A stretch of DNA of 64,000 bases from NCBI RefSeq assembly GCF_963921235.1, contig NC_086108.1, forward strand, positions 19,964,001 to 20,028,000. Direction: 5' to 3'. Below are positions 1 through 64,000 of this stretch, one piece after another. The notes under the pieces were generated by a model that saw only the letters and a program-made list of their open reading frames with translations, did no database searches and was not told the DNA's origin. Source of the stretch: Mobula hypostoma (lineage: Eukaryota). The position numbers and the translations under genes were made by a program. The stretch's first letter is position 1, and each line of letters opens with the position of its first letter.

Positions 1-189
1 TCATCTGGCTCTCAGCAGATTGAGGATCTCTTGGTTTATCCAGGGCTTCTAAATGATTTTGAGGGACATACCCATCCATGACTGACTTTATAAACTCTGT
101 GACTACCATGGTGTATTCATTCAGATCCTCTTGAGTCCATTAATTTGAAGCAATCCCGAAGCCACTCCTCTGCCTCCTGCAACCACTTC

Positions 190-570
190 TTCATTGTTGT
201 TGGTAAGGGCAGAGAAGTCAATGTGATTTATATATGGATTTTAGTAAGGCCTTTGACTGGGTCCTCCATGTGAGGCTGTTCAGGAGGTTAGAACTTGTGG
301 AATGCAGGGCAAGGTAATAAACTGGTTCCAAAACTGGCTTAACAATAGAATACAGAGGGGGGGAGGTAGAAGTTTTTATCTCTACAATTAGATGCCATTA
401 ACTACTGGTGTCTCACAAGTATCTGCTGGGACCCTCGCAGTTTGTATGAAGGATTTGGATGCGGATGTAGAAGACACAGTAAGTAATGAATGATACAAAG
501 TTTAGTGGAGTTGTTGGTGTGTAAAGTAGTTTTGGGTTGCACAGAGATACTTATGTGTTGGTGAAATGAT
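190..570 (+). mobile_element. Decayed CR1 RT fragment
   Basis: Degenerate VIYMDFSKAFD and GVxQxSxLGP coding remnants. Confidence 0.6.
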
Positions 571-627
571 CAACCACAGCATTTTCCTTATGTATGAACA
601 CAAATAAACAAAAAATGCCCTTTCGTA

Positions 628-1902
628 CAGTTGCACGAAAAAGTTTGTGACCCATTTGCAATTACCTAGTTTTTTGCATTAATTACTCATAAAATATGAT
701 CTGGTCTTTATCTGAGTCGTAATAATGGACAAACAGAATCTGTCTAAAGCAATAACACACGAACAATTGTACTTCTTGTCAGTACCAAGAACAGTGTAGG
801 TTAAAACTGAAAAAATGTTACAAAAGCATTTCTAAAGACCTGGGTGTTCATCAGTCCATAGTAAGAGAAATTGTCTACAAATGGAGGAAATTCTGTACTG
901 TTGCTGCTCTCCCTAGGAGTGGGTGTCCTGTAACAGCAAAAGACCTGCAGAAATCTCCAGAACTTGCTAAAGTGTCTGTTCATATGTCCCGTATAAGAAA
1001 AACACTGAACAAGAATGGTGAACAAATAAGGACACAACAGAGGAAACCACGCTCTCCAAAAAAAAAATCCATTGCTGCACATCTCAAGTTTGCAAAAGAC
1101 CACCTGGATGTTCCATAATGCTTCTGGGACAATGTTCTGTGGACAGATGAGACAAAAGTTGAGCTTTTCGTCCAAAATATACACCACTATATTTGGAGGA
1201 AAAAGAGCACTGCACACTAACACCAAAACCTCATCCCAACTGTGAAGCATGGTGGAAGGAGCATCATGGTTTGGGGCTGCTTTGCTGCCTCAGGGTCTGC
1301 AATCATTGAAGGAACAATGAATTCAAAATTGTATCGAGACAGGAGAATGTCAGGTTAGCAGATTGTCACCTGAAGATTAATAGAAGTTGGATGATGCAAC
1401 AAGATAATAATCCGAAACACAAGAGTAAATCAAAAACAGAATGGTTTAAAAAGAAGATTGTTCTTATTTTGTAATGGCCAAGTTAGAGTCCAGACCTGAA
1501 TCCAATTGAGATGCATGCATGACCTGAAGTGGCCTGTTCATGCAAGGTATCCCAGAAATATTGATGAACTGAAACAGTTTTGGATGGAGGAATGGTCTAA
1601 AATTTCTCCTGAACTCTGTGCAAGTCTGATCAGCAGCTACAGGAAATGTTTGGTCGAGATTATTGCTGCTAAAGGAGGTTCTATCAGATATTAAGTACAA
1701 GGGTTTACGTACTCTTTCCAGCCTGGACTGTGAATGATTATATAATGTATTCAATAAAGCCATGAAAAGTACAATTGTTTGTGTTTTATTAGTTTAGGCA
1801 AATTGTGTTTGCCTATTATTGTGACGGAGATGAAGGTCAGACCACATTTTATGAGTAATTAATGCAGAAAACTGGGTAATTGCAAACTTTTTCTTGCATC
1901 TG
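628..1902 (+). mobile_element. Tc1-family DNA transposon, decayed and internally deleted
   Basis: TA-flanked TIRs (cagttgcacgaaaaagttt...tttttcttgcatctg). Transposase remnants WTDETK, TVKHGG, QQDNNPKH. Confidence 0.9.
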
Positions 1903-2351
1903 TATGTCTTTTACATAGAAAAGTTTTATGAAATTACTTAATATCTTTGGAAATTTTTGCAAGTTTATGCATTAAGAGTTTTATTCCAGATGCATAAATA
2001 CCAAGTAAATGAGTGTTTACTGCAGATAATTGAGTGAGTTTATGAAAAATTGGCAAATATAGTTCAAAATAGGGAAATTGGGGTTATGCACTTCAGGAAA
2101 AGGAATCAAACAGCGAACTGTGATCCAAATGGAGAAAAATTTGTCATCAGTGCAATGCAAAAGGATCTGGATGGTAATAGGTGTGAATCATAAATAGTTA
2201 GCAAATGGCATATTGGTCCTTCATTTCAGGGACCGAAGCTGTGAAATAGGGAAATTTATTAAAAACTTTCAGGGTATTGCCGAGGCCACATTTAAAGTAT
2301 TGTGCACATATTTTTGTCCCCCTTTTTCATTAGTTGGTTTTATTAGTTGGT

Positions 2352-2710
2352 TAAGACAAAGGAGCAGAAGTCGGCCATTTGGCCCATCGAGTCTGCTCCG
2401 CCATTTTATCATGAGCTGATCCATTCTCCCATTTAGTCCCACTCCCCTGCCTTCTCACCATAACCTTTGATGCCCTGGCTACTCAGATACCTATCAATCT
2501 CTGCCTTAAATACACCCAATAACTTGGCCTCCACTGCTGCCCATGGCAACAAATTCCGTAGATTCACCACTCTCTGGCTAAAAAAATTTCTTTGCATCAC
2601 TGTTCTGAATGGGCGCCCTTCAATCCTTAAGTCATGCCCTCTTGTACTAGACTCCCCCATCATGGGAAACAACTTTGCCATATCCACTCTGTCCATGCCT
2701 TTCAACATTA
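2352..2710 (-). mobile_element. CR1 3' fragment
   Basis: ORF 2433..2717 (TRGHDLRI, RNFFSQRVVNL) plus a CR1-type 3' UTR. Confidence 0.85.
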
Positions 2711-3705
2711 TTGTCACATTATACTGAGGTACAATGAAAAATTAATTTTGCATACCGTTCATACAGATCAATTCATTACAATGGTACATTGACGTAGTAC
2801 AAGTTAAAGCAACAACAATTTGCAGAATATAGCAGTACAGTTATAGAGTGTAGTGCAAGTAGACATGAAGGTGCAAGGTTATAACAAGGTAGATTGTGAG
2901 GTCAAGAGTCCATCATACCACACTGGGGAACTATTCAATAGTCTTCTCACTGAGGGATAGAAGCTGTCCTTGATGGTCTCTTGGGCTTTTGTATCTGCTC
3001 CCTAATGGGACCAGGGGAGAAGGAGGATGTCTGAAGTGGTTGGGGGGCCCTTGATTATGTTGAATGTTTTACCGAGGCAATAAGGTATAGACAGGGTCCT
3101 TGGAAGGGAAGTTGTTTGTGATGTACTGAGCTGTGAACACGACTTTGCAGTTTCTTGTGGTCACAGGCAGAGCAGGTGCCATGCAAAGCTGTGATTCTTC
3201 TGAATAGTACGCTTTCTATAGTGTATAACCAGTGTTAAGAAAATCATAGCAGAAGTATTGCTGCTTTTATTACTGATTGTGGTCTGTTGGTCAGGAAGTC
3301 AAGGATCCTGTTGCAAAGGGAGAAGGTTGTCAATAAAAGGTAGTCTAGTGTAGGTGTCTTTGCTGTTCAAATGTGCAAAAGATGAGTGTAGAGCCAGGGA
3401 GAGAGCATCCTTTTCAGCAGGAGACAAATTGCAGAGGATTAAGGTCGTCTGGGAGGCTGGAGTACTATGGTTGGCCTCTTGAAGTATCCTTGATTATGGA
3501 TGTGGATTTATTGGTCTGTAGTCATTAAGGCACATTACCTTGTTTTTTTTGGCTTAAATACAGTACTAGGATAATAGTAGTCTTTTTAAAGTAGGTTGAA
3601 CCTCAGATTGAAGCAGGGGTTGGTTAAAAATGTCTGCAAATGATCCACCCAGCTGATTTGCACAGGATCTAATGACATGGTCAGTCTCACCATTTGGGCC
3701 AGTTA
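2711..3705 (-). mobile_element. Decayed Rex1/Babar-like LINE fragment
   Basis: ORF 3566..3793 contains RSCANQLGGSFADIFN, a typical Rex1/Babar RT-upstream motif. Confidence 0.55.
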
Positions 3706-4025
3706 CTTTTTCATTAAGGATATAATAGTATTGTAGGAAGTCTAAAAGAGATTCACAAAACTGATTCCTGGAATGAGAGGGATGTCGTATCAAAAGCAGT
3801 TGAAAATATTTGGATCTGTATTTTCGGTATTTAGAAAGAATGGTAGGAGTGATCTGATGGTAATGTACAAGTTTCTAAGGGGGCATGACAAAGTAGATGT
3901 TAAGATGTGTTCACCACTGGGAGAATTTTGAACAAAGGGATAAGAGGACGGTCCTTTAAAACTGATGATGCAGAGGGCAATGAATCTGGCTATTTAAAGA
4001 GTTGGTAGATAATTTCTTTGAACTA

Positions 4026-4844
4026 CAGATTGGATATGCCTTATCTGAAATGCTTGGAGCTGGAAGTGTTTCAGACTTCAGAATATGTAATGAGTAGTTT
4101 GGGACTCTAATCATTTCTGACTCTGAATCTACCATTAATATAATGAACATATAATGTGTGGGGGTAACAAAAGCAGCTCAGCAGCATCAGGAGAGTATCT
4201 GAATCAGCTGTTGAACAATATCAAACAATGGCAGGCTTTCAGACTCCAACTACGATGCCATGTTTTGATTGAAAGGTTACTGTGTACTGTATTTGAATTT
4301 TACATTCCTTTGTTTTTATATGAAATATAAAAATCAGCATTGTAGACTTCTGATGTTAGATTTTCATCAGGGACGACTTTCATAAACTCATCGATGAATT
4401 TCTCTGCTACTTCATGATCAGCAGATGGTTTATCTCTCTAATATTTTTAAAATCTCTAAACGTTTGATGCTGTGCCTTTTCTTAAATTTCTGCAGCCAGT
4501 CTGCTGAATATTCACAAATTACCTTCAATTTTCAGTTCATTGTGATAGATCTTTGCTTATTTCATGATCACCATGCCATTAAACAGTACATGTTCACTCT
4601 GACATTGGTGAATTCATTCTTTCAATACATGATCCAGATCTTTTGTTTTTCTATTTTTCATTCATTTCTGGTCATTATATATGTGAGGTCAGTTCACAGA
4701 CCTGTCTGTTATGCACAGAGACCTGAGAATCGTCCCAGCACCTTGTGGAATTTTCCATTTGTGATATCATGTCAGCGCTCAAAAAAAATTCACATTTCAG
4801 AGGTTTTCAGATTTTGGAATTTTGGATAAGGGGTGCTCAACCTA
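4026..4844. mobile_element. Tigger/pogo-like non-autonomous DNA transposon inserted in a CR1 3' fragment
   Basis: TA-flanked imperfect TIRs (cagattggatatgccttatc...gataaggggtgctcaacct). CR1 sequence continues on both sides (about 3710-4025 and 4846-5150). Confidence 0.7.
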
Positions 4845-5790
4845 TATCAGGGAATTCAGGACTATGGGGAATTAGCACAAAGGAGAGGTTAAGGCCTTGG
4901 GTTGAATATCCATGATCATGTTGACTGTTTGGGCAAGCTTGAGAATAGCTTGCTCTTTCTCCAATTCACTTGTAATCTTGCGTTGCCTGGCCTTAAATGC
5001 AAATGAAGTGTTATTAAGAGTTAAAGGTTATGGGGAAAAGGCAGGTAGGTGGAGATAAGTCCATTGCCAGATCAGCTATGATCTTATTGAATGGCGGAGC
5101 AGGGTCAGCAGACCAGATAGCCTACTCCTCCTATTTCTTATGTTCTTAAGTGAAGGCTATCAGATGCTGTTATCAATACTTTTAATCTAGCTAACTTCTT
5201 CTAAAAAGCGAACATTTTTTAAACCATGAATTCCAAAACTGAGCACTAATCTGATTAAGAGTGGAGCAAATAACTTGCTTCCAAATCTGCAACAAACCAG
5301 AAATTCTTTGATAATTACTCTCTGGACACCTGAAAATGGAAAATGGAATAAATACTTTTTTTTTGTTTTTAAAATGTAACACTGATGCATTTCTGCAATC
5401 TTAACATTGCTAACTCAGTCATAATGTACAATTGACTCTCTTTTATGTTCAAAACCTCTATGATTGCAGACTGAAGTAGGAATTGATCTGGTAAAAGATC
5501 AGAATTTGCATGCATCAGCATCAATACACCTTCTGTTTGTCCTTGATTTTTGTTTGTTGTAATGATTATCTTGCTCCATGAATCGCACTAAGAAATAAAT
5601 TAGACGTTTTGTATAATATGATTTGGTTGCTCTAAATTCAATTTGTCATTTAGACATGTAATTCTGACTGCTTTCAAAAACTTATGCTGATTTAGTTCCT
5701 TTTTTTAAAAAAAAGTCAGTTGGAAATTAGCTGAGTTGTTTGACATATTTGAGAACATGAAATAGAAATAACTGTCGATTCTAGCACCCC

Positions 5791-7160
5791 TTAAGACCAT
5801 AAGATATAGGAGCGGAATTAGGTCATTCAGCCCATTGAGCCTGCTCGGACATTCCATCATGGCTGATCCCTGATCCCTGATCCCTGATCCCAGATCCCAC
5901 TCAATCCCATACACTTGCCTTATCATCATATCTTTGATGCCCTGACCAATCAGGAGACAATAAACTTTCGCCTTAAATATACCAATAGTCGTGGCCTCCA
6001 ATGCAGTCTGTGAGAGGGTATTCCACAGATTCACAACTCACTAGCTTAAAAAAATTCCTCCTTACCTCCATTCTAAAAGGACGCCCCTTAATTTTGAGGC
6101 TGTGCCCTCTAGTTGTGGATACCCTTACCATGGAAAACATCCTCTCCACATCCACCCTATCTAATCCTTTCAACATTCGATAGGTTTCAATGAGATCCTC
6201 TCACATTCTTCTAAATTCCAGTGAGGCCCAAAGCTGCCAAACACTCCTCATGTGTTAATCCTTTCATTCCCAGAATCATCCTCATGAACCTCCTCTGGAC
6301 TCTTCCTAATGACAACACATTCTTTCTGAGATAAGGGGCCCAGAACTGTTGACAATGTTCCAACTGCAGCCTGACTATTGTCTTATAAAGGCTCAGCATT
6401 ATCTCCTTCCTTTTATATTCTATTCCCTTTTGAAATAAATGCCAACATTGCATTTTCCTTCTTTACCACAAACTCGACCTGTAAATTAACCTTCTGGGTG
6501 TCTTGCAGAAGGACTTCCAAGTCCCTCTGCACCTCTGATGTTTGAACCTTCTCCCCATTTATATAATAGTACGCACTATTGTTCCTTTTACCAAAATGCA
6601 TTATCGTACATTTCCCAACACTATTGTATCTGCCACTTTTTTACCCAATCTTCCAATTTGTCTAAGTCCTGCTGCAATCACATTTCTTCTTCAGCACTAT
6701 CTACCCCTCCACCTGTCTTCATTATCATCTGCAAATTTAGCCACAAAGCCATCAATTCCATTATCCAAATTATTGGCAAACAATGTGAAAAGTAGCGGTC
6801 CCAATACTGACCTCTGAGGAACACTACTAGTCACTGACAGCCAACCAGAAAAGGCCCCTTTTATTCCCACTCGCTGCCTCCTACCTCTATCTATGCCAAT
6901 ATCTATCCTGTAATGCCATAGAACTTAATCTTGTTAAGCAGCCTCATGCGTGGCACCTTATCAAATGCCTTTTGAAAATCCAAGCAAATGACATCTACTG
7001 TCTCTCCTTTGTCCACCCGCCTTGTTACTTCCTCGAAGACCTCTTAACAGATTTGTCAGGCAAGATTTCCCTTTACTGTAACCATGCTGACTTTGACTTA
7101 TTTTACCATTAGTGTCCAAGTACCCCACAACCTCATCCTTAATAATAGACTCCAACACTG
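5791..7160 (-). mobile_element. 5'-truncated CR1 LINE, frameshifted
   Basis: RT fragments in ORFs 6961-7263, 6413-6601, 6211-6453 and 5973-6176; tcttatggtctt 3' tail. Confidence 0.9.
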
Positions 7161-8892
7161 GATTGCCATTTAGTAAACTCGTGGCTGAAGATGCACATCT
7201 CTCAATTTCCTTGCATATGAATCTTCCCAACCACAGGGTCTTGATTATGCTCTGACTATGCATCTAATATCCTCTTGATTAGAGAATTTGCAACACTCCT
7301 AGCTTTAATTGGCTGACCTTGTTTCGTGAAACTATTGCCACTGGTTTTGGACTTCACAACTAGGTGAAACAGCCTGTTGGCATACTTGGACCTTATCTTT
7401 GCCAGGCCTTGAGTGATAGAGACTTTGTTGCCAATATCAAACTTTTTTTTTCCTGAGTGTGTAGTTTAATCATGACATTGAGAGATTCAAACAGATTTGC
7501 TTATTCCTTAGGTGGGGCATGTCTTATGTGGTTGCTCTGTAAGTAGTGACCAGTGGAACTAAAATGAAAGACCAAAATTCCACTGCAGTTTAACTGTGTT
7601 GACATACGCACAAAGCCATGTTTTATGCAAAGTTTTCACTTTTATTGAGACCTCAATTGGAGTTCATGGTCGGGGTTGTTTTGATCATTTAAAATACCTG
7701 GTAGATGAACCCATACTGTAATTCCTGAATTTGACCTGAACATATTCATGCTATGTTAAACCTAGGCCCTTTCACTGGGTATTCACCTTTGTCCCTCATG
7801 ACTTAACATAGTATCTCTGAGGTTGAGATTCAAATTCAAATTATTCCTTTAATTCTACAATTTTCCTTTTATGTTTCAAGGAAAAAATCCCCCACTTTCC
7901 CAACCTCTCCTTATAACTTAAGTCTTCAATTCTTGACAACATTCTTGTAAATCTTTTTTGCACTGTTTCCAACTATTGATATTTTTCCTGTACTAGAGTA
8001 ATAAAAACTGTATATAATACTATATATAAAAACTGTATATAAACTGGAGAAGTGTAGCCTCTCCAACATTCATATAGCTGCAAAATAACCACCCAACTCC
8101 TATACTTAGTAGCCTAATATGCCACAGACTATCTTCACGTTCCTGTATCCCTGTGACCCAGAGACAACCTTCACCACGCTTTTTACCTGTCGCAATCTTG
8201 TTGGTATGATTGCTTCTTATGCCTGTAGGCACTGAGTTAGTCCATTGCCAAGTAAAGGTCTTTATTCTTCTTGATGTTCCACCATTAAGACACAAAGATG
8301 TTTAAATGGGGCAAGTTGTAGAGTTATCAACATTCTGACAGGCTGACAAATAGGTTCTACCTACTTAATCATGTGATTCCTCATGATGCCCTGAGATTTA
8401 TGAGGATTTGTAAATTTTTATGAATAAAGTTGCAAAACCACACTCTAACTGTATTCGGATTTGAAACATTCTGGCAACAGACATCTCAATATTTCTGCTA
8501 TCACAGAATGAACAAGTCAATTTTCACATTTTTGCCACAGTCCTCTTGAAATGACACTTTCCTGTTACATTAATCTTCCTTCATGTAATGCACTTCTTCA
8601 AAATAACTGGGACCTGAAATTGTATATCTGGAAGTTCATTTTAGCTGTAACTTTGTATTTAGTTAGAAAATTTAAAGGTAGTTGGTCTTGCGTGGATGAG
8701 TCACCTCCATGGCCTATGTTTTTCAACATGAGATCCCTCTGTTCTGATTTGTAAATAAATTGGAAAGTTACAATCTGGAAGAAAAATTAGCATATTTGTC
8801 TCAACACCCATTTAAACAAGGATTAAAATTTTCCCCCAATGAGATACAATGAAGTGCAATCATTTCTTTTCAATTAATTTTCCTCACTCCAG

Positions 8893-8987
8893 GTATTACA
8901 ACATGTTCGCCTGCCATTGCTCAGCCCTAAGTTTCTTGTGGGAACTGTTGGATCTGACCCCCTCATAAAGAGTGATGAAGAATGCAG
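8893..8987 (+). CDS. KLHL20: KLHL20 coding exon (end of BACK domain), [31 protein letters not shown]
   Basis: Manual translation matches recalled vertebrate KLHL20. cag| acceptor, |gtatg donor, 95 nt; phase is compatible with the next exon. Confidence 0.96.
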
Positions 8988-9620
8988 GTATGATTTCTCT
9001 GTTTTGCGTGCATGTAACCATTAACATTATAAATCACGTTACCACAATTAATGTATACTTTGTGAACAGTTACAGACTTACTTGGATATACAGTTTCTTA
9101 GCCCTCAGTTTAACAATTTGTTTCAATTTTTCGTTCTGAATTCACAAGTTGCCGAACATTTGATCAAAGGTTTAAGTTGTTGTTTTAATAAAAACCTATA
9201 GTAGAAAACATGAATGTGAGCATCACATGGCCATGTTTCCTTTGGGAGTTGTACTATAAAGGACAGAAACATTTAAACAGGTGGAGGGGAGGTGGTGTCA
9301 GGCCTCAGTCACATACCTGATAATTATAACTTTGAAATAGAATAGACATTCTGGTTGAGGAATCTTTGAGTCACTGGAAGTATACTGATCTGCTGCCTTA
9401 ACAAATGAAATGGTGCTTTCACTTGATAAATAATAGGCTTGCATACGAGTTCACATTCCAACTCAGCTGTTTAAAATATAAGATGTAGAAGAGGAGAAAT
9501 GAAAAGAAGAAACTAAAAGCTGAATATTACAGGCTGCATCTCTCCTGAGTGGCAGCTTGAGAACACATCTCTTGCCTATCTTTGTGCACAATGATGTAGA
9601 AGAATTTTAAGAGTGACTAT

Positions 9621-11561
9621 TTGGCAGATAATGTAACTCGGCTACTCAGTATAATTCATTTGGCACAAAAAAGGGATGAGAAGAGTATAGTAGTAGCTTT
9701 GGATGCAGAAAAAGCATTTGATAGATTAGAATGGGATTTTTTATTTAAAGTACTAGAAAAATATGGGTTAGGAACATCTTTTATAAATTGGATTAAAACT
9801 TTAAATTCTAACCCTAAAGCTAAAGTGGTGACAAACTCTCAAATTTCAACACCATTCCAGTTAAAAAGGTCAACTAGACAAGGTTGTCCACTATCACCTG
9901 CTTTATTTGTATTGGCGATAGAGCCATTAGCAGAACTAATTAGAATTGATCCAGATATTATGGGTTTTAGAGTTAATCAGGAGGAATATAAAATTAATCT
10001 TTTTGCCGATGATGTTTTGATCTATTTAACAAATCCACAATATTCGTTATATAAATTATCTTCTAGATTGGATGAATATGGGAAGGTATCAGGTTACAAA
10101 ATAAATTGGGATAAAAGTGAAATTTTACCTCTTACTAAAGGAGATTATAGTCAATGTCAATTAGTAACCCAATTTAGATGGCCAGTAAATGGTATAAAAT
10201 ATTTAGGTATAAAACTTGATAATGATCTAAAGAATTTATATAAATTTAATTATTTACCACTATTGAAAAAAATTCAAGAAGATCTTGACAAATGGATGAT
10301 ATTACCAATAACATTAGTAGGTAGAGTCAATGTTGTAAAAATGAATATATTTCCTAGATTACAGTATCTGTTTCAAACATTACCAATAGAATTGCCACAG
10401 AAATTTTTTCAAGAGTTAAATAAATGTGTGAGAAAATTTCCTTGGAAAGGTAAAATGTCAAGAATATCATTGGAAAAATTGACGTGTAAATTTGGGTTAG
10501 GAGGGTTACAACTTCCAAACTTTAAAAACTATTATAAAGCAAATCAACTTAGATTTATTGCATCTTTCTTCGATGATCAAAAACCAGCATGGATTAAAAT
10601 AGAACTAGACAAGATGGGAGAAAATAGACCTGAAGATTTTATATATAAATGGGAATCTAAATTGATACGGGAAAAGAAAGAATCTCCTATATTAACACAT
10701 TTGATTGATCTATGGAATAAGATAAATGTTGATAATGAAACACAGAAATCTCTATTAGCAAGGAGACCTTTGTTCCAAAACAGACTTATTCCTTTTACAA
10801 TGGACAATCAACTTTTATATAATTGGTACCAAAAAGGGATTAAATTTATAGGAGATTGTTTTGAACGAGGTATATTGATGTCATTTGAACAATTGAAGGA
10901 TAAATATAAAATATCTAGTAATACTTTCTTTTGTTACTTTCAATTAAGGGCTTACTTAAAAGGTAAGCAGGGTCAAAGAATGTTTTTGCCAAAACCTAAT
11001 GAAATTGAAATTTTAATCCAAAAAGGGAAAATTAAAAAATTTATTTCTTGTATGTATAATTTGATTCAAGAACAGACAATTAAACAAGGAACCCATAAGT
11101 CAAAGCAAAAATGGGAAACAGATCTGAATATTATTATTGATGAAACAAATTGGTCAAGACTTTGTCTTGACAGTATGACAAATACAATAAATGTTCGACT
11201 TAGATTAGTACAATATAATTTTTTACATCAATTATATATTACACCGCAAAAAATAAATAGATTAAATTCAAATTTTTCTGATAAATATTTTCGGTGTAAT
11301 CAAGAAATTGGTACTTTTTTACATTCTACTTGGTCTTGTTTTAAAATTCAACCCTTTTGGATAAATTTAAGAATCTTATTGGAACAAATTACTGCAATTC
11401 AACTTCCACAACTTCCACATAACCCTGTATTATTTTTATTAGGTGATATTGAAGGGATAAAACCGAAACTTAAATTGAATAAATATCAGAAAGAATTTAT
11501 AAAAATTGCATTGGCAGTAGCTAAGAAGACTATAGCAGTTACTTGGAAATCTGATTCGTAA
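9621..11561 (+). pseudogene. L1 ORF2 C-terminal portion (reverse transcriptase and C-terminal domain)
   Basis: Motifs LDAEKAFD, RQGCPLSP, LFADD, SGYKINWDKS, KYLGI, GGLQLP and HxxWSC. Premature TAA at 11559. Confidence 0.92.
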
Positions 11562-14490
11562 TTAAGTATGGATTGTTGGAATAATGAAATGGCTAGTTCT
11601 ATTCCACTTGAAAAAATTACTTATAATTTAAGAGATAAATATGTAACATTTTTGAATATTTGGCGCCCTTATTTACAAAAGATAGGATGGCATATTTAAG
11701 TGCTCCGATAAAGACTTTGGTCACTTGGGGAAAGTAACGAATAATTATACCAAATTCATTTTGAATCCCATGGAGCATGTGGAAACCTTCCAATAACCAG
11801 GCGGTTCTTTTCTTTTTTTTTCTTTTTCTTTCTTTTTAGGTAGGAGATAGTATTAAACAGGAAATTAGAAATGTGTGCAATAAAGGAACAGCAGTTATAA
11901 TGGGTGACTTCAATCTACATGTAGACTGGGTGAACCAAATTAGTAAAGGTGCTGAGGAAGAGGATTTCTTGGAATGTATGCGGGATGGTTTTTTGAACCA
12001 ACATGTCGAGGAACCAACTAGAGAGCAGGCTATTCTGGTCTGGGTTTTGAGCAATGAGGAAGGGTTAATTAGCGATCTTATCGTGAGAGGCCCCTTGGGT
12101 AAGAGTGACCATAATATGGTGGAATTCTTCATTAATATGGAGAGTGACATAGTTAATTCAGAAACAAAGGTTCTGAACTTAAAGAGGGGTAACTTTGAAG
12201 GTATGAGACGTGAATTAGCTAAGATAGACTGGCAAATGACACTTAAAGGATTGACGGTGGATATGCAATGGCAAGCATTTATAGGTTGCATGGATGAACT
12301 ACAACAATTGTTCATCCCAGTTTGGCAAAAGAATAAATCAAGGAAGGTAGTGCACCCGTGGCTGACAAGAGAAATTAGGGATAGTATCAATTCCAAAGAA
12401 GTAGCATACAAATTAGCCAGAGAAAGTGGCTCACCTGAGGACTGGGAGAAATTCAGAGTTCAGCAGAGGAGGACAAAGGGCTTAATTAGGAAGGGGAAAA
12501 AAGATTATGAGAGATAACTGGCAGAGAACATAAAAACGGACTGTAAAAGCTTTTATAGATATGTAAAAAGGAAAAGACTGGTAAAGACAAATGTAGGTCC
12601 CCTGCAGACAGAAACAGGTGAATTGATTATGGGGAGCAAGGACATGGCAGACCAATTGAATAATTACTTTGGTTCTGTCTTCACTAAGGAGGACATAAAT
12701 AATCTTCCAGAAATAGTAAGGGACAGAGGGTCCAGTGAGATGGAGGAACTGAGTGAAATACATGTTAGTAGGGAAGTGGTGTTAGGTAAATTGAAGGGAT
12801 TGAAGGCAGATAAATCCCCAGGGCCAGATGGTCTGCATCCCAGAGTGCTTAAGGAAGTAGCCCAAGAAATAGTGGATGCATTAGTGATAATTTTTCAAAA
12901 CTCGTTAGATTCTGGACTAGTTCCTGAGGATTGGAGGGTGGCTAATGTAACCCCAATTTTTAAAAAAGGAGGGAGAGAGAAACCGGGGAATTATAGACCA
13001 GTTAGCCTAACGTCGGTGGTGGGGAAACTGCTGGAGTCAGTTATCAAGGATGTGATAACAACACATTTGGAAAGCGGAGAAATGATCGGACAAAGTCAGC
13101 ATGGATTTGTGAAAGGAAAATCATGTCTGACGAATCTCATAGAATTTTTTGAGGATGTAACTAGTAGAGTGGATAGGGGAGAACCAGTGGATGTGGTATA
13201 TTTGGATTTTCAAAAGGCTTTTGACAAGATCCCACACAGGAGATTAGTGTGGAAACTTAAAGCACACGGTATTGGGGGTAAGGTATTGGTGTGGGTGGAG
13301 AATTGGTTAGCAGACAGGAAGCAAAGAGTGGGAATAAACGGGACCTTTTCAGAATGGCAGGCAGTGACTAGTGGGGTACCGCAAGGCTCAGTGCTGGGAC
13401 CCCAGTTGTTTACAATATATATTAATGACTTGGATGAGGGAATTAAATGCAGCATCTCCAAGTTTGCGGATGACATGAAGCTTGGCGGCAGTGTTAGCAG
13501 TGAGGAGGATGCTAAGAGGATGCAGGGTGACTTGGATAGGTTGGGTGAGTGGGCAAACTCATGGCAGATGCAATTTAATGTGGATAAATGTGAAGTTATC
13601 CACTTTGGTGGCAAAAATAGGAAAACAGATTATTACCTGAATGGTGGCCGATTAGGAAAAGGGGAGGTGCAACGAGACCTGGGTGTCATTATACACCAGT
13701 CATTGAAAGTGGGCATGCAGGTACAGCAGGCGGTGAAAAAGGCGAATGGTATGCTGGCATTTATAGCGAGAGGATTCGAGTACAGGAGCAGGGAGGTACT
13801 ACTGCAGTTGTACAAGGCCTTGGTGAGACCACACCTGGAGTATTGTGTGCAGTTTTGGTCCCCTAATCTGAGGAAAGACATCTTTGCCATAGAGGGAGTA
13901 CAAAGAAGGTTCACCAGATTGATTCCTGGGATGGCAGGACTTTCATATGAAGAAAGACTGGATGAACTGGGCTTGTACTCGTTGGAATTTAGAAGATTGA
14001 GGGGGGATCTGATTGAAACGTATAAGATCCTAAAGGGATTGGACAGGCTAGATGCAGGAAGATTGTTCCCGATGTTGGGAAGTCCGGAACGAGGGGTCAC
14101 AGTTTGAGGATAGAGGGGAAGCCTTTTAGGACCGAGATTAGGAAAAACTTCTTCACACAGAGAGTGGTGAATCTGTGGAATTCTCTGCCACAGGAAACTG
14201 TTGAGGCCAGTTCATTGGCTAAGTTTAAGAGGGAGTTAGATATGGCCCTTGTGGCTACAGGGGTTAGGGGGTATGGAGGGAAGGCTGGGGCGGGGTTCTG
14301 AGTTGGATGATCAGCCATGATCATAATAAATGGCGGTGCAGGCTCGAAGGGCCGAATGGCCTACTCCTGCACCTATTTTCTATGTTTCTATGACTATATA
14401 TGGGGGGGGGAGGGTTAAGGGGAGGGGGGAGGGTAGATTCTTTTTTTCATATATTCTTTTTGAAAATTCAATAAAAATTATATTAAAAAA
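9622..14490 (+). mobile_element. 5'-truncated L1-clade LINE in a KLHL20 intron (sense), with nested CR1
   Basis: 646-aa RT ORF, G-rich 3' UTR, AATAAA and A-tail. TSD agtgactatt at 9612-9621 and 14491-14500, at a TT/AA target. Confidence 0.93.
11838..14392 (+). mobile_element. Young 5'-truncated CR1 LINE nested in the L1 3' UTR
   Basis: ORFs 11873-12517 and 12623-14107 are in the same frame, separated by one stop; one frameshift near 14082. RT motifs GVPQGSVLGP and FADD; (ttctatgt)n tail. Confidence 0.95.
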
Positions 14491-15964
14491 AGTGACTATT
14501 AATACTGTGTACTATTCTGTTTGGATAAATAATACAAACATTTCAGTGAGTGTAAAATAGAATCTAAGTGGGTAAGCTGCTGGTTAAATAGCTGCTTGCA
14601 CAGTGGTACTAAGAACAAGCTGTGTTGAAAGAACTATTTAGTTCACACATGTTCCTGTTGCTTGTCAGAACTAATATCTTGTCCCATGGGGAGCAGAGTA
14701 CATCACTGGGATTCAGTGTTGATCCTGACTGACTTGGTTTATGTAGACAATGAAATCTGGAGAAGCAGATAATTTTTTACATTTTAGTATTTCACAAAGT
14801 TTTTAACCATGTTCCTGAATTTTGTGTGGTCTTCTATTTACAAAATATCAAAGGTAAAATTCAATTCATTGTCTATAAATACACTTTTTGGCCACTCAAC
14901 CAGTAACCTAATAATAACCTTCCCTTCAGTGCAGTGACATTTATCAAGGATAGCAAACTTGACATTGCTCACAATGTCAACCAATATACTGAAGTGCAGA
15001 GACAAAATACTGTATAGCAAGAGCATGTCATTCTGAGAAAGCAAGCTTTGTGCAAAGTTTTAATATAAAGATGGACACGTTTTTTGTTGGATGCATTGAT
15101 GACTTCTAACCACGTTTCTCTTTAAGTCTTGCAGTGAGAAGGAAAACAGTCTTTGTTTTCAAATTGTACAAGCTCAGATCTGTTCACAGTTTGGTTTAGA
15201 GATATGCAACATAGAAGTGGGCTCTTCATCCCACCATATCTATGTTGTACTTTTTGTCCATCTACACATCTTTTTCACTGACTCTTCCCTGGATGTTTCA
15301 TCTACACATGGTTATTGTTCATTAAAGCAACCTCGTAACCTGCATTAAGATTTGTGACTTATTTAATATTGAAAGCTATGATTTCATTGAACCCTACATT
15401 GGGATGTTGCTAACTATTTTAAGTTTTTGATTCTTGCACTTTGTTTGGATTGCTCAAGCTCTAGAATTGCAATTTATAAAGCCTTGATTGCAATTATGCT
15501 AAATGGTATGTTGCCAAGAGAAAATATGAGATTTTAATAGTATAAAGGAAGGGAGTGGTATCCTTTTGCTCATAGTTGTTAATTGCAGCTTAATATCAAG
15601 TAAACTAACATATAAAAATAGTTTAGTAATTTTCTCTGGGCTGCACAGTACTTATCCCAGTAAAATTACAGCAGCTGATTACCCATTTTCTCCAAAACAG
15701 TTTCACTTGTTTAGAGAGATTGATTTTCTGTTTTTTTTCCCTCTAGAATGCATACAGCAGTGCTTTAAGTCACTTCCACATTGATAAATTTTGCCTAGTA
15801 CATTTTTTTTACATAGTAATAGTAAATGCTTATTTCAAAAAAAAAATTCTGCGTATTTGTTATGCCTATGTTGAAGCAATTGCGGGTGAAATGGATAAAT
15901 CGGTGACCTGCTGCTGGGTATGTTATAGAGCCACTGAGACAGCCTTTCTAGAGTGACAACTTGT

Positions 15965-18510
15965 ATAGAACATAGAATAATGCAGCGCTGGATAGGCTAC
16001 TCAGCCCATGATATTTCAGTCAATGCTAATTCATGCTAAGTATCCTCCTTTTGCATATCCATATCCCTTTGTTCCCTTCATGTTCTCTTAAACTCTTCTA
16101 AGCTCTCTTAAATTCTACCAAACTAGCTGACTCTAATCATCCAGGCAGCTACCACACTTCGCATTTTTTTTGCCCTTAAAAATTCCCCCTCTAACCTTAA
16201 AAGCATGTCTCTGGTGATTGACATTTTGAACCTGAGGAACAGATTCTAACTGTTTACACCTCTGTGCCTCTTGCAATTAAAAAAAAAACTTCTTTCAAGT
16301 CTCCCCTCAGTCTTTGATGCACTTAGGAGAACAACCCCAGTTTCCCAGCCTGTAATTATTGCTCATGCCCTCTAATCCAGGCAGCATCCTGGCAAATGGC
16401 TTCTGTACTCTTTCCACAATCTCCACATCTTTCCTATAATGGGGCAACCAGAACTACATGCAATATTCCAAGTACGGCCTGACGGAAGTTTTGTATAACT
16501 GCAGTATGACTTCCTTACTCTTATACTTAACACCCCTATCAGGAAGGCAAGCCTACTTTAACACCAGTTTATCCAGGTGTGTAGCTATTTTCAGTGAACT
16601 ATGGCCCTGGACCCCAAGATCCCTATGTACTTCAGCAGCAGTAAAAGGCCTAATATTAATTATACTTTTTCTTCCCAGTTGACCTCCTGAAATGCAACAC
16701 CTCACACTTACCAGATTAAATTGCATCTGCCACCTCTCTGCCCATATATGTACTGATTTATATCCTGCTGTATTCTTTGATAGTCCTTGATATTGTCCAC
16801 ATTTCCACCAATCTTAGTGTTAACTGCAAGCTTGCTAATCCATCCATCTACATCTTCATTCAAATCATTGATATACAGTGCCTGTAAAAAGTATTCACCC
16901 CCTTTGGATGTTTTCATGTTTTATTGTTTTACAACACTGAAGCACAGTGGATTTAATTTGGCTGTTTTTGAGACTGGTCAACAGAAAAAGACTCTTTCAT
17001 GTCAAAGTGAAAATAGGTCTCTACGAAGTGATCTAAATTAATTAAAAATATAAAACACAAATAATTGATTGCATAAATTATTCACCCCCTACAAATCAGT
17101 ATTTGGTAGATGCACCCTTGGTAGCAGTTACACCCTTGAGTCTGTGTAGATAGGTCTCTGTCAGCTTTGCGCATCTGGACACTGCAATTTTTCCTCCATT
17201 CTTTTTTACAAAACTGCTCAAGCTCTGTCAGATTGCATGGGGATTGTGAGTGAACAACCATGTTCAAGACCAGCCGCACATTCTCAATTGGATTGAGGTC
17301 TGGTCTCTGACTTGGCCACTCCAGGAAATTGACTTTATTGTTTTTGAGTCATTCCAGCTTTGGCTTTATGCTTGGTGTCATTGTCTTGCTGGAAAAAGAT
17401 CATCTCCAAAGTTGCAGTCCTCTTGCAGACTACATCAGGTTTTCCTCCAGGATTTCCCTGCATTTTGCTGCATTTGTTTACTCTCTGCCTTCACAAGCCT
17501 TCCAGGGCCTGCTTCAGTGAAGCATTCCCACATCATGATGTTGCCACCACCATGCTTCCTGGTAGGGATGGTGTGCTTTTGATGATGTGAGGTGTTTGGC
17601 TTACGCCAAACATAGCATTTAGTCTGGTTAAAACTCAATTTTGGTTTCATCAGACCCAAGAACCTTCTTTCAGCTGACTTCAGGGTCTCCCACATGCCTT
17701 CTGGCAAACTCTAGATGAGATTTCATGTGAGTTTTTCAACAGTGGCTTTCTCTTTGACACTCTCCATAAAGTTGCAACTGGTAGAGCACCCAGGCAACAG
17801 TTGTGTGCACAGTCTCTCCCATCTCAGCCACTGAAGCTTGTAACTCCTCTAGAGTTGTCATAGGTCTCTTCGTGGTCTCCCTCACTAGTCCCTTCTTGCA
17901 CTGTCACTCAGTTTTTGAGGACTGCATACTCTAGGCAGATTTACAGCTGTGCCATATTCTTTCCATTTCTTGATGATTGACTTAACTGTACTCCAGTGAC
18001 TTGGAAATTTTCTTGTATCCATCTCCTGATTTGTACTTTTCAATAACCTTCTCACAGAGTTGCTTGAAGTGCTCTTTTGGCTTCATGGTGTAATTTTTGC
18101 CTGGATACAACTCACCAGCAGTCGGACCTTTCAGCTACAGATGTATTTTTACTACAAACAATTGAACTACCTTGACGGCACACAGGTTTCCATAAGCAGG
18201 TCTCCATTTAACTTAACTAACACCAATTTGCTGCACTAGTGATGACTTGGTGTGTCATATTTAAGGAGGTGAATACGTATGCAATCAATTTTTTTGTGAT
18301 TTATATTTGTAATTAATTTAGATTACTTTGACATAAAAGCTTTTTTTGTTGATCGGTGCCAAAAAAGTGATTCAATGTTATAAAATACTAAACATGAAAA
18401 TTTCTGGGGTGGGGGGGGTGGTGGTGAATATATTTTATAGGCACTGTAATATTGCAAACAACAGACGTTCCAGCACCACTTCTTGCGGAACACCACTGGT
18501 AACAGACTTC
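15965..18510 (-). mobile_element. Decayed CR1 interrupted by a Tc1 element
   Basis: atagaacatagaa tail at the left end; RT remnants in ORF 16708-16917. CR1 sequence resumes after 18448. Confidence 0.7.
16876..18446 (-). mobile_element. Tc1-family transposon of IR/DR type, decayed
   Basis: TA-flanked cagtgcctgtaaaa...ttttataggcactg. Inner copies of the terminal motif near 17078 and 18265. ORF 17435-17707 contains [10 protein letters not shown]. Confidence 0.9.
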
Positions 18511-18719
18511 CACTTCTACTCTATTTCTTCTGCCTGTTTGGAAGTGATCTGTGGATCCTGATCAGCATCTTCTCATGGCAGTATTTTGTGGCTGATAATT
18601 CAGTACAGGATGTATTATTTATCTTCCTGCTCTGTTAACTTTAATTGTTTTTTCATATGTACAACAGTTAAGTTCTATATAAGAAAATCACTACATTGTT
18701 TCTTGTCTCCTTTTTACAG

Positions 18720-18835
18720 AGACCTTGTTGATGAAGCCAAAAATTATCTGCTTTTACCCCAAGAACGGCCCCTAATGCAGGGTCCAAGGACGAGGCCTCG
18801 TAAACCTATCCGATGTGGCGAGGTTTTATTTGCAG
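18720..18835 (+). CDS. KLHL20: KLHL20 coding exon, [38 protein letters not shown]
   Basis: Lies within ORF 18586..18843. tttttacag| acceptor, |gtttgt donor, 116 nt. Confidence 0.97.
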
Positions 18836-19624
18836 GTTTGTAATCTTGCGTAAAATTTATCTTTTAACAGTTCTTAAAATATCAGCTTGTTTTAAGATTT
18901 GACTAAAATATACCGTAGATAATGGATGACTTTTGACTTGAGCCACCGTGTGTTTCAGATTTGTTAATGATATTGGAATGTAGCTAGAATTAAGATGGGC
19001 CAAAGCTTTATGATAAAAAGAAGTTGAGATTATTAATATCATTAAAAAAGTTTAAGAGAAATTAACAGGTCTAAAACAGGACAAATCTGTTAAAACTAAT
19101 AGCTGACATCAAAGTGTTCCGAAAAAGGTGGCTTTAGTTGGTGATTATTTTACCAAATTCCCTAGATTGTGGAAACTAGCAGGTTGGAGGGAAACAAATG
19201 TAACTTATATACTTGGAGAAGGAAGGAGAGGAAAACATCAAGGAACTCTAGACAAACCAGCCAGATATTGTTTATGACAAAATGATGAAATCCATCAATA
19301 AGATCAAGGGCACTCAAAAAATCATGGTGACAAGGCAAGAGTCAGGATGTTTATTTTAATGAATAAAAATTGTGTTTGACAGAGTTAATACAAGTTATTA
19401 GATTGGTTATAAATAGCACAGACATGGGATAACTACTGGGAAGTAAATCTAATTCCCAAAATCTATTTGAGGTGCCATAGTCACCAAAAATGAGGCTCAG
19501 TCTGGGTTTGAATTGATTGCATAGGTTAAGAATAGGAAACAAAGTAAGAATAAACAGGTTGACTTCAAGTTAACAGATGATTGAATTAAATGGCAAATAT
19601 TTTCACACCTGAACTCTTGTTTAG

Positions 19625-19808
19625 TTGGAGGTTGGTGCAGTGGGGATGCAATTTCGAGCGTTGAGCGCTATGATCCTCAGACCAATGAATGGCGAATGGT
19701 AGCTTCTATGAGCAAACGGCGGTGTGGAGTAGGGGTCAGCGTGCTAGATGATCTTCTTTATGCAGTGGGTGGACATGATGGCTCATCATATCTAAACAGC
19801 GTAGAGAG
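19625..19808 (+). CDS. KLHL20: KLHL20 coding exon, Kelch 1-2 ([23 protein letters not shown]...YLNSVER)
   Basis: Manual translation. tttag| acceptor, |gtaagg donor, 184 nt. Confidence 0.97.
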
Positions 19809-19819
19809 GTAAGGTGCAA

Positions 19820-19821
<2 letters not shown>

Positions 19822-19874
<53 letters not shown>
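19822..19874 (+). repeat. (TG)26 microsatellite
   Basis: Perfect dinucleotide run starting 14 nt into the intron. Confidence 0.98.
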
Positions 19875-19876
<2 letters not shown>

Positions 19877-21916
19877 TTGTGTGTTTGTTTGTGGTTCAAA
19901 ACTCTGAATACATTTTGTTCCCCATATTCTTTCCTCATTGATGAATACTGTATTTGTACACCTGCAAAATAAATCAGTCAGTCAAACTGATATATAAGAT
20001 TATACCTTTTACATGATTAATTTTAACTTCAAGTTAATAACCTCACTAAGTACCCACATACAGTTTAGATTTTTAAAAAAGTATATAATACTGCATAGGT
20101 GCATCGAGTATACCCAATGAGCAAAGTCCTCTGCATTGCCATCTGTGGATGCAAAAAATAGAGACTGATGATCAGCAGATAGTTTTGCTATCTGTCTCAT
20201 TTAGTTACACAGAATGTCTCATGTGCACATTTAGATGGTAGCTGAAAGTAGTTGGGCTCAAGACAATTCTTTGAGACAGACCTCCAATAAAACTCTGCAG
20301 CTGAGATGATTGCCAACAGCAACCATTGTCATTTTTGCTGAATCTAATTCTAGTCAGCAGAGAGCATTATCTCATTAGCACGCCCTTCCTCCCACCAATC
20401 TCCTTGCCCCTGGCTGTACTCTGGTTCAGCATCTTGTCACCAATAATGTTTGTGTATTTGAATAGTTAATTTGAATCTGAGCCAAATGATCAAAGAAGAA
20501 CCTAAAATTAGAATTAGTGAATCAATGAGTAACCAGGCCATGACGGTTTCCAACAAGAGACCCTAATTACTTCTAGTTTTTTTAATGATGTGAATCCCCT
20601 ACCATTAGTCACCTTAACAACCATATTGTAGCTTCAAGAGCAGCCCTGTCTGTAGCTATGTAATTTGTGGCAAATGCCTTATCCGACTTCACAGATTCTT
20701 TCCATCACCTACAAGGTGCAAGTCAGGAGTTTAATTGAATGTTTGCTCCAACAAAAACCAAGAAGTCGAAAAAGTAACAAAGCTCAAATCTTAACTCCAT
20801 CTAAGACAAAGCAGTTAACTTGATTATCACTTTTATTGCCAGCTTAAAAATTCAGTCTTTTTCAAGAATAACATTGTTGTGTACCATCTGCAGAATGCTG
20901 TGCAGTTACTCATAAAGGCTTCTTTGACTGAATCATCAAACCTCATTACTTCCATTCCACAGGTCAAGACCATCAACTGAAGGAGAATCATACCACTACC
21001 AAATTCCACTCCATGTCATGTGCCATCCTGACTTGGAAATACATTGTTTTTCCTTTAGTGTGGAAATGTACATTAAACGTGATGCAATTCGAGAAAGCAA
21101 CTTGCCATCTTTTCTAAGGATAGACAATAAATGCTGACCTTCCTAGGCCACCTCAGGGTATAAACTTTAAAAAATAGCTATAACAGCTCTGTCAAAGCTG
21201 TTTCTAGTATCTCAAACAGTCCTATTGGTATCTCATTTTTCCAGCCAGATTCCACTTTTTAATGGAATTTGATCATTGGCATAATGATAAACATTTTAAG
21301 TGGATGATACCTGCTTTCTGGTCTATCTGTCTTTTGTCTTTGTATCTCTTGCTATATTTACACTGACTTAAAATGCTATATCGGATTTCCACCCAACTGG
21401 TATTAGTAATGTAGTTGAGAATTGAATTTTGTTCGGCTGCATCTGCACCTGTTTCCTTAAACATAAAACAACATGTTTGTTGAATTATTGAATTCAGTAC
21501 ATGTCTTTTCCATGCCCCCACATGTGGATTCATTCTTCAGATAAGAACATTCAATTTCAGGCATAATCCTAACTTCTGTGTGTGGAGACAATATAGGAAG
21601 CACAGTGGTTATCCATGCCATTTTTGCTCAAGTATAAAGAAACACATAAAAAGAAACTAATGTAAAAAATCAAAGGGACAAGAAGTATTGCACAATTAAA
21701 ATTATCCTTGAATTTTATTATTTCCGTTCTAATATTTGATAAAGCCTGGGAGTATAATTATTCCTTTAATGTAGCGTTTGCTTTTTTTTTTGTAATACTT
21801 AAGTTTTAAGAGAAATAAATCTTAAGGTCACAAATTCCACTCGCAGTGTACTCTGTAATTGCGAGTGCTCTGAAACTAGGCATATGTTTTTAATTTTTTA
21901 ATAATTAAACTTTTAG

Positions 21917-22060
21917 ATATGATCCAAAGACCAACCAGTGGAGTAGTGACGTGGCTCCCACCAGTACATGTCGGACCAGTGTTGGCGTGGCAGTTTTGGG
22001 AGGGTATCTGTATGCTGTAGGTGGCCAGGATGGCGTCTCTTGTCTGAACATTGTGGAAAG
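21917..22060 (+). CDS. KLHL20: KLHL20 coding exon, Kelch 2-3 ([23 protein letters not shown]...CLNIVER)
   Basis: Manual translation. ttttag| acceptor, |gtaaac donor, 144 nt. Confidence 0.97.
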
Positions 22061-23154
22061 GTAAACTTGTGGAGTGTTTCTTCCTAACGTGATCTGATAG
22101 CAGTAATTGTGTGGTGCAGTAAGTAGCATAGCAATGTTGCCTGTCAACATGCCGCGTTATGGAGTGGACAAGCACCAGTGTGTGTTTGTGATTCCGCTCT
22201 GTGGGGTCTGCTCTCACACAGGCTGTTAGTGAAAGGACAAAGTGAAAGCAAGAAGTTTTTTCATCACGGATAACTACAATGCCTCTTCACTGGTTAAATA
22301 TTAAAGTACTTGTCAAGCTACAGAACCATGACATTTAATTCCCCAGCCACAGAAAATTTACATCAAGGGGAGCTTCAGACCATAATCTTATATATAAGGT
22401 AATGCATTACTGGCAGCCTGGTGCCTTGATGGAAGTGGATAATATCTATACCAGAAACCTGATTTGAAACTTGAAATGTTCATATATTAGAGCGCACTCA
22501 TAGTATAGGTAGTATGCTTGGTTATGATGCTTATTATTCCAGAGGGGTGGTGGTGGGAGGGATAGGGTTCACTTGTATATATCTCTCCCTTTATTTTCAA
22601 ATTCTAGATCCTTTCACTGATTTGTAGATGTGAACAAAATAATGTATAAACAATCAATTTAATGATATTACGTGCAAAATATGAAAAGTATTACTTCAGT
22701 AATGCATCTTGATGTTTTGCTTTATTTAAGATTAGCACATTCTGACAAATAATTTTTGCATTCCTTCCCCTTTTTTATCATTCCCCTTTGACCATTCCTC
22801 TTTTCTCTGCATCTCTCAGCCTTAATCACTCTGAGATCGATTTTGAGGAGATCTGGCTGTATCTATGCTCTAATGACTGATTATTTTTAGGGTTATGAGA
22901 ATGAGTGGATTAAATTGCCTTTAAGTTCTGTTATTTTTCCTCACTTCTTAGAAAGGCATTTCTTTTACTTGTACTTTGCTGACATCTTTCCAGTGATTAC
23001 ACTGTAGTGCAGCAAGTTGGCACAGATCAGCAGGCTACCTACATAAAGAATGCTTGTGTATTCAACTTCATGTACTCTGGCAACTGTTCTGCTGTTTTAT
23101 ACGAACTCCCTGATAAATGGACAGCAGTATTACTAGATATCTAGAAATAAAGTT

Positions 23155-23375
23155 TTGTGGATGCTGGAAATCTGAATTAAGAACAGAAATTGTTGGAAAT
23201 ATTTAGCAGGTCAGGTGGAATCTGTGGCCAGAGAAACAGAAATAAAATTGAAGGTAAGTGACCTTTCACTAGAACAAAAAGGTCATGAACTAGAAATGCT
23301 GACCATGTTTCTCTTGATATAGATGCTGCCTGATCTGCTAAGTATTTCCAATATTTGTTATTTTTCGTTTCCATA
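23155..23375. repeat. Degenerate inverted pair of Penelope-like terminal repeats
   Basis: Imperfect inverted arms carrying the gatgctgcctgatctgct motif shared with 51254-51499. Confidence 0.55.
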
Positions 23376-23829
23376 TTACTGGATATTTTGAATTCATTAA
23401 GTCTTTTTATTATATATGTTGTTACTTGGCCCAATACAAAGGAATTTTAATTTTAAACTCTATTATAAATTTTCATACAACAGATGTTCAGGTTTTCCAA
23501 GATATGGTATAATAATTGCACATTTTAAGATCGGTATTGATTTAGAAGAACGGTGTTTGGAAGAGGATTTTTAACAAAATCAGCAGTCCCTTAAAACCCA
23601 AAGGAACTCCTTCAAGTTGGTCTTCATTGAATTATATCTTCCTCCAGTTATCCTGGTCTGCATAATTTAAAATATGCGAGATCAAAAATAAATTGAACGA
23701 TGCATAGTTAACCAATTTGATTCAACTGTGAATATACGAGAGATCTTTCAGTGCAGATGGTTGGAAATTCGATCTTTGCTTTCAGTGGTTCTGCATGAAG
23801 TGATACAGGCAAAAATATTTTCATTCTAG

Positions 23830-23963
23830 GTTTGACCCGAAAGAGAATAAATGGGCACGTGTGGCTTCAATGAGTACCAGACGGCTAGGTGTGGCAGTTG
23901 CTGTATTAGGTGGATTTCTTTATGCTGTTGGTGGATCTGATGGTACTTCTCCCCTTAATACTG
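23830..23963 (+). CDS. KLHL20: KLHL20 coding exon, Kelch 3-4 ([20 protein letters not shown]...SPLNT)
   Basis: Overlaps ORF 23861..24091. ctag| acceptor, |gtatgt donor, 134 nt. Confidence 0.97.
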
Positions 23964-23984
23964 GTATGTTTATTCTGTGTAGAA

Positions 23985-24280
23985 AGATTTATGTATTTAT
24001 TTATTTAGTGACACGGCACAGAGTAGGCCCTTCCGGCCCTTCGAGGAACGCCACCCTAGCAACCTCACAAGCCTGGTTAAATCTAACCTAAACATGGGAC
24101 AATTTACAATGCATAATTAACCTACCCAGTACGTCTTTGGATTGTGGGAGGAAACCGGAGCATCCAGGCAAAACTCACACATTCCGAGACTCCTTACAGA
24201 ATGGCACCAGAATTGAACTCCAAAATCCAGAACTCCCCACAATGTAATAACATCGTGCTAACCACTATGCTACAGTGGTG
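23985..24280 (-). mobile_element. tRNA-derived SINE (HE1/V-SINE-like)
   Basis: (attt)n tail, tgtgggaggaaaccggagca core, and A/B-box-like head at the right end. Confidence 0.7.
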
Positions 24281-24853
24281 CTCAAATTCTGTTACTCCAT
24301 TATGACAGTGACTCCATAATTCATATCCCTGTGCAGTATGATTTACAATTAGAGCCTGAAACAGAATTAATTTTTGAGAATACCACAGTGTAAGAGCATT
24401 TTCTTTTATCAAAGATCCAGAAAATAAATAATGATGTACTTGTAAATGTTGTGTAGGCGACAGTGTCCAGTTACCTTAGTGGTGAGACTTGACCCTCTGT
24501 GTATTGTTTCATGGGTCCTTTTTTCACTATGGAATAGAAGGTGCTGCACACAAGGAGCTGAATTGAGCCCTTTTTGCACTAAAAAGGTAACTAAAAATTA
24601 ACAACTGAGTATTCTTATATAATGTCTTTGTGCATAGGCTTGAGAACTGATCGGGTTGTTAATACAGCTCCTTTTGGACTGATGAAAGTGGTTTGTAACA
24701 CAAAATCCAATAGAAAGTGACATTTTGATTTATAACTTTTGAAAAGTATGCAAGATGCACAACTGTAGGGAGAGAGGGATATTTCAGATCAGAGGAGAAC
24801 TTCCATGGTACTATGGTGGCTGATCAAGATTGGCTTGTATTTTCTACCTGTAG

Positions 24854-25062
24854 TTGAACGCTACAGTCCACAGGAAAACCGATGGCATACCATTGCACCG
24901 ATGGGAACTCGCCGAAAGCACTTGGGATGTTCTGTTTACCAGGACATGATTTACGCCGTTGGAGGAAGAGATGATACCACAGAATTAAGCAGTGCTGAGA
25001 GATTCAATCCCCGTACTAACCAGTGGTCTCCAGTTGTGGCTATGACATCACGGAGGAGTGGG
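24854..25062 (+). CDS. KLHL20: KLHL20 coding exon, Kelch 4-6 ([18 protein letters not shown]...MTSRRSG)
   Basis: Lies within ORF 24805..25143. tgtag| acceptor, |gtgagt donor, 209 nt. Confidence 0.97.
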
Positions 25063-26369
25063 GTGAGTATAGATCCTAATGAAGCAGATGTGAATTGGAT
25101 TTCCAGAGTAAAACAGCAATGCTTCATTAGAATAATGAAATAGAAGGATGTTGAATAGTCTTTGCACAAGATACCTCAAGCTGGTCAGCCACTGCCAAAA
25201 CGGGATTAAAGCAAAAAAGTCATTTTCTTTCAAATCCCATCTTGGCAGTGGCTGTCCAGCTTGAGATATCTGTAGACACCTTGTTAATCTTAACAAAATA
25301 GGTGCTAGATTTTGAAAATTTGGAGGGACTAATATATAAAACAATTTTCACTGAGCCACGTGATATTGTTGTCATGTTCTTATATGGTCTGTTGGCTTTT
25401 TGCATGGATTCAGTATAACCTTTATTCTGTCCCTCAAAGCCACATTGGTCACTCACACAACAGTTGTCCTTGTATCGTTATCTTGTGACTTTATTCCATG
25501 TGCAGGGTGAATGTTTTGAGAGTAATGAAAAGAGCTGTGAATAGTTAACTCTCTTGTTCTATCTTTGATTGCAAGTTGGCAGCAGGCCAATACTTTTCTG
25601 TCTGATCTCTAACCTCATATTCTCTACCTTACATCGATCTTAACCTCAAATAAATGCTTAGATCTGCAGTGAAGTCAAGATTTAGAATTGACCAGATTAG
25701 CTGATTGTGGATAGTAACACAAATATACACACTTTAATTCCTGTAAGATGATAATAATCAAATAACCTTCAGAAACTCTATGTAAGTACTCTAAAAATAC
25801 ATTTTGAACAATGTGAAAATTAGTTTCCATCTATCCTATCAAATTTATTGAGCATCAAAAATACATTAATTTGATAACCACATGTTCAAGGGAATACAAG
25901 CCAATCCTATACTATTTCAGTAGACAGTTATCTAATATTCCCAGTATGCCCATTTATATTTGCACCATGTACTGTATACCTTAATAAGGTTCAACTTCCC
26001 AACTTGCTTACATCTTTCCAGTGCCTTGGGATATTCAGGAGGCTCATTTTTGATTTGATCTTTCACCAAGAAGAGTGATAGAATTTGTATTCTTTAGTTG
26101 CCCAGCACCAGATTCTTGAAACATACTCATTCTATTCTGAGATCAGTCACAGGAAGAAATTAAAAGGCAGACAAAGCATCCTTGAAGCAACGCAACATCC
26201 CTTCTGACTTCTAGGAGTCCTTTATGTTCACTCAAAATGGAGGAGCATTAGAGATGATATTGAGAATGGTGAGTTTATTTATCAGGATAAGATAGAGACC
26301 TTGTGAAAATGTCAAAAGAAGTGTCCCACTTTACAAACAACACTCCTATGTATTCTATCGGCTAAGATG

Positions 26370-26690
26370 CTAACAGAGTGCCTCAGCTATAAAAACCACT
26401 GCCTCACAGCACCAGCAACCCAAGTTCAATCTTGTATTCAAGTGCTGTCCTTGTATAGTTTGCATGTTCTCCCAGTGCCTGCATATTTCCTATTGGTACT
26501 CCAATTTCTTCTCGGATATGCAGATTGGTAGTTTAGTTGAACATTGTAAATTGCCTCTGGTGTGTAGGTGAATAGTAGACTCTGGAGGCTTAGGGAAGGC
26601 AGATTAGGTGGGGGTACAATTGCTGCAATTGAATAGTTGCTGTGGAGTGGTCTCAGTGGGATAATGGGTCTGTTTCCATGCTGTATCTGT
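26370..26690 (+). mobile_element. Decayed tRNA-derived V-SINE-like element
   Basis: gcctcacagcaccag...gttcaatc head and gtttgcatgttctccc core. Confidence 0.6.
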
Positions 26691-29544
26691 CTTTGTCTGT
26701 GATTTCCACCTTGGCTTCATCAGCCACCTCAGAACTCTCAAAAGTGGCTGAAAGCATCATTTCCAAGCTATATTGTGAATGAGGAAGGAAGAGAAAATAA
26801 ATTAGATTTTTTTTTGCCTTTTATGAACTAAATCTTCAATTATAATTCACCAATTAAGTCTTGAATTCCCTTGGTTTCACTGCTTCATTGAATAGAAGTT
26901 ATCACTAAGACATGTATCTAAATTACTTTTGATTAAAATAAATTCTTCTGAATTTTTCATCTATTTGATTGTTAAAGTTCCTAAGTTAGCTAGAACTTTT
27001 TAAGATTCAGTATATGTTCCCTACTGTTGTACTTAGTACTTCTGTTTATGAACTGAAGATGCCATAGACTTTGCTAACTACTCTTTCAATATGTTTGATA
27101 TGTTCAAAGATCATGCACATGTAACCCTCATCCCACCAGGTCTCTCTCCTACACTTCTTAGAACTCTGGTGTTTATAACTATGCATCACTTCAGCTATAA
27201 TGTATCACCTCACACTTCGCAGTATTAAATTCCATCTGCCAGTCATCTGTCTGTTGTACTGCCTGCCTGCATCCTGCTGTTTCTGATTGGTATCATCTTT
27301 ACTGTTTCCTGCATTTCCTGTTTTAGTCCATCAGGAAATCTTCCTGTTGTGACTAAACTAAAACTGAGTCAAAGGGAAGTTATAACTGGGAAATATAAAA
27401 TTCTCTATTCACACAACAATTCCAAGAGAATCTCACTCACCTGACAATATTTTGTACTTCAACAGAAAATTAACAATAAACAATTAACTACAGTTTCAAT
27501 TGCTTTGATCGCCTACTTAACTTTAACATTCTAAATATAGTCCGGTAAATTTACAGATTACATTTTTTTTTACAATGGTAGCACATCCCAACTAGCAGAA
27601 GCTCTTTGAATATTTCAGGATGTACCCCCTTTTCTCTTGTGTTGAGGGTGGCTCCATGAATATACAATTTACCAGAAAGCTAAGAGACAAAGCAGATCTG
27701 TCGTGCACTGTGCATTAAGAGGCAGGATTACACTTTTAACAATGTGGTAGTAGCAGTAATATTTGCCCATTGTCTTCTATTAGCTTCAAATAGACAGAAT
27801 CAGAATGTCCCATAATATCATAACTCCAAAATTATCCCTAACACATTCTAAGCACATCCTGCTATCATTACTTTATCTGACCTCCTTGTAACTCCAGGAA
27901 TCGATGGACTCTTAACAGCCTTCTGAAATGGAAAAAGAATATCCAAAGTCTTGACCTAAACCTTCAACAACCCCTTCGCTTGCACAGATGCTTGACAGTT
28001 GAGTTCTTCAAGTAGCTTATTTTTTTTGTTGCCTTCTGAAATGGCCTTGCAGGTCACACAATTGTATCATAACCCCCATATTAAAACAGAAAGGAAGCAT
28101 GCAACCAGACACCCTGCATCAACAAGGAACCAAGTTCATTCACAGTAAGGTCACTCTCAGATGTATGAGGACCGCTGCCTCCAGTGGAAGAGTTCTCCTA
28201 CATCCCCTCAGATAAAGGCTTTAATATAGTTTAATGATGTCCTTTAGACGGAATGCCAGACTCCTCCATCACAAACATTAGGAATATCCTGTACCTCTAG
28301 CACCGGGGGTTTTCCAGCATTGACAAGGACACTGCTTTGAGTGACTATGTTTGAAGAATATTGGGGATAGTTTGCCAATTGCACAAATTGAAATTTAATT
28401 TCCTCTGTGCTATGTGGCTACATGACCAGATGGCCAGTTTTTGTGTAGGATATTAGGAAGATTAGAGTTTTATTGGGCATAATCTTGTTTTGCGGATGAA
28501 TTGTGGTTGTGACAATGCATCAGCAAGACAGGATTTTGCCTAGTGGAGCCCTGTCCTTATTTTTACTTGGTGTTTTTTCTGAAAGATGGTTGTCAGTGGG
28601 ATTGGGGTTGTGGGAAGTATCTACTGTTGAAGGATGTAAGGATTTTCTTTGGTGATATTTGGCTGAATCCTGGAGCTATACACCTTGGTTTTAAGAGAGG
28701 AACTATGACATTGTCAAAAGCCTTGTGTCTCTGAATTATTCTTTGGAGGTGTTGGTGTCAATATAAAATGATCGTATGTCACCCTTAACTTGTGTTAATT
28801 TCCTTAGAAGCTGTGAACTTGCCACACCTTAGTGTATAGAATTACTTCGTTTGACTGGAGGTATCAAACTTGGAGTAGAGCTATCCTGAACATTTTCAGC
28901 CACTAAAGAGCTCTATAGATAATGTATTGGACTGCTCAGGTTCAGCTACTCAATCTGGGATGCCCTACATTTAAGTATATTCACTATGAACCTAGAACTT
29001 GAGGTAGATTTGCAGCGTCTAATTTTTGCTAGGATTCCCCAGTATTGTACTGGAAGTCACTTCTCAGTTGATATGTTTGGCCTGACCTAGCACCAATATT
29101 CCCTGTGATATTTTTTTACAGCTCGCATACCAGCCTTTGCTCTGAGCAGGAAATTTTTAGACAACCTGAAAACTGTGTGGCACTTACTATAAAACATTAT
29201 ATAAAAGAAAATTGCAGCTTAGAGGGAACAGTGCCTAACAGAAGATTGAAGACCTTGTTGATTCTAACTGGCATGCAGGGCACAGATTTAGAAGACAATA
29301 CAGATGGGAAGCTGTAATTTTAAATTATTTTAATTTAATTATTTGAATCTTTATTATTTATTTAATTTTAAAGCTTAAGTGTCTCAGTGTCAGACATTGA
29401 AGTTACTAAAATCACTGATGGTTTTGACAGAAGACGAAAGACCACCAATTTAAACTGTTTCCCTTCATTCCCTGCACAAACAATACAAGTATTGGGCTAA
29501 ATGCCTCTTGCACTCCTATTGTGTCCTACTATCCCTGGCAAGTC

Positions 29545-30130
29545 CATTCAGGTACTGTTAATACTCAGCAGGTTAGGAAGCATCTGTGGAAAGAGAAATT
29601 GCTATTGTTTCAGTTCAATGCTGTTTTATCAAAATTGGAAAAGTGGAGGAAACTTGCATGGGTTGGGAAGAATGCATAGAATTAAATGAATGATAGGATG
29701 CAGACCAAAGTTGCCTTGGTAACAATACTTTCAAAGCTGTCTAGTTAATAGATGAATGAAGTCATTTTATATATTTAAAAAGAACAAAAGGACATAGTGG
29801 ACCTGTAAGATGCAGAACCGGGTAGTTCCTGGAAACTTGGGCCGCTGGATCAGACAGCATTTGTGTGATGGAAAAACTGAGCTAAGGTTGCAGGTAAATG
29901 ACCTTGGAACTGGTCAGTTCAATTCTTTACGATTACGAAAGGGAGGTTATTTGAAATTATTGAACTTTGAATCTAGAGTCCCAAGGGCAGCCAGTTGCCT
30001 CGGCAGAAGATAAAATGATCTTCTTCAAACTTGTATTGACGTCAGTAGAGCAGCCCGAAATGTTGACTATACTCTTTTCCATAGATGCTGCCTGACCTGC
30101 TGAGTTTCTCCAGCATTTTGTGTGTTACCA
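29545..30130. repeat. Decayed Penelope-like terminal repeat remnants
   Basis: ctcagcaggttaggaagcatctg on the left and cccgaaatgttgact...gatgctgcctgacctgctgag on the right. Confidence 0.5.
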
Positions 30131-30424
30131 TTTCTTTCGCTAATTTACAAGCCAATTCATCTAAGGTCAATGCAATTTTGTCTGGCTAATAATGGGTAAA
30201 TACATTAGTGCATTTTTATAAACTCATAACATTTTGCATTGTCAAAACTGATAAAACAAAATTTTTAAGTGGTAAAAATATTTGAAATCTTTTCCTAAAG
30301 TATGTACATTTTGCATTGATTCAGTTGGATCTCTTTTCATGAAAGTCTTTAATTTACATGTGCAAATGGTGCGTCTTTACAAAGGAAGAACATGTCAATC
30401 TGATTTTTTTTTTCTTTTTCATAG

Positions 30425-30531
30425 GTTGGCCTTGCAGTTGTTAATGGACAGCTGATGGCAGTGGGTGGGTTTGATGGTACAACTTACTTGAAAACCATTG
30501 AAGTTTATGATCCAGATGCAAATACGTGGAG
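30425..30531 (+). CDS. KLHL20: KLHL20 coding exon, Kelch 6 ([35 protein letters not shown])
   Basis: Manual translation. Long pyrimidine tract then atag| acceptor, |gtgagc donor, 107 nt. Confidence 0.97.
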
Positions 30532-31084
30532 GTGAGCACAAATGGAATTTATGTTAAAACAGATTTAATGCTCCCCATCTGGTTGGAGTACATTCTTATG
30601 TGTATTCGGTGTAGAATGCAGAGACAGTTGCATCACAAAATGTAAATCTAGTCTGTACCACTTTTTCCTGCAGGCATTATTGAAGTGGAAATTAGAGCTC
30701 TTCATAAGATTATTTCATGCACCTACAGGTAGCAGAGCTCATGGGCACCACGTGCAGTATTTTAATTTTATGAGTAAATACTGATGGAAAAAGGAGCATG
30801 GCAATTATATTGTGTCTTCAATTAATGTGGCACTTAAAAAAAAATTTACCTCTCCAACCCGTTTTTTAAAATTTTCTTGTATAACATCCCTTTTCACTAA
30901 CCCCCCCCCCACCATCGTCTTTCCCCACCATCTCAATTTCTGTCAGTGATCAGTGAATCTAGAAAGATGTAAAGCCCTATAGCACTCTATAGGGCTATAG
31001 AGCCTATACCACAGGTTTGGAATTGGACTATTGAAGTATAATTTCAGTATTGAATGTAGAAACTTTAATTGACTTTTTAAGAGT

Positions 31085-33272
31085 AGCGTGTTGTTGAGCC
31101 CACTAGGGGATCATGTATTCTGGATTGGGTGTTGTGTAGTGAAACGTATTTGATAAGGGAGCTTAAGGTAAAGGAACCCTCAGGAGACAGTGATCATATT
31201 CTGATAGAATTCACCCTGCAGTTTGAGAGGGAGAAGTTAAAGTCAGGTGTATCAGTATCATAAATTACAGAGGCATGAGAGAGGAGCTGGCCAAAGTTGA
31301 TTGGAAGGGGACACTACCAGGGATGACAGTAGAGCAGCAATGCCTGGAGATCCTGGGAGCAATTCAGAAAGCGCAGGGTAGAATCATCCCAAAGAAGTAG
31401 TAGTATTTTAAAGGGAGGATTATACAACCGTGACTGACAATGGAAGTCAAACCTAACAGAAGAGCTAAAGAAATGGCATATAATAGAGCAAAAATTAGTG
31501 GGAAGTTAGAGGATTGGGAAGCTTTTAAAAGCTAACAGAGGGCAAGTAAAAAAGCCATATGGGGGAAAATATGAAATATAAAGGTAAGCTAGCTAACAAT
31601 ACCAAAGAGTATACCGAAGATAATATATAAAAAGAGAGGGTGAGTAAATATTGGACCACTGGAAAATGATGTTGGAGAGGTAGTAATGGGGGACAAGGAA
31701 ATGGTGAATAAATTGAAGAAATATTTTGCGTCACTCTTCACTGTGGAAGGCACTGGCAATATGCCGGAAGTTTGAGTGTCGGGGGCAGAGGTGACTGCAG
31801 TTGCTATTATTAGGGAGAAGGTGCTTGGTAAACTGAAAGGTCTGAAGGTAGATAAGTCACCCGGACAGGATTCTGAAAGAGCTAGCTGAAGAAATTGTAG
31901 TGGAATTAGTAATGTTCTTTTAAGATACAGTAGATTCTAGCATGGTTCCAGAGAGTTGGGAAGTTGCAAATGTCACTCTACTCTTCAAAAGGGAAGGAGG
32001 CAGAAGAAAGGAAATTATAGGCCAGTTAGCATTACCTCGGTGGTTGGAAAGAAGTTGCAGTCAATTGTTAACTGACAAATCTGTTTGAATTGAGGAAGTA
32101 GCAGTCCAGATAGACAAAGGAAAATCAGTGGATGCAAGTGTTTGGATTTTAAGAAGGCTTTTGACAAGGTGCCGCACATGAGGCTGCTCAACAAGGTAAG
32201 AGCCCATGGTACTACAGGAAAGATACAAGCATGGATAGAACATTGGCTGATTGGTAGGAGGCAAAGAGAGCCTATAAAGGGAGGCTTTTCTGATTGGCTG
32301 CCAGTGACTAGTAGTGTTCTGCAGGGGTTGGTTTTGGGACCACTTCTTTTTACGTTGTATATCTGATTTGGATGATTGAATTGATAGCCAAGTTTGTGGA
32401 CGATATGAAGAAAGGTGGAAGGGCAGGTATGTGTTGAAGAAACAGAAGGATTTTGACAGATTAGGAGAATGGACAAAGAAGTGGCAGATGGATTACAGTG
32501 TAGTGAAGTGTATGGTCATGCACTTTGCTAGAAGGAATAAAATCCATAGACTACTTTCTAAACAGGGAGAAACTTCAAAAACCTGACATGCAAAAGGATT
32601 TGGAAGTCCTTGTGCAGGATTCCCTAAAGTTTAATTTGCAGGTTGAGTTGATGCTGAGGAAGACAAATGCAATGTTAGCATTCATTTTGAAAGGACCAGA
32701 ATAGAAAAGCAAGGATGTAATGCTAAGGCTTCATAGGACACTAGTGAGGCCTCACTTTGAGAATTGTGAGCAGTTTTGGGCCCCTTATTTAAGAAAGGAT
32801 GAGCTGACATTGGAGAGGGTTCAGGAGAATGATTCGAGGAATGAAAGGCTTATGATATGAGGAGTGATTAATGCCTCTCGGCCTTTACTCACTAGAATTT
32901 AGAAGAATGAGGAGGATCTCATTGAAACTTTTTGAATGTTTAAAGGCCTAGATAGAGTGGATGTGGAGAGGATGTTTCCTATGACGGAGGAATCTGGGAC
33001 CAGAAGGCGCAACCTCAGAATGGCGATAAGGAGGAATTTCTTTTGCCAGAAGGTGGTGAATCTGTGAAATTTGCCACAAGCACTGTGGAGGCCAGCTTAT
33101 TGGTCGTATTTAAGCTAGAGATTGATAGGTTCTTGATTTGTCATGATGTGAAAGGTTACGGGGAAAAGTCAGGACAGTGAGGTTAAGAGGAAAATGTATC
33201 AGCCATGTGAAATGGCAGAGCAGTTTTGATGGGCTGAATGGCCTAATTCTGCTCCCATGTCTTATGGTCTTA
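31085..33272 (+). mobile_element. Decayed CR1 LINE in the last KLHL20 intron
   Basis: ORF 32142-32366 contains DFKKAFDKVPH; tcttatggtctt tail. Confidence 0.88.
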
Positions 33273-33525
33273 ATCTGAGTGGCATGATTTCATGTATTGT
33301 TCTCCCTTAAACTATGCCCCATTTATACACATGCAGTATGTTCATCTAAGTGTATGACTGCCATTTACTGATTTATTAATAATTTTACACATAAGCCATT
33401 GTGCAATTATATTTTGCAAGTTGAATTTTATTTGTGTAAACCTGCAGAAGTTAGAAGTTGTTAATTGCTTTTGTTTACTTCTTTTTCCTTATCCCTATCT
33501 TTTGATCCCACCCCACAAAAAACAG

Positions 33526-33610
33526 GTTGTATGGAGGTATGAATTATCGCAGACTGGGCGGTGGAGTGGGTGTTATCAAAATGACACACTGTGAATCCCA
33601 CATATGGTAA
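33526..33610 (+). CDS. KLHL20: KLHL20 last coding exon ([27 protein letters not shown])
   Basis: Manual translation reproduces the KLHL20 C-terminus. acag| acceptor; TAA at 33608-33610. Confidence 0.97.
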
Positions 33611-34164
33611 ACCATGAAGTCTGGTATCCTTGCTGCTATTGGATGCTGTAATTGTTTAGGAAAGCACACTTTCATTCTGGTGTTCAGTTCAGTAGAATCT
33701 GGCCACTGATCAAAATAAGAGATATTCAAAGCTCCACGTAGTGATGGAAAAAGACTTCTATGTTGGTCCAGTGAACAGTTCTAATGATATTACAGATTGA
33801 TGCCTGTAGAAGTTTTTTTGTGTGGGAAAGACTTCTCATTCAGAACAGTTGGGAGCACCTCAAAAATGGGCAGAATAGAAAAGTTGCGCAACTGTAACTT
33901 GGCTGGTAAGGATGTAATCAACTCTTTAATCCTCATTTTTCAAGGATATTGAAATGAAAACATTTGTTGGTTCACATCATTTGGAGATGATTGACTATCA
34001 ACATGTGGAAAAAACTTTATTTCTTTCTAATTGAACAATTCCACGGACTTAAAGAAAGAAAATATTTATGTCATGTTAAGTTGGGGCAAATGGAAACTCA
34101 GTTGTCCCACTATGGAGACATAACTATTAAAACCACCCATCGCTACTTTTTTTTCCTGATGCTT

Positions 34165-34170
34165 AATAAA
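34165..34170 (+). terminator. Candidate KLHL20 polyadenylation signal AATAAA
   Basis: AATAAA about 555 nt past the stop, followed by T/GT-rich sequence. A further AATAAA at 37791 is an alternative. Confidence 0.35.
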
Positions 34171-34765
34171 TTTTGTGTTTTGTACAGTGATAGTATCTTT
34201 TTATTCAAGATACATGAGCAGTAATACAGTTCTTAATTCTCTAAAATATAATAAAACTGGAATCTTAAAGGGCATTGTGTTCATGAGAAAGTGAACATCA
34301 AGTTTTTTTCTGTAATTCTAAGTGCACAGTGTGATAATGCATATCACGTAAATTGAGTATAATGTTGTCATGACTAAATATGCATGGTTCTTCCTCCTGG
34401 AAGCCTAAAACATTTGCAAAAGATTTTTCTCATGATAAGCATACCTCTTTAGGGTCAATTTGAGATACTCTAGAAAAGTTGATACTAATGCCATCAGATT
34501 TCATTTAGGTTTTACTGATAATTAATTAGTATATTTCACATGGAGCATTTCCATAGCTTTAGATGAATAATAAGTGCTAAGACTTTTAAAAACCATAAAC
34601 TGCACTGTTTTATGACTACAGTGGGTGCAAACAATATAATGAATCTTCTGCTGAATGGCATCTTGTTAGAGGTCTCACAGATCAATCATTAGATTATCTC
34701 CGGCTGTGTTGAAAAAAATGACCAGATGTACTTTCATTAGGAAGGAACATAGGTTGGACATTTAA

Positions 34766-37440
34766 AAATAGAAACATAGAAAACCTACAGCACAATACAG
34801 GCCCTTCCGCCCACAAAGTTGTACCGAATATGTCCCTACTTTAGAAATTATTAGGCTTACACATAGCACTCTATTTTTCTAAACTCCATGTACCTATCCA
34901 AAAGTCTCTTAAAAGACTCTATTGTATCCGCCTCCACCACCGTTGTCGGCAGCCCATTCCACGCACTCACCACTCTCTGCTTAAAACAAAATACATACCA
35001 CTGACACCTCCTCTGTACCTACTAAAAAAGAACCCGCATTTACCACCTCATCTGGAATGAGCTGCCAGATGAGGTGGTAAATGCGGGTTCTTTTTTAACA
35101 TTTAAGAATAAATTGGACAGATACATGGATGGGAGGTGTATGGAGGGATATGGTCCGTGTGCAGGTCAGTGGGACTAAGCAGAAAATGGTTCGGCACAGC
35201 CAAGAAGGGCCAAAAGGCCTGTTTCTGTGCTGTAGTTTCTATGGTTTCTATGGTTTTCTACTCCCCAGCACCTTAAACTTATGTCCTCTTGTGGCAACCA
35301 TTTCAGCCCTGGAAAAAAGCCTCTGACTATCCACACGATCATTGCCTCTCATCATCTTATACATCTCTATCAGGTCACTTCTCATCCTCTGTCGCTCCAA
35401 GGAGAAAAGGCCGAGTTCACTCAACCTGTTTTCATAAGGCATGCTCCCCAATCCAAGCAACATCCTTGTAAATCTCCTCTGCACCCTTTCTATGGCTTCC
35501 ACATCCTTCCTGTAGTGAGGTGACAAGAACTGAGCACAGTACTCCAAGTGGGGTCTGACCAGGGTCCTATATACCTGCAACATTACCTCTCGACTTCTAA
35601 ATTCAATTCCACAATTAATGAAAGCCAATACACCGTATGCCTTCTTAACCACAGTCAACCTGCGCAGCTGCTTTGGGCGTCCTATGGACTCGGACCCCAA
35701 GATCCCTCTGATCCTCCACACTGCCAAGAGTCTTACCATTAATACTATATTCTGCCATCATATTTCAGCTACCAGAATGAACCACCTCACACTTATCTGG
35801 GTTGAACTCTATCTGCCACATTTCAGCCCAGTTTTGCACCCTATCAATGTCCCGCTGTAACCTCTGACAGCCCTCCACACTATCCACAACACCCCCAACC
35901 TTTGTGTCATCAGCAAACTTACTAACCCATCCCTCCACTTCCTCATCCAGGTCATTTATAAAAGTCACAAAGAGTAAGGGTCCCAGAACAGATCCCAGAG
36001 GCACACCACTGGTCACCGACCTCCATGCAGAATATGACTCGTCTACAACCACTCTTTGCCTTCTGTGGGCAAGCCAGTTCTGGATACACAAAGCAATGTC
36101 CCCTTGGATCCGATGCTTCCTTACTTTGTCAATAAGCTTTGCATGAGGTACCTTATTAGATACCTTGCGCTACATCTACTGCTCTTCCTTCATCAATGTG
36201 TTTGGTCACATCCTCAAAAAATTCAATCAGGCTCGTAAGGCACAGCCTACCCTTGACAAAGCTATGCTGACTATTCCTAATCATATTATACCTCTCCAAA
36301 TGTTCATAAATCCTGCCTCTCAGGATCTTCTCCATCAACTTACCAACCACTGAAGTAAGACTCACTGGTCTATAATTTCCTGGGCTATCTCTACCCCCTT
36401 ACTGCTCCTCAATATCCCTGTTACTATTGAGCGGCCTATAAAAAACACCCAGTAGAGTTATTGATCCCTTTCCTGTTCCTAACCTCCACCTACAGAGACT
36501 CCATAGACAATTCCTCCATGACATCTACCTTTTCTGCAGCCGTGACACTATCTCTGATCAACAGTGGCACGCCCCCACCTCTTTTGCCTCCCTCCCTGTC
36601 CTTTCTGAAACATCTAAAACCCGGCACTTGAAGTAACCATTCCTGTCCTTAAGCCATCCAAGTCTCTGTAATGGCCACCACATCACAGCTCCAAGTACTG
36701 ATCCATGTTCTAAACTCATCCGCTTTGTTCACAATACTCCTTGCGTTAAAATAGACACATCTCAAACTGTCCATCTGAGCATGTCCCTTCTCTATCACCT
36801 GCCTATCTTCCCTCACATACTGTCTCCAAGCTTTCTCTGTTTGTGAGCCAACTGCCTCATCCCCAGTCTCTTCAGTTCGGTTCCCACCCCTCAACAATTC
36901 TAGTTTAAACTCTTCCCCAGTAGCCTACCCGCCAGGATATTGGTCCCCCTGGGATTCAAGTGCAACCGATCCTTTCTGTATAGGTCACACCTGCCCCAAA
37001 AGAGGTTCCAATGATCCAGAAACCTGAATCCCTGGCCTCCAATCCCTCAGCCATGCATTTATCCTCCACCTCATTCTATTCCTATACTGTTGCGTGGCAC
37101 AGGCAGTAATCCTGAGATTACTACCTTTGTGGTCCTGCTTCTCAACTTCCTTCCTAACTCCCTGTAGTCTTTTTTCAGGACCTCTTCCCTTTTCCTACCT
37201 ATGTCATTGGTACCAATATGTACCATGACCTTTGGCTGTGCTCCCTCCCACTGCAGGATACCTTGGACGCAATCTGAAACATCCCAGACCCTGGCACCCA
37301 GTGGGCAAACTACTATGCGAATTTCTTTTCTGTGTCCACAGAATTGCCTGTCTGACCTTCTAACTATAGAGACCCCTATCACTACTGCCTTCCTCTTCCT
37401 TTTCCCTACCTTTCTGAGCCACAGGGCTGGACTCTGTGCG
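34766..37440 (-). mobile_element. CR1 LINE (part of ORF1 plus ORF2) with an internal deletion near 36400 and a nested CR1 3' end
   Basis: Esterase remnant VHIGTND, endonuclease start NARSI...ETW, RT FADD, atagaaac tail. Confidence 0.92.
35024..35257 (+). mobile_element. Short CR1 3' end with fold-back 5' inversion
   Basis: ttctatgg tail; ctact duplicated at 35019-35023 and 35258-35262. Confidence 0.8.
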
Positions 37441-38509
37441 ATCTTAATTCATTGAATTAATCTTGTCTGTAATATTTTTCTTCACTGGGGGAAAAAAAAA
37501 CACACACATCACAGATACCAAGCAGGGCATTGATTTTTTTTCAGGCTTGTGTCATTATGTATGGTATAAGAAAGCTTAAGATGATGTAAAATATTGACAA
37601 AAGTATGTAAATTTCAATGGTAATTTCCTGGTTCTCCCATCCTTAGTGTAACTGGAACAGTGGAAATTGTGGAGAGAGAAATTACATATTTTCCAGCAGT
37701 TTTTTAAAAATCAGATCTTCATTTTTTTTTCTCTTGCTGCTTTGAGAGAGTACAGTACCACATTATGCAATAATTGCATTTATAGCATTGAATAAAAACA
37801 TGTTTCATACTATTAATTGATTACTTTGAAGGTCAGTAACTGTAATGCTAATAGTTCCAAAGCAGCAACCACAGTAATAGGCTGAGTAATTGTTCAATTT
37901 ATTTTCTTTCTTGATAATATTTGACAGGCAGCAAGTCACTGAACAAGATACACTAGGATGGTTTGATGGATTTGAAATACAGGTTTACTCAGCACCCACC
38001 TCCAAAGATGGATGTCATGGGTGGAATTTGTATTAAGTTATCATGACCAAAACAGGCTTTTGGGTGCACAGTATTTTTCACTAAATAACATTTCATTAAT
38101 GGGATTGGATTAAAACACCCACAATTTGATTCCAAAGTATTTTATGTAGCAAATCCTATATCACCTGCCTTTCTTATTTGTGCAATATCTCATCATTATT
38201 TATTGGTTTCAATTAATTACTACACATTTGTAGGATTAATTTTTGCAGCACTCTAAAAATTTATGCAAATAATCAGTGGGAGTGTTTATGATTCTTTTTT
38301 GTGTTCTCATTTAACTGATGTATTTAAACTGTCTTCAATACTTACAATCGGGTTCCGGGGTGCTTTTGGTGTAGATGAAATGTCTTCCTTCTTCCACAGA
38401 ATTTTTACCCCCTAGCCCTCTGTCCTAAAGTTGATCAAATCATTGTCACTCCAGTTAAACAAGCCAACCTCCTGATGTTTTGCACTTTTCTCCTGACACT
38501 TCTCTAATT

Positions 38510-38830
38510 TTGCACCGAGAAAGGCTTTGGCCCATTAAGTTGGCATCAATTGAAGCATCCATTGCAGCAACTGACCATAATCGTGTTTTACTCTTCCTGC
38601 ATTCCAATCAGCTCCTTCAGATTCCATCATGTATCTGCATAATGGGGGAAAAGTATGATGGCCAGTTAACCTGACAATCTTCACATCCTTGGGATGTAGG
38701 AGGAATAATATGCACCTGGAGAATACTAAGCAGTCATAAAGCAATGGTTTAAGCTATACAACAGAGGAGGTCAGGGATTGAACACAGGCTGATACATTTG
38801 AGGCAGAGGCTTTACTAGATGTGCCACCCT
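38510..38830 (-). mobile_element. Decayed tRNA-derived SINE
   Basis: Degenerate cttgggatgtaggagga core and gggattgaac B-box complement. Confidence 0.45.
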
Positions 38831-38879
38831 ATTGCTGTGTTCATTAGTACTGTGTTTTATACTTTATAAGGACTGGAAA

Positions 38880-39095
38880 AAAAAACTATGTGGCACTTTT
38901 TACCATCTTGGGATGTTCAAAAGTGCTTTTAGTGAATGTAATTCCCACTGTTATTCAGGAAGCACAGTAGCCTGCTTGGGTACAGTGAGGTCCCAGATAA
39001 TCAGTAATTTGATAGTGGCCAGATATCTGGTTTAGGATTATTGGTTGTAAGATGTTAGCCAGAAAACTGGGAGAAAACTTCTGCTGCTTATACTG
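38880..39095 (-). mobile_element. Ancient DeuSINE/SacSINE-like remnant
   Basis: Weak resemblance to recalled Deu-domain motifs (aaagtgcttt, aggtcccag, gggagaaaact...ctgct). Confidence 0.35.
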
Positions 39096-41166
39096 ATGTT
39101 CACTATATTTTGTGACAAAACATAATTGTAACAATCCCTGTCAGAACTAAGTTTCAACTGTAAAAATAAAATCACAAAGAATTAATGAAGCACTCTAATT
39201 AAGCAGCCTGGATGATTTTTCATTTGTCTTAATATCATAGCCTTTTTAAAAAAAAACTAATGTATAGTGGATGGTACTTGTATTTGCCAATGAAGCTCAG
39301 GAGAGTTACACTATATGTCAACCACAAGCATGTGATCTAAACTACTGTAATCTTTTAGTAGCCAGGTTTTAAAATAGCAAAAGTAGAGTAAATTAAGTTT
39401 ATCAGTTTATTTTTTGAGCTGGATGCCACAAAGTCCCCCCCCCCCCCCCGAATCATGATTCTGTACTATTCACGGGGTTTTTGCATTGCATACATGTGTG
39501 CTTTTCTCACTACAGCAGCCAGTCCTAGAGCATGCATGCAAGCACCTTTACTGGAATGGTTGGTGCAGTGTCGAATTAAATTTCATAATTATTCTTAAAC
39601 CATTTATTATGTTGAAAGACTTCATCAAATTGCCACATATTCCTACTAATGTTAACATCCTCTCTTCCTATTAACTTTAAAAATAGTTCATGTCGCTCTT
39701 CCAGGCACTCCCAATTAATGAAATCAGTAATTTCTTACGCTTTCTGATTTTAAGATTAAATTTCAGGACTGTAATCTTCTTTCGCTGTCTTATTGCTTAA
39801 AAGACTACCTCTATATTTTAGGTTTATATCTAGTCATTTATGTGGAGTAAATACAGTAGTTGTGGTACTTAATTACAATGGGCAACATAAACATATACAG
39901 ATATGATAAACTGAAAATATTGTACAGGTCAAGCACTCAGAACGTGATTGAAGGGTTATTTCATGATTTAATAAATTATTTTACTTTATAACAGGTGTTT
40001 TTACAAGTTGTATCAGATTTGTTCCCTGTTAATTTAATGTTTTGCTTTCCTTTTAAACTCAAATTAAAGAAGACCTGTACTTATTTTTACCACAGATCCA
40101 TTGTTAAAAGAAAAACCCTACTTAGAAATAAACAAAATTGGCAGTTGTCCACATCTCAAGTTCCAAATGAGTCTGAGAGAATTAGATTTCAGTCATTGGC
40201 AATTGCATCTCCTCCAGGTGCTAATTTCTTTCGACAGTGCTATTTTATGACTTTTGTAAGCAGTTATGAAATGTTACGTGCACTTTCCACAAATAAACTG
40301 TAAATTTTTTGGTACAACAATGGTCTGAGCCTGTGTTGTCTTCTTTGCAAATAAAGCCAATGCATCTTTTTAAAATTTTTTGTTTTTAAGTTACATTTGT
40401 CTATTTGACATGAACAGTTTTATCATGTTATACTATGAAGTAATATGGTAGACCAGATAGTGAAGTAGAAAGGCAGTGAAGCATTTTTATTTAGCAGTTG
40501 TGTTGAATACTTTGAATGTAGGTGAGGAGGTAATGTTAAGCACAGACTATTTGAAAGAATGGGTCAGGAATGATAAATCCAAGGGTTACACAACTAAGGC
40601 TACTTATTAAGGTAATGTAGGGATTTCAAAGAATTGTTGCTTATTATAATTGTGCTTTCTGTAGAGTGAATAAATCAACTTAGGGTACTAATACTTTATT
40701 AATGTTAACAGCTTTAGATTTGTTGTACAGTAAGTTACGGCATTATAGACATGGTGTTTGAAACTGGGTTTAATGACATTAAATATTTATGTAATAATTT
40801 TATCTTTTGCCAGTCATGAGCAGATATATATGAAAAATTAGTTTTAAAATTTGCTCAATAGATACTACTTCTGAAAGCATTAAGATGTGAAAGCAGTTTA
40901 AGGTTCTGTGCAATACAAATTGCAAAACAGGAGATGGTCCCTCCAGTAAAAAGAGTGCAGTTTTTATTTTGCCCAAGAATGTAAAAAATGACAGGTTCCT
41001 TGGAGAAAAAAAAGCACAGAAGTCAAATGTTTTGGTAGCTCTGTATATGTTCATCCATTTTCTCCTTCCTGTCAGTCATGTCACGCAGCCCAGTAACTGG
41101 TTCTTTTCAGAAGAAGATATCAGTCTTCTGTTGTGGCTGAGGAGCAAGTTCGAGATCCAGTCAAAT

Positions 41167-41268
41167 TTAATCCATAGTAGTGCAGAGACGAGGTTGATAC
41201 TGTATCTGATGAAAAGCCAGCTCAGTTAGGAATGGCAGCACGTGGTCTATATGTTTGCTGTTGAACAG
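41167..41268 (-). CDS. CENPL: CENPL last coding exon (LFNSKHIDHVLPFLTELAFHQIQYQPRLCTTMD*)
   Basis: cctcctgcag| acceptor, phase 0. VLxxLTELA motif resembles the CENP-L C-terminus; TAA at 41169-41167. Confidence 0.88.
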   Translation of the reverse strand: MFNSKHIDHVLPFLTELAFHQIQYQPRLCTTMD

Positions 41269-41850
41269 CTGCAGGAGGAGGTAAAAATTAGCACTCGATA
41301 AACCAAGTAATTCCATTGCTTACACCAAGGTTTGTAAACATTTTTTAAAACATGCTTATTCTGTTTCCACCATTCCATTTTTTCCCACCCAAATTATTAT
41401 CACCTAATTTTCAGATTCAACAGTAAAACTATGAAAATAGACAAGCAAAAATTTACTCCAGATACCCCTTTCAATCCACAAACAATGCACATCCTTTGGT
41501 TCCTAAACATTTTAATTCTCTCTGCTCCCTGTGACACCTTTATATTCTGCACCCTCTCTGTTGGATTCAGAGTCAAACCAGGCAGCACAGAAGTGCTATG
41601 GTTGACTCGGCTTAAGGAAATGACTTGTGTATATAGCAGGCTAATAAGCATGGTTCTTAGAAGATACTCTCTCTCAAGAAAAAAGTTTGTTGTTCTGACG
41701 AGTATATTCAACGTTTTAAATCCATTTGCTGTTGCTGTTCAAAATATTTTTGTATTTTTTTTATTTATTAGAAAGAACAGCATTTCTAAGCTTCCTTTTC
41801 AAATGTAAGGCTTCAACAAATGCACATTTTCTTAGGACCCTTGCGAGATA

Positions 41851-43577
41851 AGTTGGAAAAGTGTGTATGGAACCGGAGGAAATAGCGAAGGTACTTAATG
41901 AATACTTTCCTTCAGTATTCACTACGGAAAAGGATCTTGGCGATTGTAGGGATGACTTGCAGTGCACTGAAAAGCTTGAGAATGTAGGTATTAAGAAAGA
42001 GGACGTGCTGGAGCTTTTGGAAAGCATCAAGTTGGATAAGTCACCGGGATCGGACGGGATGTACCCCAGGCTACTGTGAGAAGCAAGGGAAGAAATTGCT
42101 GAGCCTCTGGCAATGATCTTTGTATCATCAATGAGGACGGGAGAGGTTCCGAGGATTGGAGGGTTGCGGATGTTGTTCCCTTATTTAAGAAAGGAAGTAG
42201 AGGTAGCCCAGGAAGTTATAGACCAGTGAGTCTTACTTCAACGGTTGGTAAGTTGATGGAGAAGATCCTGAGAGGCAGAATTTATGAACATTTGGAGAGG
42301 CATAATATGATTAGGAATAGTCAGCATTGCTTTGTCAAAGGCAGGTCGTGCCTTACGAGCCTGAGTGAATTTTTTGAGTATGTGACTAAGCACATTGATG
42401 AAGGTAGAGCCGTAGATGTAGTTTATATGGATTTCAGCAAGGCATTTGATAAGGTACCCCAGACAAGGCTTATTGAGAAAGTAAGGAGGCATGGGATCCA
42501 AGGGGATATTGCTTCGTGGATCCAGAACTGGCTTGCCCACACAAGGCAAAGAGTGGTTGTAGACGGGTCATATTTTGCATGGAGGCCGGTGACCAGTGGT
42601 GTGCCTCAGGGCTCTGTTCTGGGACCCCTTCTCTTTGTGATTTTTATAAATGTCCTGGATGAGGAAGTGGAGGGTTGGATTAGTAAATTTGCTGATGACA
42701 CAAAGGTTGGGGGTGTTGTGAATAGTGTGTTGGGCTGTCAGATGTTACAACAGACATTGATAGGATGCAAAACTGGGCTGAGAAGTGGCAGATGAAGTTC
42801 AACCCAGATGGTTCATTTTGGTAGTTCAAATATGATGGCAGAATATAGTATTAATGGTAAGACGCTTGGCAGTGTGGAGGATCAGAGGGATCTTGGGGTC
42901 CAAGTCCATAAGACACTTAAAGCTACCACGCAGGTTGACTCTGGTTAAGAGGGCATACGATGCATTGGCCTTCAGTCGTGGGATTGAGCTTAAGAGCAGA
43001 GAGGTAATGTTGCAGCTATGTAGGACTCTGGTCAGACCCCATTTGGAGTACTGTGCTCAGTTCTGGTCGCCTCACTCTGGGAAGGATGTGGAAACCATAG
43101 AAGGGGTGCAGAGAAGATTTATAAGGATGTTGCCTGGATTGGGGGGCATGCCTTATGAGAATAGGTTGAGTGAACTTGGCCTTTTCTCCTTGGAGCGATG
43201 GAGGATGAGAGGTAACCTGATAGAGGTGTACAAGATAATGAGAGGCATTGATAGTGTGGGCAGTCAGAGGCTTTTCCCCAGGGCTGAATTGGCTAGCATG
43301 AGAGGGCATAGTTTTAACATGCTTGGAAGTAGGTACAGAGGAGATGTCAGGGGTAAGTTTTTTTTTTTACGCAGAGAGTGATGAGTGCGTGGAATGGGCT
43401 GCTGGCGGCGGCGGTGAAGGCGTTAACGATAGGGCCTTTTAAGAGACTCTGGATGGCTAAATGGAGCTTAGAAAAATAGAGGGCTATAGGTAGAGCCTAA
43501 GTGGTTCTAAGGTAGGGACATGTTTGGCACAGCTTTGTGGGCCAAAGGGCCTCTATTGTGCTTTCTAGGTTTCTATA
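41851..43577 (+). mobile_element. 5'-truncated CR1 LINE in the last CENPL intron (antisense)
   Basis: RT ORFs 42226-42795 and 42854-43381; ttctaggtttctat tail. Confidence 0.93.
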
Positions 43578-43654
43578 AATCAACATTAACCAAGAAATCG
43601 AGATTAGTGCAACAGAATTTCAAAGAGTTTAAAAGTGAGCAGAGTTGAAAAGGC

Positions 43655-43772
43655 AAACAACAGGAATTCTGCAGATGCTGGAAATTCAAGCAACATACAT
43701 CAAAGTTGCTGGTGAACGCAGCAGGCCAAGCAGCATCTATAGGAAGAGGCGCAGTTGACGTTTCAGGCCGAG
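43655..43772 (-). mobile_element. Truncated Penelope-like terminal repeat containing half a hammerhead
   Basis: Near-identical to 51254-51371, and stops inside hammerhead stem II. Confidence 0.75.
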
Positions 43773-46700
43773 GCGACGGTTATTTCTTCAGCGGTTTGAA
43801 TGGGGCACAACTGCACAAGCGATGGAGGTCGGCCAGTGAGAACAGCGGGAAGAGTTTAAAAGGAAGACAGATTTATAGAGCGGTCGTTGGAGTGGGTGAC
43901 AGTAGTGGGAGACAGAGTAGGAAGGCTTTGGCTCAACGGGGCTTAGGCAATAAGGGGTTGAGGCCAGGTAGGTTATCTGTTTGAAATAAAAAAACAAAGT
44001 ATGTGTGTGAGGCCGGACGACCACATCTGCACCAGGTGCGTTGAACTGCAGCTCGATGACCTTCGTCCAGTCAGGGAGAGTGAGGAGGTGATAGAGAGGA
44101 GCTATAGGCAGGTAGTCGCCCTGGGACCGCAGGAGACTGAGAAGTGGGTAACAGTCAGGAGAGGGAAGGGCAAGAAGCAGGTACTAGAGAGTACCCCAAT
44201 GGCGGTCTCCCTTAACAATAAGTATTCCTGCTTGAGTACTGTTGGGGGGAACGGCCTACCTGGGGGAAGCAACAGTGGTCGCGTCTCTGGCACAGAGTCT
44301 GGCCCTGTGGCTCAGAAGAATGGGGAAAGGAAGAGGATGGCAGCAGTGATAGGGGACTCTATAGTTAGGGGGTCAGAAAGGCGATTCTGTGGACGCAGGA
44401 AAGAAACGTGGATGGTAATTTGCCTCCCAGGTGCCAGGGGTCTGGGATGTTTCTGATTGCATCCATAATATCTCGAAGTGGGAAGGAGAACAGCCAGAGA
44501 TCGTAGTACATATTGGTACCAACGACATAGGTAGGAAAAGGGAGGAGGTCCTGAAAACAGGTTACAGGGAGTCAGGAAAGAAGTTGAGAAGCAGGACCTC
44601 AAAGGTAGAAATCTCGGTATTACTGCCTGTGCCACGCGACAGTGAGTACAGGAATAGAATGAGGTGGAGGATAAATGCGTGGCTGAGGGATTGGAGCAGG
44701 GGCAGGGATTCAGATTTCTGGATCATTGGGACCTCCTCTGGGGCAGGTGTGACCTGTACAAAAAGGGCGGGTTGTGCTTGAATCCCAGGGGAACCAATAT
44801 CCTGGCGGGAAGGTTTGCTAAGGCTATTGGGGAGAGTTTAAACTAGAACTGCTGGGGGGTGGGAACCGAACTGAAGTGACGGAGGAAAGGGAAGTTGGCT
44901 TACAAATAGAGGAGACAGTGTGAAAGGGAGGATAGGCAGGTGATAGAGGAGGGACGTGCTGAGTCTGATGGTTTGAGATATGTCTCTTTTAATGCGAGGA
45001 GTATCATGAATAAAACGGATGAGTTTAGAGCGTGGACCAGAACTTTGGCCATTACAGAGACTTGGATGGTGCAGGGGCAGGAATGGCTACTTCAAGTGCC
45101 AGCTTTAGATGTTTCAGAAAGGATAGGGAGGGAGGCAGAAGAGGTGGGAGCATGGCACTGTTGATGAGAGATAGTGTCACGGCTGCAGAAAAGGAGGAAG
45201 TCATGGAGGGGTTCTCTACAGAGTCTGTGGGTGGAAGTCAGGAGTAGGAAGGGGTCAATAACTCTACTGGGTGTTTTTTATAGACCACCCAATAGTAACA
45301 GGGACATCGAGGAGCAGATAGGGAGACAGATTCTGGAAAGGAGTAATAATAACAGGGTTGTTGTAGTGGGAGATTTTAATTTCCCAAATATTGATTGACA
45401 TCTCCCTAGAGTGAGGGGTTCAGATGGGGTAGAGTTTGTTAGGTGTGTTCAGGAAGGTTTCTTGACACAATATGTAGATAAGCATACAAGAGGAGAGGCT
45501 GTACTTGATCTGGTATTGGGAAATTAACCTGGTCAGGTCTCTCAGTGGGAGAGCATTTCGGAGATAGTGATCACAATTCTATCTCCTTTACCATAGCATT
45601 GGAGAGGGATAGGAACAGACAAGTTAAGGAAACTTTTAATTGGAGTAAGGGGAAATATGAGACTATCAGGCAGGAACTTGGAAGCATAGATTGGAAACAG
45701 ATGTTCTCAGGGAAATGTTTGGAAGAAATATGGCAAATATTCAGGGGATATTTGCGTGGGGTTCTGAGTAGGTACGTTCCAATGAAACATAGAAAGGATG
45801 GTAGGGTACAAGATCTGTGGTGTACAAAGGCTGTTGTAAATCCAGTCAAGAAGAAAAGAAGAGCTTACGAAATGTTCAAAAAACTAGGTAAGTTAGGATA
45901 GGAATCTAGAAGATTATAAGGCTAGCAGGAAGGAGCTTAAGAATGAAATTAGGAGAGCCAGAAGGGGTCATGAGAAGGAATTGGCGGACAGGATTAAGGA
46001 AAACCCCAAGGCATTCTACAAGTATATGAAGAGCAAGAAGATAAGACGTGAGAGAATAGGACCAATCAAGTGTGAGAGTGGAAAAGTGTGTACGGAACTG
46101 AAGGAAATAGCAGAAGTAAACATAGAAACATAGAAAATAGGTGCAGGAGTAGGCCATTCGGCCCTTCAAGCCTACACCGCCATTTATTATGATCATGGCT
46201 GATCATCCAACTCAGAACCCTGCCCCAGCCTTCCCTCCATACCCCCTGACCCCCATAGCCACAAGGGCCATATCTAACTCCCTCTCAAATATAGCCAATG
46301 AACTGGCCTCAACTGTTTCCTGTGGCAGAGAATTCCACAGATTCACCACTCTCTGTGTGAAGAAGTTTTTCCTAATCTCGGTCCTAAAAGGCTTCCCCTT
46401 TATCCTCAAACTGTGACCCCTCGTTCTGGACTTCCCCAACATCGGGAACAATCTTCCTGCATCTAGCCTGTCCAATCCCTTTAGGATCTTATACGTTTCA
46501 ATCAGATCCCCCCTCAATCTTCTAAATTCCAACGAGTCCAAGCCCAGTTCATCCAGTCTTTCTTCATATGAAAGTCCTGCCATCCCAGGAATCAATCTGG
46601 TGAACCTTCTTTGTACTCCCTCTATGGCAAGGATGTCTTTCCTCAGATTAGGAGCCCTTTGTCCTCCTCTGCTGAACTCTGAATTTCTCCCAGTCCTCAG

Positions 46701-48416
46701 GTGAGTTACTTTCTCTGGCTAATTTGTATGCTTCTTCTTTGAAATTGATACTATCATTAAGTATTGTACTTAATGAATAGAGTATTCACTATGGAAAAGG
46801 ATCTTGGCGATTGTAGGGATGACATGCAGTGGACTGAAAAGCTTGACAATGTAGATATCAAGACAGAGGATGGTGCTGGATCTTTTGGAAAGCATCAAGT
46901 TGGATAAGTCACCGGGACCGGACGGGATGTACCCCAGGCTACTGTGGGTAGTGAGGGAGGAGAATGCTGAGCCTCTGGCAAAGATCTTTGCATCATTAGT
47001 GAGGACTGGAGAGGTTCCGGAGGATTGAAGGGGTGCAGATGTTGTTCCCTTATTCAAGAAAGGGAGTAGGGATAGCCTGAGAAATTATAGGCCAGTGAGT
47101 CTCTCTTCAGTGGTTGGTAAATTGATGAAGATGATCCTGAGAGGCAGGATTTATGAACATTTGGAGAGGCATAATATGATTAGGAATAGTCAGCATATCT
47201 TTGTCAAAGGCAGGTCGTGCCTTACAAGCCTGACTGAATATTGAGGACGTGTCTAAACACGTTGATGAAGGTGGAGCCGTAGATGCAGTGTATATGGACT
47301 TTAGCAAGTCATTTGATGAGGTACCCTATGCAAGGCTTATTGAGAAAGTAAGGAGGCATGGGAGGCATAGGATCCGAGGGGGACATTGCTTTGTGGATCC
47401 AGAACTGACTTGCACACAGAAGGCAAAGAGTGGTTGTAGACAGGTCATATTCTGCATGTAGGCCGGTGACCAGTGGTGTGCCTCACAGGGATCTGTTCTG
47501 GGACCCCTTCTCTTTGTGATTTTTATAAATGACCTGGATGAGGAAGTGGAGGGTTGGGTTAGTAAATTTGCTGATGACACAAAAGTTGGATGTATTGTGG
47601 ATAGTGTGGAGGGCTGTCAGAGGTTACAACGGGACATTGATAGGATGCAGAACTGGGCTGAGAAGTGGCAGATGGAGTTTAACCCAGATAAGTGAGGTGG
47701 TTCATTTTGGTAGCGTGGAGGATCAGAGGGATCTTGGGGTCCGAGTCCATAGGACACTCAAAGCTGCTACGCAGGTTGACTCTGTAGTTAAGAAGGCATA
47801 CGGTGCATTGGCCTTCATCAATCGTGGGATTGAGTTTGAGAGCCGAGAGGTAATGTTGCAGCTATGTAGGACCCTGGTCAGACCCCACTTGGAGTACTGT
47901 GCTCAATTCTGGTCGCCTCACTACAGGAAGGACGTGGAAACCATAGAAAGGGTGCAGAGGAGATTTACAAGGATGTTGCCTGGATTGGGGAGCATGCCTT
48001 ATGAGAATAGGTTGAGTGAACTTGGCCTTTTCTCCTTGGAGTGATGGAGGATGAGAGGTGACATGATAGAGGTGTACAAGATAATGAGAGGCATTGATTG
48101 TGTGGATACTCAGAGGCTTTTTCCCAGGGCTGAAATGGCTAGCACAAGAGGGCATAGTTTAAAGGTGCTTGTTAGTAGGTACAGAGGAGATATCAGGGGT
48201 AAGTGTTTTTTACGCAGAGAATGATGAATGTGTGGAATGGACTGCCAGCGACGGTGGAGGCGGAAAGGATAGGGTCTTTTAAGAAACTGCTGGATGGCTA
48301 CATGGAGCGTAGAAAAATACAGGGCTATGGGTAAAGCCTAGGTCTAAGGTGGGGACATGTTCGGCACAGCTTTATGGGCTGAAGGGCTTGTATTGTGCTG
48401 TATATTTTCTATGGTT
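43773..48416 (+). mobile_element. Near full-length, decayed CR1 LINE (5' UTR, ORF1 zinc finger/esterase, ORF2 endonuclease-RT)
   Basis: ORF1 motifs CTRC, GDSI and GTND; ORF2 motifs NARSI, GDFN, SDH and FADD. Multiple frameshifts; interrupted at 46118-46766. Confidence 0.93.
46118..46755 (-). mobile_element. Young CR1 3' fragment inserted inverted in an older CR1
   Basis: Near-identical reverse complement of 13862-14392 joined directly to 12380-12482. Confidence 0.93.
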
Positions 48417-49302
48417 CAAAGGGGCAAACAACTCCACTATACAAATTTATATTAAGGTTGCATTTTTACAATTACAGCTGCTGACAAAATAGGTGTAGAA
48501 ACCCTAGAGGTGGTGCTTAGTAGAGAACCCACTTGCTTCCTATAGCACAGAAACACTGATAATTTATCTAAGAATAGTAATTATTATATATCCTAGTTTA
48601 AAACTGTTAGCAGGGATCCTAAAGAGATGTTACATACATTTATTATATAAGGGTTTATAATTAAAAAAAAAGGATATAATATGACCTTAGGAAGCCATGA
48701 ATTTCCTCAAGCAGCAAACAAACTTTCATCGATGGATTAAAATAGCATTGATCCCAACATTACCCAGTATAAAAGTTGTGTACTATTTCATGGTGTTGTC
48801 AACCAAGAATTGGTCATTAAGCAACTTGAGTAAATTTTCCTTCTTTATCAAGTAGGCCAATAAGCATACATACATACTGAGTTGAAAAATGAAATAACCA
48901 AAGCTAGCAGGGATGAATGGATAGCTCGTACATGACTACAACTCAGTATTTATACAGTATTCCTATATTGCAGCAATGACAACATTAAAAACAATTCTAC
49001 AATGCTAACTTTCCACTCTTGGATCAGAAACCAATAGCTGCAAAATCCGTATATATTCCCCAGTCAGAACCTACTGCAGAAATTTATCTGAATGCAATTT
49101 CCAGATTCTTTCAGCTCCTAGAGCTGTACACTGCTGAAAACAGAATAACTTATCTTTTTAATTCACAACTCACTTTCCCTTGCCCATCCCCACACTATCT
49201 CCTCAAATCCAGAAGATTAATTACACATACAAGATTCTCCTCAATATACTGTAGTTAATACTGCACAAGTTACATTTTAAATCAGTGTTAACTGTTCCTC
49301 AC

Positions 49303-49839
49303 CTTTAATTTTCCATCACAGTGAGCAGATGCAATGCCTGTTGTTACCTTTACTAGGTGTGTAGCTGCAAGCCGCACCCCAAAATGCCTGTAGAAATGTG
49401 AATGAAGGCTGCTCATGAATAAATCCACTTCTTCTATGGTGATTTCATCCTCATCTCCATGGATACTGTCCCACAAAGCCTTAGCATCCTCTGGGTGAAT
49501 ACTCAGTGAAATGGTCAGTTGCACAGGGGGCACAGACCATTCTAGTTCCATTACACGATGGATACAGTCAGAAAAACAATTGGCCCACATGGCAGCCATC
49601 CAGGTCAAGTTCTCAGAACTGATAGGGAACGCACTGATGTAACAGTCAAATGTTTTCTGCAACCATTCTCCAACAATAGCTGTTACTGTTTCAGGGCCAT
49701 TGGCAAAAAGCAAGGGCAAACAGGTGAATTCCACAGGGAGAGATGCCAAGAAGCCCAGGTCTCCATCAACACAGCATAGCCACCCAGACCAGACCACCTT
49801 TTCATCAGATGATTGTTGGACTGGAGTCTTTGATGTTAT
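49303..49839 (-). CDS. CENPL: CENPL large coding exon (ITSK...WLQKTFDC...WMAAMW...IHPEDAKALWDS...ASAHCDGKLK)
   Basis: ORF 49288..49797 carries CENP-L motifs. aacag| acceptor, |gtgagg donor, 537 nt, phase 0. Confidence 0.95.
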
Positions 49840-51253
49840 CTGTTAGAAAGCAGAAAAACACAAGTTCAGATATTAATTTATTTCCCTTTGTCCTTACTCC
49901 TACAAAATTTTGTACAAGACTCATTCTAAAATAATTTGGTCAGTGGTCATTCCATATGTACTGAAATACACAATATTTGGACAATATGTAACTTAATTAT
50001 TCTAAAGAGAAATGGAGCCTTGTTAATCTCTAGGGATGCAGAAGCCAATAATTTTATCCTATCCAGTGGGGATAAGAATAATAGAATGACTTGGCAGATG
50101 AACTGTATTAGGGAGAAAGGTTTCAGATTCTGGGTCATTGGGATCTCTTCAAGGGAAACTATAACCTGTACAAAGAGATGGAGAACCCGAGGGAGACCAA
50201 TATGATTGCAGGCAGGTTTGCCAGAGCTGTTGGGGAGGATTTAAAGTAGTTTGGCAGTGGGATAGCAACCAAAGTCATGGACCTGGGAATAGTCAGGCCA
50301 CATGGAGTATTGTCAAAAGTTTTGGGCCCCATATCTCAGAAAGGATGTGTTGTCATTGGAGAGAGTCCAGAGGAGGTTCACGAGGATGATTCTGGGAATG
50401 AAGGGGTTAACATGAGGAGTGATTAGCAGTTTTGGGCCTGTACTCACTGAAATTTAGAAAAATTGGTGGGGATTTCATTGAAACCTACCAAATGTTGAAA
50501 GGATTAGATAGGGCGGATGTGAAAAGGATGTTTCCTGTGGTGGGGGTATCAGAACTAGAAAGCACAACCTCAAAATTGAGGGGCAACCTTATAGAACAGA
50601 AGGAGAATTTATTTTAGCCAGAGAATAGTGAATCTGTGGAATGCTCTGTCACAGACTGCAGTGGAGGCCACATCCGTGGGTATATTTGAGGCGGAAGTTG
50701 ACCGTTTCCTGGTTGGTCAGAGCATCGAAGGATATGGCGAGAAGGTAGGTGTACGTGGTTAAGTAGGAACTGGGATCAGCCATGATAGAATGGTGGAGCA
50801 GATTCAATGGGCTGAAAGGCCTAATTCTGCTCCTATGTCTTATGGACACAGGGTTGATGCAGTGTGTAGAGACTGAGCAATGGATAGGACATAATGGCAG
50901 TCAGTTGGATGGGTTGAAATGTGTCCATTTTAATGAAAGAAACAGCATGAATAAGGGTGATGAACTTAGAGCATGGGGTCTGTAAATGGAACAAGGACAT
51001 TTGCGCCAGTAGAAACATGGTCGTCATAAGGGCAGGAATGGCTGCTTGATGTTCCAGGATTTAGATGTTTCAAGAGGCACAGGGTGGGAGGTAAGAGGTA
51101 AGGAAGTGGCATTATTAATCAAGGAGTGTATCACAGCTGCAGAAAAGGAGCAATCATTCTATTGGGAGTATTCTATAGACACTCCCCTCCCATAGCAGGA
51201 GACACTGTGAAGATTGGGAGATAGATTTTGGAAAGATGCAAAAATAACAGGGT

Positions 51254-51499
51254 AAACAACAGGAATTCTGCAAATGCTGGAAATTCAAGCAACACACACA
51301 AAAGTTGCTGGTGAACGCAGCAGGCCAGGCAGCATCTCTAGGAAGAGGTGCAGTCGACGTTTCAGGCCGAGACCCTTCGTCAGGACTAACTGATGGAAGA
51401 GTGAGTTGGGATTTGAAAGTTGGAGGGGGAGGGGGAGATCCAAAATGATAGGAGAAGACAGGAGGGGGAGGGATGGAGCCAAGAGCTGGACAGGTGAAT
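51254..51499 (-). mobile_element. Penelope-like terminal repeat / non-autonomous retroelement carrying a hammerhead
   Basis: TSD aataacagggt at 51243-51253 and 51500-51510; contains a hammerhead core. Confidence 0.8.
51352..51387 (-). ncRNA. Minimal type I hammerhead ribozyme
   Basis: AGUC-CUGACGA-AGG(GUCUCGG)CCU-GAAACGUC^GACU: complete core, stem I AGUC/GACU, palindromic ACGU stem III. Confidence 0.75.
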
Positions 51500-51883
51500 A
51501 ATAACAGGGTCATTGTCACTATCCTACCCTAGTCAAGAGATGCAGTTGTTCAAATCAACCATCAGAATGTGATCGAAGTGACTTTGACCATGGATTGTTG
51601 GTGCCAGATAGGGTGGTTTGAGTACCTCAGAAACTACTGCTCTGGTATTTTCACATGCAACACATTCTCCACGGTTTACAGAGAATGATGCAAAAAGAAA
51701 AAACATCCAGTGAGTGGCAGTTCTGTGGGCGATATATCTTGTTAATGAGAGAGGTTAGAAGAGAATGACCAGGCTGGTTTAAGCTAACAAGAAGGTGACA
51801 ATAACCATGTATTGCAACAGTGGTGTGCAGAAGAAGATCTTTGAATGCACAGTATGTCAAACCTTGAAGTGGATAGGCTACAA

Positions 51884-52647
51884 CAGGGGTCCCCAACCTT
51901 TTTTTGCACTGCGGACTGGTTTAATATTGACAAAATTCTTGCGGACTGGCCGACCGGGGGGGTGTTCAAGTAGGGTTAAACTCACCTCAACATGTCTTTT
52001 ACAGTTAGGGTTACCAACTTTCTCACTCCCAAATAAGGGACAAAAGCAGCAGTCAAATCCCAGGACACTTTACTCCAGGAAAGACTACCATGACCATGAA
52101 GCCTTGCGCAGGTACCTGTGTGCGCATGCGTGATGCGCACATGCCCATACGTGCTGATTTTTCCCCCCACAAATCGCCTTTGCCTTCATCTTCCCAACTA
52201 TACTGTACATACATTATTTCTACTTTATATAGGCTGTATTTTTATCATATCATTCCTGGTTTTACTATATGTTAGTGTTATTTATTTTCGGTTTTATGTG
52301 TTTTTGGTATGATCTGTTAGGTTATTTTTTTGGGTCTGGGAACGCTCAAAAATTTTTCCCATATAAATTAATGGTAATTGCTTCTTCACTTCATGCCATT
52401 TCGGCACGAAAGATTTCATAGGAACGCTCTACCTTAGCGGGGGAAATACGGGACAAGGGCAGTCCCGTATGGGACAAACCAATTTAGCCCAATATACGGG
52501 ATGTCCTGGCAAATACGGGACAGTTGGCAACCCTATGTTCAAGTTCAACAGTGCATGACAGGGAATGAGGAAAGGTGCAACTGACTCATATCATTTGCTC
52601 ACGGTCCGGTAGCATACGCTTTGCGGCCCGGTGGCTGGAGACCGCTG
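51884..52647. mobile_element. hAT (Charlie/Buster-like) non-autonomous element
   Basis: caggggtccccaacc...ggctggagaccgctg termini; 8-bp TSD ggctacaa at 51876-51883 and 52648-52655. Confidence 0.9.
51971..52535. mobile_element. hAT MITE nested in the Charlie-like element
   Basis: tagggtt...aacccta termini; 8-bp TSD tgttcaag at 51963-51970 and 52536-52543. Confidence 0.85.
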
Positions 52648-52680
52648 GGCTACAACAGCCAAAGACCATGGACATGCATA

Positions 52681-53222
52681 CAGTTGCAAGAAAAGGTTTG
52701 TGAACCCTTTGCAATTATCTGGTTTTCTGCATGAATTACTCATAGTAATTACTCCACAGTAAGAGAAACTGTCAAAAAAATGGAGGAAATTCAGTACTAC
52801 TCTCCCGAGGAGTGGGTGTCCTGCAAAGATCACACCAAGAGCACAACGTGCAATGCCAAATGAGGCGAAAAAGAACCCAAGGGTAACAGCAAAAGACTTG
52901 CAGAAATCTCTAAAACTTGCCAAAGTTTCTGTTCATGTAAGGATGCAACAGAGGAAACCACTGCTTTCCAAAAAAAAAATCCATGGTTTAAGGCTACTTT
53001 GCTGCCTCAGGTCATGTACAGTTTGCAATCATGGAGGGAACAATGAATTCAAAATTGTATCAAGACATTTTACAGGAGAATGTCAGGGTGGCGGTCCATT
53101 ACCTGAAGCTTAATAGAAGTTGGATGATGCAACAAGACAATGAGCTGAGACACATTTGATGGAGTAATTAATGCAAAAAACTAGGTAACTGCAAAGGATT
53201 TACATTTTTTTTCTTGCAACCA
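52681..53222 (+). mobile_element. Tc1 deletion derivative, same family as 628-1902
   Basis: Same TIRs (cagttgcaagaaaa...ttttcttgcaac); ORF 52853-53113 contains KKNPRVTAKDLQ. Confidence 0.88.
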
Positions 53223-53284
53223 TACACTCAGTGGCTACCTTATTGGGTATCTCTTATATTTAATAAAGTGGCCACTAAATGTGC

Positions 53285-55535
53285 AGTTAAGATGAAGGAA
53301 AAAACATACTTAAGATTTGGGAAGCAAGGATTAGACAGAGCTCTTGAGTGTTAAAAGTAGCCAGGAAAGAACTTCAGAATGGATAGAGCTAGAAGTAGAC
53401 ACAAGGCCTTGGCGAGGAGGATTGAGGAAAGCCCCAAGCTGTTGTACACATATGTGAAGAACAGGAAGCTGATGACAGCAAGATGATGATAAAATAGGAA
53501 AAGTACCTGGATTTGAAGGAGGTAGGGGAGGTCCTCAATGAATACTTTGCTTCAGTATTCACCAGTGAGAGAGACCTTGAAGAATGTGAGGTCAGAATAG
53601 AATAGGCTGACATGCCGGTACAGGTTGCTGTTTTAGAATGATGATGTGCTGGAACTTTTGAAAAGCATTAGGATAGATAAGTCCCCAGGGCCAAACAGGA
53701 AATACCCCAGGATATGGGAAGTGAGGGAAGAGATTGCTGTTCCTTGGGTCTTTACTCCCTCAATGTGCTAGAAGATTGAAATGTGGCAACTGTTATTCCT
53801 TTGTTCAAGATAGATAATAGAGATAACTCTATAAATTATAGACCAATGAGTCTTAATTCAGTGGGGGGGGGGGCAAACTATTGGAGAGGATTCTTGGAGA
53901 TAGGATATACAAGCATTTGGAGCACAGTCTGATTAGGGATAGTCAATATGGCTTTGTGAGGGGAAGATCGTGTCTCATGAGCCTCAATGAATTCTTTGAG
54001 GAAGTGACAAAATGTATCAATAAAGGCAGAGTAGTGGATGGACATTTGACAAGGTTCTCAATGGTCAGCTCATTCAGTGCGTCAGGAGACATAGGGATGC
54101 AGGGACACTTGGCTGTGTGGATTCAGAATTGACTTGACCACAAAAGATCAGTGATGAATTGTATTTAGCAGGGATCTGTTCTAGCGATTTTCTGTTCCTG
54201 TTCTTTGTAACTTTTATAAATGACTTGGACGAGAAAGCAGATTAGTAAGTTTGCACATGAAACAAAAGCTGGTGGTGTAGATAGTGTAGAAGGTAACAAC
54301 GATACCTTCTACAATAGGATACAGAGGTGGGCTGAGGAGCAGCAGATATCGTTCAATACGGAAAAGTCAGTGCGCTACAGCACTGAAACAGGCCCTTTGA
54401 CCCATCTAGTCCATACTAAACTATTATCCTGCCTAGTCCTATCAACCCACACCTGGCCCATAGCTCTCCATACCCTCGCATCCGTGTACTTATCCAAATT
54501 TCTCTAAATGTTAAATCGAACCTGCATTCACCAGTTCCATTGGCAGCTTGTTCCGCACTCTCACCACCCTCTGAGCAAAGAAAATCCCCCCAGGTTCCCC
54601 TTAAATATTTCCTTTCAGACTATGGTCTCATCCAATCTCAGCGGGGAAAAGCTTGCTTGCATTTAGCTCATCTATACTCAATTTTGTATACCTATCAAAT
54701 CTCTCCTCATTCTTCTACACTCCAGAGAATCAAGTCTGAACCTATTCAAACTTTACCTATAACTCAGGTGCTCAAGATCTGGCAACACCCTTATAAATTT
54801 TCTCTGTACTCTTTCAGTGTGAAGTGATTCACTTTGGAAGGCTGAACTTAAAGACAGAATACAGGATTAATGGCATTTAACAGTGTAGAGGAACAGAGGA
54901 ATCTTGAGATTCACATCCATAGATCTCGAAGCTGTCACGCAAGTTGATAGGATGATTAAGAAAGCATATGGTGTGTTGGCCTTCAGTAGTCAGGGGATTG
55001 TTGCAGCTCTATAAAATTCTGGTCCATCCACACTCAGAATATTGAGTTCAGTTCTGGTCACCTCATTATAGGATGGATGCGGAAGCTTTAGAGAGTGCAG
55101 GTTTACCAGGATGATGCCTGGATTAGAGAGCATGAGGATAGGTTGAGTGATTGAAGGCTTTTCTCTTTGGAGAGAAGGAAAATTAAGAGTTAAGTTGATA
55201 GAGATGTACAGGATGATAAGATTGAATGGATAGCCAGAGATTTTTACCCATTGCAGATATGGCTAATACAAAGTCTCAGGAGTATGGAGGGGAAGTGATG
55301 TCAGAGACAGTTGTTTTTGTTTTAGAGATTGGTAGGTGCATGGAATGCACTGCCATGGGTGAAAATAGAGGCAGACACGTAAGGGACATTTAAGAGACTC
55401 TTAGATAGGCACATGAATGAAAGAAAAATGGACTATATGGGAGGGAAGGGTTATATTGATCTTGGAGTAGGTTAAAGGGTTAACAAAACATCATGGACTG
55501 AAGGGTATATGCTGTGCTGTACTGTTCAATGTTAT
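53285..55535 (+). mobile_element. Decayed CR1 with an inverted CR1 3' fragment nested at about 54370-54815
   Basis: RT remnants in ORFs 53881-54132 and 54220 onward; the host resumes at tgtgaagtgattcactttgg. Confidence 0.8.
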
Positions 55536-56112
55536 ATCCCAACTTAGCAAAGGAAGCACCCAAGATGGCTTTTCCAAAAACAGTAAACAATGTTACGCTT
55601 AACCTCCAAACCTGGAATTCCCTTTCTGATTCTACATGAGAACTAGTTGGCAATATAAAAGAAAATATCAGATCAGGCTCTGCAATTGGAGTCCAGTGGC
55701 AGAATGAAGCGCAGGTTAAAATCACAGACCAAGTTTAAATCTGACTTATCTGGAAACATCTACAGTTAACTGGACCAAAACTGTCATAATAATTTGGATA
55801 TCCTTAATGAGATCACACCTCATTATGTCAATAATTTTACAAATCCAATGAACAATTTGTATGTGGTGGAGGACATGCAATTTGAGTCATAAGATAAACC
55901 TGCCCTTGAAGATTTCAAAGTTAATGATAAATCAATTTGATGATTGGCAATTAGAAGAACCTAGGCATAATTTTTTTTCCTGAAGTCATAAGAAATAGAA
56001 GCAGCTTGATTCAGCCACATTTTATAAGAATAAACAAAAAAAAATGCTAACTTTTAAGTTAGCCTAACTCAGAAGAGCTGGTTTGCTGTTGAAAAGTGGT
56101 TTACAACCTAAC

Positions 56113-56358
56113 CTGTATGAAGACTGCCTCGGGATCACTTTCAGTAGCTCGGAGACCAGCAAGCATGGAGAATTTAGCTTTGCTGGCAAGCTCAATTCCC
56201 ACTTCAACTGCCATTCCCTTTTTCTTCTCTGAAGCGATGAACACAGACAACTCATTTGAGTATTTCTTCAGCATGGTGTAAGAGAATCTATACAGGGGTG
56301 TTAGATGATATAGATGCCATTGTTTCTGTAATAATAGTGCAATCTGCTCTGGATTCTC
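56113..56358 (-). CDS. CENPL: CENPL coding exon (ENPEQIALLLQKQWHLYHLTPLYRFSY...DPEAVFIQ)
   Basis: Manual minus-strand translation resembles the CENP-L KQWxLYxLTPLYxFSY segment. ttttccag| acceptor, |gttagg donor, 246 nt, phase 0. Confidence 0.93.
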
Positions 56359-56507
56359 CTGGAAAAAAAAATCAATAAGGCAAAAGTTTTATCTACTATC
56401 CACACAAATACCTGAAATAATACAATATCTGTTGCCAACCTCAGGATAAGACTTTCCAGTCACAACAGTGAATGCTTTAACAGACAGTGATAATGAGTCA
56501 TTTAAGG

Positions 56508-57398
56508 CAGGGGTCTCCAACCTCTTTGGCACCGCGGACCGGTTTAATATTGACGATATTCTTGTGGATCGGCTGACCCGGGGGGTGGGGGAGGGGGGTG
56601 TTAATCTCGACTGGAATATAGGTGATAAATCAGCTATAAGTCACTTATAAGAGGCTAATACACTCAATTTCGTTTCTAAAAGGGTTTATCTAACGAATGT
56701 AATATTAAACACACAGCACATATTTTCCTCACATGAATATAGTGATAAGTCACTTATAAGTCAATGGCATCATAACATTTTAAGTAACGTTTGGATATTA
56801 AGCACACAGCGCATATTTTCCTCGTATGAACATATAAAATCATTGCAACACACCAATATCGTTGAATCAGTGGGAGCCCTGGGCTTGTTTTCCTGCAACA
56901 AAACGGTCCCATCGGTGGGGGGGGGAGGGGTGATGGGAGACAGCGATACTCGAAGGGGGTTCCTTATGTCCAGTCCGCAATTTAGTTTTCATTGCATTCA
57001 TTGAAGAAAACTCCGCTTCACAGTGATACGATGTTGGAAATGGAAGCAATGTTTTCAGTGCTTTCATGGCTATCTCAGGATATTCAGCCTTGATCCAGAA
57101 TGCCGGCAGAGATGTTACGTCAAACATACTTTTCAGCCCACCGTCATTAGCAAGCTCGAGGAGTTGATCTTTTTCCCGCGCTGACATGGATGATTCACCG
57201 GGGACATTCACAAATGGGGCATGGACCCATTCCTTTGCACGTCTTGGGTCATTTGCGTCTTGGGTCACTGATGACCTCGCGTGCGTTCAAGTTCAACAGT
57301 GGGCGTGACAGGGAATGAGGAAAAGTGCAGCTGACTCATATTGTTTCATATCGCCAAATCATATCGTTTCCTCGCGGCTCAGTGGTTGGGAACCACTG
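56508..57398 (-). mobile_element. hAT Charlie/Buster deletion derivative retaining the C-terminal dimerisation-domain coding region
   Basis: caggggtctccaacc...ggttgggaaccactg termini; TSD atttaagg at 56500-56507 and 57399-57406. ORF 56867-57268 contains FW...EYPEIA...LLPFPTSYHCEAEFS. Confidence 0.93.
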
Positions 57399-57824
57399 AT
57401 TTAAGGAATCAGAAACCTTTTATGCCCGATGGGGAGTTCAGAAATGCATTGTTTTGATGCAAACACAATGACTCTAAACACAATTCAAAAGCCTCGAGTA
57501 AATGAATAAAATTACTTTTACAGAATAGATGAATAGCTATTTAAAAATCAATTCATGCTATAACCTGAAAACATACAATTTTATAATATTCCTGTTGACT
57601 ACAAAATCCAACTAGGCCAGTCATTTAAGAAAATATTGTTGAAATTAATTCAAGTAATGGGAAAACATGGAACAGAACCAAAATTAGTCTGCACTGGTTA
57701 TTTTCTAGAATATCAGAGTGCAGTAAACCAAAGATGAAGATGAGCAAAGGTTAAGGAGCCTGAAAAAATTAAAAGAAACAGAGTCCACTTTGAGGGAACA
57801 AGGGAATGAGAATGGTTGGAAATA

Positions 57825-58078
57825 CACTGGACCCGGAAACGGAGCTTTCTGGGTTCGAAACTAGTCAGGTCCGCTCCCAAGGGCGCTTTCCATCCGTGCC
57901 AGGTTGAGTGTCAAGATCGCAACTCAACCTCGTAAAATAAAGGGAAAATACTGTGAAAATGTCTGTGTGAGGAGTGGCGTGTCACGGTCTCTCTCTCTCA
58001 CTCCGCACCTTGTTAAAAAAAAACATGGAAAAGACATCATCACAGACGCGCACGCACTCAGGCACACGCCAAAAAAAA
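57825..58078 (+). mobile_element. Short retroposed element (SINE-like) with A-tail and 17-bp TSD
   Basis: TSD gagaatggttggaaata at 57808-57824 and 58079-58095; B-box-like gggttcgaaac; A8 tail. Confidence 0.85.
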
Positions 58079-58554
58079 GAGAATGGTTGGAAATAACGTC
58101 TACGAGCCAATACGAGTGATGAGAGAGAAGTGTGTATAAATAGACTCTTATCATGTTATAGACCTCTACCAGATTCTCTCCCCCCCTCACCCCCTCCAGC
58201 CATTCCCACCCCACAGAAAACAAAGTTAATATAACTACATTTGTCATCTAATCCAAGCAGCATCCTAGTAAGCATCTTCCGAACCCTTTCCAAAGCCTCC
58301 ACATCCTCCCCGTAATGGGATGACCAGAATTAATTTCACTATTTCAGTTGCAAGCTAACCAGAGTTTTATAAAGCTGTAAAATTAATTTGATTTGAACTC
58401 AACCTCCTTCTGGCATTTCTATTTTCCTCAGAAGTCAATGTCCAAAACTGAACAGGATGTTTAAGTTACCTCTTGAGATTGATCTGAAGATCTATGCACA
58501 ACTTTGGTCCTCTTCTTATTAAAAAAAAATAACTTTAAAAGTAATATACATTTT

Positions 58555-61500
58555 AAAAGGGAGCTTGAAATCAGTCTCTACAGAATGATTTGATGCGGAA
58601 CAAAAATAAGTTTCCTTTTGTTTCTCTTGAACCCCGCCCCCCCAAAAAAAACACAAGCAAATGTTCTACTTGTAATGAAAAATCAAGATTTTCCACTGCT
58701 AGATTCGTTTCAAGTTTAAAGATTTATTATTTTTGCTGAAGGATTTACAATGGCTAATATTCGATTTGGAATCGAATTAAAGAAGTGGCAAAACTCTTCC
58801 TGAAGCTCAACAAACAAAGAAATTAGACGAAGTTTCTACTTCAGAAAGAAGGCTCTCTTTAATAGAAGCTACTAATGAGAAGATTGGTACAGTTGATACC
58901 AAAATCGATAAATTGACGAACGCTAATGAAATGCTTGAAAAAAACCATTCTCGCTGTTCAGGACTCTTTGAAGAATTTGGAAGATCGATATCTGACGCTT
59001 AAGCAGAGCACTCATAAAATTGAAAGAGAACAGGAGTTAATGAGTCAAACTATTAAAGAGCAGGATTTGAAGATGTTACGGAAAAAAAAATTAATGAGAC
59101 TACTTCGGAATTATCAAGAATTAAGAAGAAAACGATTGATCTGGAAAGCAGAAGTCACACGATGAATTTACGTTTACTGGGCTTGCCTGCCTGAAAATAT
59201 GGAAACCGGTGAGCCATTAAAGTTTTTTTCAAACATGTTATATTCACTCTTTAGTGACATTCTCGAAGCCTGTCCGATATTGGACAGAGCCTACCAAATT
59301 CGATGTCTTAAACCTTCAGCTGAAATTAAAGCACGTCCTGTAATTCTGTGTTTGCATTATTTTACAACCAAAGAAGCTATTCTTCGAGATGCAAGGAAAA
59401 GGGATAAGCTAATTTATAATGAAGTTAAGATTCGTATAGTTGAAGATTTTTCTCCAGAGACTTATGCTGAAAGAATTAAATATCGGGAAATTATGGCTGA
59501 ATTTTTAAAAATTAACTGTCGCCCTTCGCTGCGTTATCCGGCTCGTCTGATGATTACGCCATCCAATGCTCGTCTAAAACGGATTAACTCTCCAGAAGAC
59601 GGTTGGAAATTTATAAAGGAGTTTAAGACCGTTTCCTAAGCAATTTGAAAAGTTGATCCTTATTGGGAAGTGGTTTGTAACGGTTTCGATGAAAGACTGC
59701 TCCATATTTTATGAGTGCCTAGACACGGACCTGGTTGACTCACTTAGATCTGTTGTTGTTTGCTTTAATTAATCTAGATTTGGATTTTATACATATAGAT
59801 TTACTTTTTTTTCTTCGATTTGAGCTAATCTTTAGTTGGGAGTTGTTCGTTACGGATTCGATGAAAATCCACTCCAGGTTTTATGAGTGCTTAGATCTGT
59901 TGTTGTTTGCTTGAATAGTTGATGTAGTTTTGAATTTAACATTTATATATTTACTTATTTTTTCTTTGATTTTGTAAGTCTTTAATATTAGTTGTAGCAT
60001 ATTAGTTGGTTGGATCTATTTTTTGAATACATGGTTGCATATTTTAAATGGATTTAAGATGGCCGTTGTTAATTCGGTCTTAACTATTGTTGGACATAAT
60101 ATGAAAATATTTCGAATCTGTTTACTTCTTTATGTATTCTTTGTTGTGTCTCTTTGGTGGTGGTAACATTTTCTTTGTAAGCAGGGGCTGCTATCTGGAG
60201 ACAGGGGTTAAAGGTTATTAGAATAGCATGCCATTCACCTATTGGATGGTTTCTGGGTTTCCGGGGGAGGGAGGTGGGTCTATTAGATTAGCTTTTTGTC
60301 AACTGGGCAATCCTAAGGGTTTTTTTTGTCAATCATTTTGCTTTTCTTTCTGATCGAGTCATGCTTCGCCCTTTTTTCGGATTTAGCTTGTGCCTGCTCA
60401 TTACTTTACTTTATAAAATTTTTAAATTAAACTTTAAATATGGATCTTAATAAAATTAATATAATATCTTGGAATTTAAATGGTATGAACCAACCTATTA
60501 AGCGCAAAAAGATTTTTAAGAAATTAAAAACACTTCATGCAGATATTATTTTTGCGCAGGAGACTCAGATCCGTAGACAGGATGAAAATCGTTTTTTTAA
60601 ATTTTGGAAGGGACCCTTATTTCATTCTTTATCAGTAAATAAAATAAGAAGGGTATCTATCTTTATTAATTCTAAAATCCCTTTTGTTCATTTTAATACT
60701 TTTACGGATTCAATTGGAAGATATTTAATTCTCACTGGTCCATTATGTGGTCAAAAGGTGGCTTTGGTGTGTGTATATGCACCTAATATAGATAACACTG
60801 AATTTTTTTAGAAGCTATTTTCTGTATTGCCGAATTTAAATGAATATAAGTTGATTATGGACGGTGACTTTAACCGCTGTCTCAATCTGTCGATTGACAG
60901 ATCATCCACCAATCCCTCGCTTCTCAATAAAGCTGCAACTTGTATTAATTCTTTTTTATTAGAATACGGTTTGGTGGATATTTGGAGATTTAAACATCCT
61001 AAAGAAAAGGATTTTTCTCCAGATAGCAGCCCCTGCTTACCAAGAAAATGTTACCACCACCAAAGAGACATAACAAAGAATACATAAAGTAAACAGATTC
61101 CAAAAATTTTCATATTATGTTTAAGACCGAATTAACGACAGCCATCTTAAATCCATTTAAAATTTTTTCTTTTTTTCACATGTATGCCATAAATATTCAA
61201 GAATTGTTTATTTTTTGCTGGACATCCGATTGGTACCCTCTGTTGCTGAGTGTATGTATGATGTGATTGCATTGTTGGATCATGCACCTATAAAACTAAC
61301 TTTGAAGTTTTCTGATAATATTCAGACTCCTCAGTGGAGACTTAATGTTTCATTGTTACAAGATTCAACATTTGTAAATTTTATTAAAGAGCAAATTTCT
61401 CTATTTTTAAAAATTAAATACAACTGAGAGAATGTCAAATTTGGTTATTTGGGATTCGATGAAAGCTTTTCTTAGGGGACAGATAATTTCATACTCAGTA

Positions 61501-61835
61501 GGTTTAAGAAAGAAAACTAAGGCGGAACTTTAACTAATTACTAATAGAATTAAAGAAATAGATCAAGTTTATTCAGTAATGCCTAGTGAAGATCTCTTTA
61601 AGGAAAGAGTGGAACTCTAAACACAGCATGACTTGCTTTTGACTTTTCCCATTGAACAGCAACTTCTTAAATCCAAAAGCCAATTTTATATACATGGAGA
61701 CAAGTCAGGCAAATTATTAGCTGGTCAGTTAAAAGCAAATATAGCTAGAAGATAGATCCTGAAAATATGAAGACCTGATAGAACTGAAACGGTAGATCCT
61801 TATGAAATTAATAAGATATTTATGGATTTCCACTC
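58555..61835 (+). mobile_element. L1-clade LINE 5' part (ORF1, long inter-ORF region, ORF2 endonuclease), decayed and interrupted by CR1
   Basis: ORF1 remnants 58926-59639 (coiled coil; RIVEDFS, LRYPARL). ORF2 APE endonuclease from 60440 (SWNLNG, QET, YAPN, GDFN). Left boundary is approximate. Confidence 0.88.
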
Positions 61836-62115
61836 CATTTTTCTCGGCGGTTGATCAGGGCAGGACTGAGCAATTGCGTGCAAGTCAGTCCGTGAGTCAA
61901 CGGGAGTATTTAAAAAAGAGCAGTTTGACGGAGCAGGCGACGGAGTAGAGGGAGACAGAGTAGGAAGGCTTTGGCTCAAAAGGCTTCGGCGAGCAGAGGC
62001 TGAGGACGAGCAAGTGAGGTAGGGCTGGGTAAGTTCCTTTAAAAGGAGAACTGTCTGCAGTGGTATTTTATTTGAAGCAAGGAAGGCGGCGAGTCTGTAG
62101 TGTATTGGGTAGGTC

Positions 62116-63063
62116 ATGACAGCTGAGATCTGCCCCGTAGTTTGTTCCTCCTGCAGCATGTGGGAAATCAGGGATACTTCCAGTGTCCCTGACGACAATG
62201 TGTGCAGAAAATGTGTCCAGCTGCAGCTTCTGGCAGACTGCATTGAACAGCTGGAGCTGCAATTGGATTCATACTGGAGCATCCGCGATGCTGAGAAAGT
62301 TGTGAATAGCACGTTCAGTGAGTTGGCCACACCGCAGGTAAAGGCTACCCAGGCAGAAAGGAAATGGGTGGCCACTAGACAGCATAGCAGTAGGCAGGTA
62401 GTGCAGGAGTCCCCTGAGGTCATCTCCCTCCTAAACAGATATACTGTTTTGGAAACTGTTGGGGGAGATGTCTCATCAGGGGAAGGCAGCAGCAACCGAG
62501 TTCATGGCACCATGGGTGGCTCTGCAGCACAGGAGGGAAGGAAAAGGAGTGGGAGAGCTATAGTGATAGGGGATTCGATTGTAAGGGGAATAGATAGGTG
62601 TTTCTGCGGCCACAAACGAGACTCCAGGAGGGTATGTTGCCTCCCTGGTGCAAGGGTCAAGGATGTCTCTGAGCGGCTGCAGGACATTCTGGAGTGGGAG
62701 GGTGAACAGCCAGTGGTCGTGGTGCACCTAGGTACCAATGATATAGGTAAAAAATGGGATGAGGTCCTACAAGGTGAGTTTAGGGAGTTAGGAGATAAAC
62801 TAAAAAGTAGGACCACAAAGGTAATAATCTCTGGATTACTACCAGTGCCACGTGCTAGTCAGAGTAGAAATAGGAGGATATTTCAGATGAATATGTGGCT
62901 TTAAATATGGTGCAAGGGGGAGGGATTCAAATTTCTGGGGCATTGGAACCAGTTCTGGAGGAGGTGGGACCGGTACAAACAGGACAGTCTGCACCTGGGC
63001 TGGACTGGAACCAATGTCCTAGGGGGAGCGTTTGCTACTGTTGCTCAGGAGGATTTAAACTAA
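62116..63063 (+). pseudogene. CR1 ORF1: C4 zinc finger, leucine zipper and SGNH esterase, with one premature stop at 62902
   Basis: CSSC...CRKC, GDSI and GTND motifs. The frame continues past the stop through DSLHL to TAA at 63061-63063. Confidence 0.9.
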
Positions 63064-64000
63064 TGTGGCAGGGGGATGGGAACAAGTGCAGAGAGACAGA
63101 GGGGTGTAAAATGAGGGTAGAAGCAAAAAGTAGTAAGGTGAAAAGTAAAAGTGGCAGGCTTGCAAATCCAGGGCAAAAATCAAAAAGGGCCACTTTTCAA
63201 CATAATTGTATAAGGGCTAAGAGTGTTGTAAAAGCAAGCCTGAAGGCTTTGTGTGTCAATGCAAGGAGCATTTGTAACAAGGTGGATGAATTGAATGTGC
63301 AGATAGTTATTAATGAATATGATATAGTTGGGATCACAGAGACATGGCTCCAGGGTGACCAAGGATGGGAGCTCAACATTCAGGGATATTCAATATTCAG
63401 GAGGGATAGACTTGAAAGTAAAGGAGGTGGGGTGGCATTGCTGGTTACAGAGGAGATTAACGCAATAGAAAGGAAGGACATTAGCCGGGAGGATGTGGAA
63501 TCGATATGGGTAGAGCTGCATAACACTAAGGGGCAGAAAACGCTGGTGGGAGTTGTGTACAGGCCACCTAACAGTAGTAGTGAGGTTGGGAATGGCATTA
63601 AACAGGAAATTAGAAATGCATGCAATAAAGGAACAGCAGTTAAAATGGGTGACTTCAATCTACATATAGATTGGGTGAACCAAATTGGTAAGGGTGCTGA
63701 GGAAGAGGATTTCTTGGAATGTATGCGGGATAGTTTTCTGAACCAACATGTTGAAGAACCAACTAGAGAACAGGCCATTATGGACTGGGTATTGAGCAAT
63801 GAGGAAGGGTTAGTTAGCAATCTTGTCGTGCGAGGCCCCTTGGGTAAGAGTGACCATAATATGGTGCAATTATTCATTAAGATGGAGAGTGATATAGTTA
63901 ATTCAGAAACAAAGGTTCTGAACTTAAAGAAGAGTAACTTTGAAGGTATGAGATGTGAATTAGCTAAGATAGACTGGCAAATGATACTTAAAGGGGTGAC
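63063..64000 (+). CDS. CR1 ORF2 N-terminus (APE endonuclease), open to the window end
   Basis: Manual translation has no stops: NARSI, ITETW, GGGVALL, YRPP, GDFN, SDH. It is in the -1 frame relative to ORF1. Confidence 0.88.
   Translation, partial: MWQGDGNKCRETEGCKMRVEAKSSKVKSKSGRLANPGQKSKRATFQHNCIRAKSVVKASLKALCVNARSICNKVDELNVQIVINEYDIVGITETWLQGDQGWELNIQGYSIFRRDRLESKGGGVALLVTEEINAIERKDISREDVESIWVELHNTKGQKTLVGVVYRPPNSSSEVGNGIKQEIRNACNKGTAVKMGDFNLHIDWVNQIGKGAEEEDFLECMRDSFLNQHVEEPTREQAIMDWVLSNEEGLVSNLVVRGPLGKSDHNMVQLFIKMESDIVNSETKVLNLKKSNFEGMRCELAKIDWQMILKGV

Follow-up and report, generated by a model that had tools for sequence, protein, structure and literature searches.

The closest described systems are the vertebrate CR1 LINEs (ORF1 type IVB, CR1 subgroup 7, PMC4120745; survey, PMC13343379), in which the same esterase ORF1 is followed by an APE-RT ORF2. 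CR1-group elements are described as dominating the retrotransposons of most vertebrate species (PMC13343379). Canonical vertebrate CR1 ORF1 consists of a Cys-rich/zipper region and an SGNH esterase, as does the copy whose junction lies at position 63054 of the window (the whole 64-kb stretch of DNA that was analysed), and the esterase has been linked to membranes (PMC3905857). Translation of LINE ORF2 has been called an open question (PMC3894237). The words "frameshift" and "overlap" do not occur in the main text of PMC4120745 or PMC13343379, where the mode of ORF2 expression is not addressed, and CR1 is not mentioned in the part of PMC5009743 that was searched. No description of frameshifting in CR1 was found in the literature searched; earlier mention in the original CR1 papers is possible.

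Several modes of ORF2 expression have been described for other LINEs. SART1 uses a UAAUG stop-start (PMC3894237), L1 an AUG-independent restart (PMC5009743, PMC1965478), and either a +1 shift or readthrough was proposed for Paramecium LINEs (PMC5405496). Like CR1, SART1 and mammalian L1 are LINEs with a bicistronic RNA and little ORF2 product, and the 63054 copy shares TAATG; however, SART1 and L1 make a separate ORF2p, and what CR1 conserves is a heptamer and not an AUG. In the APE-type non-LTR elements TRE5-A and TRE3-A of Dictyostelium, ORF2 is said to need a -1 frameshift (PMC5911963), although these elements are amoebal and their ORF1 is described as of unknown function (PMC5911963). Viral and retroviral X_XXY_YYZ sites, e.g. 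U_UUA_AAC of IBV, are identical to CR1 in heptamer and phase, and have in common with it a structural gene upstream and a polymerase downstream (PMC3542737, PMC5009743). Both viruses and Dictyostelium LINEs offer a precedent for a -1 frameshift mechanism.

The 63054 copy was annotated as follows, in window coordinates.

62116-63063, + strand: CR1 ORF1, with Cys-rich N-terminus, coiled-coil-like region and SGNH esterase
63054-63060, + strand: slippery heptamer U_UUA_AAC, predicted -1 shift site, in ORF1 phase and with read-level conservation
63061-63063, + strand: ORF1 stop TAA, adjoining the heptamer
63071-63083, + strand: G-rich box GGGGG-AT-GGG-AAC, candidate stimulator, beginning 10 nt past the heptamer
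63054-64000, + strand: ORF2 in the -1 frame, a 68-codon linker and then the APE endonuclease; ORF2 is cut by the window end

As originally predicted, ORF1 ends GAT TTA AAC TAA, with both TTTAAAC and the TAA in phase. The -1 frame, which had been claimed to be open into the endonuclease, was found to run without a stop for 315 codons from 63054 to the window end and to contain the endonuclease, with a NARS motif at codon 69 (~63258). An ATG at 63063-63065 lies in the ORF2 frame and is begun by the final A of the ORF1 stop (TAATG). In this copy ORF1 is cut by a premature TAA at 62902-62904, and for that reason its match to Pfam Lipase_GDSL_2 (E 9.6e-7) falls under the Pfam cut-off; a profile of ORF1 relatives (n=22) matched PDB 4c1b, "ORF1-encoded protein", a solved LINE ORF1 esterase, at E 2.3e-38. 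The closest named proteins are from sharks and rays, and in a quick esterase tree the ORF1 was placed with shark-type ORF1s and, more weakly (SH-aLRT 91), with those of turtle/lizard type. As judged from the reading frames of its subfamily (SGNH esterase ORF1, APE-RT ORF2), the element is a CR1 LINE with an esterase ORF1.

Other CR1 copies in the window were annotated in the same way.

44837-44863, + strand: junction TTTAAAC TAG N7 GGGGGG T GGG of a second CR1 subfamily, ending ORF1; linker frame broken downstream
36772-36909, - strand: junction of the same type in the sister copy of 44837, with the -1 frame open into the endonuclease
50240-50249, + strand: decayed junction TTTAAAG TAG, closing an ORF1 remnant
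11840-14107, + strand: member of the 63054 subfamily, 5'-truncated and carrying the reverse transcriptase; identity 91.6% across the 418 nt in common

The RT of the 63054 subfamily was located in the last of these copies, at 12518-14104. Every CR1 copy checked in the window is broken or truncated. The second subfamily, whose ORF1 DNA is about 68-70% identical to that of the 63054 copy, ends ORF1 with T TTA AAC TAG at 44837-44846 (+) and 36909-36900 (-). The first of these ends had been correctly described, but the endonuclease there lies in the ORF1 frame: the -1 frame shuts after 28 codons, a frame change that a linker deletion could have produced. For the 36909 copy it had been stated that the -1 frame reaches NARSI with no ATG near the junction; the frame is indeed open, but an in-frame ATG is present at codon 46 (36774-36772), nine codons upstream of NARS. 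Its sister 44837 is without this ATG, and the 36909 copy has stops in both ORF1 and ORF2. The decayed TTTAAAG TAG noted at 50240 does terminate an ORF1 remnant. A G-rich tract, placed 5-10 nt past the stop in the three intact junctions, was present in each, and its position was corrected to 7 nt after the ORF1 stop, or 10 nt after the heptamer. TTTAAACTAR occurs four times in the window versus 0.73 +/- 0.81 times in shuffles, and TTTAAACTAR-N7-GNGGG three times versus none across 100 shuffles, the latter a descriptive count for a pattern derived from the same copies. The fourth TTTAAACTAR match, at 48602 (-), is outside any ORF1 and was judged to be chance.

Related loci were collected by scanning metagenomes with an esterase profile, which is blind to the junction, and 80 of the 139 confirmed loci were used. 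ORF1 ends in TTTAAAC TAG in six of these 80 (L003, L004, L006, L009, L011 and L014), and ORF2 is in the -1 frame in all four TTTAAAC TAG loci that extend to the endonuclease; two broken copies, L005 and L052, have suffered an indel and retain the heptamer. Six of these eight heptamer loci (L003-L006, L009, L011, L014, L052) were included in the quick esterase tree, where they grouped with turtle and lizard ORF1s, and the label "amniote-type" for the heptamer loci is taken from that grouping in a quick version of the tree. Nine junctions were aligned without gaps: TTTAAACTA is invariant and is followed by seven variable bases past the stop and then by the G-box. Shark-type and amniote-type junctions have the heptamer, the stop and the G-run 10 nt on all in register, and this alignment shows the junction to be conserved as nucleotides between shark-type and amniote-type CR1. 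Heptamer and phase, whose conservation the original prediction had proposed to compare across subfamilies, are kept both in the subfamilies and in the amniote-type elements.

The -1 frame is open into the endonuclease in eight junctions (63054, 36909, L002, L003, L004, L005, L009, L011), in which an NxRS endonuclease motif appears at codon 34-91 of that frame; in 44837, 50240, L006, L014 and L052 the frame is interrupted, decayed or truncated. Upstream, the -1 frame is stopped 1-5 codons before the heptamer in 8/13 junctions, and therefore ORF2 cannot begin upstream of the heptamer there. A -1-frame ATG about 49 codons upstream of the 63054 heptamer was considered as a general ORF2 start and was rejected, the frame being closed just upstream in those same junctions. 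No relatives were found in the viral contigs and plasmids scanned. A scan of prokaryote genomes returned 26 loci, nearly all of them low-identity esterases of bacterial records, and was left unused.

Public reads were aligned to 63040-63092 (X21, n=1,244; X22, n=203). At the heptamer positions listed, X21 reads carried other letters in 1.7% (63054), 3.3% (63056), 3.3% (63059) and 3.9% (63060) of cases, as counted in an alignment that favours reads matching the seed and that gives no figures for 63055, 63057 and 63058. Other letters reached 71.1% at 63053, 11.1% at 63064 and 71.5% at 63065 in the flanks and 2.5-7.0% in the stop codon, where the change at 63063 is mostly TAA to TAG. X22 gave 1.0-1.2% at the heptamer bases listed versus 9% at 63053 and 41% at 63065. 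Outside the junction, 93% of the X21 reads on 63040-63092 continue into dissimilar sequence, and these reads therefore derive from several subfamilies. In a wider alignment on 62900-63320, X21 depth reaches about 1,280-1,320 over 63050-63079, since this is the only part that reads of the other subfamilies fit, and is about 250-550 in the adjacent flanks; this peak marks a conserved island. Run X23 gave two aligned reads in the wider alignment and was left out. The residue before Leu varies freely among Asp, Gly, Ala and Val in X21 reads. Position 63054 is the third codon position after Gly/Ala/Val/Asp, silent in ORF1 and yet fixed as T. On these counts, the heptamer is conserved beyond amino-acid need.

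The same counts bear on an account in which only a Leu-Asn-stop protein end is conserved, ORF2 being started from an AUG lying downstream or through internal entry and the heptamer being a by-product; this is very unlikely. The L-N end is common, closing 35 of the 56 best ORF1 matches (one more ends I-N, and the other 20 read as truncated or mixed models), and turtle and lizard ORF1 relatives have a C-terminal L-N too. Protein conservation does not account for the fixed silent positions, however: by ORF1 codon usage the chance of the heptamer spelling is about 0.9% per lineage (TTA 10/103 Leu codons, AAC 9/26 Asn codons, T at 25.5% of four-fold sites). The AUG nine codons upstream of the endonuclease motif in the 36909 copy would suit a downstream start, but is missing in the sister copy.

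Protein ends were further compared among the 150 best cluster representatives of ORF1, of which 96 reach the esterase end. L-N is the terminus in 44 of these 96. Among the 52 others, 15 terminate in a different pair that a slippery site can encode (G-N 10, K-N 3, G-L 1, N-L 1) versus a background of 0.044, and 13/39 do so after thinning at 70% tail identity; the binomial P of about 5e-9 is overstated, the proteins being related and G-N possibly one clade. The remaining 37 of the 52 have no slippery pair at the C-terminus. Terminal Asn is common to L-N, G-N and K-N, as conservation of the protein end would have it, but G or K precedes it in 13 of the 16 non-L-N proteins that end in N, and in one ORF1 group K-N stays in position with the stop further downstream. 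The DNA representative of that group, L002, carries A_AAA_AAC in phase with ORF1; its ORF2 is in the -1 frame, its ORF1 stop comes 12 codons past the heptamer, and no AUG precedes the endonuclease. A U-ending codon is possible for the residue that precedes L-N in 75/76 proteins and in 31/31 after thinning (P 0.001-0.008); the test of this type on G-N and K-N proteins was not significant. The G-N and K-N ends of distant ORF1s fit putative G_GGA_AAC and A_AAA_AAC sites, G_GGA_AAC being read from protein ends only.

A second account is termination-reinitiation, in which ribosomes restart at an overlapping or nearby AUG or a non-AUG codon and make a separate ORF2p, the island being a restart signal. 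Restart is the accepted route in SART1 and L1 (PMC3894237, PMC5009743, PMC1965478, PMC2881922, PMC7658363). In CR1, the 63054 copy has the TAATG overlap, four amniote-type loci have an AUG 2 nt past the stop, and an in-frame AUG is well placed at codon 4-5 in 5/13 junctions (63054 copy, L003, L004, L005, L011). In zebrafish ZfL2-1, sequence around the ORF1 stop is reportedly needed, and this has been interpreted as termination-reinitiation. Against restart, an AUG is missing near the stop in the other 8/13 junctions (the first in-frame AUG being at codon 23 in L009 and codon 46 in 36909), and at least 71.5% of X21 reads and 41% of X22 reads no longer carry the AUG of TAATG; an ORF2 ATG near the stop, which the original prediction had set against frameshifting, is thus not conserved. 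UGGGA 40-90 nt upstream of the stop, as in caliciviruses and the TURBS-type criterion (PMC3542737), was found in only 1/13 junctions. Nor does restart predict a fixed X_XXY_YYZ, switches among slippery heptamers or a fixed -1 phase, and the L002 stop lies well beyond its heptamer. Restart is accordingly regarded as unlikely as the general mode; it may operate in the lineages with an AUG at codon 4-5, and in some lineages frameshift and restart could both be working.

A third account places the cause at the RNA or DNA level (a splice site, polymerase slippage or a recombination junction), so that an mRNA would carry ORF2 first or in frame. A 35-nt island is common to subfamilies with differing flanks, ORF1 modules have reportedly been exchanged between LINE lineages (PMC4120745), and TTTAAACTAG has a terminal AG in many copies. 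However, TAA is present in 93% of X21 reads, so that these have no AG acceptor, no conserved GT follows the junction in the alignment, and no junction indel or joint was listed in the four runs of the wider read alignment or the two runs on 63040-63092, only one of which was possibly RNA and consisted of contigs, which drop rare forms. This account is held to be highly improbable.

The sequence downstream of the heptamer was examined for a stimulator. When segments of 70 and 110 nt downstream of the heptamer were folded for 11 junctions, z ranged from -1.39 to +2.02, with no unusually stable structure, and RNAalifold on the junction alignment returned 0 consensus pairs and no conserved stem. 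The downstream pseudoknot that had been suggested was not found in these folds or in the alignment, the tools used not modelling pseudoknots directly. The alternative suggestion of a G-quadruplex fared little better, only weak two-tier forms being found, in 4/11 junctions at either length; the G-quadruplexes described as stimulating -1 shifts are G3 types, best at 6-8 nt (PMC3919603). Canonical -1 sites require a structure 5-9 nt downstream (PMC3542737). At the CR1 junctions these folds gave no stem-loop or pseudoknot at that distance; the heptamer is instead followed directly by the stop and then by the G-run. By these folds the junction is therefore not a canonical structure-stimulated site. 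Some viral frameshift sites also have a stop directly after the heptamer.

The PRRSV nsp2 site has no RNA structure and carries a short motif 11 nt downstream (PMC7939443), matching the CR1 G-run in distance. Its likeness to CR1 is geometric only: the PRRSV motif is C-rich, is bound by nsp1beta and PCBP and directs -2/-1 shifts (PMC7939443), whereas CR1 has a G-run with a hypothetical binder. In the ORF2 frame the G-box reads xxG-GGG-GAW/GGT-GGG, and GGG makes up 79/233 Gly codons in the same ORF2s; the box points to a nucleotide signal. In a search for a long-range partner of the G-box, the best duplexes were at -17.5 to -25.3 kcal/mol versus -13.0 to -23.1 in simple shuffles, and a C-rich stretch about 650-690 nt upstream was found in three amniote-type loci and not in the rest.

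The CR1 U_UUA_AAC with its stop is probably a programmed -1 frameshift site giving an ORF1-ORF2 fusion. The heptamer, its phase and its conservation support the original prediction of a candidate site at this junction, and from them we infer the slip itself and the fusion product. Most ribosomes would halt at UAA/UAG and release ORF1p ending in Leu-Asn. In a minority the tRNAs would re-pair from UUA-AAC onto UUU-AAA, and the shifted ribosomes would read through the variable linker into the endonuclease and RT, producing an esterase-endonuclease-reverse transcriptase fusion. The shift would set a high ORF1p:ORF2p ratio, as for Gag:Gag-Pol. The stimulator is the least certain step; the best guess is the adjacent stop together with a protein-bound G-run 10 nt downstream, and not a pseudoknot. 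G-runs are bound by hnRNP F/H. A weak search of longer proteins for a lineage with the three domains fused found none, its six matches being apparently mixed gene models. If frameshifting is correct, CR1 would have a retrovirus-like expression strategy with the esterase tethered to RT, the annotated N-terminus of CR1 ORF2 would move and with it the set of copies counted as intact would change, and the site would be a structure-free eukaryotic frameshift signal.

A broader reading, possible but tentative, is that LINEs with an esterase ORF1 follow Gag-Pol logic, making RT as an ORF1-ORF2 fusion through an interchangeable recoding signal, with a structure-free shift in CR1. The signal in CR1 would be the -1 shift on U_UUA_AAC, distant lineages having switched to A_AAA_AAC or G_GGA_AAC; in fish L2-like elements and a third clade it would be UGA-C readthrough. 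No RNA structure would be needed for the CR1 shift, whose drivers would be the adjacent stop and a G-run bound by protein, possibly by ORF1p itself as feedback.

Among the 31 loci that contain both the ORF1 end and the endonuclease, the endonuclease is in the ORF1 frame in 21, in -1 in six and in +1 in four; one -1 locus and the four +1 loci are members of the in-frame clade and have the appearance of copies with indels. The in-frame UGA loci are a group close to 4c1b (L008, E 7.7e-32 to 4c1b; tentatively fish L2-like, assigned from ORF1 likeness), one clade of 40 loci, which are not independent counts, and L021, outside the tree. No consensus RNA structure was found in the alignment of UGA-group junctions. 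Where the linker of the in-frame loci is open, a single UGA stands between the ORFs in 14/14, and this joining in frame through one UGA fits a fusion as the general product. The UGA is followed by C in ten of the 14 and by CUA in seven, UGA-CUA being the type II readthrough motif (PMC3542737), and in five the linker is without an AUG.

In a group of esterase-ORF1 LINE loci retrieved from metagenomes by the esterase-profile scan, ORF1 is closed by a single UGA, mostly in the context UGA-CUA or UGA-CCA, and ORF2 continues in the ORF1 frame beyond it. Two further junctions were of different form (positions are within each locus).

L008:415-420; L021 (about 2733); L017, L019, L020, L022, L039, L043, L054 and related loci: ORF1-terminal UGA, ORF2 in the same frame
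L015:1097-1108: fish L2-like ORF1/ORF2 junction, ORF2 in frame, no AUG
L002:1812-1852: A_AAA_AAC heptamer in the ORF1 phase, ORF2 in -1

Judged by frame and stop context, the UGA junctions of the L008/L021 group are candidate stop-codon readthrough sites; a search for 3' structure at these junctions found none. The L015 stop lies in the context UGA-AAU, unlike most in-frame loci, and is overlapped by a two-codon mini-ORF (ATG AAA TAG) in a different frame. In L002, the ORF1 stop lies 12 codons beyond the heptamer and no AUG precedes the endonuclease.

The distant ORF1 esterases P0142-P0234, known from protein sequence alone, terminate in Q-G-N, S-K-N or F-F-x. P0015 is a shark-type CR1 ORF1 with the L-N terminus, labeled in its source as 'SGNH/GDSL hydrolase family protein [Pseudomonas aeruginosa]'; this label likely reflects host contamination of a bacterial record.

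Additional LINE features were located within the window.

43901-43963 and 61944-62005: 62-nt stretch upstream of ORF1, shared at 84% identity by the two CR1 subfamilies in their 5' regions
45981-48400 and 41850-43580: CR1 RT fragments, nested or duplicated
9600-11561 (+): 653-codon ORF of a different LINE

The 62-nt stretch is possibly a promoter element. Among the RT fragments, 41891-43576 and 46766-48412 match at 85.8%, and an inverted piece, about 46120-46755, shares 96-97% identity with the copy at 11840-14400. The 653-codon ORF, apparently L1/Tx1-like, matches CR1 RT weakly (26.9%).
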